This document shows positions 1-64,000 of a stretch of DNA of 64,000 bases, in pieces (position 1 is the stretch's first letter; every line of letters begins with the position of its first letter). The position numbers were made by a program, and so were the translations under genes. The stretch is from positions 5,696 through 69,695 of the forward strand of contig JAKLDJ010000006.1 in the NCBI GenBank assembly GCA_022703585.1, given 5' to 3'. The stretch comes from Candidatus Omnitrophota bacterium (lineage in GTDB: Bacteria > Omnitrophota > Gorgyraeia > Zapsychrales > JAKLDJ01). A model generated the notes under the pieces. It saw only the letters and a program-made list of their open reading frames with translations, was not told where the DNA came from and searched no databases.

Positions 1-291
1 AAAGATATTCTCGCTTTCGTCAAACCTGATACTTTCTTTCGTTGCCGGTCTTAGAGTAGCCTTGCTTGGGATGAGCACATTTTGGATAGCTCCACTTCTC
101 CCGGCCCAAGAGAAGTTGAATTTTTCAGAAGCGGTGTCGATATGTTCACCCAGAGCCAAGCGCATCTTATCGATGTTGACCTTGCCTTCGGATATCGCTT
201 CCGGAAGAATCGCCTTGAGCTTTCCAAGCAACTCTGCCTTGATATCTGTGGATTCCCTGACAGCCTTTTGGGTTTTATTTTTCTTTGCCAT
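1..291 (-). CDS. Adenine-specific DNA methyltransferase, N-terminal part (type III Mod / type IIG-like); gene continues off the left edge
   Basis: Hand translation of the minus strand from ATG at 291-289 gives MAKKNKTQKAVRESTDIKAELLGKLKAILPEAISEGKVNIDKMRLALGEHIDTASEKFNFSWAGRSGAIQNVLIPSKATLRPATKESIRFDESENIF. The FxFxWxG(K/R) ... PSKxTL(K/R)P ... SENxF run matches the conserved N-terminus of N6-adenine RM methylases (Mod / PglX-like). It is absent from the ORF track because it is truncated by the window edge. Confidence 0.55.
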   Translation of the reverse strand, partial: MAKKNKTQKAVRESTDIKAELLGKLKAILPEAISEGKVNIDKMRLALGEHIDTASEKFNFSWAGRSGAIQNVLIPSKATLRPATKESIRFDESENIF

Positions 292-322
292 GTTTAGCCT
301 CTTTTTATGTTATGCAAATTGG

Positions 323-664
323 TCATAATTTCTTTGCTAATTTCTTGTATGATGCGTGATTTAGTGCGCCCCCGCAAGACGTTTCTTGAGCCTTTGTTAT
401 TAAAATTGACATGCGTCTATTCATCTTTAAGCTCTTTGGAGTAATTTTAATGCTTTTTATTGGTTCTCTTTTGCCTCTCTTGTGGTCGTTGATTTTTCGG
501 AGCAACGCTTGAAGCTCATCTTTGGCATATAGCCGATAATTATTAAAGGGATGCCGGTATGATTTGAGTTTGCCAGAGGAATCCCATCTCCTGAGCGTCA
601 TTTCAGAGACCCCCAGAAGTTCAGAGGCTTCTTTGATTGTTATATAATCGTCTATTTTCTTCAT
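323..664 (-). CDS. MerR/excisionase(Xis)-family helix-turn-helix DNA-binding protein
   Basis: ORF 323-682. The true ATG is at 664 (MKKIDDYITIKEASELLGVSEMTLRRWDSSGKL...YRLYAKDELQALL); the first in-frame start is a TTG. It has an N-terminal MerR-type HTH followed by a basic tail, and lies directly upstream of the methylase gene on the same strand. Confidence 0.6.
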   Translation of the reverse strand: MKKIDDYITIKEASELLGVSEMTLRRWDSSGKLKSYRHPFNNYRLYAKDELQALLRKINDHKRGKREPIKSIKITPKSLKMNRRMSILITKAQETSCGGALNHASYKKLAKKL

Positions 665-973
665 GTATATAACCTTTAACAAGATTATACACAGAAAAAA
701 ATAGAAATCAACACGAAGCGTCCTATCGTCTGTTCGTTATATTAAAATATCTTCATCCAAAACCATGGCGTTATCAGAAATAAAATTTCGCCTGAATCAA
801 GTGACCAGTCCCTGACCTAAGGCAGGACAAGAGTCGTTTATCATATTTTATATAGTGCTTAGCTTAGCAAGTCTGCCTCTCTCGCAGACTCTTTCGCTTT
901 CTCTTTGCTTACTCTTTATTAAAACCTTTGCGTTAGAGAAGCGAACGCTTATTTTAAGGAAAGAATATATTTA

Positions 974-1020
974 GGCATAGCAGAAGCGTAGGGGATAGCC
1001 TCAGCTATGCCTAATATATA
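974..1020 (-). terminator. Hairpin just downstream of the 1023-1364 gene (possible intrinsic terminator)
   Basis: Inverted repeat ttaggcatagc...gctatgcctaa followed by an A/T-rich run on the minus strand. Confidence 0.35.
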
Positions 1021-1022
1021 GT

Positions 1023-1364
1023 CTATTCTTGGATAAGCCGAGTGAAGTATTTAGTTTGGTTGCCAACGCCGGTTTTCTTGATGCCGACCATTGAACCGAA
1101 CGGATAACGTGCCATTTGCTCGGCCAAAATTCGACTGCCCCTGTCCCAACTCTGCCGGACGCCATTCGATTCAAAGATATAGCGCAGGCATTCACTTTTC
1201 CCACCGTCAAAACGATTTGGGATTTTCTCGACACCAAGAAATTTAACAATTTTCTCGGTATCGTCTGGAAGGGTGAAGAACTTTGAGTTTTTATTTATAA
1301 AATCATCGAAAATATCGCTACCGACACTCATAAATCCTCCTTGCGTTTTCAAGACGTTTTTCAT
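1023..1364 (-). CDS. Hypothetical small protein (gene D of the four-gene small-protein operon)
   Basis: ORF of 113 aa. The ATG at 1364 overlaps the stop of the upstream SpoVG-like gene (ATGA), and an alternative ATG at 1331 is preceded by AAGGAGG. I recognise no family. Confidence 0.5.
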   Translation of the reverse strand: MKNVLKTQGGFMSVGSDIFDDFINKNSKFFTLPDDTEKIVKFLGVEKIPNRFDGGKSECLRYIFESNGVRQSWDRGSRILAEQMARYPFGSMVGIKKTGVGNQTKYFTRLIQE

Positions 1365-1684
1365 TCATCCAGATAAGGCACGTAGTAGGTGCTTTCTGGG
1401 CCTCTCTTTGAGCCTTTGGCGATTTTGTCGATTTTATCGACTACTGCATTTGTTAGGTCAAGGGCTGTCTCTTTGTCGATAGGACAGAATGACTCGACCA
1501 TCAGGCCATGTGGTAATCTGATGACCGGATAGACTAATCGAAAACCTGACCCGTCAAGGCGTGTGAACACGCCTACTCCCTGAACTTTGAACCTGCCATC
1601 GATTACAAAGCTCGTGACGCCTACACGCCCCTTTTCATTTGGGGCGAGAGGGAAGAACTTGACCTCTTTCACTTCCACTTTCAT
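1361..1684 (-). CDS. SpoVG-like nucleic-acid-binding protein
   Basis: ATG at 1684 is preceded by GGAGGTGA at a 6-nt spacing; the ORF-track start at 1690 is a TTG. MKVEVKEVKFFPLAPNEKGRVGVTSFVIDGRFKVQGVGVFTRLDGSGFRLVYP resembles the SpoVG fold pattern (V..V..V...G...A.A.V.LD..F.V..I.V...G.F...P). Confidence 0.45.
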   Translation of the reverse strand: MKVEVKEVKFFPLAPNEKGRVGVTSFVIDGRFKVQGVGVFTRLDGSGFRLVYPVIRLPHGLMVESFCPIDKETALDLTNAVVDKIDKIAKGSKRGPESTYYVPYLDE

Positions 1685-1838
1685 TCTCAATCACCTCCTC
1701 AAACTCATTCCATTTGCGTAATAACCCGAAAAAGCGGCGCAAGCCAGAGCAGATTTCCGCTATTTCTTGAGGACTTAGCGGTCTGCCGTAGGCTTGCGCC
1801 CATTCCTCCTTCAGGTTATTTTTAGAATTTTTAGCCAT
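1635..1838 (-). CDS. Hypothetical small protein (gene B), uncertain
   Basis: ATG at 1838 (MAKNSKNNLKEEWAQAYGRPLSPQEIAEICSGLRRFFGLLRKWNEFEE...). It overlaps the SpoVG-like start by about 50 nt and has a weak RBS, so it may be spurious. Confidence 0.25.
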   Translation of the reverse strand: MAKNSKNNLKEEWAQAYGRPLSPQEIAEICSGLRRFFGLLRKWNEFEEVIENESGSERGQVLPSRPK

Positions 1839-1900
1839 TAAGAAACGTCGTATTGGACACCTTTGGTCACCCTCGCAGAAATAAGATAACCTAATAAATT

Positions 1901-2188
1901 TCAATCGGTTAATTTCTGCGGGTCGGATTTGAGATACTTTTCATACTTTGCCACAAAGTTCTCCATTTCATCCGTGGTAAACTGTAAAACAATAAAGGCC
2001 ATAAAGAGTAGTGAGTGGCCTTTGAGTGCCCAATACGGACGGCTTTGAGGCAGAAAACGAAACACCATGTGAAGCGTTTCTTCAACAAGATTCTGGCGCT
2101 CGGCAGGTATTATGAAATTAACCTGTGCAGGATTCTCGCCAGCATTTTGGAGAAGTTCTGATTTGATTCTTCTGTATAGTTCGCTCAT
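1901..2188 (-). CDS. Hypothetical protein (gene A, first gene of the small-protein operon)
   Basis: ATG at 2188 is preceded by AAAGGAGGTG at a 7-nt spacing (MSELYRRIKSELLQNAGENPAQVNFIIPAERQNLVEETL...). I recognise no family. Confidence 0.5.
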   Translation of the reverse strand: MSELYRRIKSELLQNAGENPAQVNFIIPAERQNLVEETLHMVFRFLPQSRPYWALKGHSLLFMAFIVLQFTTDEMENFVAKYEKYLKSDPQKLTD

Positions 2189-2239
2189 ATTTTTCACCTC
2201 CTTTCTGGGGAAAAACCTGTTTATCATTACTGCAGGCAA

Positions 2240-2505
2240 TTCTTCCCTTGCACATATTTATAGCAAGAAGGTTATAAATCTATCACTTGACGCAAAATAG
2301 TTTTAATTGTCTGGAAATAAATAACTTATAAAGCATGAATTTTATGTTATTCAAAACTGATGTATAAGGTTTGTGAGGATTTTCTGGCCTAGAGGGGGTG
2401 ATAAGACCTTAAAACTGGCTTAGGAGGGTATTTTTATTGTTTATATAGCTTAAAAGCGTATAATATTAATTATTAAGTTGATTAAACTCTATCTATAACT
2501 ATGTC
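2240..2505. promoter_or_regulatory. AT-rich divergent promoter region between the minus-strand small-protein operon and the plus-strand nuclease/Schlafen module
   Basis: A 266-nt non-coding, very AT-rich stretch lying between divergently oriented gene starts (2188 minus, 2506 plus). Confidence 0.5.
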
Positions 2506-3324
2506 ATGAAAATGAAAAGTAAGATTTTAAGAAAACTTATCGACGTTGAAATTAGATTAGGTTTCCTTCACATCCCCGCCGCAGGAATCGATTTGTTCCC
2601 CGAGAAAAACACCAAAATAAACGCCCTTGTAGATGGGGAATCCCGTCAATTAACTTACAATGCCACACATAGAAGAATCTTTGGCCTTACAAAATGGTAT
2701 TCGGATTGTCATGTAAAGGTTGGCGATGAGATTGAAATCGAAAAAGCAGGCGAGGAATACAAGCTAATATTTAATGCCGGTAAACTCGCTGAAACGCCCT
2801 TAAAGGAAGCCGAGACCTTGATTGATATTTCCGGCTTATCATCTCAGGCAAAGGGCAATATCGTTGAGGAACGGGTCAAGGAGCTTATTCTTTTGCAGGG
2901 ACAAGGGCTTTTGAGCGTTTATAGGCCGGTGACGGATACTGAGGGCATCGATTTGATTGTGCTGAAAAGCGGGATGTTTCAGCCGTTATTCTTGCAGATA
3001 AAAGGGCGTTTTAATGTTCAGAAAACCGGATACTTTTTAATGGATATCAGCAAGAAGACATTTACGGTGCATCATTCATATTTTGTAGTAGGCGCTTACT
3101 TTAATCCTCGTGAAATGGAAATCGATGAGCATTTGTTATTTGTTCCGAGTGAAGAAGTCGTCAAAGCTCCCATCGTGAAGTCGAATGTGGGGGAACGATA
3201 CCGGATTGCGAATCATCTCAATATGGATTCCAAAGGCCGTTGGGCCCCGCATTTGATTAAGAAATCCGATTTGGCAAGTAAGTTGTTGGAAAAGTTTGAG
3301 GAAATAGGGAAATATATTAAATAG
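2506..3324 (+). CDS. Restriction-endonuclease-like protein: N-terminal B3/EcoRII-N-like DNA-binding domain fused to an Mrr-cat-like PD-(D/E)xK nuclease domain
   Basis: N-terminal half: IRLGFLHIPAAGIDLFPEKNTKINALVDGESRQLTYNATHRRIFGLTKWYSDCHVKVGDEIEIEK fits the B3-like pseudobarrel pattern (grLxIPk..a...fP.....i.l.D..G..w.f.y......r.vLt.GW..Fv....l..GD.v.F). C-terminal half: VTDTEGIDLIVLKSG...LFLQIKGRF resembles the Mrr_cat motif GIDxI...D...(Q/E)xK(R). Confidence 0.55.
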   Translation: MKMKSKILRKLIDVEIRLGFLHIPAAGIDLFPEKNTKINALVDGESRQLTYNATHRRIFGLTKWYSDCHVKVGDEIEIEKAGEEYKLIFNAGKLAETPLKEAETLIDISGLSSQAKGNIVEERVKELILLQGQGLLSVYRPVTDTEGIDLIVLKSGMFQPLFLQIKGRFNVQKTGYFLMDISKKTFTVHHSYFVVGAYFNPREMEIDEHLLFVPSEEVVKAPIVKSNVGERYRIANHLNMDSKGRWAPHLIKKSDLASKLLEKFEEIGKYIK

Positions 3325-3335
3325 GAAATTACTCA

Positions 3336-5057
3336 ATGATTGATTCAGTTGATTCGATATTAAAAGAAATAGAGAACACTTCTTTAGTTGAGCACCGGCA
3401 TCCGAATATTGAATTGAAATCCAGTTGGGATGTCGATTACGGAAGAAAAGTCTGTGGTCTTGCAAACAAAATCGGCTTCTCAAATGCTTGGCTTGTGATA
3501 GGCATGAAGGATGATGGAATTTTGGTAGGAAATAACGAGGCATGGGCTAAAAATTGTGAACAAGTAGTATCTCAACATGCCAACCAATTTCTGAATCCAA
3601 TTCAGGCGATTAAACAAATATCTTGTCATCAAATAAATCAATCTTGGATAGTCGTTATTCATGTTCAGCCGCCCGGTGCTGTTACATACTGGCAAGGCAT
3701 TCCTTACAAAGCTTCTGGCACAACTTTTGCCGCCATGATACCCGAAGAAATCATGCAGTTGACTGTATCTTTGCCCGGATTAGAAGATTTTTCCGCACAG
3801 GAATGGAAAGGGAGATGCGAAGCTTCTTTAGTCGCAGGTTTTGCAGAAACTGTCAGCACGAAACGCTCTGAGGCGCAATTTGTGGATTTATCGAAGAGAA
3901 CCGCCGATGATGTATTAACTCGTTTAGCAATTGTTGATAAAAATGTCGTTCGTATCTTGTTTGGAGATTTCAAATTTCGGATTGTTTATTACAATGATTC
4001 CAATGAGCCAGTTGAAAATTCTTCACAGCAAGGATTAATTCGCTTGCTGAGTAGCGAATTTATGCAATCAATTCAACGGTGGGGACTTAAAAATATTCAA
4101 ACAGAAAGTGGGGCGGAGATAACTTTAGAGTCTTACCCATCTAAAGCACTGCGGGAAGCTTTGGCCAACACGGTTGCGCATTGCGCTTATTTTGAAAGGC
4201 AAGGAGAGGTGGTTGTAGAAGTGTATCCCGCAAAGTTATCCATAAGTAATCTTTGTTTGCCTGAATCAGCGCATTTTGCTAATAAATGGTTTTCAAGAAG
4301 CAGAAATACCGTTAATCGTTTGTTGATGGAAACCTTGAGACTCGGCGGTTATGTTGATGAGTTAGGGAGAGGCAAGAATCTTATTTTCTGTGAAAGTATT
4401 AAGGCGGGATTAAAACCTCCCATTGTTGAAATTGAAAAAGCCGGACAATACAGCCGATGGAGATTGCAATTATTTGGAGCTTCCCGTGACCCAATCCAAT
4501 TAAAACTACTTCAACGGATTAAAGATTTATATAAGGACGAGTATAAAGCAATGGTTGCTTATGCTCTTGTTCTTTGGAGCAATTTACCTGTTTCAAGAAT
4601 TTCTCAATTTATCGATGGTGAATCAAGAGCATATTTTGAAGAAATTCTTCAAGATATTGATGGCCCGGTATTCTTTTATCAGAAAGAAGATAAACTTATC
4701 CTACATCGTTGGGTTAGGGTCTTGATGGAAGAAGGGAAGGATGCAAAGTCATTTACACTTGCGGAGGAAGAAGGGTTGAGGAATTTTGCTTATGAAATGT
4801 GCACAAAATATGAGCACGGATATATTACTCCTAAGGAATTGAGACGATTAGCGCATTTAGGCGAAAGCAACTCTGAGCAACAATTAAGCTCTGAATTGTT
4901 AAGTAAATGGCGGAAAGAAGGACATGTAGAATTTCTGAGGCGGGGGAAATACCGATTCAAAGAGCCGGTAAAACCACCGGAGGCTTGGTCAGCTCTCCTT
5001 GATAGGTTATTAAAAGATTCAACAAGTAGTGCATTAGGAAATACGGCCAATGAATAA
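3336..5057 (+). CDS. Schlafen-like AlbA_2 domain + HATPase_c_4 (RecG-C-terminal-like) + C-terminal winged-helix-like extension protein
   Basis: N-terminus: EHRHPNIELKSSWDV...VCGLANKIGFSNAWLVIGMKDDGILVG...VVIHVQPPGAVTYWQGIPYKASGTTFAAMIPEEIMQL matches the AlbA_2 (PF04326-type) pattern. Middle: ALREALANTVAHCAYFERQGEVVVEVYPAKLSISN...RNTVNRLLMETLRLGGYVDELGRGKNLIFCESIKAGLKPPIVE matches the HATPase_c_4 (PF13749-type) pattern. It starts 12 bp after the nuclease gene, so the two are probably one operon. Confidence 0.7.
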   Translation: MIDSVDSILKEIENTSLVEHRHPNIELKSSWDVDYGRKVCGLANKIGFSNAWLVIGMKDDGILVGNNEAWAKNCEQVVSQHANQFLNPIQAIKQISCHQINQSWIVVIHVQPPGAVTYWQGIPYKASGTTFAAMIPEEIMQLTVSLPGLEDFSAQEWKGRCEASLVAGFAETVSTKRSEAQFVDLSKRTADDVLTRLAIVDKNVVRILFGDFKFRIVYYNDSNEPVENSSQQGLIRLLSSEFMQSIQRWGLKNIQTESGAEITLESYPSKALREALANTVAHCAYFERQGEVVVEVYPAKLSISNLCLPESAHFANKWFSRSRNTVNRLLMETLRLGGYVDELGRGKNLIFCESIKAGLKPPIVEIEKAGQYSRWRLQLFGASRDPIQLKLLQRIKDLYKDEYKAMVAYALVLWSNLPVSRISQFIDGESRAYFEEILQDIDGPVFFYQKEDKLILHRWVRVLMEEGKDAKSFTLAEEEGLRNFAYEMCTKYEHGYITPKELRRLAHLGESNSEQQLSSELLSKWRKEGHVEFLRRGKYRFKEPVKPPEAWSALLDRLLKDSTSSALGNTANE

Positions 5058-5304
5058 GCAAGAAGCTGTTTACGCAATTGAACTGTTTTATGAAAAAGTC
5101 GATGAAGATTTAGCCTAAGTCCAAAGTAGGCCGAGGGTATCTTGAACGGCTTGACTCAAACCGTTCAAGGTGAGACGACTCGTCAGACCTTAAATTGAAA
5201 TTGCAAGCGACTCAACAAGCGAATCCGTAACATAGGCTTCTTCCGATACACAATAAGCCTTAAACTGCTCTAAGAAGTTCCTGAAATCGTCCGCTTGGGG
5301 GAGT

Positions 5305-5350
5305 ATTTAATAAAAAGGCCGCCTTGAAAGGCGGCCTTTTTATTAAATAG
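5305..5350. terminator. Bidirectional intrinsic terminator hairpin
   Basis: tatttaataaaaaGGCCGCCttgaaaGGCGGCCtttttattaaata: a GC stem flanked by an A-tract and a T-tract. Confidence 0.6.
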
Positions 5351-5460
5351 TTCCTCTGCGTTAAGAGGTACCCAGTACCCGAAGGGTGCGTTCGCCGGGA
5401 GCGAAGCGACCAGCACTTGTTACCCGGAGGGTAGAACAAGTGAGCCCTCGCGGGGGAGTT

Positions 5461-5506
5461 AATATTTAAAAGGGGCCACCCAAAGGGTGGCCCCTTTTAA
5501 ATATAA
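5461..5506. terminator. Bidirectional intrinsic terminator hairpin (end of repeat unit A)
   Basis: aaaaGGGGCCACCCaaaGGGTGGCCCCtttt. Confidence 0.55.
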
Positions 5507-5625
5507 TCCTTACGAGACGAAGAACCTGTCCGAAGGACGGGTTCGCTAGCGATCACGCCAAGGGCGGGGGAGCAGTCCCGAGGCGCAAAGCGACGAGGGA
5601 AGCCCTCGCGGGGGAGTCAAGTGAA

Positions 5626-5664
5626 ATAACAAGGGCCGCCTTTTAAGGCGGCCCTTGTTTGTAA
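5626..5664 (-). terminator. Intrinsic terminator downstream of the minus-strand 5684-6049 gene (end of repeat unit B)
   Basis: aacaaGGGCCGCCttttaaGGCGGCCCttgtt. Confidence 0.55.
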
Positions 5665-5683
5665 ATATCTATTGATAAACGGA

Positions 5684-6049
5684 CTACTTTTTCACTTTCT
5701 GTTCGTCACTCAAGAAGTGAGTCTGCACTCCTCTTTTAACGTATTCGGGCTGAATAACTGAGCCGTAGTTTTCGGGATTCGGAATCGGGCAGGTGACGAT
5801 GTCCCATACACCGGAAGCGCCGCGGGCTACTCCCCAAAACAGGCCTTTAAAAAGACCGACAACGATGCCGATACCGGCATTTTTGCTTTCCTTCCATTCG
5901 GTGTCGATATTCTGCGGTATTTCGAGTACAGCCGAAAGTACATTTGTTGCTCCGCGGGCCAATTTATCCTTCGGCTCACCGGCAGACGCGGATGTTACCA
6001 GACTGAAACACAACGCACCACACACCACCAACGCTACTAGAATCTTCAT
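5684..6049 (-). CDS. Small secreted protein, exosortase-system-associated TIGR04073-like family
   Basis: Signal peptide MKILVALVVCGALCFSLVTSASA, then KLARGATNVLSAVLEIPQNI...GIVVGLFKG...GVARGASGVWDIVTCP, which matches the R-G-x-N...E-I-P pattern I recall for that family. Confidence 0.45.
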   Translation of the reverse strand: MKILVALVVCGALCFSLVTSASAGEPKDKLARGATNVLSAVLEIPQNIDTEWKESKNAGIGIVVGLFKGLFWGVARGASGVWDIVTCPIPNPENYGSVIQPEYVKRGVQTHFLSDEQKVKK

Positions 6050-6204
6050 ATCTCCCTCCTTTTTAAAATAATTTAACAGAAATAAAAATTACCGTCAAGG
6101 AGTATTCTGTTATTTAAGCGAGAAGAGAATTTCTATTTTAAAGGCATCGTGTTATAATACATTCATGTTTTTGGTTAAGAAGAATAATTAAAAAGGAGAA
6201 CGAT

Positions 6205-6594
6205 ATGTCTAGAAAGATTGTTGCATTTGTCGGATTCGCTTTTCTGCTGCTTACTATTTACGGCTGTGTTGCGATTGTCGCCGGTGCGGTGGGGGGAGTA
6301 GGGACATCGGTGTGGCTTTCGGGCAAGTTGACCCAGGAATTTAATACTCCGTACGAGAAAACGATTAAGGCGGCCAGGTCGGCGCTGCAGTCGCTCAAAC
6401 TGAATATTACTAAAGAAACCAAGGACGATACGGTGGCCCAATTGCGCAGTGAGGATTCGAGCGGGAAGGACATCTGGGTCGATATCCGCAAGATTACCGA
6501 GACTTCGACCAGGGTGGAAGTCCGCGTGGGGGCAGTTAATTCGGACAAAGACGCGGCAACGACCATCCTTCAGAGAATCCAGAAGTATTTATAA
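6205..6594 (+). CDS. DUF3568-like lipoprotein
   Basis: AAAGGAGAA RBS. Signal peptide plus a lipobox (LLTIYGC). 129 aa with the overall DUF3568 pattern. A TATAAT -10 element sits at about 6154-6159. Confidence 0.55.
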   Translation: MSRKIVAFVGFAFLLLTIYGCVAIVAGAVGGVGTSVWLSGKLTQEFNTPYEKTIKAARSALQSLKLNITKETKDDTVAQLRSEDSSGKDIWVDIRKITETSTRVEVRVGAVNSDKDAATTILQRIQKYL

Positions 6595-6669
6595 GATAGC
6601 TCATATTGGTTTTTGCGGAAACGTGGTAAAGGTTTTTGTCCAGGCAAGCGTATAAACCGGAGATTAAAA

Positions 6670-6846
6670 ATGGTTGATATCGAGGCTTTGCGTTTGGCGT
6701 TATCGAAAGAGCAGGACGCCATAGAGATGTACCAAAAATTATTGCTGGAGCATCCTAATCTGGCGGATTTGATTAATTTCTTGATTACGGAAGAGCAGAA
6801 ACACAAGAAGCTGATAGAGAGAAAGATTACGGATTTAAGCCGATAG
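6670..6846 (+). CDS. Small ferritin-like / rubrerythrin-family protein
   Basis: ATG at 6670 (MVDIEALRLALSKEQDAIEMYQKLLLEHPNLADLINFLITEEQKHKKLIERKI): a short helical ferritin-like segment. A terminator follows at 6880-6918. Confidence 0.4.
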   Translation: MVDIEALRLALSKEQDAIEMYQKLLLEHPNLADLINFLITEEQKHKKLIERKITDLSR

Positions 6847-6879
6847 CAGGAAGCGAGCGAACGAAACGGTTCTGATTTG

Positions 6880-6918
6880 AAAAGGGGGCGCCCCGAAGGG
6901 GCGCCCCCTTTTTTCTCC
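6880..6918 (+). terminator. Intrinsic terminator
   Basis: GGGGGCGCCCCgaaGGGGCGCCCCCttttttct. Confidence 0.65.
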
Positions 6919-7032
6919 CCGCAGGGTTTTGAAGCGCATAATCTGCCGTAAAATACATTGCAAAAGATTTTTGATGAGATAGAATAAAAAAAACGCAACG
7001 GTTACCAAGTCTTCGTATCTAACCAAAGGAGC

Positions 7033-7368
7033 ATGTCCATGGCACAGGAGACCTTTATTGAGAAACAAGAGGAAAGTATCTCCATCCATATCTTTGCCGT
7101 ATCGGCTGCGCTGGTGGGGGTATGCCTGACCGTCATAGGTATTTTCAATATTGTTACGTCTCTTAAAAGAATGGAGACTTTTCTGGATGAGATGACTGCC
7201 GTCGATGCTGTTCTTTTTATGCTGGCCTGTATTTTTTCGTATATGGCGATTCGAACCAGGGAACGGCAGCCTAGGCTCCGTTTGGAAAAGATCGCAGACA
7301 GCGTGTTTTTGTCTGCGCTTTTTTTAATGGCTACAACCTGTGTGTTAATTGTTCTCCGATTGATCTAA
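7033..7368 (+). CDS. Hypothetical small membrane protein upstream of cstA
   Basis: 111 aa with 3-4 predicted hydrophobic helices. Ends 5 bp before the cstA start. Confidence 0.4.
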   Translation: MSMAQETFIEKQEESISIHIFAVSAALVGVCLTVIGIFNIVTSLKRMETFLDEMTAVDAVLFMLACIFSYMAIRTRERQPRLRLEKIADSVFLSALFLMATTCVLIVLRLI

Positions 7369-7372
7369 ACTC

Positions 7373-9169
7373 ATGCACGCCTTAACCCTGCTTACTGTCA
7401 GCTTGCTCGTATTTGCTCTAGCCTACCGGTTTTACGCGAAATTCATTATTACAAAAGTCCTTGTTTTTGACGACAAAAGACCGACGCCTGCCCATACCTT
7501 GCGCGACGGGCAGGATTATCACCCTACCAATAAATATGTTCTTTTTGGCCATCATTTTGCGGCAATTTCCGGGGCGGGGCCATTAGTCGGCCCGGTCCTG
7601 GCGGCGCAATTCGGATTTCTCCCCGGGTTTTTATGGATATTGATCGGCGCGGTCCTGGGAGGGGCGGTGCACGACATGGTGATTCTTTTTGCCTCGGTGA
7701 GGACTAAGGGGCTTTCATTAACCAGGCTGGCCCGAAAAAGTATTGGGCCGACGGCAGGGTTGGTGACAGGGATAGCCATCCTTTTTATCATTATTACGGC
7801 CTTGGCTGGGCTTGCCTTGGTCGTGGTCAATGCCCTTAATGAAAGTGCCTGGGCAACTTTTACCATCGTGATGACGATCCCGGCGGCTTTCTTGGTTGCC
7901 TTGTATATGTATAAACTACGCCCGGGAAAAATTATCGAGGCCTCGCTGCTGGGGATGGTTGTTGTTATGGCGGGGGTTGTATTCGGTGAGCCGTTATCAA
8001 GGTCGGGATTTGGGCAGTATTTCTTGCTTTCTAAACCCGCGCTTTCTGTTGCCTTGCCGGTGTACGGCTGTATTGCCTCAATCCTGCCGGTGTGGCTTTT
8101 GCTGTGCCCGCGCGATTATTTAAGTTCCTACATGAAAATCGGGACCATCGGTCTTTTAGCGGTTGGAATAGTCATTGTTAACCCTCAGCTTAAAATGCCG
8201 GCGGTGACAAGCTTCATACACGGCGGCGGGCCGATTATTCCGGGTAAGGTTTGGCCGTTTGTGTGCATAACCATTGCCTGCGGGGCGATTAGCGGCTTTC
8301 ACAGCTTGATCAGCTCGGGGACAACTCCCAAGATGATTAGCCGGGAATCGGAAATACGGATGATCGGTTTCGGGGCGATGCTTGTCGAGGCGGTTGTTTC
8401 TATCATGGCGTTGATTGCGGCTACCGTGCTTTTGCCGGGGGATTATTTTGCTATTAATGTGCCGGTGGAGGTATTTCATAAATTGGGATTAAGCACGGTG
8501 CATCTTGCGGAAATCGAAAAAATGACAGGCGAGGCCTTGGCCGGGCGCACCGGAGGCGCTGTTTCGTTGGCCGCGGGGATGTCGGTTATTTTATCGTCAA
8601 TCCCGGGAATGAAGCATCTCATGGGATATTGGTATCATTTTGCAATCATGTTTGAGGCGCTGTTTATTTTGACAACGGTGGATACCGGCACGCGGGTGGC
8701 CCGTTATATCCTTCAAGAACTTGCCAAGCTGGCAAGGCCCCGCTGGCAAGGGGCAAGCAGTTTGCCCGGGGTTATCACAACCAGCATTTTAATCAGTTTT
8801 CTCTGGGGATATTTAGTCTATAACGGAGATATTTCCACTATCTGGCCGATGTTTGGGGTGGCCAACCAGCTTTTGGCTACTCTGGCGCTATTAGTGGGGA
8901 CAATGTATATCCTCAAGCATTCCAAGCGATGGAGCTATGGATTGATCACATTTTTGCCGGCGTTATTTATGTTTGCAACAACCGTCGTTGCGGGAATATT
9001 AAATATTACGGGAAATTACTTACCCAAACACACCTTCCAGGGGAATCTCAATGCGGCCCTTTCGGGAATCATGATTATTCTCGTGGTTATCGTATTTCTT
9101 GAAACCTTAAAAAAGATGTATAGGCTGCGGATAACAGGCCTAGGCGTACCGAAAATAAAAGCAGCGTAA
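7373..9169 (+). CDS. cstA: Carbon starvation protein A (peptide transporter CstA family)
   Basis: FGHHFAAISGAGPLVGPVLAAQFGFLPGFLWILIGAVLGGAVHDMVILFASVR and the overall 598-aa polytopic membrane protein are typical of CstA. Confidence 0.9.
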   Translation: MHALTLLTVSLLVFALAYRFYAKFIITKVLVFDDKRPTPAHTLRDGQDYHPTNKYVLFGHHFAAISGAGPLVGPVLAAQFGFLPGFLWILIGAVLGGAVHDMVILFASVRTKGLSLTRLARKSIGPTAGLVTGIAILFIIITALAGLALVVVNALNESAWATFTIVMTIPAAFLVALYMYKLRPGKIIEASLLGMVVVMAGVVFGEPLSRSGFGQYFLLSKPALSVALPVYGCIASILPVWLLLCPRDYLSSYMKIGTIGLLAVGIVIVNPQLKMPAVTSFIHGGGPIIPGKVWPFVCITIACGAISGFHSLISSGTTPKMISRESEIRMIGFGAMLVEAVVSIMALIAATVLLPGDYFAINVPVEVFHKLGLSTVHLAEIEKMTGEALAGRTGGAVSLAAGMSVILSSIPGMKHLMGYWYHFAIMFEALFILTTVDTGTRVARYILQELAKLARPRWQGASSLPGVITTSILISFLWGYLVYNGDISTIWPMFGVANQLLATLALLVGTMYILKHSKRWSYGLITFLPALFMFATTVVAGILNITGNYLPKHTFQGNLNAALSGIMIILVVIVFLETLKKMYRLRITGLGVPKIKAA

Positions 9170-9183
9170 TCGAGAGTATTCGC

Positions 9184-10305
9184 ATGGAAAAAACGGATAT
9201 TGCGATCATAGGGGCGGGTGCCGTCGGGTTAGCGGTAGCTTTCCGGCTCTCGGAATTCTATAAAGATATTTTTATCATTGAAAGGAATTCCTCTTTCGGG
9301 CAGGAGACGAGCTCCCGCAACAGTGAAGTGATTCACGGCGGGATGTATTATCCTCCGGATTCCCTTAAAAAGAAAACATGTATTGAAGGAAGGCGTTTGT
9401 TGTATCAGTATTGCCGGGAAAACGATATTCCCCATAAGAAAGTCGGAAAATTGATCGTGGCGATTGATCCGGATGAAATCCGGGATTTAGAGGCCCTTTT
9501 TAAACAGGGTCAGGAAAACGGCGTGGAGGGTTTAAAACTTCTTTCGAAAGAGGAGATTAAGAAGATCGAACCGAACATAAGGGCCGAGGCGGCGATTTAT
9601 TCGCCCGAAACAGGCATTATTGACTCCCATAGTTTTATGAAAAATCTTGTTTTCCGGTTCGAGCGTAACAATGGATTTATCGTTTATAATTCCGAAGTCA
9701 CCGGTATCGATAAAACAAAAGAAGGATTTGAAATGACGCTTAAGAGTGCGCAGGAAGGAGAGCTTAAACTTGCGGCTCGTGTTGTCATTAATGCGGCGGG
9801 TTTGAATTCTGATAAAGTTGCCCGCATGGCCGGTTTGATGAAGGATGAATATACGCTTAAATATTGCAAGGGCGATTACTTTCGCTCGAACCAACGAAAG
9901 GCAAAATTCATCAACCACCTTATTTATCCGGTGCCGGTTAAAGACCATGCGGGGCTTGGGGTTCATGCGACCCTGGATTTGGCCGGGGGTTTGCGTTTTG
10001 GGCCCGATACGGAATACGTGAAAGAAATTTATTATGATATCGATCCCAAAAAAGGAAAATCTTTTTATGAAAGTATCCGCCGATTTCTGCCGTTTATGGA
10101 AGAGGGAGACTTAAGCCCTGATACGGCGGGCATGCGGCCGAAACTGCAGGGGGAGGGCGAGGGTTTTCGCGATTTCATCATTAAAGAGGAGTCCGCTAAT
10201 CACCTGCCAGGGCTTATCAATCTTATCGGTATTGAATCTCCCGGGCTCACGGGTGCTCTTTCAATAGGGGGGATGGTAAAGGGAATGGTTGACGCATTGT
10301 GTTAG
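9184..10305 (+). CDS. FAD-dependent oxidoreductase, L-2-hydroxyglutarate oxidase/dehydrogenase-like
   Basis: DIAIIGAGAVGLAVA Rossmann motif and the ERNSSFGQETSSRNSEVIHGGMYYP segment, characteristic of the LhgO/L2HGDH subgroup of the DAO family. Confidence 0.65.
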   Translation: MEKTDIAIIGAGAVGLAVAFRLSEFYKDIFIIERNSSFGQETSSRNSEVIHGGMYYPPDSLKKKTCIEGRRLLYQYCRENDIPHKKVGKLIVAIDPDEIRDLEALFKQGQENGVEGLKLLSKEEIKKIEPNIRAEAAIYSPETGIIDSHSFMKNLVFRFERNNGFIVYNSEVTGIDKTKEGFEMTLKSAQEGELKLAARVVINAAGLNSDKVARMAGLMKDEYTLKYCKGDYFRSNQRKAKFINHLIYPVPVKDHAGLGVHATLDLAGGLRFGPDTEYVKEIYYDIDPKKGKSFYESIRRFLPFMEEGDLSPDTAGMRPKLQGEGEGFRDFIIKEESANHLPGLINLIGIESPGLTGALSIGGMVKGMVDALC

Positions 10306-10317
10306 CTTTTTAAAGTG

Positions 10318-10346
10318 TTGACATTCCCGGAAATTGACGCTATAAA
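10318..10346 (+). promoter_or_regulatory. Sigma70-like promoter of the ferritin gene, with a palindromic candidate operator in the spacer
   Basis: TTGACA (10318-10323), a 17-nt spacer, then TATAAA (10341-10346). The spacer contains the palindrome aTTCCCGGAAt (10323-10334). Confidence 0.5.
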
Positions 10347-10388
10347 GTAGTCTATTCAATTTAAGATTGCGTACCTAAAGGAGGGTGT

Positions 10389-10880
10389 ATGGTTATCAAG
10401 GAGAAGTTACAAAAAGCTATCAATAAGCAAATCAACGCGGAGCTGTATTCGTCGTATCTGTATCTGTCCATGGCGGCGTATTTTGAATCAATGAATTTTA
10501 AAGGGTTTGCCCACTGGCTTCAGCTGCAGGCTAACGAGGAGAACCAGCACGCGATGAAATTCTACGCCTACGTTATCGAGCGGGGCGGAAAAGTCGTTTT
10601 GACCGAAATCGCGGCCCCTAAAGCCGAATGGAAATCACCTTTGGCTGCTTTTGAAGAGGTTTATGCCCACGAAATGAAGGTAACTTCACTGATCAACGAT
10701 TTAATGAAATTAGCCAAGGATGACAATGATTTTGCCACCGAATCACTTCTCAAGTGGTATGTCGATGAGCAGGTGGAAGAAGAAGCTAATGCGCTTTCAA
10801 TCGTCGAGAAACTAAAACTTATTAAGGATTCGAATAACGGTTTATTTATGTTGGACCACGAGCTGGGAGGGCGGAAGTAG
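10389..10880 (+). CDS. ftnA: Non-heme ferritin
   Basis: INAELYSSYLYLSMAAYFE...GFAHWLQLQANEENQHAMKFYAYV...LKWYVDEQVEEE: the canonical ferritin di-iron residues. AAAGGAGGG RBS. Confidence 0.85.
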   Translation: MVIKEKLQKAINKQINAELYSSYLYLSMAAYFESMNFKGFAHWLQLQANEENQHAMKFYAYVIERGGKVVLTEIAAPKAEWKSPLAAFEEVYAHEMKVTSLINDLMKLAKDDNDFATESLLKWYVDEQVEEEANALSIVEKLKLIKDSNNGLFMLDHELGGRK

Positions 10881-10920
10881 ATCGCGCCGATTTTTGTCAA
10901 AGGCATAGATTGTCTTTTTA

Positions 10921-10953
10921 AGGGGCCCCGTTGTCACGGGGCCCCTTTGTTTA
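10921..10953 (+). terminator. Intrinsic terminator after the ferritin gene
   Basis: GGGGCCCCGttgtcaCGGGGCCCCtttgttt. Confidence 0.65.
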
Positions 10954-11071
10954 ATCATGATTATTTTAAGAAGCTGTCCTTTGTTTTCCGTTGTTGTGAT
11001 ATAATACGTCGTTTTAGATAATAAGCACCAGTCTTTTTGAGGCAATTCAACAAACCCAATACCGGACAATA

Positions 11072-12490
11072 ATGGCTAGAATACTGCTGATACGTACCAG
11101 AAGCGAGAAATACGAAAAGGCCTATGGCGCACCGCCTTTAGGGCTTTTATATCTTGGCGCTGTTTTGCGGCAGAATCATGCGCATCAGGTCAAGATCTTG
11201 GATATGCGGGCGGATTTTCTTGCTGTTGCCGACGCGTCTAAAGAGTTTGTGTCGTTTCAGCCGGATATTGTCGGTATCAGCGGTTTTACCCTGGAAGTGA
11301 ACATGCTGCACCAGGTGGCCGCGGCCATCAAAAGGGAAAGCCCGGGTTGCCCGATTGTAGTCGGCGGGCCGCATGCCAATGCGTGTTCGCAAGAACTCCT
11401 GGATGATTTCCATATCAATTATGTTGTCTTAGGCGAGGGCGAGAAGACCCTTCCCGACTTGATCGAAGCGGTTGTTTTAAAAACCAAGGATGTTAATGCC
11501 GTCAGAGGAATTGTTTTTAAGAAAGACGGGAAGATTGTGCGTACAGGGCCCCGAGAACCCGTTTCAAATCTTGACGAACTCCCCTTTCCCGGCTGGGACC
11601 TGATCGACGTGGAAAAGTATTATGCATTACCGCGTTTTATGCCCTTTACGCCGGATGGCGGAACGCCCTATATGCCGATTATGACTTCGCGGGGCTGTCC
11701 TTACAGCTGTACCTATTGCCATAATATTTTGGGCAAACAATTTAGAGCCAGGTCTGCGGAGAATGTTTTTGCGGAAATTGAGGCGCTTTATCAGCGGTAT
11801 GGTATCACGGATTTTGAGTTTACGGATGATTGTTTCAACCTGGACAAAAAGCGAGTCCTTGCGATTTGCGAGCTTATTATTAAGTCGGGGGTAAAGATGA
11901 AACTGTCTTTCCCGAACGGCTTAAGAGGCGATGTCTTGGATGAGGAGATTTTAGGTAAATTACGCGATGCCGGAACGCGGCTGATTTGCCTGGCGCCCGA
12001 AACAGGTTCAAAACGATTGCAGAAGCTTATTAAGAAGAACATGGACCTGGAAAAACTGCAGCGGATGATTTCTGCGGCCGTTAAACTGGGGATTCATGTG
12101 CACGGATTTTTTATGCTGGGTTTTCCGACGGAGACGAAAAGCGATTTAAAAGAGACCTTAAGATTTATTGGGCGGACCAAGTTACATACTGCGGACTTTT
12201 TTATTGTCAATTTATTTCCCGATACCGAGATGTATCGCGCAGCCAAAGCAGCGGGAAAAAATGTCCCGGAACGGTTCGATGATATCGATTACCATGATAC
12301 GAATTTTAACATCAGTGATGTCTCGAATAAGGAGCTTATCGCGATCCAGAAGAAATTTTTTATGGCGTTCTACTTTGATCCCCGCAGGATATGGCGTATT
12401 TTGTTCAGCCCGGTTATTCAGAAGAGATTTTTGATTTATTACGCGGTTATTTTCTTAAGGCGGGTTATTTTAAGGCGACGGGAAAGCTAG
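11072..12490 (+). CDS. B12-binding domain radical SAM protein
   Basis: N-terminal B12-binding-like region (PPLGLLYLGAVL...) and the radical SAM CxxxCxxC motif in TSRGCPYSCTYCHN. Confidence 0.85.
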   Translation: MARILLIRTRSEKYEKAYGAPPLGLLYLGAVLRQNHAHQVKILDMRADFLAVADASKEFVSFQPDIVGISGFTLEVNMLHQVAAAIKRESPGCPIVVGGPHANACSQELLDDFHINYVVLGEGEKTLPDLIEAVVLKTKDVNAVRGIVFKKDGKIVRTGPREPVSNLDELPFPGWDLIDVEKYYALPRFMPFTPDGGTPYMPIMTSRGCPYSCTYCHNILGKQFRARSAENVFAEIEALYQRYGITDFEFTDDCFNLDKKRVLAICELIIKSGVKMKLSFPNGLRGDVLDEEILGKLRDAGTRLICLAPETGSKRLQKLIKKNMDLEKLQRMISAAVKLGIHVHGFFMLGFPTETKSDLKETLRFIGRTKLHTADFFIVNLFPDTEMYRAAKAAGKNVPERFDDIDYHDTNFNISDVSNKELIAIQKKFFMAFYFDPRRIWRILFSPVIQKRFLIYYAVIFLRRVILRRRES

Positions 12491-12536
12491 TGTCTTGAGA
12501 AGTTTATTCTGTGATGTTTTAAGAATATTTAATTTG

Positions 12537-12565
12537 TTGAGTAAAATTTTTGTTTGTGCTATATT
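12537..12565 (+). promoter_or_regulatory. Sigma70-like promoter
   Basis: TTGAGT, a 17-nt spacer, then TATATT, upstream of the 12612 gene. Confidence 0.45.
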
Positions 12566-12611
12566 AAAGCCCTAAACCAGCCAAATACATGTGGGTGAAA
12601 GGAGGAGGGGT

Positions 12612-13010
12612 ATGAAGAAAATATTAGCAGTGGTGATAGCGGTGATGGTTGTTTTTGCATTCGTATCCGTTAGTTCAGCCGGGCTATTGAAACATCCGCC
12701 AAAAGGTGGGACAGGCAAGCGTTATATTGACCCGGCTGCGGCCGCAGCGATGCAGGCAAAAGCAGCACAGGCTACGACAGCAACAAAGGCAGCTGCACCG
12801 AAAGCGGCAACAGCAGCTAAGGCTGCTCCTGTAACCATAGCGGGAACGGTCGTATCTGTTAATTCGATGAACGGGACGGTTGTGGTCAAGGATTCAATGG
12901 GGATCAATAGAACAGTTACCGCGGGAAGCAAAGCGCTGGCAGGAATCAAAGCCGGTGATTCAATTTCAGCCACGATCGATGGCACCGCAGTAAGCGTTAC
13001 GAAGCAGTAG
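12612..13010 (+). CDS. Secreted Ala-rich low-complexity protein, hypothetical
   Basis: AAAGGAGGAGGG RBS. Signal peptide MKKILAVVIAVMVVFAFVSVSSAG, an Ala/Lys/Thr-rich repeat region, and a C-terminal beta-rich segment. Confidence 0.5.
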   Translation: MKKILAVVIAVMVVFAFVSVSSAGLLKHPPKGGTGKRYIDPAAAAAMQAKAAQATTATKAAAPKAATAAKAAPVTIAGTVVSVNSMNGTVVVKDSMGINRTVTAGSKALAGIKAGDSISATIDGTAVSVTKQ

Positions 13011-13043
13011 TTGTCTAGGGAAAAAGATTTTAATTAAGCTGAA

Positions 13044-13088
13044 TGGCGGGCCAGCCGTCTTTAAAGACGGCTGGCCCGCTTTTAATTA
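13044..13088 (+). terminator. Intrinsic terminator
   Basis: GCGGGCCAGCCGTCTTTaaAGACGGCTGGCCCGCttttaatt. Confidence 0.65.
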
Positions 13089-13113
13089 TTTGCTCAAAAG
13101 TAAAAATTTCTTA

Positions 13114-13141
13114 TTGATTAATAGTGGTATTGCAGTATAAT
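13114..13141 (+). promoter_or_regulatory. Sigma70-like promoter
   Basis: TTGATT, a 16-nt spacer, then TATAAT, upstream of the 13203 gene. Confidence 0.45.
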
Positions 13142-13202
13142 CAGCATTTAAATTATCAAGATTTATTAAGCAGAATATTATTCAGGAAAGGGGGTGAATC
13201 AA

Positions 13203-13493
13203 ATGAAAAAAGTGATTTGGTTAGTGTTAGGGTTATGCTTTGTGGCTTCTTTAGCCTTGGCCCAAGGAATGGTTAAAGAAATGGCCGTCGATAAACCCGG
13301 GTCAGTAGCCGGGGGTGAAGTTGTTGCCGATACGGTTACTTCGCCTGTGGTGGAAGCAGAGGAAGTGGTTATCAATAAAGAAGTCATGCCTGCAGCTGAA
13401 ACAGACGAAATGGAAGCAGTGGAAGAGAAAGTAGCTGCACCCGAAGCAGTTGCTCCGGTTGTCGAAAGCAAAGAAGTGGAGCCGGCCAAGTAG
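13203..13493 (+). CDS. Secreted acidic Glu/Val/Ala-rich low-complexity protein, hypothetical
   Basis: Signal peptide MKKVIWLVLGLCFVASLALAQG followed by an acidic repetitive region. AAAGGGGGTGAA RBS. Confidence 0.45.
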   Translation: MKKVIWLVLGLCFVASLALAQGMVKEMAVDKPGSVAGGEVVADTVTSPVVEAEEVVINKEVMPAAETDEMEAVEEKVAAPEAVAPVVESKEVEPAK

Positions 13494-13644
13494 GGTTTTT
13501 TGCTGGAAATAGTGATTGAAGGTGAGATTAAGAGTTTCAAGAATATTCCGAGCGAAAATTACAGGTCGAGGTTGTCGCCAAAAAACTCGGTGAGAGCTCA
13601 AGCCTGATTTCCATAAAAGATCAGGAATAATCGCTATCGTTTCT

Positions 13645-13690
13645 CGAAAAGGGGCGTTTGGCCGGAAGGCCAAACGCCCCTTTTGTTTAA
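13645..13690. terminator. Bidirectional intrinsic terminator between convergent genes
   Basis: aaaaGGGGCGTTTGGCCggaaGGCCAAACGCCCCttttgttt. Confidence 0.65.
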
Positions 13691-13713
13691 TTTCTCAGGA
13701 ATTTAGAATGAAT

Positions 13714-13932
13714 CTATTTTAACGATTTTGTCAGCTGGTGGTATTTCTTCCAGTAGATGATATGATTGATGCCGTGCAGAATAAGTCCCAGGGCAAGAAA
13801 TATCCAGATCCAGATAGCGAGCGGCTCCAATTTTCCTGAAAGGACAAGGCCCAGACTTATGCCTAAGCACAGGAAGGTTGCCAGTTCAATAATGATGCAG
13901 GCCGAAAGGTCTTTTTTATTTATTGTATCCAT
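13714..13932 (-). CDS. Small membrane protein, hypothetical
   Basis: 72 aa with two hydrophobic helices. Confidence 0.4.
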   Translation of the reverse strand: MDTINKKDLSACIIIELATFLCLGISLGLVLSGKLEPLAIWIWIFLALGLILHGINHIIYWKKYHQLTKSLK

Positions 13933-13947
13933 TTTACAGAGCGATTA

Positions 13948-14559
13948 TTATGTTGCCTGTGATTTTGTGGCGGGAAAGTGGCGCTGTGTTATGGCCCGGA
14001 CTTCGTTTAGCCATTCCCTCCGCTGTTCGGCGGAGCTGATAATAACAACGCTGAATGTCCGCCGCACGAATTTTTCTACCCCGCAAAAATCAAAAATACA
14101 TTTTTTCCAGAGTGTTTCCAGGGGGTCGCCGAATGCCGTCATTTCCCGGTCTTCCGGAGTATTGGCGGTATTAAAAACGATCGCTGTCTTTGCTTTTAAT
14201 AATCCTTTCGGCACTCCTTCGCCGCTATCGGTTGTCGCAAATTCGTAAGCAACGCCCTGGCGCAAGACACGGTCTATCCAGCCTTTTAAGATAGCCGGTG
14301 GCTGGCCCCACCAGTTCGGGTGAATGATGATGATACCGTCGGCTTGGGTGATTTCGTCGCAATGTTTTTTAATCACATTTTCTAATTTTACGTTTTTAGC
14401 CAGTTCCTCGGGGGGCAAGAGAGGATTGAATCCTTCAGCGTAGAGATCGTGGCATGTGACCCCGTAACCGTTATCTCGTAAGGCCTGAGCGGCTGTTTCG
14501 GCAATGGCATGGTTAAAGCTTCCCTTTTGAGGCACTCCCAGAATGATAGAAATCTTCAC
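13948..14559 (-). CDS. NAD(P)H-dependent oxidoreductase, flavodoxin-like fold (NAD(P)H:quinone oxidoreductase / MdaB-like)
   Basis: MKISIILGVPQKGSFNHAIAE...IIIHPNWWGQPPAILKGWIDRV, typical of the Flavodoxin_2 family. Confidence 0.75.
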   Translation of the reverse strand: MKISIILGVPQKGSFNHAIAETAAQALRDNGYGVTCHDLYAEGFNPLLPPEELAKNVKLENVIKKHCDEITQADGIIIIHPNWWGQPPAILKGWIDRVLRQGVAYEFATTDSGEGVPKGLLKAKTAIVFNTANTPEDREMTAFGDPLETLWKKCIFDFCGVEKFVRRTFSVVIISSAEQRREWLNEVRAITQRHFPATKSQAT

Positions 14560-14749
14560 GTCTTTCTCCTTTAAAATGTCTATCGAATTATAGCAAGAAT
14601 TTCCCTTTTAAGAAATAGTGTTTAAGAAAATGAAGTTTACAATGGGCTCGGGCAGGAAATATGCCCCAACTTTCTTGACGCAGCCAGGTTTAGTTATTAC
14701 AATAAATTAAAGATAAAAGGTTTTTCAGCACAGCGGAGATTTATTCAAT

Positions 14750-15532
14750 ATGGATAGAAGGAAACTTGTTTATATCGGGATACTTCTGTTGTCAATTGTT
14801 CTTATCTGCTCTGCCTATTCGTCGGAGCTGTCCCGGTGGCTTTCTTTCGGCAAAGAAAATGCGCCCAAGGAGCGGAAAGAGGACGTTTTTAAAAATCCTG
14901 TATTCCATGATGTCAAGCCTCAGAAATGGTTTCCCTTCAACAGAGAAAATGCGCTTAAGGAATGGCAGGAGAAGGTTTTTAGAGGCCGCGTGCTCTATGC
15001 TGTTAAACCCCGCAAAGAAATCGGGTATCTTTCCGCGCAGAGTGATCAGACCTGCTCAGGATTAGTTTATCATATCAGATTTGATCCTAGAAAATTTCCT
15101 ATGATAAGCTGGAACTGGAAAGTGCTGAAATTTCCGGCTAAGAATGAGCCCCCGCAGAAAGGAAAAGGCAAAGAGAGGGGATGGATTGAGAGAGACGATT
15201 ATGCGGCAAGGGTCTATGTCATATTCTTAAGCTGGAATTTTATGAATATCCATAGTCTTGAGTATGTCTGGGATGAGAATTTGCCCGAAGAAACGATTAT
15301 TTCAAGTCCGTATTTCTCAAATCTTAAACTCATTGTTGTCGAGTCCGGCAAAAAAAACATGGATGATTGGGTGTTTGAGAAGCGCAATATCTATAACGAT
15401 TATAAGAAGGCGTTTGGGAGAGCCCCCAACCGCCCCGTCGGCGCCATTGCCCTGATGACTGATTCGGACAATACGGTGTCAACGGCTGAGGCGCTCTACA
15501 TGGATATAAAGGTGGGGTACAAAGATGAATAA
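14750..15532 (+). CDS. DUF3047 domain protein
   Basis: N-terminal TM/signal peptide and ...LYAVKPRKEIGYLSAQSDQTCSGLVYHIRFDPRKFPMISWNWKV..., matching the DUF3047 pattern. Confidence 0.55.
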   Translation: MDRRKLVYIGILLLSIVLICSAYSSELSRWLSFGKENAPKERKEDVFKNPVFHDVKPQKWFPFNRENALKEWQEKVFRGRVLYAVKPRKEIGYLSAQSDQTCSGLVYHIRFDPRKFPMISWNWKVLKFPAKNEPPQKGKGKERGWIERDDYAARVYVIFLSWNFMNIHSLEYVWDENLPEETIISSPYFSNLKLIVVESGKKNMDDWVFEKRNIYNDYKKAFGRAPNRPVGAIALMTDSDNTVSTAEALYMDIKVGYKDE

Positions 15533-15953
15533 AAAAAACCGAAGAGGCGGGAAGGCTTTTGCGAACACGTTGCACAGGGAAATATTTTTCTTAATATCTC
15601 TTACGGCTGTTGTGCCGGCGGCGGTTACCGCCTTTGCGCTTTTCTACCTAATTTTTAGCATTACCGCTGAGCAAATGGGGATACCGGAGGCCATTGGCTA
15701 TAATCTCATACCGGCGGCTCAGCGCACTGTCGGGGTTTTACTGGTTGCGGTTCCGATTTGCGTGGCGGTTCTGCTTTTTATTGCGCACCGCATTACCCAC
15801 AGGATCGTGGGGCCTTTTGACCGTATCGTGCGGGAATTGAGTGAGATAGCCCAGGGTACGCGCAAGGGGCATATTTTTCTGCGCAAGGGTGATAAATTTC
15901 AACCGCTGGTGGATAAGATCAACAATTTAATCGATAAAGCCCTGCGGGCTTAA
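15525..15953 (+). CDS. Two-TM membrane protein with a HAMP-like domain
   Basis: Overlaps the DUF3047 gene by 8 nt. HRIVGPFDRIVRELSEIAQG...LVDKINNLIDKA resembles HAMP. Confidence 0.45.
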   Translation: MNKKNRRGGKAFANTLHREIFFLISLTAVVPAAVTAFALFYLIFSITAEQMGIPEAIGYNLIPAAQRTVGVLLVAVPICVAVLLFIAHRITHRIVGPFDRIVRELSEIAQGTRKGHIFLRKGDKFQPLVDKINNLIDKALRA

Positions 15954-15991
15954 ATCCGTAAAATCAATCTAAAACGTGTCAGGTGTGTTTT

Positions 15992-16022
15992 TAAAGACCG
16001 CCTTAGAGAGACGGTCTTTTAA
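15992..16022 (+). terminator. Intrinsic terminator
   Basis: AAGACCGccttagagagaCGGTCTTtt. Confidence 0.5.
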
Positions 16023-16042
16023 TTTCTTTCAGGAAGGTGCCA

Positions 16043-17359
16043 ATGAGCGGCAAGTTAAATTCAGATAAGGAGATATCAACGCTTAATCATATTTTCCGGG
16101 CGCTGCACTATCGGAATTTTCGCCTATTTTTCTTCGGCCAGGGCGTATCGTTAGTCGGTACCTGGATACAGCAGATCGCTATGAGTTGGCTCGTTTATCG
16201 GCTGACTGGTTCGGCTTTTATTTTGGGTGTTGTTAGTTTCTCAAGCCAAATCCCCACTTTTCTTTTTAGTCCCTTTACCGGCGTCTTGGCGGACCGCTGG
16301 AACCGTCACCGCATGCTGCTGGTAACGCAAACCCTTTCAATGGTCCAGGCTCTTACTCTTGCGTTTTTAATATGGCAAGGGACCATTGCCGTGTGGCATA
16401 TTATTATTTTGGGATTTATGTTGGGGTGTATAAATTCTGTCGATATACCGGCGCGCCAGTCCTTCCTTATTGACATGGTTGAGCAAAAAGAACTTCTTGG
16501 TAATGCGATCGCCTTGAATTCTTTCATGTTCAATGGAGCAAGGTTAATCGGCCCTGTGATTGCGGGGGTTCTGATCACGCTTACCGGTGAGGGAGCGTGT
16601 TTTTTAATCAACGGCCTAAGTTTCCTGGCGGTTATTGCCTGTCTTTGGGCGATGGAAATCAAGAAACAGGAGGCAAGGTCAAAAAATGCCCACGCCTGGA
16701 GGGAATTACAGGAAGGCATCCGGTATACATTTGGTTTTGCACCTATCCGCTCGGTCTTAGCTCTTGTGGCTATGATAAGTTTAATGGGAGCGTCCTATGT
16801 CGTGCTTATGCCTGTTTTTGCCAAGAATATCCTTTACGGCGGGCCGAAAACCCTAGGATTCTTAATGGCCGCGGTCGGCGTGGGGGCTTTGATTGCAACG
16901 ATCTACCTTGCTTCACGCAGGAAAATATTGAAATTAGGGCCGATTATCCCGGTCGCGGCATCAATTTTTGCCTTTGGCTTGATTGCCTTCTCATTTTCGA
17001 GGGTTTTGTGGCTGTCGTTGTTTTTGCTGACGATCACAGGCTTCGGGTTTATGGTCCATATGGCAGCCAGTAACACTATTATCCAAACGATTGTCGAAGA
17101 CGATAAACGCGGTCGGGTTATGAGTTTTTATATGATGGCATTTATGGGGGTGGCGCCCATGGGTAGTCTGTTGGCGGGATTTTTGGCAAACATAATCGGG
17201 GCACCCAATGCCCTGGCCTTAGGCGGCGTGGCCTGTTTTTTGGCGGCATTGGCATTTGCTAGCCAAGTCCATGCCCTGCAAAGGGTTACCGGGCCGATCT
17301 ATGAAAAACTAAGCGCCGTACCCGAAGCCGTTACTGCTGTTGACACTGTAGCTGAATGA
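16043..17359 (+). CDS. MFS transporter
   Basis: 12-TM pattern, with GVLADRWNRHRMLL and other MFS signature loops. AGGAAGGTG RBS before the ATG at 16043. Confidence 0.8.
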   Translation: MSGKLNSDKEISTLNHIFRALHYRNFRLFFFGQGVSLVGTWIQQIAMSWLVYRLTGSAFILGVVSFSSQIPTFLFSPFTGVLADRWNRHRMLLVTQTLSMVQALTLAFLIWQGTIAVWHIIILGFMLGCINSVDIPARQSFLIDMVEQKELLGNAIALNSFMFNGARLIGPVIAGVLITLTGEGACFLINGLSFLAVIACLWAMEIKKQEARSKNAHAWRELQEGIRYTFGFAPIRSVLALVAMISLMGASYVVLMPVFAKNILYGGPKTLGFLMAAVGVGALIATIYLASRRKILKLGPIIPVAASIFAFGLIAFSFSRVLWLSLFLLTITGFGFMVHMAASNTIIQTIVEDDKRGRVMSFYMMAFMGVAPMGSLLAGFLANIIGAPNALALGGVACFLAALAFASQVHALQRVTGPIYEKLSAVPEAVTAVDTVAE

Positions 17360-17459
17360 GCTAAGGTAAGTCAAAATTCCCTTAGACCTGCCTAAAAATC
17401 AACGCTAAAAATATATTGACAGGAATTACTCTTCGCATTATCATGCTCCCTAATATGCT

Positions 17460-17745
17460 TAATCGATTTTGATACGTTCGACGGCGTCCGAACCCGCCTT
17501 AAGGGGTGGGGTTCGGACGCCGCTCAGTATCAACCCTGAGCAAACCCCGGGCTTTAGTCCGGGGAGCGTCGAATGGGTTGATTTCTGTGCCCTATAATTT
17601 ACAGAAATCAAATGAGAGCGGGGGATCCAGGAAATACGATCAATTAAGATCTTGGGGCGAATATGAAAATTAGGGCCCAACAGCCCGAGCCCGACAGCTA
17701 ACCCCGTCAGCCTAGTGTTGAGAGAGCAAGCCAAAGAAATCGCTC
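17460..17745 (+). ncRNA. Highly structured intergenic leader / candidate cis-regulatory RNA upstream of the amino-acid permease gene
   Basis: Nested inverted repeats: gacggcgtccgaaccc/gggttcggacgccg (17479-17522), tcaaccc...gggttga (17530-17590), ccccggg/ccgggg, atttctgt/acagaaat, and a weak hairpin plus T-run at 17719-17760. Confidence 0.3.
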
Positions 17746-17791
17746 TTTGGTTTTTTGCTTTTTAATGACCGCATCAATAAACGGCAATAAA

Positions 17792-19783
17792 ATGGAAAAT
17801 AAACCAAAAACATCTTTAGCGAAAAGAATCAAGACCGCCGTCATCGGACAAGCGCGCAGTCCGTTGGACCGGCATGTCTTTCACAGTCTTTCTCTGGTGG
17901 CTTTTTTTGCCTGGGTAGGCTTGGGCGCGGATGGGCTTTCGTCCTCTTGTTATGGCCCGGAGGAAGCCTTTTTAGCCCTGGGGAACTATCATTACTTGAG
18001 CATCTTTGTTGCTCTGGGAACGGTCCTCACGATATTCCTTATTAGCGCCAGCTATTCTCAGATTATTGAGCTTTTTCCGGCCGGAGGAGGAGGTTATTTA
18101 GTCGCCAGCAAGCTGCTGTCTCCGGGTGTAGGGATGGTTTCGGGTTGCGCGCTTTTGATTGATTACGTTTTTACTATAGCTATTTCTATTGCCAGCGGTT
18201 CGGATGCCTTGTTTAGCTTCCTTCCGGTCGAATGGCAGCCGTATAAAATCTATTTAGCTGTTTTTGGAGTTTTTCTGCTGACACTAATGAACATACGGGG
18301 GGTAAGGGAATCCGTTATTCCGCTTATTCCGATATTTCTCATTTTTGTCGGAACCCATCTTTTCGCGATTGTCTACGGAATATTTGTTCATGCGGGGAAT
18401 TTTCCCCACGTCTGGAATTCAACAGCTTCTGATATTCATCTTGCCGGAACAAATCTGGGCCTTTTTGGAATGATCTTCCTTATCTTGCGGGCCTACAGCA
18501 TGGGCGCGGGAACTTTTACGGGAATTGAGGCTGTTAGTAACGGTTTGCCTATTTTAAGAGATCCCAAGGTTGAAACCGGTAAAAAGACCATGCGCTATAT
18601 GTCTATTTCGCTCGCCGTCACCGTCCTGGGGCTTATGATTACGTATCTTCTTTTTGACGTTAATCGCGAAGCAGGAAAGACGTTAAACGCGGTTTTGATG
18701 GAAAATATTGTTTTGGGTTGGCCGAATCCCTATGGTTATTTCTTTATTCTGGTGACTTTGATTTCGGAAGCGATGATTTTATTTGTCGCTGCTCAAGCGG
18801 GATTTTTAGACGGTCCCCGTGTGTTGGCCAACATGGCTTCTGACCGCTGGTTTCCGACGAAATTTTCTTCACTAAGCGATCGTCTTGTTACCCAAAACGG
18901 ACTTTTACTTATGGGATTGGCTGCTTTGATGGCGATTGTCTTTACTCACGGGTCAGTCCACATCCTTGTTGTTCTTTACAGTATCAATGTCTTTATTACG
19001 TTTTGCCTTTCGCAGCTGGGGATGGTTCGTCATTGGTGGAATGTACGTGAAAGTGTCAGGACTTGGAAGAAAAAGATAGCGGTCAACGGCCTCGGGCTTA
19101 CCCTGACGTCATTTATTCTGATCTCGATTATTATAATAAAATTCAACCAAGGCGGGTGGATCACATTATTAATAACGGGAGCGCTGGTAGTGTTTGCGAT
19201 TATGGTCAAACGCCACTATCGCGAGACCGCGAAACTTTTAAATCGGTTAGATAGCCTGGTTCAAACAGCGTCTTCCGTGGGGAGCGTCGACTCTTCTGTA
19301 AAGACTGCCTGTGCATTTGACCCCGGAGCCAAGACAGCGGTTTTGCTGGTCAATGGATTTAACGGGTTAGGTTTACATACCTTATTTAACGTCATCCGGT
19401 TTTTTGGAAAAGAATTTAAGAATTTTGTATTTCTAGAGATAGGTGTTATTGATGCCGGAAATTTTAAAGGGGCACAGGAAGTCGACCGCCTTAAACTTCA
19501 GTCGGAAAAGGATATCGAGCGCTACGTTTCTTTTATGAACCATAGCGGTTATTATGCGCAAGGGTGTTGTGCTATCGGGATTGATGTTATTGAAGAGATC
19601 GAGAAAGTGTGCGCCCAAACCTTGGAACATTTCCCGGGAGCGGTGTTTTTCGGAGGCCAGCTAGTTTTCCCTCAGGAAACCGTATGGAACCGATGGTTGC
19701 ATAACTATACCGTTTTTGCCATACAGCGAAAGCTTTATCAAAAAGGAATTCCGTTTGTCATATTGCCTATTCGGGTTTACTAA
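17792..19783 (+). CDS. APC-superfamily amino acid permease with ~230-aa C-terminal cytoplasmic extension
   Basis: SQIIELFPAGGGGYLVASKLLSPGVGMVSGCALLIDYVFTIAISIASGSDALFSFLP and many TM segments. The start is placed at MENKPKT (17792); the ORF track begins at 17747. Confidence 0.7.
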   Translation: MENKPKTSLAKRIKTAVIGQARSPLDRHVFHSLSLVAFFAWVGLGADGLSSSCYGPEEAFLALGNYHYLSIFVALGTVLTIFLISASYSQIIELFPAGGGGYLVASKLLSPGVGMVSGCALLIDYVFTIAISIASGSDALFSFLPVEWQPYKIYLAVFGVFLLTLMNIRGVRESVIPLIPIFLIFVGTHLFAIVYGIFVHAGNFPHVWNSTASDIHLAGTNLGLFGMIFLILRAYSMGAGTFTGIEAVSNGLPILRDPKVETGKKTMRYMSISLAVTVLGLMITYLLFDVNREAGKTLNAVLMENIVLGWPNPYGYFFILVTLISEAMILFVAAQAGFLDGPRVLANMASDRWFPTKFSSLSDRLVTQNGLLLMGLAALMAIVFTHGSVHILVVLYSINVFITFCLSQLGMVRHWWNVRESVRTWKKKIAVNGLGLTLTSFILISIIIIKFNQGGWITLLITGALVVFAIMVKRHYRETAKLLNRLDSLVQTASSVGSVDSSVKTACAFDPGAKTAVLLVNGFNGLGLHTLFNVIRFFGKEFKNFVFLEIGVIDAGNFKGAQEVDRLKLQSEKDIERYVSFMNHSGYYAQGCCAIGIDVIEEIEKVCAQTLEHFPGAVFFGGQLVFPQETVWNRWLHNYTVFAIQRKLYQKGIPFVILPIRVY

Positions 19784-19868
19784 GGATGTGTTTTTTATTT
19801 CTTTGAGGGCGTATTGCGTAAAGGGTATTCTTACGGTAAAATAATCATTCACAGATAAGGAGTAGGGA

Positions 19869-20831
19869 ATGTTTTCACTGCAGTTAAGAATGTGGTTATT
19901 GGTAACACTTTTATTCGGCATCATCTATGCCATTGTGGTCGTTATCGGGACCTCGATGGGGGTAAACAATTTTTATTTTTACCTGGCCATTTCAGTCGGC
20001 ATGATGATTGTCCAGTATCTGATCGGGCCCAAACTCGTCGAATGGACCATGGGGGTTCGGTATACGACGAAAGAAGAGCGGCCGGATCTTTATCGCATGG
20101 TCGAGGATTTGTCCCAAAAGGCCCGGATACCGATGCCAAAAATCGGAATTTCGCAAGCCGGGATACCAAATGCCTTTGCATTTGGACGAGGGGTTCGTGA
20201 CGGGCGTGTTTGCGTTACCGAGGGAATCTTGAATTTGCTCAACGAAGAAGAACTTAAGGCAGTCTTAGGTCATGAAATTAGTCACCTTAAAAACCGCGAT
20301 GTTTTAACAATTACTCTGTTATCGGTTATTCCTATGGTGCTCTATCGGCTTGCCTGGAGCTTTTTGTTTTACGGGCGCAGGCGTGACGGACGGGACAATA
20401 CAATGCTGATCGGGCTGGCGGCGCTAATTTTTTATTTTATTACAAACCTCTTGGTGCTTTATGCCTCAAGGATACGGGAATATTTTGCCGATCGAGGTTC
20501 GGTCGCGCTGGGTAATAAACCTGCGGCACTTGCCTCGGCACTTTATAAGCTTGTTTACGGCTCTGCTCGTGTCGACAGGGAGTCGATCAGGGAAGCGGAG
20601 GGCTTGAAGGCATTTTTTGTTAATGACCCTTCTCGGGCGTCGCATGAGATAAGGGAGTTGGTTCAGCTGGACTTGGACCGCAGCGGTACGATTGACAGTT
20701 CTGAGCTTGCCTTATTACGGAATAAAACCATCCACGTGACATTTGCGGATAGGCTCATGGAACTTTTAAGCACACATCCGAATATGCTCAAGCGTATCCG
20801 GCATCTTTCTCAAACCGACATGGCCGGGTAA
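19869..20831 (+). CDS. htpX: M48-family zinc metalloprotease (HtpX-like) with C-terminal EF-hand-like loop
   Basis: HEISH zinc-binding motif (LGHEISHLKNRD) and four TM helices. The C-terminus contains DLDRSGTIDSSE, which matches the EF-hand loop consensus DxDx(D/S)GxIxxxE. Confidence 0.75.
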   Translation: MFSLQLRMWLLVTLLFGIIYAIVVVIGTSMGVNNFYFYLAISVGMMIVQYLIGPKLVEWTMGVRYTTKEERPDLYRMVEDLSQKARIPMPKIGISQAGIPNAFAFGRGVRDGRVCVTEGILNLLNEEELKAVLGHEISHLKNRDVLTITLLSVIPMVLYRLAWSFLFYGRRRDGRDNTMLIGLAALIFYFITNLLVLYASRIREYFADRGSVALGNKPAALASALYKLVYGSARVDRESIREAEGLKAFFVNDPSRASHEIRELVQLDLDRSGTIDSSELALLRNKTIHVTFADRLMELLSTHPNMLKRIRHLSQTDMAG

Positions 20832-20838
20832 GGATAGA

Positions 20839-21603
20839 ATGGACTTTTGGCATGCGATTGTTTTTGGGGTAGTGGAAGGCATCACGGAATTCCTTCCTGT
20901 ATCTTCGACGGGGCACTTGATTCTGACCGCTCGCGTTTTAAATTTCCCTCAAACCGAATTCCTTAAAAGCTTTGAAATTACCATACAGCTGGGGGCAATT
21001 CTTTCGGTTGTTGTCCTGTACGGACGGTCGTTACTCATTAACGGCGCGGTTATAAAAAAGGTGCTGGCTGCTTTTGTTCCTACGGCGGTGGCGGGGCTTG
21101 CTCTTTACAAGGTTGTTAAACAAACGTTGTTAGGAAGCGCGGATGTTGTTCTCTGGTCTTTGTTTTTAGGAGGGATATTCTTAATTATCTTTGATTTATT
21201 CCATCGGGAGCCTAGGGATGCAACGGAGGAGATCGCATGCATTTCCTATAAACAGGCGATTCTTATCGGGTTTTTCCAGGCGATTGCGATTATCCCCGGA
21301 GTGTCGCGTGCGGCTGCGACGATAATCGGAGGGTTGATTTTGGGGCTTCGTCGCAAGACAATCGTTGAATTCTCATTTCTTTTAGCTGTGCCGACAATGC
21401 TGGCGGCAACGGCGTTAGATTTATTTAAAAGTGCCGCATCTTTTTCGGCAGACCAGTTTGGATTTCTGGCGGTAGGATTTCTGACGTCATTTGTTGTCGC
21501 TCTGGCCAGCATTAAGTTTTTGTTGTATTTTATCAAGCGCCATAATTTTCTTAGTTTCGGTATTTATCGGATTGCAATAGCGTTGTTATTCTGGCTTCGA
21601 TAG
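20839..21603 (+). CDS. uppP: Undecaprenyl-diphosphate phosphatase
   Basis: MDFWHAIVFGVVEGITEFLPVSSTGHLIL...PGVSRSG-like motifs of BacA/UppP. Confidence 0.9.
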   Translation: MDFWHAIVFGVVEGITEFLPVSSTGHLILTARVLNFPQTEFLKSFEITIQLGAILSVVVLYGRSLLINGAVIKKVLAAFVPTAVAGLALYKVVKQTLLGSADVVLWSLFLGGIFLIIFDLFHREPRDATEEIACISYKQAILIGFFQAIAIIPGVSRAAATIIGGLILGLRRKTIVEFSFLLAVPTMLAATALDLFKSAASFSADQFGFLAVGFLTSFVVALASIKFLLYFIKRHNFLSFGIYRIAIALLFWLR

Positions 21604-21615
21604 GGAGGTGTGAGG

Positions 21616-23049
21616 ATGCGGAGGATAAGATTTGTTTTTTGGGTATGCCTTTTTCTTGCGTTAAACGTATTCAATACACCAGTATCGGCACAACAGGCCT
21701 GGCCTGAGGTCAAGCTTGAGGCCAGTGACCGCATTCTTATTCTGGCCCCGCATCCCGATGACGAGGTCTTGGGCTGTGGAGGCATCATCCAGAAGGCGGT
21801 GGCGTTGAAATTGCCGGTTCACATTGTTTTTTATACATATGGGGACAACAACCAATGGTCTTTTTTGGTCTATCGTAAACATCCGGTGCTTGTTCCGGGG
21901 GCAGTGAAAAAGATGGGGCTTATGAGGCATGATGAAGCCCTTGCCGCATCCAAGGCGCTGGGGGTGCCTGCTGAAAATCTGACATTTTTAGGGTATCCTG
22001 ATTTTGGGACGATGAGTATCTGGTACGCCCACTGGGGGAATCGTCCGGCGCTGCGTAGCATGCTGACTAGGGTCAATAAAGTTCCTTATGCGGGTGCTCT
22101 GCGGCCCGGTGCCCCGTATAAAGGAGAAGAGATTGTCAAAGATCTCACTGCAGTGTTGCGCGGTTTTAGGCCGACAAAGATTTTTGTTTCTCATCCGACC
22201 GACCATAATGGCGACCACCTGTCGCTGTATCTTTTTACCCGTGTAGCCCTTTGGAATTTAGGGGAGGATTTTACGCCGCAAATCTATCCCTATCTTATCC
22301 ATCGCGCTCACTGGCCTCATCCTAAGGGATACCGTCCTGAAGAGGCCTTAGTGCCGCCTGAACCTCTAAAAGAGGAAGTCTCTTGGTTTGTGTCGCCATT
22401 GAGCCCTGAGGAAATAAGCCGCAAGGAGGCCGCACTCAAGGCCCATCGGTCGCAGTATCGTTCCAGCGAGAAGTACCTGCTTTCTTTTGTGCGTGCTAAC
22501 GAGTTGTTCGGCGACTTTCCGGTGATTAAACTTAAAAAAAGCGAGACCGGAGAATCATCACTGTGGCCTGGGGCAAAGGAGTATTCTGTGCAGGTGCCCG
22601 AAGAGTTGACGGATTCGGAACGATCTGCCTTTGTCGGCCTTGAATGGCGTTTTGTGAGGCTGGAGGGAGACAATTTGGTTCTTTCTATCGAACTTTCTCG
22701 GCCGTTGGCAGAAGGTGTCGTTGCCTCGATTTACGCTTTTGGGTACCGCAGTGACCTCCCCTTTGGAAAAATGCCTAAACTGCACGTGAAGCTGGGTGTG
22801 ACCAACCACTCGATTTACGACCAGAATCGAAGATTGCCCGGTGATACAATTAAGGTGGTGCGTTCTGCGAAAGAAATCTCAATCAGTGTGCCGCTTGCGG
22901 TTCTTGGGGACCCTCAAAAGATTCTCACCAGTGCCAGGACGTATTTAAGCGAAATTCCATTAGGATGGGTTGCGTGGCGGGTATTGGAATTGCCCGGGCA
23001 GGAGAAGCCGTTGCCGGCAAAGAATCCGTTTTGGTTCTGGCCCCGTTAA
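21616..23049 (+). CDS. Secreted PIG-L family deacetylase (LmbE-like) with long C-terminal extension
   Basis: GGGAGG RBS. Signal peptide, then LILAPHPDDEVLGCGGIIQK...HPTDHNGDH...H, typical of PIG-L/LmbE. The ~230-aa C-terminal domain is unassigned. Confidence 0.7.
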   Translation: MRRIRFVFWVCLFLALNVFNTPVSAQQAWPEVKLEASDRILILAPHPDDEVLGCGGIIQKAVALKLPVHIVFYTYGDNNQWSFLVYRKHPVLVPGAVKKMGLMRHDEALAASKALGVPAENLTFLGYPDFGTMSIWYAHWGNRPALRSMLTRVNKVPYAGALRPGAPYKGEEIVKDLTAVLRGFRPTKIFVSHPTDHNGDHLSLYLFTRVALWNLGEDFTPQIYPYLIHRAHWPHPKGYRPEEALVPPEPLKEEVSWFVSPLSPEEISRKEAALKAHRSQYRSSEKYLLSFVRANELFGDFPVIKLKKSETGESSLWPGAKEYSVQVPEELTDSERSAFVGLEWRFVRLEGDNLVLSIELSRPLAEGVVASIYAFGYRSDLPFGKMPKLHVKLGVTNHSIYDQNRRLPGDTIKVVRSAKEISISVPLAVLGDPQKILTSARTYLSEIPLGWVAWRVLELPGQEKPLPAKNPFWFWPR

Positions 23050-23064
23050 ATGAGAAACTATTAT

Positions 23065-23093
23065 TTGACAAGTCAGGCAAATATATGTATAGT
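23065..23093 (+). promoter_or_regulatory. Sigma70-like promoter of cspA with ~120-nt 5' UTR
   Basis: TTGACA (23065-23070), a 17-nt spacer, then TATAGT (23088-23093). A long leader before the start is typical of cold-shock genes. Confidence 0.5.
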
Positions 23094-23212
23094 TTTGAAA
23101 AGTTAGTAGTAAATAAAGGGAAGAAAGGCAATGCTGCAGGAGAAGGTTGCCCTACGTTTTTAGGTCTTCTGCCGTTATTTACTACAATGTTCATGAAAGG
23201 AGGTAGTAAGTA

Positions 23213-23413
23213 ATGGTTAGAGGAAAAGTGAAGTGGTTTAATAACCAGAAGGGCTACGGGTTTATCACCCCGGAGTCAGGCAGCGATGTTTTTGTGCACC
23301 ATAGCGCGATTCAGGGTGAGGGCTACAAGTCGTTAGCGGAGGGCCAAGAGGTTGAATTTGAAGTCGAAAAAGGCCCCAAGGGCGAACAAGCCAAAAATGT
23401 TGTAAAATTATAA
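23213..23413 (+). CDS. cspA: Cold-shock protein (CspA family)
   Basis: [34 protein letters not shown]: the RNP1/RNP2 motifs. AAAGGAGGT RBS. Confidence 0.9.
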
Positions 23414-23421
23414 CCGGAAAC

Positions 23422-23459
23422 CCACGGGCCCGGCAACAAGTTGCCGGGCCCGTTTTGTT
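23422..23459 (+). terminator. Intrinsic terminator after cspA
   Basis: ACGGGCCCGGCAACaaGTTGCCGGGCCCGTtttgtt. Confidence 0.7.
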
Positions 23460-23481
23460 ACAGCGAAAGAAGAGGCATATT

Positions 23482-23985
23482 ATGAAACGTTTTTTAAGTT
23501 TGGCGCTTTGCGGCGTCTTATTCTTTATGTTTGCGGGGATTTCGATTTCAAGGGCTGAAAGCGCAAAGATTACCGACGGCAGCAAGGTGTCATTCGATTA
23601 TACGCTGACGGTTGACGGAAAAGTAATTGATAGCTCCAGCGGACGCGGTCCGATTCAATACACCCAAGGCAAAAGCGAGATTGTTCCGGGCCTTGAAAAA
23701 GAGTTGGCCGGAATGAAAGTTGGCGATGAAAAAACCGTTATCGTGAAACCGGAAGAAGGCTACGGGCTAGTGAGTCCTGAGGCGCTTAAGGAAGTATCCA
23801 GGGCTAATTTACCTGCCGACATTCAACCTCAAGTCGGAATGGTTCTGCAAATTCATGGCGCGGACGGACGTGCGTTCCCGGCGATGATTGCGAAGGTGGA
23901 TACCGATACGGTTGTCTTAAACTTCAACCATCCGCTTGCGGGAAAAGAATTAAATTTTCAGGTAAAAATTGTTTCCATAAACTAA
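23482..23985 (+). CDS. FKBP-type peptidyl-prolyl cis-trans isomerase with signal peptide
   Basis: VSFDYTLTVDGKVIDSS...PIQYTQGKSEIVPGLEKELAGMKVGDEKTV...GMVLQIHGADGRAFPAMIAKVDTDTVVLNFNHPLAGKELNFQVKIVSI: an FKBP fold with an IF-like insertion, SlyD-like. Confidence 0.8.
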   Translation: MKRFLSLALCGVLFFMFAGISISRAESAKITDGSKVSFDYTLTVDGKVIDSSSGRGPIQYTQGKSEIVPGLEKELAGMKVGDEKTVIVKPEEGYGLVSPEALKEVSRANLPADIQPQVGMVLQIHGADGRAFPAMIAKVDTDTVVLNFNHPLAGKELNFQVKIVSIN

Positions 23986-24011
23986 GTTTTTTGACATTCT
24001 TACTTTGAATT

Positions 24012-24053
24012 AAAAACCCACTGTGATATAATTTCTTGCAGTGGGTTTTTTAT
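24012..24053 (+). terminator. Intrinsic terminator
   Basis: AAAACCCACTGtgatataatttcttgCAGTGGGTTTTttat. Confidence 0.6.
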
Positions 24054-24516
24054 GGAGATTTTTATGGAAGAGCGGCGAGTTCGCCCCAAAAAATTTTTTT
24101 ACCGGTCAACCCTTCAATGGCAGAATGAGCGCAAGGCAATTCTCTCTAGTGCCGGCAAGCCTTCTCTGGAGGTAACGCCGCCTCCCGAATTTAAAGGGCC
24201 GGACGGATTCTGGACACCCGAGGATTTGCTTGTTGCCGCTGCGAATAGCTGTTTTCTGATGACTTTTTTGGCTTACGCGGAGCGCGATCAAATTGCCCTG
24301 GCCGGTTATGAGGGCGAGGCGGAAGGGGTCTTGGAATTAGTTGATCGGAAAATGATTGTTACTCAAATTAAGCTGATTGTACGTATTTCTCTAAAATCAT
24401 CTTCAGATATCCCTCGCGCAGAAGCTGTCTTAAAATCTTCCAAAGAGAATTGCATTATCTCAAATTCCGTAAAATCAAGCATAGATGTGGAGTCCCAAAT
24501 AACGGTTGCCCATTAA
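24052..24516 (+). CDS. OsmC/Ohr family peroxiredoxin-like protein
   Basis: WTPEDLLVAAANSCFLMTFLAYAE and a C-terminal ...NCIISNS: the OsmC pattern with a conserved Cys pair. Confidence 0.7.
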   Translation: MEIFMEERRVRPKKFFYRSTLQWQNERKAILSSAGKPSLEVTPPPEFKGPDGFWTPEDLLVAAANSCFLMTFLAYAERDQIALAGYEGEAEGVLELVDRKMIVTQIKLIVRISLKSSSDIPRAEAVLKSSKENCIISNSVKSSIDVESQITVAH

Positions 24517-24529
24517 CCGGAGTCTTTCA

Positions 24530-26140
24530 GTGCCTCATTCCGAAAAAAAAGTACCGCCTCCTGCTGAGCCCTCCAGGAAATTTCGCATTCGCGACAGCTG
24601 GGGATCCCGACTGGGGATCATTATGGCTGTCGCCGGTTCTGCGATAGGGTTGGGAAATTTTCTTAGGTTTCCGGCTAAGGCGGTAGCCAATGGCGGTGGA
24701 GCGTTTCTGATCCCATATTTTGTGTCGCTCTTTTTACTGGGAATACCGTTGATGTGGATTGAATGGACGCTGGGCCGTTACGGCGGAGGCTTTGGGCACG
24801 GGACGGCTCCGGGGATATTTCACAGCATCTGGCAGAAAAACCGCTTTATTAAATATTTTGGTGTTATCGGTATTTTTGGACCGCTGGTTATTTTTATTTA
24901 CTATACCTACATCGAATCCTGGACTTTGGCTTACAGTTTTTTTGCTTTGGCAGGGAAATATGCCCAACTGAATGACCAAGGGATGATGCAAAATTTCTTA
25001 AGAGGGTTTCAGGGCATAGAAAATAATCAATTCTTTGGCGGTTTGGGGACGGCGTATTTCTTTTTTCTGGCGACATTCGCCGTAAATATAACAGTCATTT
25101 ATTACGGGATCAAAGGGGGCATTGAACGTCTATGCAAGTGGGCGATGCCGCTTTTATTTATCTGCGGTATTGTGCTGATGGTTCGGGTTATGACACTGGG
25201 AACTCCGGATGCATTAAAGCCGGACTGGAATATTTCTAACGGATTCGGGTTTCTGTGGAATCCGGATTTTTCGGCGTTAAAATCCGCCAAGGTTTGGCTT
25301 GAGGCGGCCGGGCAAATATTCTTTACATTAAGCGTTGGGATTGGCGTTATCCTCACCTATGCCAGCTATCTATCCAAAGGGGATGACGTGGCGCTTTCCG
25401 GAACAACAGCGGCCAGTACCAACGAGATCGCCGAAGTTATTCTCGGGGGCAGCATTGTTATTCCGGCAGCGTTTGTTTTCTTTGGGCCTGTCGAGATCAA
25501 ATCCATTGCAGCGTCGGGGACATTTAATCTGGGTTTTGTTACAATGCCGTTAGTTTTACAGCATTTGCCGTTGGCGCAATTTTTTGGCTTTATCTGGTTC
25601 CTGCTTTTATTTTTAGCGGGAATAACTTCTTCCGTTTCGTTGGCCCAGCCGGCAGTTGCTTTTCTGGAGGACGAATTTGACATTAGCCGGAAAAAAGCGG
25701 TCGGAATATTTGCCGTTGTTTCATTCATCCTCTGTCAGCCGGCGATATTTTTCTTAAAAAACGGCGTTGTCGACGAGCTGGATTTCTGGGGCGGGACATT
25801 CTTTTTGGTTGTCTTTGCAGCTATTGAAACCGTCCTTTTTGTCTGGGTTTTTGGCATGGACAAGGCTTGGGATGAAATCCATAAGGGTGCGGATATCCGT
25901 ATACCCAGGATCTATAAATTCATTATCAAATATATTACGCCTTTGTTCTTGTCCCTTATTTTGGGGATATGGCTTTGGCAGGAGTGGCTTCCGATTATTT
26001 TTATGAATAATGTTGCCTCCGAAAATAAAATGTACGTTTTGGCCACGCGCGTGGGGTTACTGGCGGTTCTGTTTATCCTTGCTCTGCTGGTTAAAATTGC
26101 CTGGAGACGCAAAAAGCTTCAAGGGGAGGACATGCGATGA
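24530..26140 (+). CDS. Sodium-dependent transporter, NSS (SNF) family
   Basis: RDSWGSRLGIIMAVAGSAIGLGNFLRFPAKAVANGGGAFLIPYFVSLFLLGIPLMWIEWTLGRYGG: the canonical NSS TM1 signature. The start is uncertain: GTG at 24530 after GGAG, versus the ORF-track TTG at 24506. Confidence 0.8.
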   Translation: MPHSEKKVPPPAEPSRKFRIRDSWGSRLGIIMAVAGSAIGLGNFLRFPAKAVANGGGAFLIPYFVSLFLLGIPLMWIEWTLGRYGGGFGHGTAPGIFHSIWQKNRFIKYFGVIGIFGPLVIFIYYTYIESWTLAYSFFALAGKYAQLNDQGMMQNFLRGFQGIENNQFFGGLGTAYFFFLATFAVNITVIYYGIKGGIERLCKWAMPLLFICGIVLMVRVMTLGTPDALKPDWNISNGFGFLWNPDFSALKSAKVWLEAAGQIFFTLSVGIGVILTYASYLSKGDDVALSGTTAASTNEIAEVILGGSIVIPAAFVFFGPVEIKSIAASGTFNLGFVTMPLVLQHLPLAQFFGFIWFLLLFLAGITSSVSLAQPAVAFLEDEFDISRKKAVGIFAVVSFILCQPAIFFLKNGVVDELDFWGGTFFLVVFAAIETVLFVWVFGMDKAWDEIHKGADIRIPRIYKFIIKYITPLFLSLILGIWLWQEWLPIIFMNNVASENKMYVLATRVGLLAVLFILALLVKIAWRRKKLQGEDMR

Positions 26141-26241
26141 GGCCGGACGGATGGTTGTTTCTTTTGGTTTCTTGGGGAATTATTTTAGGGCTTGCAGCAT
26201 TCTGCTTTATAAAAGTGCTATCAAAGAAACGGCTGAAGTGA
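26137..26241 (+). CDS. Candidate 34-aa single-TM micro-protein translationally coupled to the NSS transporter gene
   Basis: ATGA start/stop overlap with the NSS gene. Encodes MRPDGWLFLLVSWGIILGLAAFCFIKVLSKKRLK, a hydrophobic helix plus a basic tail. Below the ORF-track size cutoff. Confidence 0.3.
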   Translation: MRPDGWLFLLVSWGIILGLAAFCFIKVLSKKRLK

Positions 26242-26552
26242 AACAGTTGATTCTGCCGGAATGTAATCCTGAGATAGAAAAGCCTTGAAAAATATCGTTT
26301 GTAACTGCGTGAAAATGCTACAAATTTATTGACAAGCAAGTAAAATCCTGTTTTAATTCTTATTATAACTGACTATCTCGCATGCCGTAGGATAGGCATA
26401 GTTATCCAAATCAAAAAATAACGCTGCTTTAAGATATAGATTCAGCTGAAAGGGGGTAGAAAAAACAAGGTAGGTTATGATTAGCAGGAGGGATGTTGTT
26501 TGGCGGGCAGTTAATGGCATTTTAAAATTTTTTTATTTTTAAGGAGGATCCA

Positions 26553-26987
26553 ATGTATCGAAGTCTCGCTGTATTGATTGTTCTCGCAATCTTTGTTATT
26601 GGTTGCGGCCAGAAATCTCAAAAGGAAAGTTACCTTTCGACAACAGAAGAACTACTGAATGAATCCGCCGCAACAGGCACCATTCAAACGCTGCCCTCCC
26701 CCGCAGCAAGTGAAACAGTGGTTTCTCCCGTTGACCAAGCCCCCGTCGTAGAAACATCGTTTACTGCCCCCACCGTTAATGAGATTCAACAGGCGTTAAA
26801 GAGCGCTAATCTCTACACAGGAAAGATCGACGGTGATCTTGGGCCAAAGACCAAGAAAGCCATAAGGGATTTCCAGGAGCAGAATGGTCTTACGGTTGAC
26901 GGAAAAGTAGGCCCCAAGACATGGATGAAGCTTAAGGCATTTCTTAACGCTGCCGAGCAAGCGGATTCCTCGACTGTCCAGGACTAA
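26553..26987 (+). CDS. Lipoprotein with C-terminal peptidoglycan-binding domain (PG_binding_1-like)
   Basis: AAGGAGG RBS. Lipobox VIGCG. IQQALKSANLYTGKIDGDLGPKTKKAIRDFQEQNGLTVDGKVGPKTWMKL matches the PG-binding repeat. Confidence 0.65.
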   Translation: MYRSLAVLIVLAIFVIGCGQKSQKESYLSTTEELLNESAATGTIQTLPSPAASETVVSPVDQAPVVETSFTAPTVNEIQQALKSANLYTGKIDGDLGPKTKKAIRDFQEQNGLTVDGKVGPKTWMKLKAFLNAAEQADSSTVQD

Positions 26988-27099
26988 CAATAGAACGGTT
27001 TAATTCCTGAGAGATATTCTGCAATCTACGGAGAGGGAGTTTGTCTTCAGGGCACGGGCTTCCCCTTAGTAGCGTTGTCTGTTTTTAAGGTCGGTTGTC

Positions 27100-28401
27100 A
27101 TGTCGGATTTAACTCCCCACAAGGTTAATCAAAGCTTGAGGTTTTCCGTGCTGGACGGTATTTTTGCCAGCGGCATGGTGGGGCTTACCCAGGACTACTT
27201 TACGCCGTTTTTGTTGCTTCTGGGTGCGACGGTAAGGCAGGTTGGTATTTTAGGAGCCTTGCCGAATCTTGTCTCTGCGCTTTTGCAGGTTAAAAGCGCT
27301 GACTTGACCGCTCATTTTGAATCCCGCAAGAAAATCTTTTCTCTTTTTGTTTTTCTCCAAGCGTTGATGCTGCTGCCCATGATCTTTGTTTCCTCCCTAG
27401 GTTCATGTAAGCCGATGTTCTTTATTCTCATGGTTACCCTCTTTACCTCGTTTGGTGCTTTCGCGTTGCCGCCGTGGGGAAGCCTTATGTCGGATCTCGT
27501 ACATGAACATAAAAGGGGGGAGTATTTTGGGTGGCGCAATAAGGTCTTGGGGATTCTTCTTGTTGCCTTTAGTTTTCTCGCCGGGGTGATCCTTCATTTT
27601 ATGAAGCCGCATGATATTTTCTCTGGTTTTTCGATCATATTCACGCTTGCATTCTTATGCCGGTTGGCATCACTGCATTTCTTAGCTAAAATGCACGAAC
27701 CGTATTTAAGCCACAAAAAAGAGAATTCCTTTACGCTGTTGATGTTTCTCAGGCGGGTGAAAGAAAGCAATTTTGCAAAATTCGTTTTTTTCGTGGCCTT
27801 TTTCAATTTTTCGGTTAATCTGGCAGCGCCGTTTTTTGCGGTCTTCATGTTGAAGGATATGCATTTTAGTTATCTTACCTATACCGTGATTACGGCTACT
27901 GCAACGCTGATGGTTTATCTGATGATGGGCCGCTGGGGAAGGCATGCGGATAGGGTCGGCAATGTCAAGGTGATTCGGTTGACTGCGCCTATAATTATAA
28001 CGCTGCCGTTGTTGTGGATTATCAGTCAAAATCCTGTATTCTTACTTTTTGCGCAGATTGTTTCAGGCTTTGCTTGGGCAGGATTTAATCTATGCGCCAG
28101 TAATTTTATTTACGATTCGACAACCCCTGAGAAACGAACGCGTTGCATTGCCTATTTTAATGTGATTAACGGGTTAGCGATCTGTTTTGGCGCACTTATC
28201 GGAGGGTTCTTAGTCGACTGGTTGCCGCCGTTTCTCGGATACAAGATCTTAACGCTTTTTTGGCTTACTTCGCTATGCCGTTTGCTGGTTGTTGTCTTTA
28301 TTGCACCTAAAATAAAAGAGGTCCGTCCAGTTCGTGCTGTGAGCAACATTGAACTTCTCTCAAGCATGGTCGGTATTCACCCCATCTTAAAAACAAATTA
28401 A
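27100..28401 (+). CDS. MFS transporter
   Basis: 12 predicted TM segments. GRWGRHADRVG matches the MFS signature loop between TM8 and TM9. Confidence 0.75.
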   Translation: MSDLTPHKVNQSLRFSVLDGIFASGMVGLTQDYFTPFLLLLGATVRQVGILGALPNLVSALLQVKSADLTAHFESRKKIFSLFVFLQALMLLPMIFVSSLGSCKPMFFILMVTLFTSFGAFALPPWGSLMSDLVHEHKRGEYFGWRNKVLGILLVAFSFLAGVILHFMKPHDIFSGFSIIFTLAFLCRLASLHFLAKMHEPYLSHKKENSFTLLMFLRRVKESNFAKFVFFVAFFNFSVNLAAPFFAVFMLKDMHFSYLTYTVITATATLMVYLMMGRWGRHADRVGNVKVIRLTAPIIITLPLLWIISQNPVFLLFAQIVSGFAWAGFNLCASNFIYDSTTPEKRTRCIAYFNVINGLAICFGALIGGFLVDWLPPFLGYKILTLFWLTSLCRLLVVVFIAPKIKEVRPVRAVSNIELLSSMVGIHPILKTN

Positions 28402-28459
28402 AATTAATTAGTTTGTGTTATAAATAAGTGGTAATATAAGGCTGCTAAAAACAGATAAA

Positions 28460-29980
28460 ATGACTAAGAAAAAACAAGAAACTAAAAAACGCGGGTGCGG
28501 TATCCTGCTCCATATATCATCGTTGCCTTCCGCATACGGCATCGGCGATTTCGGAGAGGATGCATACCGCTTTGTTGATTTTCTCGCCGAGACAAGGCAA
28601 ATCTTTTGGCAAATCCTTCCCTTAAGTCCGGTATCGTCAGTCATGAGCAACTCTCCGTATAGCAGTTTTTCTGCTTTTGCCGGAAATTATCTTTTTATTA
28701 ATCCCGATATGCTGGTAAAAGAGGGGTTTATTTCAAAATCCGACCTTGAAGGACGCCCAGCTTTTTCTAATGACAAGGTTGATTATAATGCGGTTAGCGA
28801 ATACAAAACTAAGGTCCTTCGGCTTGCCTATCAAAAATATAAAAATAAGATCGGTAAAGATAAAGATTTTCAAACGTTTTATGCAAAAAACTCGCATTGG
28901 CTTGATGATTACAGTCTGTTCGTAGCCCTCAAAGAACATCTTAACGGGGCAATGTGGAGCGACTGGCCCAAAGAGTTACGCGACAGAAAGAAGGCCGCGC
29001 TTGATGCAATTAAGGGGAAATTGGGCGAGCGTATTTTCTTAGAATTCTTTTTGCAATATTTATTCTTTAGGCAATGGACAGCGCTTAAAAGCTATTGCAA
29101 TTCCAAAAATATTAAAATCATTGGCGACATACCGATTTATGTTAGTTACGATAGCTGTGATGTCTGGGTTAATCCGAACATTTTTAAACTTGATAAACAA
29201 AAAAAGCCCACCTTCGTGGCGGGCGTACCGCCTGATTTCTTTAGCTCGACGGGGCAGCTATGGGGAAATCCGGTTTACCGCTGGGATACTTTAAAAAAGG
29301 AAAATTATGCATGGTGGATTGAACGCTTCGATCATAATTTAACCTTATATGACATCATCCGGGTCGATCATTTCCGAGGTTTTGTCGGATTTTGGCAGGT
29401 GCCGGCGGAAGAAAAAACCGCGATCAAAGGTAAATGGGTTAAAGTGGCGGCAAAAGATTTCTTTTCAAAATTGTTAAAGCATTTTCCGCATATGCCCATC
29501 ATTGCCGAAGACTTAGGAATAATTACAGATGACGTGCGCGAGGTTATGACTCAGTTTAATATTCCGGGGATGAAACTGCTTCTTTTCGCATTTGACGATA
29601 AGCCGGCTAAGCATCCTTACATGCCGCATAACCATGTCAAAAACTGCCTTGTCTACACGGGAACCCATGACAACAATACCGTTCGAGGCTGGTTTGAAAA
29701 AGAGGCAAGGCCGGAGGACCGCAGCCGGGTCCTACGTTATATAGGCCGTGACGTTCCGTCTCACGAAATCGGCTGGGAATTTGTCAGAATTGCCATGATG
29801 TCGGTTGCGGATACGATTGTTTTACCTCTGCAGGATGTCTTGGGGTTAGGCGAAGAAGGCCGTATGAACCGGCCGGGCACAACCGAAAACAATTGGCAAT
29901 GGCGGCTTTCACCAAATGCAATTAATCCTTCCGTAATTTCTAGGCTCAAAGAGGCAACTGAAATTTACGGCCGTTGCTAA
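28460..29980 (+). CDS. malQ: 4-alpha-glucanotransferase (amylomaltase)
   Basis: GILLHISSLPSAYGIGDFGEDAYRFVDFLAETRQIFWQILPL...RVDHFRGF...GDLGI, conserved GH77 motifs. Confidence 0.9.
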   Translation: MTKKKQETKKRGCGILLHISSLPSAYGIGDFGEDAYRFVDFLAETRQIFWQILPLSPVSSVMSNSPYSSFSAFAGNYLFINPDMLVKEGFISKSDLEGRPAFSNDKVDYNAVSEYKTKVLRLAYQKYKNKIGKDKDFQTFYAKNSHWLDDYSLFVALKEHLNGAMWSDWPKELRDRKKAALDAIKGKLGERIFLEFFLQYLFFRQWTALKSYCNSKNIKIIGDIPIYVSYDSCDVWVNPNIFKLDKQKKPTFVAGVPPDFFSSTGQLWGNPVYRWDTLKKENYAWWIERFDHNLTLYDIIRVDHFRGFVGFWQVPAEEKTAIKGKWVKVAAKDFFSKLLKHFPHMPIIAEDLGIITDDVREVMTQFNIPGMKLLLFAFDDKPAKHPYMPHNHVKNCLVYTGTHDNNTVRGWFEKEARPEDRSRVLRYIGRDVPSHEIGWEFVRIAMMSVADTIVLPLQDVLGLGEEGRMNRPGTTENNWQWRLSPNAINPSVISRLKEATEIYGRC

Positions 29981-30136
29981 ACGGTCTTTGGTTCGGTGCC
30001 TTGGGCTCTTACACATTGTCCTTGTTTTACCAGCTGGATAATACTTCGCTGGAACGTCACCAAAATACTTGACAGTCAATTTTCTTATTTATATAGTATT
30101 GAAAAACAGGATAATACTTAAGCCATAAAAGGGTGG

Positions 30137-30583
30137 GTGGAATCCGTGAAAAAGCTTCTAAACTTTAGCGCTGTATCTTTGGTTTTTTTTGCCGGGGTCT
30201 TCGCGGCGCTGTCGCTTGCCCCAAAGGCATCTTTAGCCCAAGGAAAGGAAATAATGGCCTTCTCTTACGGGACGGTGCTGGACATATCTAAAAACCAAAT
30301 TGTGGTCAGTGAATACGATTATGACAAAGATGAGGAGTCCGAGGCCTCCTACGTGATCGATCGGAAAACGGAATTTAAGAATGTCAAATCGGCTACGGAT
30401 ATCGTTGCCGGAGATAGCGCGGATATTGTTTATGTGATTTCAGACGGCGAGAGAGTCGCCCAGAGTATTTCAATCGAAAGGCAGGCGAATGACGAAGAAG
30501 TTGACCTTGAGGATAGCGGTATCGAACCCGCCGGGGAAAACAGCCTGCCGCCTTCAGCGATTGTGACGGAGAATAAAATCTAA
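30137..30583 (+). CDS. Secreted hypothetical protein
   Basis: Signal peptide and an acidic C-terminus. No family recognised. Confidence 0.4.
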   Translation: MESVKKLLNFSAVSLVFFAGVFAALSLAPKASLAQGKEIMAFSYGTVLDISKNQIVVSEYDYDKDEESEASYVIDRKTEFKNVKSATDIVAGDSADIVYVISDGERVAQSISIERQANDEEVDLEDSGIEPAGENSLPPSAIVTENKI

Positions 30584-31164
30584 TGAAAAATTTCCTTCTG
30601 GCTTTTGTGCCTATTTTTGTGGCGGTTGATGCCCTGGGCGTTTTACCCATCTTTTGTTCTTTAACTCAGGGGCTCAAGAAAATAGAGAGGGCGCGTATCA
30701 TCGCCCAGTCGGTATTTACCGCTTTGTGTTTGGCCGTGGCGTTTATATTTTTAGGGAAAGCGACTTTTAAATTTCTTGGGATTACGGTCGGAGATTTTAT
30801 GATAGCAGGAGGGGTCATTTTATTTTGCATCGCGATCGTTGATATTATGAATCCGCAGAAGCATCATCAAATTTCTGCGCAGTCTTTAGGCGCGGTTCCC
30901 CTGGGAACGCCTCTGATCGTCGGTCCGGCAGTCCTGACGACCTCGCTTATTATCATGGATCAATGCGGGATATTCGCGACGCTGGTCTCCGTTTTTGTCA
31001 ATGTCCTTTTGGCGGGATTTATTTTTCTTCTTTCCGGTGTGCTTATAAAGATCTTAGGAGAGGCCGGTGCGAGGGCGATTTCGAAAGTTACCAGCCTGTT
31101 TCTGGCGGCCATAGCCGTTATGATGATCCGAAAGGGCCTCATGCTGATCCTCCTCATTCCCTAA
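30583..31164 (+). CDS. MarC family (UPF0056) membrane protein
   Basis: MKNFLLAFVPIFVAVDALGVLPIFCSL: the characteristic MarC N-terminus. Six TM segments. Confidence 0.8.
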   Translation: MKNFLLAFVPIFVAVDALGVLPIFCSLTQGLKKIERARIIAQSVFTALCLAVAFIFLGKATFKFLGITVGDFMIAGGVILFCIAIVDIMNPQKHHQISAQSLGAVPLGTPLIVGPAVLTTSLIIMDQCGIFATLVSVFVNVLLAGFIFLLSGVLIKILGEAGARAISKVTSLFLAAIAVMMIRKGLMLILLIP

Positions 31165-31208
31165 GGCCTGCCAACCTATTTTTCTAAATCCAAAATAATA
31201 AAATATAA

Positions 31209-31865
31209 ATGAAGATCAAGGCGGAAGCGATCATTTTTGACATGGATGGTGTTATTACCAACACCATGCCTGACCATTTTTGTGCATGGAAGATTATCTT
31301 TAGACAGGAAGGTATCCGGGTCAGCCATCTGGATGTTTACAAAAGAGAAGGCCAGCGGGGGATTAATAGCGTCAAAGAAATCTTTAAAGAGCATCATCTT
31401 CCTTTGGAGAAACGCAAAGCGAGGGAAATTCTTGCGCGCAAAGAGGAATTATTTAAAAAGATTGTTAAAGTCCGGTTTATTTCCGGCGCCAGAAGATTTT
31501 TAAAGTTTCTGCACCGGAATGATTTTAAGTTAGCGCTGGTAACGGGTACGGCACGCCACGAGGTTCGCAAAATCCTTCCTGACGGTATATACAATCTCTT
31601 TGATGTTGTGGTTACCGGAAGCGATGTCCGGTTCGGTAAGCCGCACCCGGAACCATTTTTAAAAGCCGTAAAGAAACTCAAAGTCAAGCCTGGTGCCGCC
31701 GTTGTCATTGAAAATGCGCCTTTTGGTATTCGCTCGGCAAAGGCAGCCGGCTTAAAATGCTTGGCGGTCGCGACCTCGCTTCCCGGCCGGTATCTGCACG
31801 ATGCCGATGCAATTTTCTCATCGATTCATGACTTGCAAGGAAAAGTGAGGTTTTTGAAAGATTAA
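31209..31865 (+). CDS. HAD-IA family hydrolase (beta-phosphoglucomutase-like)
   Basis: IIFDMDGVITNT motif I, ...LVTGT... motif II, and GKPHPEPF plus VIENAPFGIRSAKAAG motifs III/IV. Confidence 0.8.
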   Translation: MKIKAEAIIFDMDGVITNTMPDHFCAWKIIFRQEGIRVSHLDVYKREGQRGINSVKEIFKEHHLPLEKRKAREILARKEELFKKIVKVRFISGARRFLKFLHRNDFKLALVTGTARHEVRKILPDGIYNLFDVVVTGSDVRFGKPHPEPFLKAVKKLKVKPGAAVVIENAPFGIRSAKAAGLKCLAVATSLPGRYLHDADAIFSSIHDLQGKVRFLKD

Positions 31866-31923
31866 GAATCAAAATTTATGCGGATTGCGGTATAATCAAA
31901 ATAAATTTGAGGTTTAAAAAACG

Positions 31924-32799
31924 ATGGCGGTTACGATTAAAAACGCGCTCATTCTTTGCAAGAAGAGTTTTTACCAAATCTATTTTCTCCGGAGAAGAAA
32001 CTCTTCGGTAAAAGAATTCTTGCGTATTGAAACTTCAACGCAAACGGATTTTAAAAAAAGTCACGAAGAGCATTATCGGGCGCTGGCGGAGGTTCAGCGG
32101 GTTATGCGGGCACGCGGCATTCGGTTTAAAATACGTTATCGCGGCCAAAAAATCGATTATACCCCGTTTGATTTTGTGATTTCGGTCGGCGGTGACGGGA
32201 CTTTCCTTGAGGCTGCTCGTCATATTGGAAAACAAATAATTCTGGGGGTTAATTCGGATCCCAAACGCAGCGTGGGCCGTTTTTGCTCCACGGATCGGAA
32301 AGGATTTAGCAAAGCTTTAGCATCTGTTCTTTCCGGCCGGTGCAAGATTTCATCATTAAACAGGATAAGGTTAAAATTAAATAATACCGGCCGCACGGCT
32401 AATGTGCTAAACGACATTTTGGTATGCCATAAAAATCCCGCCGCCATGAGCCGGTATTGTTTTACAATTAACGGCGTTAAAGAAGAACAGCGCAGTTCCG
32501 GCTTGTGGATTGCGACTGCCGCCGGTTCATCCGGGGCCATTCATTCGGCAGGAGGCAAGCTGATTCCCCGAGATTCAAAACTGATCCAGTATATGCCCAG
32601 GGAATTATTTCAAAGTCATGGGATAAAATGCTGCCTTAAGGGGGATGTTCTCATGCTTCGACAGCCCATGATAGTACGTTCCATGATGCGTAGCGGCGTG
32701 ATTTATGTTGACGGCGCCCATTTAAAATTTTCTTTTGGCTTCGGCGATATTGTCAGTATTTCTCTTTCCAAAGAGCCTCTTCGGGTTATTGATTTTTAA
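31924..32799 (+). CDS. nadK: NAD(+) kinase
   Basis: DFVISVGGDGTFLEAAR and the downstream NDxxV...G...ATxxGSTAYSxSAGG-like segments. Confidence 0.8.
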   Translation: MAVTIKNALILCKKSFYQIYFLRRRNSSVKEFLRIETSTQTDFKKSHEEHYRALAEVQRVMRARGIRFKIRYRGQKIDYTPFDFVISVGGDGTFLEAARHIGKQIILGVNSDPKRSVGRFCSTDRKGFSKALASVLSGRCKISSLNRIRLKLNNTGRTANVLNDILVCHKNPAAMSRYCFTINGVKEEQRSSGLWIATAAGSSGAIHSAGGKLIPRDSKLIQYMPRELFQSHGIKCCLKGDVLMLRQPMIVRSMMRSGVIYVDGAHLKFSFGFGDIVSISLSKEPLRVIDF

Positions 32800-32819
32800 G
32801 GCGAATTATCGCTCTTCCC

Positions 32820-33881
32820 ATGACAAAAGCACTCCCATTTACCCAAAAATTGCTTTTCTGGTACCGTCGCAATGCCCGCGACTTACCCTGGCGCCGCACC
32901 AAAGACCCCTACAAGATATGGATCTCGGAAATAATGCTCCAGCAGACGACCGTCAACGCGGTTATTCCGTATTACAAACGGTGGGTGAAAGAATTTCCCT
33001 CAATTCAAAGTGTCGCCGATGCGCCGCTACAAAAAATCCTCCGATTTTGGCAAGGGCTGGGTTATTACCAGAGAGCCAGAAATATTCATAAATCTGCCAA
33101 GACCATTTCTAAGAACTATTTTAGGAGAATTCCGCGTGATCTGAATATCCTTAAAAAACTTCCCGGATTTGGCGCCTACACGGTCGGGGCGGTTTTAAGT
33201 ATCGCATTTGACTATCCCATGACGATTATCGATGCCAATATCCGACGGGTTGTCATGCGGCAGTTGGCAATTAAGGGGAGGGCGGACAACTCTCATGACG
33301 GAAAAATTTCATTATTTCTTAAAGGAGTTTTGCCTGGCGAGCATTGTGGAGATTTTAATCAGGCATTGATGGAGTTAGGGGCTTTGGTTTGCCGTAATAA
33401 AGAACCGCTCTGTTCTGTATGTCCGGTTAAAGGCGGATGCGCGGCTTATAAAAAAGGCATTCAGGAAATTATTCCGCAGCCAAAGAATAGGCGCATAAAA
33501 GAAATTGACGTTTCCGTGGCGGTTATCAAAAGAAATAACCGATATTTTATCCAAAAGAGGCCTTCTCGGGGGCTGCTTGCGGATCTATGGGAATTTCCGG
33601 GGGGAAAAATTATTCCCGGGGAAACACAAAAACAGGCTCTCGAAAGAGAGTTGCTGGAAGAGCTGGGAATCCGCGTGTATGGCCTAAGGCATTTTGCGGA
33701 TGTCCAGCATTTTTATACGCAGTTTCGGGTAAAATTGCATGTTTGGATTTGCGGGGTTGCCTCAGGAATACCTTCCGATAAAACTCACCGCTGGGTGAGG
33801 CCGGATGATTTTTCTAAATATCCGATGCCTTCCGGCAGCGCTAAAATCGTTGATCTTATTTCTTCCGGGAAAGTGCGCTAA
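32820..33881 (+). CDS. mutY: A/G-specific adenine DNA glycosylase
   Basis: LLFWYRRNARDLPWRRTKDPYKIWISEIMLQQTTV. HhH-GPD: LPGFGAYTVGAVLSIAF. A 4Fe-4S Cys cluster (CxxxxxxCxxCxxxxxC) and a C-terminal NUDIX-like domain. Confidence 0.85.
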   Translation: MTKALPFTQKLLFWYRRNARDLPWRRTKDPYKIWISEIMLQQTTVNAVIPYYKRWVKEFPSIQSVADAPLQKILRFWQGLGYYQRARNIHKSAKTISKNYFRRIPRDLNILKKLPGFGAYTVGAVLSIAFDYPMTIIDANIRRVVMRQLAIKGRADNSHDGKISLFLKGVLPGEHCGDFNQALMELGALVCRNKEPLCSVCPVKGGCAAYKKGIQEIIPQPKNRRIKEIDVSVAVIKRNNRYFIQKRPSRGLLADLWEFPGGKIIPGETQKQALERELLEELGIRVYGLRHFADVQHFYTQFRVKLHVWICGVASGIPSDKTHRWVRPDDFSKYPMPSGSAKIVDLISSGKVR

Positions 33882-34022
33882 AAGACCGGCTAGCCACTTC
33901 TGTTTATAAACTTAATACTGTGAAATAGATAAGGTGGAAATTGACATTTTTCGGGGTTGGGTTAAAATCTTTATGGTGCATAAGATGCCCCATTTTGGGT
34001 CTGAAAAACCAATAATACGACG

Positions 34023-34781
34023 ATGAAAATTCTTCTTACTAACGATGACGGGATTTACGCGGAAGGCATTTTTGCGCTTTACGCTGAGCTTAAGAAAATC
34101 GGCAAGGTGACGGTTGTCGCGCCTGATTCCGAGCGCAGTTCGATCGGACATGCGATTACCCTGGCGCACCCGATTCTGATGAAGAAAGTTAACCGTGGGG
34201 GGAAATTTTTTGGCTTCGGCATTACCGGGACTCCGGCTGATTGCGTGAAGTTTGCGGTCGGAATTATCCTAAAGCAAAAACCGGACCTGGTCGTTTCCGG
34301 GATCAATTTAGGCCCCAATGACGGATGCAGCGTTTTTTATTCGGGAACGATTGCCGGGGCAAGGGAAGGGGCCATCTTAGGGATTCCTTCAATTGCAGTC
34401 TCCTTGGGGACATTTGTTAATCCGGATTTTTCGTGCGCGGCCAAATTTGCCGCTCGCGTGGCGAAACGTATTCACAAGATGAATTTGCCTCCCAAAACCT
34501 TTCTGAGCCTTAACGTGCCTAATAAGAAACCTAAAGAAATCAAAGGAATTCGAATGACACGCCAAGGGATGGAGCCGATTCACGGCTATTTTACCAAGCG
34601 CGTCGACCCAAATCAGCGTACCTATTACTGGATGTCCGGCAGGTCTCCGGCGATGAAAAGTGATTTAAGCGTTGACACGTATGCACTAAACCGCAATTAT
34701 ATTACTATAACGCCGATGCGTTGCGACCTGACGGACGAGTCGGTTCTTGCGGATTTAGAAAAGTGGGACGTTAGGCTTTAA
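34023..34781 (+). CDS. surE: 5'/3'-nucleotidase SurE
   Basis: MKILLTNDDGIYAEGIFAL...VVAPDSERSSIGHAITL...SGINLGPN, characteristic SurE motifs. Confidence 0.9.
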   Translation: MKILLTNDDGIYAEGIFALYAELKKIGKVTVVAPDSERSSIGHAITLAHPILMKKVNRGGKFFGFGITGTPADCVKFAVGIILKQKPDLVVSGINLGPNDGCSVFYSGTIAGAREGAILGIPSIAVSLGTFVNPDFSCAAKFAARVAKRIHKMNLPPKTFLSLNVPNKKPKEIKGIRMTRQGMEPIHGYFTKRVDPNQRTYYWMSGRSPAMKSDLSVDTYALNRNYITITPMRCDLTDESVLADLEKWDVRL

Positions 34782-34794
34782 GGTCAAGTGGCCG

Positions 34795-35856
34795 ATGATT
34801 ACACAAGAGCAAATTCTCAACACCAAGATTCTGATCGTGGATGACCAAAAACTCCACGTTCTTTTGCTTGAGAAAATACTCAAGACGGCCGGGTACGTTC
34901 ATCTTTACAGCACTACGGATCCACGGCAGGTTATTTCGGCCTACCATAGCTTTCAGCCGGATTTGATTCTTTTGGACCTTAAGATGCCGAATATTGATGG
35001 ATTCCAAATCATGGAGCAGCTTAAAGATCTAAAAAAAGACCGGTATCTTCCGGTTTTAGCGATTTCGGCTGATAAGGGCCAGGAGATACGCTTGAGGGCT
35101 TTGGAGGCGGGGGCAACCGATTTTTTGAGCAAACCGTACGAAAATGTCGAAGTCCTGGTGCGTATCCGCAACATGATTGAAATTCATGTTTTGGATGAGC
35201 AGGTGCGTAGCCAAAATAAAATATTGGAAACAAAGGTCGCTGAGCGCACCAAGGAGCTTTATGACACCCGGCTTGACATTGTTCATCGTCTGGCACGCGC
35301 GGCTGAATACCGCGATAATGATACCGGCATGCATGTTATCCGCATGAGCCAGTATTGCGCCAAATTAGGCCAGGCTGCGGGTTTAAGCGATGCACAATGC
35401 GAGTTGTTGCTTACAGCAAGCCCCCTGCACGATATCGGTAAGATTGGCATTCCTGACAGCATTCTTCTCAAGCCCGGGAAGTTGACTCCGGAAGAATGGG
35501 AAATTATGAAAACTCATGCGCTTATCGGCGGCGAGTTATTGTCCGGAAGTACGTCGCCGTTAATGAAAATGGCTGAAATGATCGCCGTATCTCATCATGA
35601 AAAATGGGACGGGACGGGTTATCCAAAAGGTCTTAAGGGTGAAGACATCCCTTTGGTAGGGCGTATCTGCGCGATATGCGATGTTTTTGATGCCCTGACC
35701 TCAGAGCGGCCTTACAAAAAGGCCTGGGCGATTGGGGATGCCGCAAATGAGATCAAAAATCAAAGCGGAAAACAATTTGATCCCCATCTGGTTGAATGCT
35801 TTCTTAAGATTCTTCCCGAAATTGATAATATTAATCAGGCTCATTCGGAAAAATAA
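34795..35856 (+). CDS. Response regulator with HD-GYP c-di-GMP phosphodiesterase domain
   Basis: REC domain (ILIVDDQ...ILLDLKMPNIDGF) and HD-GYP (HVIRMSQYC...HDIGKIGIP...HHEKWDGTGYPKGL...DVFDALTSERPYKKA). Confidence 0.85.
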   Translation: MITQEQILNTKILIVDDQKLHVLLLEKILKTAGYVHLYSTTDPRQVISAYHSFQPDLILLDLKMPNIDGFQIMEQLKDLKKDRYLPVLAISADKGQEIRLRALEAGATDFLSKPYENVEVLVRIRNMIEIHVLDEQVRSQNKILETKVAERTKELYDTRLDIVHRLARAAEYRDNDTGMHVIRMSQYCAKLGQAAGLSDAQCELLLTASPLHDIGKIGIPDSILLKPGKLTPEEWEIMKTHALIGGELLSGSTSPLMKMAEMIAVSHHEKWDGTGYPKGLKGEDIPLVGRICAICDVFDALTSERPYKKAWAIGDAANEIKNQSGKQFDPHLVECFLKILPEIDNINQAHSEK

Positions 35857-35880
35857 CTGAGAAAAGAATCGAAGATACCC

Positions 35881-37773
35881 ATGGCCAGCAAACCGCAACA
35901 ATTTAAATCAAGAATTCCGGAACTTAACCTGTCGGAGAATTTAGGGATGCTGGGGGAGTTTACCTCGGAGGCCCTGAATCATCTGGTCAGCGCGCAAAAT
36001 TCTCTTCTTGCGCTCGAGATGGCCCCTAATGATCAGGAGGCGATTGACAGCCTCTTCAAGGTATTTCATACGATTGCCGGGCTGGCCGGATTTCTTAGCC
36101 TGGACGATATTCAAATTCTGTCATCCGAAGTCCAAGTGTTGCTGGATATGGCGCGCAAGGGCACAGTGCCTTTTGAAGGCGATGTTGCCGAGGTGGTATT
36201 ACAGGCGGTTGACGGTTTACGCCAGCTGTTGATATTGCTCAATGAACAAATTGATAATGAAGGGGAGCTCAAAAGCCCTTACCTTGATGTCGGCGGGATT
36301 ATTGCGCTAATCCGGGATATCTCAGAAAATAAGAAAATCACCCGGACCGTTAAGCCCAAACAGCAATTCCGGGAGAAGCTTAATCTTGTTGCTTCCCGGC
36401 TCATGATTCGATATCAGCAGGTGGAAGAGGGGGTTAGAGATAAGTCGGGAGACGTCACTATCAATGCTGACGTTTTAAGAAGTATGATTGGCGACATGAA
36501 GGCCGCATACGAAGAATTGCAGCATATGAAAGAAACGCTTTTGCAGCGCCAGCGGGAGATTATTCGAGAACGAGAGTTTGCTATGCAATTGAACCAGCGC
36601 GCGCAGGATACCGCGCGGATGAAGAGCGACTTTCTGGCAAGCATGTCTCACGAGATCCGTACGCTTATCAATACCATTCTTGGCTTTTCCGATCTTCTGA
36701 TTAAAAGCCCGCTCGAGGAGAAACAGAAAGAGCATCTCAAGGCGGTTGTTACCAGCGGAAAACTTCTCCTGGATGTGGTGAATAATATTCTTGATTTCTC
36801 AAAAATCGAGAAAGGAAAACTCACCCTTGAAAATATTGACTTTCGGATGGACGTCTTGGTCCAGGATGTTTTTAAGATTTTAGGGCCCCGGAGCGAAGGC
36901 AAGGCAATCAAACTTTATTTTGAAATTGAACCAAATGTTCCGGTCAATCTTATTGGAGACCCTACGAAGTTAAAGCAAATTTTGATTAACCTTATTGACA
37001 ATGCCATCAAATTTACCGATAAAGGCGAGGTGGCGCTCTTTGTGAAAAGCGGCGAACTCGCGCTCGGGGCAACGGTAACTTCGGAGCGGACATTGCGTTT
37101 TACGGTTAAAGACACCGGGATCGGTATTCCCGACAATAAAAGAGACCTTATTTTTGAGTCTTTTACTCAGGCGGATAACACCATGGCTCGACGGTTTGGC
37201 GGGAGCGGCCTGGGATTAGCCATTTGCAAGAGTTATGTTGAAGCCATGGGAGGAAAAATTTGGGTTGAGTCCCAGATGGGAGAAGGAAGCAAATTTATTT
37301 TTACCGCCAGGCTAAAAGAGGGTAAAATTAAGGCCGCGGATACGGTGGGTGATTCAACGGAATCCGAAAGAAATATTCCTTCGGATGCGGAGCTGGAGTC
37401 GTCCTGTAAGGGAATCAAGGTTTTGGTTGTCGATGACAGCGTGCCCAACCAGGAATTGGTAAAGGCCTATTTCGATTTTCTGGGCTGTGACGGTGATTTT
37501 GCTTCGAACGGGCAGGAGGCGATCGAAAAAGTCAGAATGAATCAATACGATGTTTGCTTTATGGATCTTCAGATGCCGTTTATGGGCGGTTTGGAGGCAA
37601 CCCAGGTTATACGGCAGAATATCAAAAAGACATTACCAATTATTGCCTTGACGGCAACGACAATGGAAGAGAAGAAGGGCGAGTCCCAGAAGGCGGGGAT
37701 TACGGACTTTCTGGAGAAGCCTTTTGATATTGTCCAACTAAAAGAAAAGATTTTGCAATACGCAAAGAGATAA
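35881..37773 (+). CDS. Hybrid sensor histidine kinase: N-terminal CheA-P1-like Hpt, HisKA, HATPase_c, C-terminal REC
   Basis: Hpt: FKVFHTIAGLAGFLSLDDIQ. H-box: SHEIRTLINTILGFSDLL. G-boxes: DTGIGIP...GGSGLGLAICKSYVEAMGG. REC: VLVVDDSVPNQ...FMDLQMPFMGG. Confidence 0.85.
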   Translation: MASKPQQFKSRIPELNLSENLGMLGEFTSEALNHLVSAQNSLLALEMAPNDQEAIDSLFKVFHTIAGLAGFLSLDDIQILSSEVQVLLDMARKGTVPFEGDVAEVVLQAVDGLRQLLILLNEQIDNEGELKSPYLDVGGIIALIRDISENKKITRTVKPKQQFREKLNLVASRLMIRYQQVEEGVRDKSGDVTINADVLRSMIGDMKAAYEELQHMKETLLQRQREIIREREFAMQLNQRAQDTARMKSDFLASMSHEIRTLINTILGFSDLLIKSPLEEKQKEHLKAVVTSGKLLLDVVNNILDFSKIEKGKLTLENIDFRMDVLVQDVFKILGPRSEGKAIKLYFEIEPNVPVNLIGDPTKLKQILINLIDNAIKFTDKGEVALFVKSGELALGATVTSERTLRFTVKDTGIGIPDNKRDLIFESFTQADNTMARRFGGSGLGLAICKSYVEAMGGKIWVESQMGEGSKFIFTARLKEGKIKAADTVGDSTESERNIPSDAELESSCKGIKVLVVDDSVPNQELVKAYFDFLGCDGDFASNGQEAIEKVRMNQYDVCFMDLQMPFMGGLEATQVIRQNIKKTLPIIALTATTMEEKKGESQKAGITDFLEKPFDIVQLKEKILQYAKR

Positions 37774-37780
37774 GGCATTA

Positions 37781-38167
37781 ATGGCATTAATGAAAATTCT
37801 TGTGGTCGATGATTCGGATTTGGAACGCGAGCTTTTAATCGAGGTGCTTAAGGGCTCCGGCATCAAAAATGAATTTCTCCATGCCAAAAGCGGCGAAGAG
37901 GCCATCAGGGTTTTGGGGACAAATTTTAAAGATATCTGTGTGATCCTTTTGGATTGGCAAATGCCAGACATGTCGGGGATGGAATTTATGGAAGGGGTTG
38001 TCAAGGTTCCGGCGGTGGCCTTGATTCCGATTGTGATGGTAACGGCATCGGGTTCGGAGGAGAACAAGAATAAAGCGAAAGCTGTCAATCCCAAGTTGGG
38101 CGGTTATGTCGTTAAGCCGTACGACCCGGATGTCTTAGCGCGAACGATTAAGCCGTTTGTAAAGTAA
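37781..38167 (+). CDS. Single-domain response regulator (CheY-like receiver)
   Basis: KILVVDDSDLEREL...ILLDWQMPDMSGMEF...K: conserved Asp/Lys positions. Confidence 0.8.
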   Translation: MALMKILVVDDSDLERELLIEVLKGSGIKNEFLHAKSGEEAIRVLGTNFKDICVILLDWQMPDMSGMEFMEGVVKVPAVALIPIVMVTASGSEENKNKAKAVNPKLGGYVVKPYDPDVLARTIKPFVK

Positions 38168-38182
38168 CGGAGGGAAAAACGT

Positions 38183-38752
38183 ATGGGCAGAGAAGAAGAG
38201 CTAAAAAAACTTGCCGTGGCCCTTGCACAGGCGGTCACGAATATTTTTAAAGAGAAAGCGGATATTACTTTTTCGAAGGAACCCGTTATTGTTAAAAAGA
38301 ATATTCTCGAATATAACGGACGCATGCGTGCCGACGGGATGGAGAAGTTCAACAATCCCACCTTTGTTTCTTTTGTCAATTATTACGCAAATACCAAAGA
38401 TTTGGAGAAACACAGTGCCTTGGGCGCTCTTGTTGTTTACGTCGAACAAAACCAAGTTCCCGGTTTGCTGAAGATGCTCAAGTATCCCCCTATTGATGAC
38501 GAGGATGAAAATGCCATGAAGGACGGGTGCGGGACGTTATCCAATATCATCGCCGGTAAATTTAAATCGCAAATATCTGCTCTAGGGCATGCGGAGCTGG
38601 AGATGTCCCCGTTTTCTAACTACCGCAATAGCGCTGCGAACGGCGTTCCTTTTTGCTTTAAGGAGTATGATAAATACGAAATCAGTTTTTATATTGAAAA
38701 TCAAAAACGCCTGGTCGTGGAGATGACGATGGGGGTTATTCCGCGCAAATAA
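38183..38752 (+). CDS. CheC/CheX/FliY-family-like protein (putative phosphatase-like, catalytic Glu not conserved)
   Basis: GTLSNIIAGKFKSQISALGHAELEMSPFSNYRNS aligns by eye with the CheX segment ELGNMTAGKLAMKLEHLGKHVDITPPTVVSGRD. The ExxN glutamate is replaced by Thr/Ser. Confidence 0.4.
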   Translation: MGREEELKKLAVALAQAVTNIFKEKADITFSKEPVIVKKNILEYNGRMRADGMEKFNNPTFVSFVNYYANTKDLEKHSALGALVVYVEQNQVPGLLKMLKYPPIDDEDENAMKDGCGTLSNIIAGKFKSQISALGHAELEMSPFSNYRNSAANGVPFCFKEYDKYEISFYIENQKRLVVEMTMGVIPRK

Positions 38753-38776
38753 ATCTTTTATGAAAGCGAGACTCTG

Positions 38777-39160
38777 ATGGGGAATCCCGAAGGAAATGCT
38801 TTAGCTGTTGATGTTGATGCTATTAGCCGCGAACTGCGCGTGCGGCCGGAGATATTAAAAAGGATCATTATAAGCTTTTCGAAGACGCTTACAGAAAAAA
38901 TGTTTCAGCTTGAAGGGGCGCTGGCCGATGATAATGCTGTGTTCATGCGGGCCCTGCTGCATGAGATCAGGGGGACATCCGGAAACCTAAGGCTGGCGGT
39001 AGTCTACGAAACAGCTAAAACGCTCCACGAGGCGGTTAAGGCCGGGGAGGAAAAAAAGAGATTGCAGGAATATTTTGATGCGCTCAAAGTATGTTCGAGT
39101 CAACTTACCGAATACGCAAAGAATGAGGAGAGTAAAAATGTGGAAAATACTAATCGTTGA
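38777..39160 (+). CDS. Hpt (histidine phosphotransfer) domain protein
   Basis: LLHEIRGTSGNLRLAVVYETAKTLHE fits the Hpt helix consensus HxlKGsagnlGa...l...E. Confidence 0.5.
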   Translation: MGNPEGNALAVDVDAISRELRVRPEILKRIIISFSKTLTEKMFQLEGALADDNAVFMRALLHEIRGTSGNLRLAVVYETAKTLHEAVKAGEEKKRLQEYFDALKVCSSQLTEYAKNEESKNVENTNR

Positions 39161-39536
39161 CGATAATTCCGAAAATCGCCAGTTGCTGGTCGAAATCCTT
39201 CGTGATATGGCACAGTGCACGGCTGTGAGCGGCGGAAAAGAGGCTATCGAGGAGTATGGTCGCTCCCTGACAAAAGAGCCGTACCACTTGATTTTGCTGG
39301 ACATCGAAATGCCCGAGATTGACGGTCTCGAAATCTTAAGAAATATCAGAGAAAATGAGAAATCAAGAGGAATTGATCTTGGGGACGGGATTCCGGTTAT
39401 TATGGTTACCGTTCACAAAAAACCTTTTTTGAATGCTTTTTACCAGGGTTGCACCGATTACATTTTAAAGCCTATTGATCCTGACAAGCTTAGGAAGAAA
39501 ATACAGGAAAAACTGGATAAATTTAATAGTTTTTGA
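39138..39536 (+). CDS. Response regulator receiver protein
   Basis: ATG at 39138 after GGAGAG (MWKILIVDDNSENRQLL...ILLDIEMPEIDGLE...K). Overlaps the Hpt gene end by 23 nt. Confidence 0.75.
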   Translation: MWKILIVDDNSENRQLLVEILRDMAQCTAVSGGKEAIEEYGRSLTKEPYHLILLDIEMPEIDGLEILRNIRENEKSRGIDLGDGIPVIMVTVHKKPFLNAFYQGCTDYILKPIDPDKLRKKIQEKLDKFNSF

Positions 39537-39667
39537 TCCGTTTCTAAAGATTTATTTTTCATTCTATTTAAAGAAGTGTTCTGTCCTTGAAATTAGCTCG
39601 ACTTCATATTATTATACTAGTGCTGTTTCGTAGCATGAAAGAACAATTCAGCTGAGAGAGGGTGACC

Positions 39668-40960
39668 ATGGATAAAACCGCTAAAATAATAATTGATAAT
39701 AAAACTTACGAATTTCCCATTGTGGTCGGAGCCGAGAACGAAAAGGCCATTGACATATCAAAACTACGGGATGAAACCGGGCATATCACTCTGGATGCGG
39801 GGCTGGCCAATACCGGCACATGCACCAGCGCGATTACCTATGTCGATGGGGAAAAAGGGATTTTACGCTATCGCGGTTATCCGGTTGAGCAGATTGCTGA
39901 GAATACCACTTTTGTAGAAGTGGCCTATTTGCTTATTTACGGTGAATTGCCGACTCGGGCTCAACTGGATAAGTTTTCTAATTCCTTTACCGAACAGGCG
40001 ATGATCCATGAGGACATGAAGAATTTTTTTGACGGCTACCCTTCCACGGGGCATCCGATGGGGATTCTGTCGGCCATGGTCTGTTCGCTTTCCGCGTATT
40101 ATCCGGAAATGCAGAATCCCGAGCCGAGTAAAGAAGAGATTGATAAGATCGCCGTCGAATTGCTCTCTAAGGTACGAACGATCAGCGCCTTTTCCTATAA
40201 GAAATCTATTGGCCAGCCGTTTGTCTATCCCCGGCCTGATTTGAAATACGTGCCGAATTTTCTTAATATGCTGTTTTCTTCTCCGGCACGCGAGTATAAA
40301 ATCGACGAAGACATCGTCAGCGCCTTAAGGACGCTTTTGATCCTGCATGCTGATCACGAACAGAATTGCAGCACCTCAACGGTACGATTGGTGGGCAGTT
40401 CCCGGGCAAATCTCTTTGCTTCTATATCGGCGGGTATTTGTGCGCTTTGGGGGCCGTTGCACGGAGGAGCAAATCAGGCGGTTATTGAGATGCTCAAAGA
40501 AATTCAGAGAGATGGCGGTAATGTAAAAAAGTATGTTGATATGGCGAAGGACAAGTCCAACGCCTTCCGTCTTATGGGTTTTGGCCACCGTATCTACAAG
40601 AATTTTGACCCCCGGGCAAAGATTATCAAGAAACAGGCGGATAAGATTCTAAATAAATTAGGCATACACGATCCTTTGCTAGACATTGCGGTTAAACTTG
40701 AAGAAATTGCCCTCAAGGATTCGTATTTTATCGAGCGCAAACTTTATCCGAACGTTGATTTTTATAGCGGTATTATCTATAAGGCAATTGGTATTCCGGT
40801 TGAAATGTTTACGGTTATGTTTGCCATCGGCCGGATGCCGGGCTGGATTGCCCACTGGAAGGAAATGATTGAAACCCCGTCTTTAAAAATTGGCCGTCCG
40901 CGCCAGGTCTATACGGGGCAGCACCAGCGTAACTTTATCCCTATCGAACAGCGTAGATAA
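39668..40960 (+). CDS. gltA: Citrate synthase (type II)
   Basis: GILRYRGYPVEQIAE...HADHEQNCSTSTVRLVGSS...GPLHGGANQAV...MGFGHRIYKNFDPRAKI: the catalytic His/His/Asp context. Confidence 0.9.
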   Translation: MDKTAKIIIDNKTYEFPIVVGAENEKAIDISKLRDETGHITLDAGLANTGTCTSAITYVDGEKGILRYRGYPVEQIAENTTFVEVAYLLIYGELPTRAQLDKFSNSFTEQAMIHEDMKNFFDGYPSTGHPMGILSAMVCSLSAYYPEMQNPEPSKEEIDKIAVELLSKVRTISAFSYKKSIGQPFVYPRPDLKYVPNFLNMLFSSPAREYKIDEDIVSALRTLLILHADHEQNCSTSTVRLVGSSRANLFASISAGICALWGPLHGGANQAVIEMLKEIQRDGGNVKKYVDMAKDKSNAFRLMGFGHRIYKNFDPRAKIIKKQADKILNKLGIHDPLLDIAVKLEEIALKDSYFIERKLYPNVDFYSGIIYKAIGIPVEMFTVMFAIGRMPGWIAHWKEMIETPSLKIGRPRQVYTGQHQRNFIPIEQRR

Positions 40961-40996
40961 GGCTTAAAGTGTAATAATCTTTTGAGGTAAATTCAC

Positions 40997-42448
40997 TTGA
41001 TTGCATTTCGTTCCCCCGCAAGATTTGACAAGTCTGCTGTTATTCTCATCTGCGAAAAAGAAGCCCTAAAGGGGAATCGTTCCCAACTCTCGGGATTACG
41101 CCTTCCCGGTGAGGTTATGAGTGTTTTAAAATCCGGCAGATTTACGGCGGATAACGGTGAGCTTTTCCCTGTTCTTCTAAAAGGGAAAATTATTTTGCTG
41201 GTTGGTGCCGGAAAGAGCTCGGAGTTGTCGATGACTGCTCTTCGCACGGCCGTGCGCAAGGCGCTTCTTTCTCCGTTTTTAAACAAGATAAAAGATATTG
41301 AGATTATTCCGTATTCTCAGGCCGAGGAAACGATTAGGGCGGTCATCGAGGCTGCCGTGATTGGGGGTTATGTCTGGCGGAAATATATCACCAAAGACCA
41401 AAGCCCCGTTTCCGTCGATACTAAGAATATTTTTATCGCAACCTTGCCCAAGAGGATCTATCAAGAAACTTTGCTGGTATGTCAGGGGGTAAATTTTTCC
41501 CGGAATCTGGTCAATGACAATGCGGATACGGTTAATTCGGCTTTTATCGAAAAAACGGTTCGAGGGATAATTAAGGGAAAACGGAACCTTTCTATTTCTG
41601 TCTTGAACCGAAAAGAATTAAAGGCCAAAGGTTTAAACCTACATCTTGCGGTTAATCAGGGCAGCCGAAATGAACCCAAACTCATTTTTATAAAATATAA
41701 CGGTGCAGGTAGTAAAGAGGGTTACACCGCTATGATCGGCAAAGGAATAACTTTTGACACCGGCGGATTAAATTTAAAGCCTACCGGTTCGATTGAGACA
41801 ATGCGCACCGACATGAGTGGCGCTGCGGCCGTTATCGGCGTCTTAAAGAATACGATTGCGCTTAACCTGAAGAAAAATATCCTGTTTGTCTGCGCCTTGG
41901 CCGAGAATGCTATCGGATCCGGAGCGTACAAGCCCGGAGATGTTTTAACCGGCTATAGCGGAACAACCGTTGAAATTGCCAACACGGACGCGGAGGGGCG
42001 CCTGGTCTTGGCCGATGCCCTTGCCTATACGGTTAAAAATTACAAACCTAAATGCATTATTGATATCGCGACTCTAACCGGTGCCTGCGTGGTTGCTTTG
42101 GGCCATGATTATTCGGGGCTCATGAGCAATGATGATTCTATGGCGGAAAAGTTTTTAGCGCTATCCCGCGAGACGGACGATCGTGTTTGGCGCCTTCCTA
42201 TTTATCCGGAACTCAAAGATGCTATTAAATCCCAGATTGCCGATATCAAAAATACAGGGCTTCCTAAGGGTGCGGCAGGGACTTGTTCGGCAGCCGAGTT
42301 TCTGCGGCAATTTGTCGGCGAGACAAAATGGCTGCATTTGGATATCGCCGGAACAGCCTTTGCGGATAATCAGGGGCGTTTGTATTTTGGTTACGGCGCT
42401 ACCGGTGCCGGGGTAAGGCTATTGACTGAGTACTTAAGAAAAAATTAG
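40997..42448 (+). CDS. pepA: Leucyl aminopeptidase (M17 family)
   Basis: GKGITFDTGGLNLKP...MRTDMSGAAAVIG...NTDAEGRLVLADAL...GATGAGV: the M17 signature. Probable TTG start. Confidence 0.85.
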   Translation: MIAFRSPARFDKSAVILICEKEALKGNRSQLSGLRLPGEVMSVLKSGRFTADNGELFPVLLKGKIILLVGAGKSSELSMTALRTAVRKALLSPFLNKIKDIEIIPYSQAEETIRAVIEAAVIGGYVWRKYITKDQSPVSVDTKNIFIATLPKRIYQETLLVCQGVNFSRNLVNDNADTVNSAFIEKTVRGIIKGKRNLSISVLNRKELKAKGLNLHLAVNQGSRNEPKLIFIKYNGAGSKEGYTAMIGKGITFDTGGLNLKPTGSIETMRTDMSGAAAVIGVLKNTIALNLKKNILFVCALAENAIGSGAYKPGDVLTGYSGTTVEIANTDAEGRLVLADALAYTVKNYKPKCIIDIATLTGACVVALGHDYSGLMSNDDSMAEKFLALSRETDDRVWRLPIYPELKDAIKSQIADIKNTGLPKGAAGTCSAAEFLRQFVGETKWLHLDIAGTAFADNQGRLYFGYGATGAGVRLLTEYLRKN

Positions 42449-42505
42449 GAGCGTCGTCAGTGTTGTTATTTCTAATTTAGCTTGGTAATTAAAAAGGAGG
42501 ATACT

Positions 42506-42907
42506 ATGATTTCTGCAAAGATCGGTCAGCAACTGATGATTTCCGTTGACAACCAGGTGGGTGTTCTGGCAGAGGCGGCCAGGATTGTTTCGGATGCCGG
42601 TATCAATCTCGTCGCTGTTTGTGCTTATGTCATTGACAGCAAGGGTTTTATTCTCTTTGTAACCGAGGATAATGAAAAAGCCAAAAGTATTCTCAAAGCA
42701 AAGAAATACGACGTGAGGGAAGAAGAAATTGTTTTGGTTTCTCTGGACAATAAACCGGGTACGCTTAAAACGGTAACCGAAAAGATTGCGGAAGCGGGTG
42801 TTGACCTAACTCTTCTTTACGGCAGTGTTGAGGAGAAGGGAAAGAAAAGCAAAATCGTTATTGTTTCCGAAAATAATAAAGCCGCACTTGCCGCCATCGG
42901 AGTATAA
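42506..42907 (+). CDS. Tandem ACT-domain protein
   Basis: AAGGAGG RBS. Two segments with the ACT pattern: QVGVLAEAARIVSDAGINL and KPGTLKTVTEKIAEAGVDL. Confidence 0.6.
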   Translation: MISAKIGQQLMISVDNQVGVLAEAARIVSDAGINLVAVCAYVIDSKGFILFVTEDNEKAKSILKAKKYDVREEEIVLVSLDNKPGTLKTVTEKIAEAGVDLTLLYGSVEEKGKKSKIVIVSENNKAALAAIGV

Positions 42908-42910
42908 GCC

Positions 42911-44362
42911 ATGAGCTTGGGTAAGAAAATTATAGTTTATAGCGTTTTTTGTTTATCTTTTTTGTTGTCAGGATTGTCGGACCTTCCTGAAAATTCGTTC
43001 CTGCATGCCGCAGCGAATACGGTTGATGTCATTGAGCTTAACGACGATACCATCAACCCTGTTACTGCGGATTATATCATGAGTGCTGTTGATGAGGCGG
43101 AGCGGCAGGGTGCACAATGCCTGATTATAAAATTGGATACCCCCGGAGGCCTTTTAAGCTCAACACGTTCAATCGTTAAGAAAATCTTGGGTTCTTCGGT
43201 TCCGGTTGTTGTTTATATATCACCCAGCGGCTCCAGGGCCGGCTCGGCTGGTGTTTTTATTACCTACGCCAGCCATGTTGCGGCCATGGCGCCATCAACC
43301 AATATCGGGGCTGCTCATCCGGTTGAGATGGGAGGGCGTAGCGGCGAACAGAGGACGATTTGGGATGCCTTGCGTGATATGATTGATTCTACCCGGGATC
43401 GAAACAAGAAAAATGCAGATGGTGTGTCAAAAGAAACAAAAACGGCAACGGAAAAGAATCCTGAATCGGCTGCAGAAGACCCTATGTCAAGTAAGATTCT
43501 TAACGATACAGTCGCATTTATCCAGTCGATGGCCAAAGAAAGAGGCCGTAACATTGAATGGGCTAAAGAGAGCGTTACGAAAAGTTATTCCATAACCGAA
43601 AAGGAGGCTCTGGAGAGAAACGTTATCGAAATTATTGCTACCGATGACCGGGATTTGCTTGCCCAGCTGGACGGAAGAACCGTTACCATAGGTGATCGGT
43701 CAGTGGTTCTTCGCACAAAAGATGCTTCGCTGCGACATATTGCGATGGACATGCGGCAGAGAATTTTAAACATTCTCGCCAATCCCAATATCGCCTATAT
43801 TTTCTTTATTTTAGGATTCTACGGCCTTTTGTTTGAGGTGACGCATACGGGCGCGGTTGTGCCGGGTGTTTTGGGGACGATATTTATTATCTTGGCATTC
43901 TTTAGTATGCAGATGCTACCGACAAATTATGCAGGTCTGGCGCTTATTGTTTTGGCTATTATCTTATTTATCGCCGAGGCCAAGACGGCCGGATTTGGAT
44001 TATTCACGTTAGGAGGGTTGGTTTGTATGGTTCTAGGATCGTTGATGCTTTTTGATTCCACTGTTCCTTTGATGAGAGTTTCTTTGGGAATTATTTTTGC
44101 GTTTTCGTTTACGACTGCCGCCATAACGATTTTTCTCGTCCGCCTGGTCATTATCTCCCATCGAAAGAAAGTCGTCAGCGGTAAAGAAGGACTTATCGGG
44201 GAGAAGGGTTCTGCTCAGACGCATCTTTTGCCCGGTGTTGAGGGGATGGTTTTTGTGCATGGGGAAATGTGGACTGCGGTTTCCCAGGAAGAAATAAAGA
44301 AGGACGCTGCCATTGTGGTTGCCGGAATTGACGGTATGACTTTGAAAGTTAAGAAGGCCTGA
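42911..44362 (+). CDS. NfeD-family membrane-bound ClpP-class serine protease with C-terminal OB-fold
   Basis: ClpP-like N-terminus ([14 protein letters not shown]...[18 protein letters not shown]...[13 protein letters not shown]), a central TM bundle, and a C-terminal NfeD beta-barrel. Followed by an SPFH gene, the classic pairing. Confidence 0.8.
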
Positions 44363-44378
44363 CGAAAGGAGAAGGGGT

Positions 44379-45122
44379 ATGCCGACGTTGATTATTGTTG
44401 CGCTGGTGGTTGTATATCTTTTAAATTGTATCAGGATATTAAATGAGTATGAACGAGGTGTTGTATTTCGCTTAGGCCGCGTTTGCGAGAAACCCAAGGG
44501 CCCGGGGGTGGTCCTTATTTTTTGGCCGATCGATAAAATTGTTATCGTGAGTCTGCGCACGATTGTTTTAGACGTGCCCCCGCAGGATATTATCACTCGT
44601 GATAATGTTTCGGCTAAAGTGAATGCCGTCGTCTATTTTAGGGTCATGGACCCGATCAAGGCGACGGTTGAGGTTCAGAATTACGAGTATGCTACTTCCC
44701 AGATGTCCCAGACGACACTGCGGAGTGTGATCGGCCAAATGGAGCTGGATGACCTGTTGTCCCAAAGGGAGAAAATCAATATAACCCTACAGCATATCCT
44801 GGACAAGCAAACGGATCCGTGGGGGATCAAAGTCGCCAACGTTGAGGTTAAACATGTCGATCTCTCCGAAGACCTAAGAAAGGCTATGGCGCGTCAGGCC
44901 GAGGCAGAAAGAGAGCGGAGGGGCAAGGTTATCGCCGCGGAAGGGGAATTTCAGGCAGCTGAAAAAATCTGTCAGGCCGCGGAACTGATGCAAAAATCTC
45001 CGATGGCGTTACAGCTGCGCTATCTTCAGACGCTGGTTGAGATAGGAAAAGAGAACAATACCACAACACTTTTTCCTGTCCCGGTTGATTTTTTAAGTGC
45101 GTTAATCAATAAAAAGTCGTAG
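44379..45122 (+). CDS. SPFH/band-7 (stomatin-like) protein
   Basis: [13 protein letters not shown]...[23 protein letters not shown]...AEAERERR, an SPFH domain with a coiled coil. Confidence 0.85.
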
Positions 45123-45144
45123 TCAATGGTGTGAAAGTTTTATG

Positions 45145-45186
45145 TGGGCGCCCCCGCCAAAGGCAGGGGCGCCCATCTTTATTTTC
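45145..45186 (+). terminator. Intrinsic terminator; its GC palindrome is nearly identical to the one at 55590-55630
   Basis: GGGCGCCCCCGCCaaaGGCAGGGGCGCCCatctttatttt. Confidence 0.6.
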
Positions 45187-45287
45187 TATCATTCGTAAAA
45201 ATTTGTTTAAAACAATTGAAGCGTCGAATACGAAGGTGTAATATAAATCGTCTGTTGAATGTCTCCCGACAACCTGGAAGGTGAGAG

Positions 45288-46676
45288 ATGGCTGACCGTA
45301 TTGAATATGACAGCTTGGGCCCGGTTAAAGTCCCCAAAGAAAAGCTCTACGGAGCTCAAACCGCGCGTTCGTGTAAGAACTTTAAAATAGGTTCGGAGAA
45401 ATTCCCCCGGGCCTTTATTCGTGCCTTAGGAATTGTTAAGAAGGCAGCCGCTCTGGCCAACAAAGAACTTAAGGTGTTGCCCTCAAAAAAGGCGAATCTT
45501 ATCGCGCGTGCAGCCAGCGAAGTTATCGCCGGTGTGCTTGACGGGCATTTTCCGCTGGTGATCTGGCAGACCGGAAGCGGTACCCAGACGAACATGAACG
45601 CGAATGAGGTTATTGCCAATCGCGCGATTCAGCTCGCGAGAGGCAAAATCGGCAGTAAAAATCCTGTCCACCCCAACGATGATGTTAATAAGGGGCAGTC
45701 CTCAAATGATGTCTTTCCAACAGCCATGCATATTGCCGCGGTTGAGGAAATCCATCAAAAATTAATTCCCGCGATTACAAGCTTGCGCGATGCCTTCAAG
45801 GCCAAATCAAGAGAATTCAGTGGAATCGTTAAAATCGGACGCACACACCTGATGGACGCAACACCCTTAACCTTGGGCCAGGAATTTTCGGGATATTCCC
45901 AGCAGTTGACGAATGGCCTGGAACGGATTGATGCCTGTTTGCCGCGATTGTATGAATTAGCTATCGGGGGAACAGCGGTGGGAACAGGGCTGAATACTCA
46001 TCCTCGATTTGCGGTTAAGGCGGTAAAGAAAATCTCCCAAATAACCGGCAAGCCGTTTGTCGGCGCCCGAAACAGGTTTGAGTCCCTGGCGGCTCACGAT
46101 GCCATGGTTGAGACTAGCGGCACACTAAAGACTCTTGCCGTGTCGTTGATGAAGATTTCCAATGATATACGGTGGTTGGGTTCGGGGCCCCGTTGCGGTA
46201 TCGGAGAGATTGTCTTGTCGGAAAACGAGCCCGGAAGTTCCATTATGCCGGGTAAGGTTAATCCGACCCAGTGTGAAGCCATGCTGATGGTGTGTGCGCA
46301 AGTTATCGGAAACGATATCGCGGTGACGGTAGCAGGTTCCGGGGGCAATTTTGAGCTGAATGTTTTTAAGCCGGTTATTATTTATAATGTTCTGCAATCC
46401 ATTGAACTTCTCTCGGATGCCGCCTGGAGCCTTAAGAAAAATTGTATTATCGGGATAAAGCCAAACCGGGCGCAGATTAAGAAAAACCTTGATAGTTCGC
46501 TGATGCTGGTAACGGCCCTAAATCCGCACATTGGCTATGATAAAGCGGCAAAAGTCGCCCGAAAAGCCCATCAAAAAAATATGACCCTTAAAGAGGCGGC
46601 GGTTTCGCTTGGATTTCTAACCGCCAAGCAATTCGATTCTATTGTCAAGCCGGAGAAAATGATTGGGCCAAGTTAA
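45288..46676 (+). CDS. fumC: Class II fumarate hydratase
   Basis: [17 protein letters not shown] signature, and the N-terminus [25 protein letters not shown]. Confidence 0.9.
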
Positions 46677-47034
46677 ACTGCCGAGATCGGCTAAAAGAAA
46701 AAAGCTCGAAAGAAGGCGCCATGTCCGTGTGAAACGGAGCCTTGCTATCGAACACCGTCTTTATAGGCGAAAAGGTGTTTTAGTCGATGGGAATTGGCAG
46801 ATTTCCACAACGAAAGATATGAGTATTGTCGGGATCTTGTTTCATTCCGACATCCCGTATTTGATCGGTGATTTGATCCAATTGCGCGTTGTGATGAACG
46901 GGGCGCTGGATGTTTTTAAAGGATTCGGCAGGGCCGTTCGCTGCGAGAAGAAAAAGGCCAAACAGCCGTTTCTGATAGCCGTTGCGTTCATTGATGAAAA
47001 CAGCAAATTTCTTAAGTCCTCGAAATCCTCCTGA
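46663..47034 (+). CDS. PilZ domain protein
   Basis: RRRHVRVKR (RxxxR) and DMSIVGI (DxSxxG), the c-di-GMP-binding motifs. The start is uncertain. Confidence 0.55.
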
Positions 47035-47110
47035 CAGCACGTTTATTATTCCAAAGCCGCATACCGGCGTTGGCGTTATTGAATACCGAGATTCTGTTTA
47101 GATCGAAGAG

Positions 47111-48841
47111 TTGTTTATGCTTTTAAGGGAAAAATACATTCTCCTGCTTGTTGTCCTCGCCTGCTGTCTCTCTTTTCTATATTTCAATACCGAAAAAGGA
47201 AGCCAATTTTGGGAAAATTATTTTGGGTCTCCTGATCGGTATGCCATTATGCAGAATTCCAAGATCGGCTACGTCAATGCCCGGGGGGATGTTGTCATCC
47301 GTCCTCAATTTAATGATGGGATACATTATTTTTCGGGAGGATTAGCTCCGGTTGTCATCGGCAATCAATGGGGATTTATCGACGGGAGGGGGAATACGGT
47401 TATTGCGCCCCAGTTTACCTGGGCGGATAAATTTTCTGAAGATTTAGCCGTTGTTGCCGTACCGGTTAAGACTATCTCAATGTACGGCTACATTGATTCG
47501 TCCGGCGGGTATGCCATCGAGCCGAAATTCTTAAAAGCGAACGGATTTTCTGAAGGATTGGCATGCGTAAATTTTCAGGGTGCATGGGGGTATATCAACA
47601 AGGCAGGGGAATGGGTTATTCAGCCTAAGTTTGATGAGGCGCGGGATTTTTCACAAGGGTTGGCGGCTATAAGAAGCGGCCGTCACTGGGGTTTTATTGA
47701 CAGAAAAGGTACGATTGTTATTGAGCCGAGTTTTTATGAGGCAGGGTTATTTAAAGACGGTTTGGCGCCGGTTGCGATGACCCAGAATTGGTGGGCGTAT
47801 ATTGATCAGCAGGGCCAAATTGCGATTGGCTGGCAATTTGATTCTGCTCATGCTTTTCGCGAAGGGCTGGCGGCTGTATCCAAAAAATACTCTAAAGGAT
47901 ATGTCGACACGGCCGGAAAAATGGTTATTGAGAAGAACTACTTTTCGGATGTTAAAGATTTTTCACAAGGATTGGCGGCGGTAAGAGTGAATGCCGGATA
48001 TGACGCTATGCATGACGGTCAATGGGGCTATATCGATCGATCGGGTGAAATTGTCATTGAGCCTCGTTTTGACTGGGCTTCGGACTTTCACGGCGGCTTA
48101 GCCCGGGTGGGTATCGGTCAAAATGATGTTCGGAGGGGTTATTGTAATCCGAAGGGAAAACTGATCTGGGATCCGGCGAATTGGGAGGTCGGCAGTCATA
48201 TACGCCAGAACACTCTGATCTCTATCGGTACGCTTGTGCTGCTGTATTTTATATTCCTTTTTGTGTCTTACGGGATACGGGCGCATAAGGCTTCTCGTTA
48301 TGAGGTAGCTTTGCTTAAGGAGCAAGCTGCTATGCGAAAAGGCGCAGTGTCAGGAGGGGGCATGTTCTCGGATGCATCGCTCTCTTTTGAGCAGGGTACA
48401 GCAAGATTCAGGTTGTATCTCGTGAAATATTTTATTCCGCATTTTCACGAAGAAACATATCTTGAGGCTGATCTGCTATCAGCGCAGGAGCGCGATATAA
48501 AGTTTTTTGTTAATCTAGACTTCGGCCGTGTGTCTTCAATGAACCTGGTTCCTCCGGCGGTTATCCAGACCGGCAATGCTTCTTTTGACCAGATGGTCAA
48601 GATCCCTAAAGCCGGAGATGAAAAATATGTCCTGGGTCTTTTTAATGATGTGGTCCAAAAAAGATTATTAGAATCAAGATTATTAGACTCTGTCTTTATC
48701 GTCGGAATCACGAAGGGCAAGTTTATGTTTCGGATTAACCGGGTGCCTGTGTTTCGGGGTGAGTGTGACTGGATTATTGACACGGCATTTATATTTTATG
48801 AACGCATAAAAGAATTAGAAAAAAACAGGACTCTCCTGTAA
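47111..48841 (+). CDS. WG-repeat (KWG-type) membrane protein with cytoplasmic C-terminal domain
   Basis: N-terminal TM, then ~8 repeats of WG(F/Y)ID..G..VI.P.F, a second TM (LISIGTLVLLYFIFLFVSYGI), and a ~190-aa C-terminal domain of unknown function. Confidence 0.6.
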   Translation: MFMLLREKYILLLVVLACCLSFLYFNTEKGSQFWENYFGSPDRYAIMQNSKIGYVNARGDVVIRPQFNDGIHYFSGGLAPVVIGNQWGFIDGRGNTVIAPQFTWADKFSEDLAVVAVPVKTISMYGYIDSSGGYAIEPKFLKANGFSEGLACVNFQGAWGYINKAGEWVIQPKFDEARDFSQGLAAIRSGRHWGFIDRKGTIVIEPSFYEAGLFKDGLAPVAMTQNWWAYIDQQGQIAIGWQFDSAHAFREGLAAVSKKYSKGYVDTAGKMVIEKNYFSDVKDFSQGLAAVRVNAGYDAMHDGQWGYIDRSGEIVIEPRFDWASDFHGGLARVGIGQNDVRRGYCNPKGKLIWDPANWEVGSHIRQNTLISIGTLVLLYFIFLFVSYGIRAHKASRYEVALLKEQAAMRKGAVSGGGMFSDASLSFEQGTARFRLYLVKYFIPHFHEETYLEADLLSAQERDIKFFVNLDFGRVSSMNLVPPAVIQTGNASFDQMVKIPKAGDEKYVLGLFNDVVQKRLLESRLLDSVFIVGITKGKFMFRINRVPVFRGECDWIIDTAFIFYERIKELEKNRTLL

Positions 48842-48888
48842 AATAGTAACCCTGAAGCGCGTTGGATGTATCAAGCAAAGGAGCTGAA

Positions 48889-49053
48889 ATGGATTGGCAG
48901 ACGATCGTGCTGGTCGTGGTGGTTATTGTCGGAGCTTTTTGGTTCGTGAAAAGAGGCGGTTGTTGCTGCGGTACGCACAAGGACGACGATCAGAAGAACG
49001 ATGACAATGCCAAAAAGGACGATGGCAAGAAAAGTAGTTGCGGTTGTCATTAA
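48889..49053 (+). CDS. Small Cys-rich membrane peptide (resembles FeoB-associated Cys-rich membrane protein family)
   Basis: AAAGGAG RBS. MDWQTIVLVVVVIVGAFWFVKRGGCCCGTHKDDDQKNDDNAKKDDGKKSSCGCH: one TM helix plus a CCCG...CGCH tail. Confidence 0.45.
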   Translation: MDWQTIVLVVVVIVGAFWFVKRGGCCCGTHKDDDQKNDDNAKKDDGKKSSCGCH

Positions 49054-49086
49054 TCTGATTACTGGACAGCACGAGGAATTAATTCT

Positions 49087-49596
49087 ATGAAAATTATTGA
49101 AACCGAGCGTAGGCGATACGCGCGTTACGACACGGAGGCGAAGGTATATTTTCGTGTTACCTACGATATCAAGACTCGTGTCAAATTCCGGGTTATTGAC
49201 CAGGGCGAAGGGAAAATTTCTCCCGCGGAATATTCTGCGCTAAGTAAAAACGTCAGCGCGGAAGGCTTATGCTTTACGGCAGGCAAGAAGCTGAATGGGG
49301 GAGATATTCTTTATATCGAGGTTTATTTACCCGGCCGTGAGGAGCCGATCCGCATGGAGGGAGAGGTGCGCTGGTGTCACCCGGACAGGGTCGCCCGAAA
49401 AAAGGTTGGCCGATTCAACACGGGAGTAAAGCTTATGACGATTAACGGGTTTTCCGTGGCGAAATCTATTTACAGAGATACGGCTAATCATATTGTCTGG
49501 AGTAAAGTCCTAGATTCTATTTTCAGCAATTTTAAGAATTTTGTTAAAGAGCAAAACAAACCTAATCGTTCTGTGCGAAAATCGGCAAAAAAGTAG
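49087..49596 (+). CDS. PilZ-like domain protein
   Basis: ERRRYARYDTEAKVYFRV (RxxxR) and a beta-rich fold. A DxSxxG motif is not clear, hence the low confidence. Confidence 0.4.
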   Translation: MKIIETERRRYARYDTEAKVYFRVTYDIKTRVKFRVIDQGEGKISPAEYSALSKNVSAEGLCFTAGKKLNGGDILYIEVYLPGREEPIRMEGEVRWCHPDRVARKKVGRFNTGVKLMTINGFSVAKSIYRDTANHIVWSKVLDSIFSNFKNFVKEQNKPNRSVRKSAKK

Positions 49597-49602
49597 AATT
49601 TT

Positions 49603-50682
49603 ATGGCCGCTCAGAGCCGAGAGAATTTTGTCGGTCGATTTTGGAAAAAGCTCGAGAATAATAAGGTTGCATGCCAGCTTTGCCCCCGCTTTTGTATATT
49701 AGGAGAAAATCAGCGGGGTTTTTGTTTTGTGCGGGAGAATGTCGGCGGAGAGCTTATCCTAACCACCTACGGACGCAGCAGCGGATTTTGCATCGATCCG
49801 ATTGAAAAAAAGCCGCTCAATCACTTTTATCCGGGAACCGGCATCTTGTCGTTCGGGACAGCCGGGTGTAACCTGGGCTGCAAATTCTGCCAGAATTGGG
49901 ATTTGAGTAAGTCTGCTGAATCTGACCGTCTAACTGAGAAGGTGACCCCCAAGCAAATCGCTCAATATGCTAAGCAGACAGGATGCAAAAGTGTTGCCTT
50001 TACCTACAATGACCCGGTTGTTTTCGCGGAATATGCGATTGCTGTCGCTGATGCCTGTCATGCAGCCGGAGTTTTAACCGTTGCGGTTACCGCCGGATAT
50101 ATTGCCCCGGAGGCGAGGAAAGAGTTTTTTGGCTGCATGGATGCTGCCAACGTTGACTTAAAGGCATTTACGGACCGATTTTATCGTGAAATTGCCTCAG
50201 GAACTCTAAAGCCGGTTTTGGACACACTGGTTTACTTAAAGCAAAAAACAAAAGTATGGCTGGAGATTACCACGCTTATCATTCCGGGTGAGAACGATAG
50301 CGATAACGAGCTTGCGCAAATGACCGAATGGATTGTTGAAAATCTGGGGAATGATGTCCCGCTGCATTTTACGGCTTTTCATCCTGATTTTAAAATGCGT
50401 AATGTTCCCGCCACGCCAACCGGTACTTTAAAACGGGCGCGTGACATTGCTATTTCGAAAGGTATCCGGTATGTTTATACCGGCAATATCCATGACCAGG
50501 AAGGGCAGAGCACCTATTGCCATGCCTGCAAAAAGATGCTAATTGAGCGTAATTGGTACGAATTAGGCGAGTATCATATCAACAACGGCCGGTGTGCCTA
50601 TTGTGGCGTTGTTTGCTCCGGCCATTTTGAAAATACTCCCGGAGGCTGGGGTTCGAAACGGCAGCCGGTCTATTTTCAATAA
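49603..50682 (+). CDS. AmmeMemoRadiSam-system radical SAM enzyme
   Basis: CQLCPRFC...GFC...GCNLGCKFCQNWDLSKS, and the overall length and order of motifs typical of this PflA-like subfamily. Confidence 0.75.
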   Translation: MAAQSRENFVGRFWKKLENNKVACQLCPRFCILGENQRGFCFVRENVGGELILTTYGRSSGFCIDPIEKKPLNHFYPGTGILSFGTAGCNLGCKFCQNWDLSKSAESDRLTEKVTPKQIAQYAKQTGCKSVAFTYNDPVVFAEYAIAVADACHAAGVLTVAVTAGYIAPEARKEFFGCMDAANVDLKAFTDRFYREIASGTLKPVLDTLVYLKQKTKVWLEITTLIIPGENDSDNELAQMTEWIVENLGNDVPLHFTAFHPDFKMRNVPATPTGTLKRARDIAISKGIRYVYTGNIHDQEGQSTYCHACKKMLIERNWYELGEYHINNGRCAYCGVVCSGHFENTPGGWGSKRQPVYFQ

Positions 50683-50717
50683 ACTTTCTTATAACTAAAG
50701 CAGCGAGGAGTCATTGA

Positions 50718-51485
50718 GTGAAAATTCTAAGTTGGAACGTGAACGGTATACGCTCCGTCGAGAAAAAGGGTTTCTTGGAATGGGTTTATGCTGAATCTCC
50801 CGATATTCTGTGCCTCCAGGAGACAAAAGCGCACCCGGACCAACTAAGCGATAATTTATTAAATCCAAGAGGATATAAAACATACTGGTCAGCGGCGCAG
50901 AAAAAAGGATACAGCGGGGTCGCCTTATTTGCAAAAGTCACCCCTCAAAAGGTTGATACAGGTATCGGTGTTAAGAAATTTGATATTGAAGGGCGTACGC
51001 TCATTGCCGATTTTGGCCCGTTTGTTCTTTTTAATATTTATTATCCAAACGGCGGAGCAGGCAACAAGCGGGTTCCTTTTAAAATGTCTTTCTATGACAC
51101 CTTTCTTAAAGTCGCGGATGATTTGAGAAAGAAAGGCAAGAAGCTTGTTATTTGCGGTGACCTGAATACGGCTCACGCAGAAATCGATTTGGCGCGGCCC
51201 AAGGAAAATGAGAAAAATACCGGATTTTTACCCGAAGAACGAGCCTGGGTCAGCAAATTTATTTCCAGGGGCTATATTGATACATTCCGCCACTTTAATC
51301 AGGAGCCGGGGTACTATACCTGGTGGGATTATAAGACCGGCGCGCGGGCTCGGAATGTCGGATGGCGGATTGATTATTTCTTCGTCACGACAAATCTGCT
51401 GGCTAATCTTAAATCCGCATTTATTTTAAAAGACGTGATGGGCTCTGACCATTGCCCGGTTGGAATTGAGCTGGAAAAATTATAG
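50718..51485 (+). CDS. xth: Exodeoxyribonuclease III
   Basis: KILSWNVNGIRS...DILCLQETK...GDLNTAHAEIDL...DHCPV: EEP nuclease motifs. GTG start. Confidence 0.9.
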   Translation: MKILSWNVNGIRSVEKKGFLEWVYAESPDILCLQETKAHPDQLSDNLLNPRGYKTYWSAAQKKGYSGVALFAKVTPQKVDTGIGVKKFDIEGRTLIADFGPFVLFNIYYPNGGAGNKRVPFKMSFYDTFLKVADDLRKKGKKLVICGDLNTAHAEIDLARPKENEKNTGFLPEERAWVSKFISRGYIDTFRHFNQEPGYYTWWDYKTGARARNVGWRIDYFFVTTNLLANLKSAFILKDVMGSDHCPVGIELEKL

Positions 51486-51513
51486 GAAGTTTTTCAAAGA
51501 AACGGAGGAAAAG

Positions 51514-51702
51514 ATGAAGAAACTGTATCTTTCGGATGCAGACCGTAAAATAGGCGGGGTATGCGGCGGTTTAGGAGAGCACTTTGAGAAAGATCCTATT
51601 ATTTTCAGGATTATTTTTGTTATCCTGTTTCTTACCGGCGGGGTGGGCTTATTGGCTTATATTATTATGTGGCTGGTTATTCCCCGCAGGCCAAAAGGGT
51701 AA
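51514..51702 (+). CDS. PspC-domain protein
   Basis: ACGGAGGAAAAG RBS. KKLYLSDADRKIGGVCGGLGEHFEKDPIIFRIIFVIL matches the PspC domain, followed by one TM. Confidence 0.6.
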   Translation: MKKLYLSDADRKIGGVCGGLGEHFEKDPIIFRIIFVILFLTGGVGLLAYIIMWLVIPRRPKG

Positions 51703-51775
51703 TATTTAGTTTTACGGCAGCCTTCATCCGGTAGTATGTTTGTTGATTTTGATCGAACGAAAAATGGATTTTGCC

Positions 51776-51804
51776 TTGACAGTATTTTACGCGGTTGTTA
51801 TATT
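51776..51804 (+). promoter_or_regulatory. Near-consensus sigma70 promoter
   Basis: TTGACA (51776-51781), a 17-nt spacer, then TATATT (51799-51804). Confidence 0.6.
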
Positions 51805-51810
51805 AACACA

Positions 51811-51863
51811 ACGAAACCAGGGCACAGACGTCCTCGTGTTTAGGGGGTCTGTGTCTTTTTTTA
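51811..51863 (+). ncRNA. Candidate ~50-nt leader/attenuator or short sRNA ending in an intrinsic terminator, upstream of the nfnAB-gdhA cluster
   Basis: The predicted TSS at ~51811 is followed by the hairpin CACAGAC(18-nt loop)GTCTGTG and then TCTTTTTTT (51855-51863). The next gene starts at 51912. Confidence 0.3.
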
Positions 51864-51911
51864 ACCATTTTTTACGGACAGTAACTCGTACCGACAATTA
51901 ACCGGGTAGAA

Positions 51912-52741
51912 ATGAAAATTTTAAGTAAAAAAAGCTTAGTCAGCGTGCCGGGATCGAAAGTTACCCAGATAGTGCTCTCTTCTCCCGATATAGCAGCCAA
52001 AGCCTTGCCGGGGGAATTTGTGGTAATTATGGCGGATAAAAAAGGCGAGCGGGTTCCTTTAACTATTGTCAATGCCGACAAAAAGAACGGGACAGTTACG
52101 CTTATTTTTCAAGAGGCAGGCTTAAGTACCACCCTCCTGGGAAAGATGAATGTCGGCGATTCGCTTTATGCCATGGTGGGCCCATTGGGACATGCGACTC
52201 CGATCAAGAATTACGGAAAAATCATTCTTGTCGGCGGAGGCGTGGGCATTGCCGAAATTTACCCTGTCGCGGCAGCGCTTAAGGACGCGGGGAATCACGT
52301 TACTACCATATTGGGTGCCCGCAGTAAAGATATTTTGATCCTGGAGCAAGAGCTTAAGAAAGCCTCCGATGAATTTTACGTAGCGACGGATGACGGGTCT
52401 TACGGGGTAAAGGGATTTACGACAGATCTATTACGCGAGAGGCTTTCCAAGGGTTCCTATGATGTTGTGTATGCGGTCGGCCCTATTCCTATGATGAAAA
52501 AAGTCACCGCGGTCACGAAGGAATTTAATGTCAAAACGGTTGTCTCCTTAAATGCCTTGATGGTGGATGGGACGGGAATGTGCGGCGGCTGCCGGGTGAC
52601 CATAGGCGGGCAGGTGAAGTTTACCTGCGTGGACGGGCCGGAGTTTGACGGGCAGCTGGTTGATTGGAACGAATTAGAAAAAAGAAATAAGGTTTATTTT
52701 GGCAAAGAAAAACATGTCTGCGAGTTGGACAAGGTAGCTAA

Positions 52742-52745
<4 letters not shown>
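51912..52745 (+). CDS. PyrK-like FAD/NAD-binding ferredoxin-reductase subunit (NfnA / sulfide dehydrogenase SudB-like)
   Basis: FAD/NAD-binding fold (RVPLTIVN...; ILVGGGVGIAE) and a C-terminal 2Fe-2S site (CGGCRVTIGGQVKFTCVDGPEF). Followed by a GltD-like gene that overlaps it by 4 nt. Confidence 0.75.
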
Positions 52746-55565
<2,820 letters not shown>

Positions 55566-55589
55566 GGTTTAGCTGTATACAGTGAAGTA

Positions 55590-55630
55590 AAAGGGCGCCC
55601 CCGCCAAAAGGCGGGGGCGCCCTTTTTTGG
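55590..55630 (+). terminator. Intrinsic terminator after gdhA
   Basis: GGGCGCCCCCGCCaaaaGGCGGGGGCGCCCttttttgg. Confidence 0.7.
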
Positions 55631-55740
55631 TCTCCGACGGTTATTATGTCACAGAATGTCATTTTACCTTGTCTGGCTTTACTGTAAGTAGTAAAATAAA
55701 TTTATAGTTAAAATTTGTATATTGTTTACAATTAGCTGGC

Positions 55741-56274
55741 ATGGGAAAAATTATTATAAAACAAGGCGACATTACTTGGGAAGAAGTGGATGTTATCGTT
55801 AACGCCGCCAATTCAACGCTGCGCGGCGGCGGAGGCGTGGATGGGGCTATTCACCGGGCCGCCGGAGAATCAGTTCTCTCGGAATGCATTAAGATGGACC
55901 ATTGCCTGACAGGGGAATGCGTTATCACTAACGCCGGTAGGCTTAAGGCAAAGAAGATTATTCATGCTGTCGGTCCCGTTTGGTCGGGAGGCACACGTGG
56001 TGAAGCCCAGCTTCTTAAAAACTGTTACCGAAAAAGCCTTGAGCTTGCTTTAGCGCATAATCTTAAGACCATTGCCTTTCCGGCGATTAGCACCGGTGCT
56101 TATCGGTATCCGATTGAAGCAGCAACCGAAATTGCTTTAACGCAGGGTTTTCAATTTAAAGAGAAATTTGACTGCATAATTTTCGTATGTTTTTCTCGGG
56201 ATGATCTGGCGATTTATCAATCCGTTTACGAAAGGATGGCCAATGATGAAAATAAGACACTTGGTTCTGGTTAG
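55741..56274 (+). CDS. Macro-domain protein (O-acetyl-ADP-ribose deacetylase, YmdB-like)
   Basis: IIKQGDITWEEVDVIVNAANSTLRGGGGVDGAIHRAAG...IAFPAISTGAYRYP. Confidence 0.85.
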   Translation: MGKIIIKQGDITWEEVDVIVNAANSTLRGGGGVDGAIHRAAGESVLSECIKMDHCLTGECVITNAGRLKAKKIIHAVGPVWSGGTRGEAQLLKNCYRKSLELALAHNLKTIAFPAISTGAYRYPIEAATEIALTQGFQFKEKFDCIIFVCFSRDDLAIYQSVYERMANDENKTLGSG

Positions 56275-56773
56275 TCTTTTTCTTTTTGTAGCCGCCGCAA
56301 TCTTTCTCTCCGGACGGGTTTTAGGAGATGGTGAAATGGATATCAGCAGCCCTGCTTTTAAGCATAATCAAACGATTCCGAATAAATATACCTGCCATGG
56401 CAAAAACATAAATCCGCCCTTAACCATTAGCTATATTCCCGAACGTACAAAAAGCCTGGTGCTCATCATTGATGACCCTGATGCCCCATCCGGAGACTGG
56501 GTGCATTGGGTTGTCTATAATATCCCGGTCACAAAGCGTATCGCGGAAGGGAGTGTTCCCGGGCTCCAGGGGATGAATGATTTCAGGAAACAGAATTACG
56601 GGGGGCCGTGTCCTCCCAGCGGTGTGCATCACTATTTCCATAAAGTCTACGCCCTCGATACCATGCTTGATTTAAAAGGATTTGTAAATAAACAGACAGT
56701 ATTAAGGGCGGCTCAAGGTCATATTTTAGCCAAGGCTGTTTTGGTTGGACTTTGTCGAGGGCCATCTCGATGA
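56243..56773 (+). CDS. YbhB/YbcL-family PEBP (Raf-kinase-inhibitor-like) protein with signal peptide
   Basis: ATG at 56243 after AAGGA. LVLIIDDPDAPSGDWVHWVVYNIP...GVHHYFHKVYALD: PEBP motifs. Confidence 0.75.
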   Translation: MMKIRHLVLVSLFLFVAAAIFLSGRVLGDGEMDISSPAFKHNQTIPNKYTCHGKNINPPLTISYIPERTKSLVLIIDDPDAPSGDWVHWVVYNIPVTKRIAEGSVPGLQGMNDFRKQNYGGPCPPSGVHHYFHKVYALDTMLDLKGFVNKQTVLRAAQGHILAKAVLVGLCRGPSR

Positions 56774-56899
56774 CGCGGCCGCAATGTACCAGGAGACAGA
56801 AAAATATTTCCAGGGTTCTACAGGAAAAACACGCCCTCATCCGGGATAAAATCCGTACCAAACGGCAGAAAAAGCCTTTTTGATTACAGGGCGTATTTA

Positions 56900-57165
56900 T
56901 TATGATACAGCGGGTTCGACAGAATCCAAAAGGAGGGTGGCGTTATTCTTAAGGATTTCTAAGAATCCCTTTCCGTTTAAATAAAATGTCTTCGTGTCAT
57001 TTGCTGCAGTTTTTAATACAATCTTTCCCGCCTTTAGGTTCGCGATTAAGGGTGCATGGTCGACTAAAACCCCCATGTAACCCAGCTCGGAGGGGGCAAC
57101 CAGCGAAGAAACCTCGCCTTCATAAATTGCTTTTTCCGGGGTCAGTATCGAAACATGAAATGTTT
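56900..57165 (-). CDS. atpC: F1Fo ATP synthase epsilon subunit
   Basis: GTG start at 57165 after AAGGGA. VNSKTFHVSILTPEKAIYEGEVSSLVAPSELGYMGVLVDHAPLIANLKAGKIVL matches the epsilon N-terminal beta-sandwich. Directly downstream of atpD. Confidence 0.75.
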
Positions 57166-57179
57166 TGCTATTCACGCGC

Positions 57180-59438
<2,259 letters not shown>

Positions 59439-59442
<4 letters not shown>

Positions 59443-60965
59443 TTCTTTGCACTATTGATAAATTCTTTCTTAAAGGCTGCGATAACACTATTGAGTTTCT
59501 GCATAAGAGATTCACTCAATTCCGTCTTAGTGGCTATTTCCTGCTCGATATCAAGGTGGTTTTTATCGAGGTATGTATATAAATTCTCCTCGAATTCCTT
59601 TATCGAATTTACGGGCATATCATCCAGGAATCCGTGAACGCCGGCGTAAATGATGATGACCTGCCGGGCCAGGGAGAGGGGGTTGTATTGGCCTTGTTTT
59701 AAGATCTCCGTCATTCGCTCGCCTCGCGTCAGCTGGGCTTGTGTGGCTTTGTCGAGCTCTGAGCCGAATTGGGCAAACACGGCAAGCTCGCGGTATTGGG
59801 CTAAATCCAGCCGCAGTCGCCCCGCAACCTGTTTCATGGCTTTTGTTTGGGCTTTTCCTCCGACGCGGGATACGGACAGGCCCACATTGATCGCCGGGCG
59901 GATACCCGCATAAAAGAGATCATTTTCAAGATAAATTTGTCCGTCCGTAATCGAAATAACGTTGGTGGGAATATAGCTGGTAACATCCCCGGCCTGGGTC
60001 TCGATAATGGGAAGCGCGGTCAAAGAACCTCCGCCTAACTCATCCGTTAGTTTAGCGGCGCGTTCAAGCAAGCGCGCATGAAGATAAAACACGTCACCCG
60101 GATAGGCCTCGCGGCCCGGCGGACGGCGCAGAAGCAGTGAAAGCTGGCGATAAGCCTGGGCATGCTTTGAGAGGTCATCGTATATGACCAAAGCATGCCG
60201 GCCGGAATACAGGGCATCTTCGCCGATGGCGCAGCCGGCGTAAGGGGCGATATACTGCATGGACGCCGCGGCGTTGGAGGAGGCATTGACGATTGTTGTG
60301 TAATCCATGGCCCCGTATTTTGCTAAAGTTTCCGAGACCGCCACAACATTTGAGATTTTCTGTCCGATAGCAACATAAATGCAATGAACGTCGGTATTTT
60401 TCTGGTTGATAATCGTATCGATGGCAATCGCGGTTTTTCCGGTCTGCCGGTCGGCAATAATTAATTCGCGCTGACCGCGGCCTATGGGAATCATCGAGTC
60501 GATGGCCTTAATGCCGGTTTGTAGAGGCATTTTAACCGGTTGCCGCTCAATAACGCTGGGCGCGCGCGTCTCGATAGGGCGATATCGGTCGGTGACAATA
60601 GGGCCTTTGCCGTCAATTGGTTCCCCTAAGGCGTTCACGACACGCCCCAAGAGGGCGCGACCTACGGGAACTTGGGTGATTTTTCCGGTGCGCTTAACGG
60701 TGTCGCCTTCTTTAATGTTTTCGCTGGCTTCATCCCCGGAGAAGATGATAACGCCGACGCTGTCTTCTTCGAGATTAAGGGCCATTCCCATAACATTGCC
60801 GGGAAATTCCACAATTTCCCCGGCCATGACATCGTCGAGCCCGTAAACTCGGGCAATACCGTCGCCGACCTGGATAACAGTGCCGACTGATTCCATTCGT
60901 AGCTTGGTTTTAAATTTATCAAGCTCTTGTTTTATAACCGATGTGACTTCGTCTGGCCTAAGCAT
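59439..60965 (-). CDS. atpA: F1Fo ATP synthase alpha subunit
   Basis: [19 protein letters not shown]-loop and overall conservation. Confidence 0.95.
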
Positions 60966-60966
60966 T

Positions 60967-61512
60967 TTATGAGATCCTTATAGCAGTCAGTTGTTCTCTA
61001 AGATCGGCAAGGGTGCGCTGGATCGAGCCATCCAGATGGCTGTTGCCGATCACTATTCTCACTCCGCCGATGAGCGCCGGGGATAATTCCATCCGTAAAT
61101 TTATTTTTTTGTTGAGTTTTTTAGACAATTTTTCCTTTATGGCTTCGATAAATTTATCATCCAGGGGAAAAGCGGTTTGGACGACGGCTTCGGCCTCTTT
61201 GTCCTGGCTGTAAATTGCGCGGGCATACCGGGCAATCGCTGCCGCATAGGTAAGACGTTTTTTGTTGATCAATAGTTTTAGAAATCGGCGGATTTCTTCC
61301 GAAAATCCTTCTTTGAAGATATTATCGGATAGAGCCTGTTTTTCCTGTGCCGTGATTTGCCAGCCGGCTAGAAGTTTTCTGATGCCGGGGTTATTCTCGA
61401 TGATACCGGCCATTTTCTCAAACTCAAAGATGCCTTTTTCGACGCCTATCGTTTCGTTAAGATAGGAGAGGAGGCCTTCGGCATAACGTTTGGCAATGAT
61501 TGCTTCTCTCAT
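60967..61512 (-). CDS. atpH: F1Fo ATP synthase delta (OSCP) subunit
   Basis: Position between atpF and atpA. 181 aa, the right size and helical pattern for delta/OSCP ([12 protein letters not shown]...). Confidence 0.8.
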
Positions 61513-62006
61513 GATGACTTTTCAATTTCGCTGACCAAGTCCGCAATGAGCTTTTTGTCGGTTTCCTTGGTCAATTTTTCTTTAATAATTCGTTCGGTTG
61601 CGGCAATGGTTAAATCGACAACTTGCGTTTTAAGTTCCTGCTTGGCCTTAGAAAGTTCCTGTTTGATATTTTCCTTGGCGGTTTCGAGTATTTTCTGCGC
61701 ATCGTCCCGGGCCTTTCCCTGGATGTCACGCGATAGTGCCTGGCCGGCAGAGACGGCCTCCTGAATTCTTGCTCTCGCTGTTTCCTCGATGGTGTTTAGT
61801 CGAGTGTCATAATCGGCTTTGATTCGGGCAATTTCTGCTTTTGCCTCTTCGATGCTCCTAAAATCAGAGGCGATGCGTTCTTTGCGGTCATCTAAGATTT
61901 TCAGGAATTTTTTCCAGGCAAAGGCGCGCAAGATAAAAAACAGCAGCAGAAAACAGATCAGCTGTGCAACAATTTCATTGGCGCTTAAAAGTTTCAGCAG
62001 TTCCAT
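61509..62006 (-). CDS. atpF: F1Fo ATP synthase subunit b
   Basis: N-terminal TM helix followed by a long charged coiled coil. Position in the operon. Confidence 0.8.
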   Translation of the reverse strand: MELLKLLSANEIVAQLICFLLLFFILRAFAWKKFLKILDDRKERIASDFRSIEEAKAEIARIKADYDTRLNTIEETARARIQEAVSAGQALSRDIQGKARDDAQKILETAKENIKQELSKAKQELKTQVVDLTIAATERIIKEKLTKETDKKLIADLVSEIEKSS

Positions 62007-62020
62007 GGCGGTTTACAGGT

Positions 62021-62251
62021 TTATATTTTTCCGGCAAGGCTGAATGCCAAAACCAGCACGTAAATGGTTAACGCCTCGATAAAGGCGCAACCGGTGGCCA
62101 TGGCAACCAAGATCTTGGTCAGGGCATCCGGCTGGCGCCCGATAGCGTCCATCGCCGAGCCAACCGCCCGTCCTAATCCGATACCGCAGCCAAAGGCGGC
62201 CAAGCCTAAGCCTAATGGCAACCCCAAGGCAAGTGCGAATTTATAATCCAT
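62021..62251 (-). CDS. atpE: F1Fo ATP synthase subunit c
   Basis: ATG at 62251 after GGAGGA (MDYKFALALGLPLGLGLAAFGCGIGLGRAVGSAMDAIGRQPDALTKILVAMATGCAFIEALTIYVLVLAFSLAGKI): a two-helix hairpin with a conserved carboxylate (E in FIEALTIY). The ORF-track entry is over-extended upstream. Confidence 0.85.
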   Translation of the reverse strand: MDYKFALALGLPLGLGLAAFGCGIGLGRAVGSAMDAIGRQPDALTKILVAMATGCAFIEALTIYVLVLAFSLAGKI

Positions 62252-62273
62252 TGTATTTCCTCCTTTTTTTGTT

Positions 62274-63026
62274 TTATTCTTCGTGAGCCAAAAACAACGC
62301 AAAGTATATAGTCGAGAGCGTGCTAAAAACCAATGCCTGTACGGTGGTCGCGATAAGGACAAGCAACACGCTGAAAAAAAGAAGCGGTATCCCCGGGATT
62401 CCAAAGTTGGCCAGTGTTGCCAGGAGCATATCGTCTCCCCAGACATTGCTGCGAAGACGAAGCGAGAGGGTCAGAGGCTTGATTAATTCTGTCATCAAAT
62501 GCATGGCAAACATAAACAGAGGGAGGACGACCGAGAATGCCATGACGCCTCGGGGTTTCCCCATCAAATGGTCGATGTATCCGAGGATTCCAAGCTCTTT
62601 AAAGGCCGTGTACTGGACGTAAACAAAAACACAGATAGCCAGCGCGGCAGTTGTCGACCAGTCGGCGGTAGGTGATTTTAAAAATGGGATCAAGCCAATC
62701 AAGTTCATAAACAAGATGTAGATAAAAAGCGTGCCGATAAATGGAGTGAATCTTCTTCCTGTGGGCCCTAAAATTCCGCAAATAAAATCATCCATGCCGC
62801 CGACCAGAAGTTCAACCGCGCTCTGCAGCCGTCCGGGAATTGGTTTGGCATTTCGGCTGGCATAAAAGGCAATGCCGGTCAAGATTCCGGCGACTAGCAG
62901 AGAAAAAATAAGGCTTTCCCATAGGTACAGCGACTGGGAAAAAGGCGTTCCTTCAAACTTTTTTGCCAGAATCGTTACGATATTAGGGAACTCGGGAATG
63001 CTTACGCCTGTTTCGGACACAGCCAC
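62274..63026 (-). CDS. atpB: F1Fo ATP synthase subunit a
   Basis: A 250-aa polytopic protein with a conserved Arg in LTLSLRLRSNV... and the operon position. Confidence 0.9.
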   Translation of the reverse strand: MAVSETGVSIPEFPNIVTILAKKFEGTPFSQSLYLWESLIFSLLVAGILTGIAFYASRNAKPIPGRLQSAVELLVGGMDDFICGILGPTGRRFTPFIGTLFIYILFMNLIGLIPFLKSPTADWSTTAALAICVFVYVQYTAFKELGILGYIDHLMGKPRGVMAFSVVLPLFMFAMHLMTELIKPLTLSLRLRSNVWGDDMLLATLANFGIPGIPLLFFSVLLVLIATTVQALVFSTLSTIYFALFLAHEE

Positions 63027-63349
63027 AATCCTCCGATTGCTACAAAAATTGCCGATGCGCCCAGTCCGAGGCTAGCCAGGGGAAAGGCGCGGGAAATCAA
63101 GATGCCGAAGGCCAGTAAATACAGAAAAGGAAATTTGATTAATAGAATTCCCGGGAGTTTCTTTTTGTCCTGGGCGGTGATTGCCATTTTAATGATATGC
63201 GCGGTTAGGTATATGCTGGTGGTCATCCAAGCGGCGCCAATGACAAGCCCGGCTGACCAACGCCAATCCTGAAAAGTCAGCAGCATTAAAGCGGCCGTGA
63301 TAACGGCAATGGCGGTAAGCCGCATTGATTTTATTAACAAATGATCCAT
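63002..63349 (-). CDS. atpI: ATP synthase protein I (AtpI-like)
   Basis: 115-aa hydrophobic protein immediately upstream of atpB, overlapping it by 25 nt. Confidence 0.5.
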   Translation of the reverse strand: MDHLLIKSMRLTAIAVITAALMLLTFQDWRWSAGLVIGAAWMTTSIYLTAHIIKMAITAQDKKKLPGILLIKFPFLYLLAFGILISRAFPLASLGLGASAIFVAIGGLWLCPKQA

Positions 63350-63362
63350 ATCAGAGGGGATG

Positions 63363-63608
63363 CTAATCTTTTTTGTCCATTTTTATGATTAACCGGATAA
63401 TTCGGATTGTCTCGTTTACGCTTGCGATAAAACCGAATGCTGCCAAGAGAAAAGGAAGATGCGAGGGGAGGTTAAATCTTTTTTCCAAATACTCTCCCGC
63501 ATAATATCCTGCCAAAGGCCCCAGGGCTAAAATCGCGGGTATAAACCCGATAAACCCGCCGATTTTAATCCAGCTGTAAATCTGTTTCTTTTGTCTGTTC
63601 GGAGCCAC
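63363..63608 (-). CDS. atpZ: AtpZ/AtpR-like small membrane protein (ATPase_gene1 family)
   Basis: 81 aa with two TM helices and a basic N-terminus. It is the first gene of the atp operon. Confidence 0.5.
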   Translation of the reverse strand: MAPNRQKKQIYSWIKIGGFIGFIPAILALGPLAGYYAGEYLEKRFNLPSHLPFLLAAFGFIASVNETIRIIRLIIKMDKKD

Positions 63609-63913
63609 TAGTGCATCGTCAAATAATTTAATAGTTTATTGGGCACAGTACCCGCTCGATTTTCTAGAAAATAACTGAAACGAATTAATTTTGCGGGGTA
63701 CGGTTTTACTCGAATCAAGTTTACCTAACTTCATATTTTACTACAATCTGTGACTTCGTCACGATTTTTCATCTTTTTCTTTTTATCTTCAAGCCTATAC
63801 GGCGCAGATGCAGAATTATTCGATAACAGCATTGACAGTGCATCAAACATTTGTTAAATTCAAATTAGAACAACTCGAAATAGAAGGCATCGTATTTAGG
63901 CCACGTACATCCC

Positions 63914-64000
63914 ATGCCCAATTTAGGCGAAAACGCAGTATTCATTTTTATCACCCAGCTTGGTGTTATTATCTTTGCGGCCCGTTTCTGCGGAGAGGTT
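63914..64000 (+). CDS. Partial CDS: N-terminus of a cation:proton antiporter (CPA-family)-like membrane protein, continues off the right edge
   Basis: ATG at 63914 gives MPNLGENAVFIFITQLGVIIFAARFCGEV, which matches the typical Kef/NhaP-type first TM helix (L.QLAVILLAARLLGEL). Confidence 0.35.
   Translation, partial: MPNLGENAVFIFITQLGVIIFAARFCGEV

Follow-up and report, generated by a model that had tools for sequence, protein, structure and literature searches.

The pairing of the ydaO/kimA riboswitch with its gene has been studied mainly in Firmicutes, and abundant c-di-AMP is a signal of K+ sufficiency in the bacteria studied. Members of this riboswitch class lie with an expression platform in 5' leaders of genes for K+ transport, osmoprotection, or the cell wall. 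The kimA (ydaO) gene of Bacillus subtilis is the prototype gene of the riboswitch with c-di-AMP-induced termination (PMC10636490; PMC9960051; PMC6488665). The crystallized aptamer, an RNA of 108 nt with two c-di-AMP molecules bound, starts with CGCUGAAC-GCGGGGGA and contains a pseudoknot in which the loop ACUCCUUCG pairs with the tail CGAAGGAG; an optional hairpin of the class is missing from this ligand-binding RNA (PMC5393176). We analyzed a DNA stretch of 64,000 nucleotides (the window; 64 kb) from an uncultured Candidatus Omnitrophota bacterium and found that the leader of a permease-type gene is very probably a c-di-AMP riboswitch of the ydaO/kimA class (RF00379), which would turn OFF a gene for a KimA-type K+ importer by terminating its transcription. 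With an RF00379 aptamer followed by a KimA homologue, the locus has the classic ydaO/kimA order, i.e., promoter, aptamer, intrinsic terminator, and gene, and its parts are as follows.

17360-17791: intergenic gap of 432 nt, with an MFS_3 gene (16037-17359) on the left and a permease-type ORF (17792-19783) on the right
17416..17444 (+): promoter of sigma-70 type driving the kimA-like gene; -35 TTGACA at 17416-21, 17-nt spacer, -10 TATCAT at 17439-44
17457..17462 (+): 5' strand of aptamer helix P1 and junction; GCU at 17457-59, pairing with AGC at 17709-11 (3 bp), and UAA at 17460-62
17463..17617 (+): optional variable hairpin (Rfam model positions 18-29), 155 nt; its native tip is an 11-bp stem, 17578-88 / 17601-11, with loop 17589-17600
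17474..17577 (+): lineage-specific insertion of 104 nt, or of 109 nt (17474-17582) if the right TTGAT is included; TTGAT stands at 17469-73 and 17578-82
17618..17711 (+): conserved aptamer core; GCGGGG at 17618-23 pairs with CCCCGU at 17702-07, with internal hairpins and the P1 3' strand AGC at 17709-11
17716..17727 (+): 3' tail; UGUUG at 17716-20, candidate pseudoknot strand, and AGAGAGC at 17721-27, candidate anti-terminator strand
17728..17763 (+): intrinsic terminator (expression platform) from a terminator scan; stem AAGCCAAAGA / UCUUUGGUUU, loop AAUCGC, U-rich tract
17792..19783 (+): gene for a KimA-type K+/H+ symporter of 663 aa (phmmer against PDB 6S3K; Pfam AA_permease_2)
19869-20831, 20839-21603, and 21610-23049: htpX, uppP, and a PIG-L deacetylase gene, 3' of kimA

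The Rfam model of the c-di-AMP riboswitch, RF00379, matched 17590-17729 on the plus strand over its full length (model positions 1-134), scoring 56.6 bits where the gathering score is 38 (E = 4.3e-12), and it was the sole Rfam family above the gathering threshold in the 64 kb. An earlier note on this DNA had proposed a riboswitch in the transporter leader, and this accords both with the match and with the presence of the aptamer and terminator 5' of orthologues. The same note had matched the leader to no known class; RF00379 does match, although recognition by eye was impossible. The amino-acid sensors that it had named as candidates (lysine, glycine, glutamine, and SAM riboswitches and the T-box) were without a match at E <= 10 in 16800-18300, and none of these models reached its gathering score in the whole window. 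Other Rfam families gave just hairpin noise in 16800-18300 at E <= 10 (miRNA precursors and a 20-nt HgcC fragment), and a tRNA/tmRNA scan of the 64-kb window returned no match. Folded as RNA, 17450-17800 had a minimum free energy of -136.3 kcal/mol, compared with -97.5 +/- 5.2 kcal/mol in dinucleotide shuffles (n=100); the z score was -7.5, and 0 of the 100 shuffles were as stable.

Of the 12 consensus positions, the promoter ahead of the kimA-like gene agrees at 11, and both hexamers are unchanged in L082, the closest relative. The segment from the promoter to P1 (17416-17470) shares 93% nucleotide identity with L082, compared with 50% for the DNA just upstream. Transcription is expected from the promoter position to start at about 17451-17453, approximately 7 nt past TATCAT. 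Given a near-consensus promoter at 17416-17444, the leader transcript likely covers only ~340 nt of the gap. The upstream MFS gene ends at 17359, and there is no canonical terminator ahead of the hairpins.

By homology, not by score, the true 5' end of the aptamer is assigned to GCUUAAU at 17457. A GCUUAAU or GCUGAAC motif lies at the equivalent place in L004, L007, L064, L082, and L091-93, and Rfam itself aligns a GCUUAAU-type motif to P1 and the junction in L064 and L091-93. Furthermore, the P1 pairing covaries in L015 (G-C/A-U) and includes a wobble in L083. Rfam's own placement of P1 in our leader, UACA (17600-03)/AGCC, has one of four positions paired and falls short of the proposed 5' strand; the proposed P1 (GCU/AGC) has 3 bp only, with strands 250 nt apart. 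Flags for non-canonical pairs in the covariance-model alignment were confined to P1 and the small optional hairpin, and the core also contains UUGGGGCGAAU and UAGGGC...GCCCGAGCCCGACAGCUAACC. By analogy with the crystallized RNA, we place a candidate pseudoknot of 5 bp between the loop CAACA at 17678-82 and UGUUG at 17716-20. Loop-tail complementarity amounts to 5 bp here, a length possible by chance, 4 in L082, 7 in L015, and 5 in L004, and the pairing is not clear in the sequences of L007, L002, and L091-93.

The same aptamer was found directly 5' of KimA orthologues in L002, L004, L007, L015, L064, L082, L083/84, and L091-93, with scores of 55-90 bits. The earlier note had proposed a comparison of orthologous leaders, and this comparison returned the same aptamer and terminator in ten leaders, with compensatory changes. 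RNAalifold applied to the ten leaders recovered the same helices (the long-range GCGGGG/CCCCGU, GGG/CCC, and two hairpins), and 8 pairs carried compensatory changes; MAFFT misaligns the variable hairpin among the leaders. Nucleotide identity to L082 was 96% in the aptamer core, 83% in the kimA coding sequence, and 50% in neutral upstream intergenic DNA. As a point against the reading, a motif search located the riboswitch in just 5 of 80 genome loci with an orthologue, a minority; the carriers of the kimA-riboswitch pairing include MAGs labelled Planctomycetia, Sedimentisphaerales, and Chlamydiae.

The gene at 17792-19783, which the earlier note had called an APC amino-acid permease, aligns by phmmer with B. 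subtilis KimA (PDB 6S3K) at E = 8.5e-60 over residues 24-487, and we correct that annotation in this Omnitrophota MAG to a K+ importer of the KimA type, very probably controlled by a c-di-AMP riboswitch. All eight functional residues (D36, Y43, D117, T121, S125, T230, E233, and Y377) are identical in the KimA alignment; D36, Y43, T121, S125, T230, and Y377 form the K+ site, D117 lies in the tunnel, and E233 takes part in proton coupling (PMC6994465). The protein resembles B. subtilis KimA (YdaO), a KUP family member of the APC superfamily, in transmembrane-domain homology and a cytoplasmic C-terminal domain, although it has 663 aa instead of 607 aa and the C-terminal domain alignment is weak. 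No NCBIfam equivalog matched the 17792-19783 protein. The product is a KimA-type K+ importer with predicted transport activity, and from the gene's identity the ligand class expected is that of second messengers (c-di-AMP) and not that of amino acids. The second member of the protein cluster, P0121, is the same protein called from an in-frame ATG at 17765. No terminator-like site was detected 3' of kimA ahead of 23424-23453, and htpX, uppP, and the PIG-L deacetylase gene may be co-transcribed with kimA. As a further point against the reading, a diadenylate cyclase (DAC domain) was absent from the ~46 window ORFs with lengths of 142 aa or more, and a supply of c-di-AMP in this organism is presumed.

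All of the inverted repeats named in the earlier note were located where it had put them, and their dimensions needed revision in part. The stem CGGCGTCCGAACCC / GGGTTCGGACGCCG (17482-17495 / 17509-17522), described as 16 bp, is present, but its perfect length is 14 bp; the predicted fold extends inward to ~22 pairs with one bulge. The pair ATCAACCC / GGGTTGAT (17529-36 / 17575-82; 8 bp, perfect) encloses CCCCGGGCT / AGTCCGGGG (17545-53 / 17556-64). The stem noted as atttctgt/acagaaat also exists, but as a perfect stem of 11 bp (TTGATTTCTGT / ACAGAAATCAA; 17578-88 / 17601-11), exceeding the 8 bp claimed. The weak hairpin and T-run reported before the transporter start correspond to the terminator-like hairpin at 17728-17753 and TTTTTTGCTTTTT, which ends ~28 nt 5' of the ATG at 17792. 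As evidence for a sensor, the nested perfect repeats do not hold, since the 14-bp stem, the ATCAACCC/GGGTTGAT pair, and the CCCCGGG hairpin lie in a lineage-specific insertion missing from L082, and the 11-bp stem merely caps a hairpin that is variable and dispensable. The conserved sensor core at 17618-17711 sits 3' of these conspicuous hairpins and had been overlooked, as had the promoter.

The insertion contains the 14-bp stem, a CUCAG/CUGAG hairpin, a CCCCGGGC/GUCCGGGG hairpin, and the closing stem CGUUCGAC/GUCGAAUG, and its GC content is 64%, compared with 40% in the remaining leader. It is missing from the syntenic L082 locus as a clean 109-nt indel bounded by TTGAT repeats. With the insert taken out, the optional hairpin can be aligned with that of L082, from which it differs by two compensatory exchanges (G-C to A-U and U-A to C-G) and by a single U-A to U-G exchange. 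The hairpin here, as host of the insertion, reaches 155 nt, compared with 15-42 nt across ten relatives. Folded alone, the insertion forms a four-way junction of -68.8 kcal/mol, and a partition function of the full leader gave 38.7 expected pairs within the insertion against 0.42 to the outside. Its terminal inverted repeat is weak (ACGTTCGACG versus CCATTCGACG; 8 of 10 positions, 7 of them contiguous, TTCGACG/CGTCGAA), and its hairpins begin 7 nt from the left end and stop 13-18 nt from the right end.

Against Rfam with lax filters, the insertion gave a best E value of 0.2, generic hairpin (miRNA-precursor) noise. Since Rfam returned noise only across leader and insertion, we rejected a second known aptamer or ribozyme. 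Further copies were absent from the 64-kb window, 97 loci, and ~16 kb of extra flank (pattern search and BLAST, covering ~80 kb of this genome). Two viral-contig scans contained no homologues, and blastn against plasmids and phages yielded chance-level matches within coding genes only. A metagenome scan for CGTCCGAACCC-N8-20-GGGTTCGGACG gave four matches, all of them unrelated hairpins with different flanks; the source contig itself was not returned either, and thus the scan is uninformative about this genome. Neither tnpA (Y1 transposase) nor tnpB was present among the window ORFs, and our literature search found no reports of MITEs within riboswitch aptamers.

Most likely, a small mobile element of the non-autonomous kind left the insertion behind as a remnant, and both an IS200/IS605-type PATE and a MITE are possible sources. 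IS200/IS605 elements make no target-site duplication. PATEs are gene-less IS200/IS605 derivatives, and like them the insertion, a single instance, starts immediately 3' of TTGAT, has a hairpin near each end, and lacks coding capacity. ISDra2 has exactly this pentanucleotide, TTGAT, as its target and inserts on the 3' side of it (PMC2806898), and transposon-encoded end motifs include a target-like pentanucleotide such as that at the 3' edge of our insertion (PMC10055086). It differs from PATEs in having no second copy, tnpA, or tnpB in ~80 kb, its two end hairpins, left and right, show no clear likeness, and the TTGAT pair can be read equally well as a 5-bp target-site duplication; we therefore treat the PATE likeness as a lead, not as membership. 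MITE and small palindromic repeat families are defined by many dispersed copies. The insertion is similar to bacterial MITEs and small palindromic repeats (Correia/ERIC/REPIN-like) in its ~100 nt, its non-coding and self-complementary sequence, its short terminal inverted repeat, its 5-bp direct repeat at the junctions, and its intergenic transcribed site; it departs from MITEs in the single copy found, the shortness of the terminal repeat, and the lack of a known parent IS.

In the mechanism we propose, transcription would start ~7 nt past TATCAT, and the aptamer would open with GCU at 17457 and close with AGC at 17709-11, with 17618-17711 as the ligand-binding core. At high c-di-AMP, the bound aptamer and its 3'-tail pseudoknot would leave the hairpin at 17728-17753 and the U-tract to terminate transcription. 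At low c-di-AMP, the purine tail at 17721-27 would pair with the 3' arm of the terminator, and the polymerase would read into kimA and possibly into htpX-uppP-PIG-L. Ligand response and direction are presumed by analogy with the family. The terminator is 96% identical to that of L082, and an equivalent hairpin and U-tract stand 3' of the aptamer in 10 of 10 relatives. Our candidate anti-terminator would pair AGAGAGC (17721-27) with GCUCUUU (17742-48). Duplexes between tail and 3' arm of -8 to -10 kcal/mol occurred in six of ten relatives, each marginal against shuffles (fractions 0.03-0.11); the pairing was absent or no better than in shuffled tails in L004, L015, and L091, and L064 gave no value. 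An anti-terminator formed by the terminator 5' arm and the aptamer strand UCUUGG was dropped, being without covariation in L007 and L064. The insertion would be a secondary event, a self-contained structural passenger of 104-109 nt. Because it landed in a variable, dispensable hairpin, it probably rides along and leaves intact the switch, which we presume is still working.

Alternatively, the insertion may have disabled the switch. The leader would then be a pseudo-riboswitch in which the 104-nt element parts the P1 and junction nucleotides from the core and disturbs folding, with constitutive termination or read-through; kimA would be under protein-level regulation only, or under none. In favor of this reading, 250 nt lie between the P1 strands, which form 3 bp only, and the Rfam alignment fails to bridge the insertion. 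The perfect stems suggest that the insertion is recent, so that an intact aptamer sequence is no proof of retained function; with identical TTGAT copies as well, the core (96% to L082) may not yet have decayed. However, the host element is the only one of variable length (15 to 42 nt in relatives) and has no counterpart in the crystallized aptamer with its bound ligand, the insertion is predicted to fold on itself (38.7 against 0.42 pairs) and to leave a three-way junction in a peripheral helix, and promoter, core, terminator, and full-length ORF are all intact, and we consider a disabled switch rather unlikely. Much less probable is the recruitment of the four-way junction as a functional RNA in a composite regulator, whether as an additional sensor, as a platform for protein binding, or as a scaffold resembling a guide RNA. 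Its very stable, well-defined fold of three hairpins and a closing stem and its sense-orientation transcription from the kimA promoter would suit such a role, and the right ends of PATE-type elements reportedly often carry the scaffold of a TnpB guide (omega) RNA (PMC10055086). It is, though, a single instance, missing from L082, the closest relative, although gene order is shared there, without an Rfam match beyond noise at E = 0.2 or a homologue in the collections searched, and its stems, perfectly Watson-Crick paired and devoid of internal loops and of conserved unpaired nucleotides, have the look of a DNA palindrome, not of an evolved aptamer. We accordingly hold it to be very doubtful that a transcribed mobile-element RNA (e.g., of a TTGAT-targeting PATE with a guide-RNA-like right end) or a recruited protein- or ligand-binding module is coupled here to c-di-AMP sensing.

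The hairpins might also serve a neighbor, either as terminators of the MFS gene, an alternative raised in the earlier note, or, for the 11-bp palindrome (17578-17611), as the operator of a repressor at an internal promoter. The lack of a canonical terminator between the MFS gene end (17359) and the hairpins fits the former, and a TATAAT at 17593-98 within the palindrome loop fits the latter. Yet the hairpins lie 3' of the conserved 11/12 promoter, and they lack the A/T-run flanks found on the window's other strong palindromes. Termination of the MFS gene was rejected on account of position, the missing T-run, and the absence of the 14-bp hairpin region from L082, where the MFS gene is present. 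The operator and internal promoter were rejected because TATAAT lacks conservation (the loop reads CCGAUCUUAAG in L082) and the L082 stem is kept by a U-G wobble, which fits an RNA rather than a DNA palindrome; furthermore, there is no -35 element at proper spacing. Service to a neighbor is thus extremely improbable, and we retain the c-di-AMP riboswitch carrying a passenger as the preferred reading.

The class is already known and this member is new; the insertion is its unusual feature. The ydaO/kimA pairing thereby reaches uncultured Omnitrophota as well as MAGs with the labels Planctomycetia, Sedimentisphaerales, and Chlamydiae, which implies c-di-AMP control of potassium uptake in these organisms. 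Besides, the locus is a natural experiment, in which a large self-folding foreign element sits at the one site of the aptamer that is dispensable according to structural and comparative data. Provided that the switch is still functional, it gives a measure of insertion tolerance in riboswitch peripheries that is useful for engineering, and it would mean that small mobile elements are able to colonize structured leaders. If the composite reading were true, a mobile structured RNA and a riboswitch would have been joined naturally in one leader. The locus is also a trap for by-eye motif searches and for covariance models, since the model ends its match at the insertion.

Compared with the ydaO/yuaA motif (RF00379) of the B. 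subtilis kimA and ktrAB leaders, our leader shares the core nucleotides GCGGGGGA, UUGGGGCGAAU, UAGGG, and CCCGAGCCCGACAGCUAACCCCGU and the same helices with covariation, and it likewise lies 5' of a KimA homologue and ends in a terminator as in the OFF switches of B. subtilis and B. thuringiensis. It differs in its host, an uncultured Candidatus Omnitrophota bacterium and not a Firmicute or Actinobacterium, in a P1 of 3 bp only, in a short pseudoknot loop (6 nt), and in that ligand binding is predicted here. A further difference is the optional hairpin that separates the P1 junction from the GCGGGG strand, which spans 155 nt in this leader rather than 0-42 nt, and it is outsized because it carries a foreign four-way junction of 104-109 nt.

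All the inverted repeats on which an earlier note had based the suggestion of a structured, possibly riboswitch-bearing leader are present in the 432-nt intergenic region that separates the MFS_3 gene (16037-17359) from the permease gene. RNA from 17450 to 17800 folds at -136.3 kcal/mol, versus -97.5 +/- 5.2 kcal/mol for shuffles (z = -7.5); thus, the observation of a structured leader stands. Two repeats required remeasurement: the stem described as 16 bp is perfect and 14 bp long, and the one described as 8 bp extends to 11 bp. The reported weak hairpin and T-run correspond to a terminator-like site. The parts of the leader follow the order promoter, aptamer, terminator, and gene.

Features of the leader and the genes that follow it (window positions)
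17416-17444, near-consensus promoter TTGACA-17-TATCAT, 5' of the riboswitch element
17482-95 / 17509-22, perfect 14-bp stem
17529-36 / 17575-82, stem ATCAACCC / GGGTTGAT, enclosing CCCCGGGCT / AGTCCGGGG
17578-88 / 17601-11, perfect 11-bp stem TTGATTTCTGT / ACAGAAATCAA
17590-17729, + strand, c-di-AMP riboswitch RF00379
17728-17753, terminator-like site, then TTTTTTGCTTTTT
17792-19783, permease gene (ATG 17792)
19784-23453, htpX (M48 protease), uppP/bacA (undecaprenyl-diphosphatase), and a PIG-L family deacetylase gene

In an Rfam 15 scan of the leader region and the whole window, RF00379 was the sole family above its curated threshold, matching over the full model length with 56.6 bits (gathering score, 38) and an E value of 4e-12. 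The guess of a riboswitch was therefore correct, whereas the amino-acid, SAM, and T-box classes named as candidates gave no match even at an E value of ≤10.

KimA-like orthologues 48 to 67% identical to the query were taken from 80 genomes, and closer ones were taken from assemblies. The same riboswitch (55 to 90 bits) lies directly 5' of the KimA orthologue in loci L002 (labelled Planctomycetia), L004 (labelled Chlamydiae), L007 and L064 (Omnitrophota), L015 (Sedimentisphaerales), L082 (the closest relative), L083/84, L091, L092, and L093. A motif search found it in only 5 of the 80 genome loci and not in most other orthologue loci, indicating that the association is patchy. All 10 distinct relatives carry an intrinsic terminator right 3' of the aptamer. 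RNAalifold, run on the orthologous leaders without the Rfam reference, recovered the long-range GCGGGG/CCCCGU helix, a GGG/CCC helix, and two hairpins, with compensatory changes at 8 pairs, so the covariation sought among permease orthologues is present.

The terminator stem CCAAAGAG/CUCUUUGG is nearly identical in the window (17728-17753) and in L082, L083, L004, L091, and L092/93, and the MAGs with these riboswitch leaders are assigned to different phyla. Free sequence drift is the norm for terminator stems. The shared stem suggests either horizontal spread of a leader-plus-gene cassette or sequence constraint from alternative pairing. Upstream of another KimA orthologue (L085; 71% identical), there is no aptamer, and a CCAAAGAG...CTCTTTGG hairpin with a T-run (about 2925-2985), its stem almost as in the riboswitch terminators, stands just before the ATG; either it was left behind when the aptamer was lost or it has its own role. 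In L002, an nhaA-I (Na+ riboswitch) RNA (6974-7034; 48 bits) occurs about 2 kb downstream of the KimA orthologue, which places two ion-homeostasis riboswitches within 4.3 kb. Besides, a GC-rich, c-di-AMP-aptamer-like sequence with the core motifs is found in L053 (about 640-800; MAG labelled Akkermansia sp.). It is located 2.2 kb upstream of the KimA orthologue and therefore presumably controls another gene.

The downstream protein, previously read as an amino-acid permease, has Pfam matches to generic amino-acid-permease models only. Its sole solved-structure match is the K+ transporter KimA of Bacillus subtilis (6S3K; E = 8.5e-60, residues 24-487), and D36, Y43, D117, T121, S125, T230, E233, and Y377 are all identical in the alignment. 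A structural study of KimA attributes K+ binding, the cytoplasmic tunnel, and proton coupling to these eight residues (PMC6994465). The substrate proposed earlier was thus wrong. An in-frame ATG at 17765, directly 3' of the terminator U-tract, yields the 672-aa database version of the protein (P0121), and no Shine-Dalgarno-like sequence precedes this ATG or ATG 17792. Because L082 keeps ATG 17792 and lacks ATG 17765, the 663-aa KimA-like form starting at 17792 is, judging from this conservation, the likelier product. No terminator-like site was found between kimA and htpX, uppP, and the PIG-L gene, the first strong terminator being at 23424-23453; hence, these envelope-related genes may share c-di-AMP control.

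Alignment with L082, whose permease is 90% identical in amino-acid sequence and whose gene order is the same (DUF3047, hypothetical, MFS, and permease), spans the promoter, the first 20 nt of the transcript, the aptamer core, and the terminator. Nucleotide identity is 93% from the promoter to P1, the aptamer closing helix, and 96% both in the aptamer core and in the tail plus terminator, versus 83% in the kimA coding sequence and 50% in the spacer from the MFS stop to the -35 box, which implies stronger constraint on sensor, promoter, and terminator than on the protein. About 109 nt (17474-17582) are missing from L082. This insert has a GC content of 64%, versus 40% in the remaining leader, and is bordered on both sides by TTGAT (17469-73 and 17578-82). 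Folded alone, it forms a four-way junction of a closing stem and three hairpins (-68.8 kcal/mol), and in the whole-leader partition function its expected pairs are 38.7 internal and 0.42 external. When it is deleted, the flanks form a continuous 12- to 13-bp hairpin that aligns with the L082 hairpin, the differences being two compensatory changes and one wobble. Thus, the segment was inserted secondarily into an RNA hairpin that already existed. It largely explains the hairpins listed in the earlier note, which had misjudged the structures that matter.

The RF00379 alignment in the window begins at 17590 and leaves P1 unpaired. GCUUAAU at 17457-63 precedes the hairpin also in L004, L007, L064, and L082 (GCUGAAC in L091-93), and in L064 and L091-93 Rfam aligns this motif to the P1 5' strand and junction, followed by the hairpin with 26- to 32-nt insertions. 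The RNA crystallised with two c-di-AMP molecules starts CGCUGAAC and continues directly with GCGGGGGA, with no hairpin between (PMC5393176). This homology and the hairpin-free RNA place the aptamer at about 17457 to 17711, with a candidate P1 (GCU/AGC) of only 3 bp assigned by homology. The optional hairpin measures 154 to 155 nt in the window versus 15 to 42 nt in ten relatives; by sequence comparison, then, the insert appears to sit in the aptamer's one dispensable, length-variable element.

As to its origin, the insert fits a MITE, a small non-autonomous palindromic element; the TTGAT repeats would be its 5-bp target-site duplication, and its terminal inverted repeat would be weak (8/10). 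It also fits a PATE, a gene-less IS200/IS605 derivative: ISDra2 inserts 3' of this very pentanucleotide, TTGAT (PMC2806898), and such elements carry subterminal hairpins and a target-like motif at one end (PMC10055086). With a single copy in about 80 kb of genome, both are no more than candidate origins. No homologue was found in Rfam, viral contigs, plasmids, or phages, no further copy in the window or in the loci retrieved, and no transposase in the 64-kb window; four metagenome matches were unrelated hairpins. Alternatively, L082 lost the segment through recombination between the TTGAT repeats, although this would still imply an earlier insertion, because the hairpins are short and continuous in more distant relatives.

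Elsewhere in the window, a 2.3-kb ORF-poor stretch (5057-7373), with only small ORFs in sister-contig gene calls, holds four palindromes that are perfect or nearly so (5299-5354, 5462-5504, 5628-5659, and 6880-6912), the second and fourth with clear A/T-rich outer ends. Similar palindromes occur at 13046-13079 and 13647-13684, and several look like bidirectional terminators. Sister contigs that match the window with 100% identity over 13.3 kb supply the DNA left of position 1 (L095, 1-7495; L096, 1-7355). Both carry a restriction-modification pair (ResIII/DEAD endonuclease and N6_N4 methyltransferase) just outside the window, followed by a serine recombinase in one strain and dnaX-recR in the other; this region is a strain-variable island.

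If the direction of control follows the riboswitch family, c-di-AMP binding would favour termination, and the K+ importer would be made only at low c-di-AMP. The tail UGUUG (17716-20) could form the family's pseudoknot with the loop CAACA (17678-82), and AGAGAGC (17721-27) may act as an anti-terminator by pairing with GCUCUUU (17742-48), the terminator loop end and 3' arm. Between tail and arm, 6 of 10 relatives have comparable duplexes of -8 to -10 kcal/mol with differing sequences (e.g., GGGAAUAC/GUAUUCUU in L007), each marginal versus shuffles. We consider it fairly probable that the switch still works despite the insert.

In B. subtilis kimA, formerly ydaO and the namesake of the RF00379 class, c-di-AMP binding causes premature termination (PMC10636490; PMC9960051), and the same OFF mechanism has been demonstrated in vitro for the Bacillus thuringiensis kdp leader (PMC6488665). 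The riboswitch described here likewise precedes a KimA homologue. Thus, the leader belongs to a well-known riboswitch class and shows its prototypical gene context, in Omnitrophota, a phylum where this class has not been studied before; its foreign, self-folding insert is a curiosity of interest to specialists in riboswitches and mobile elements rather than a new kind of system.
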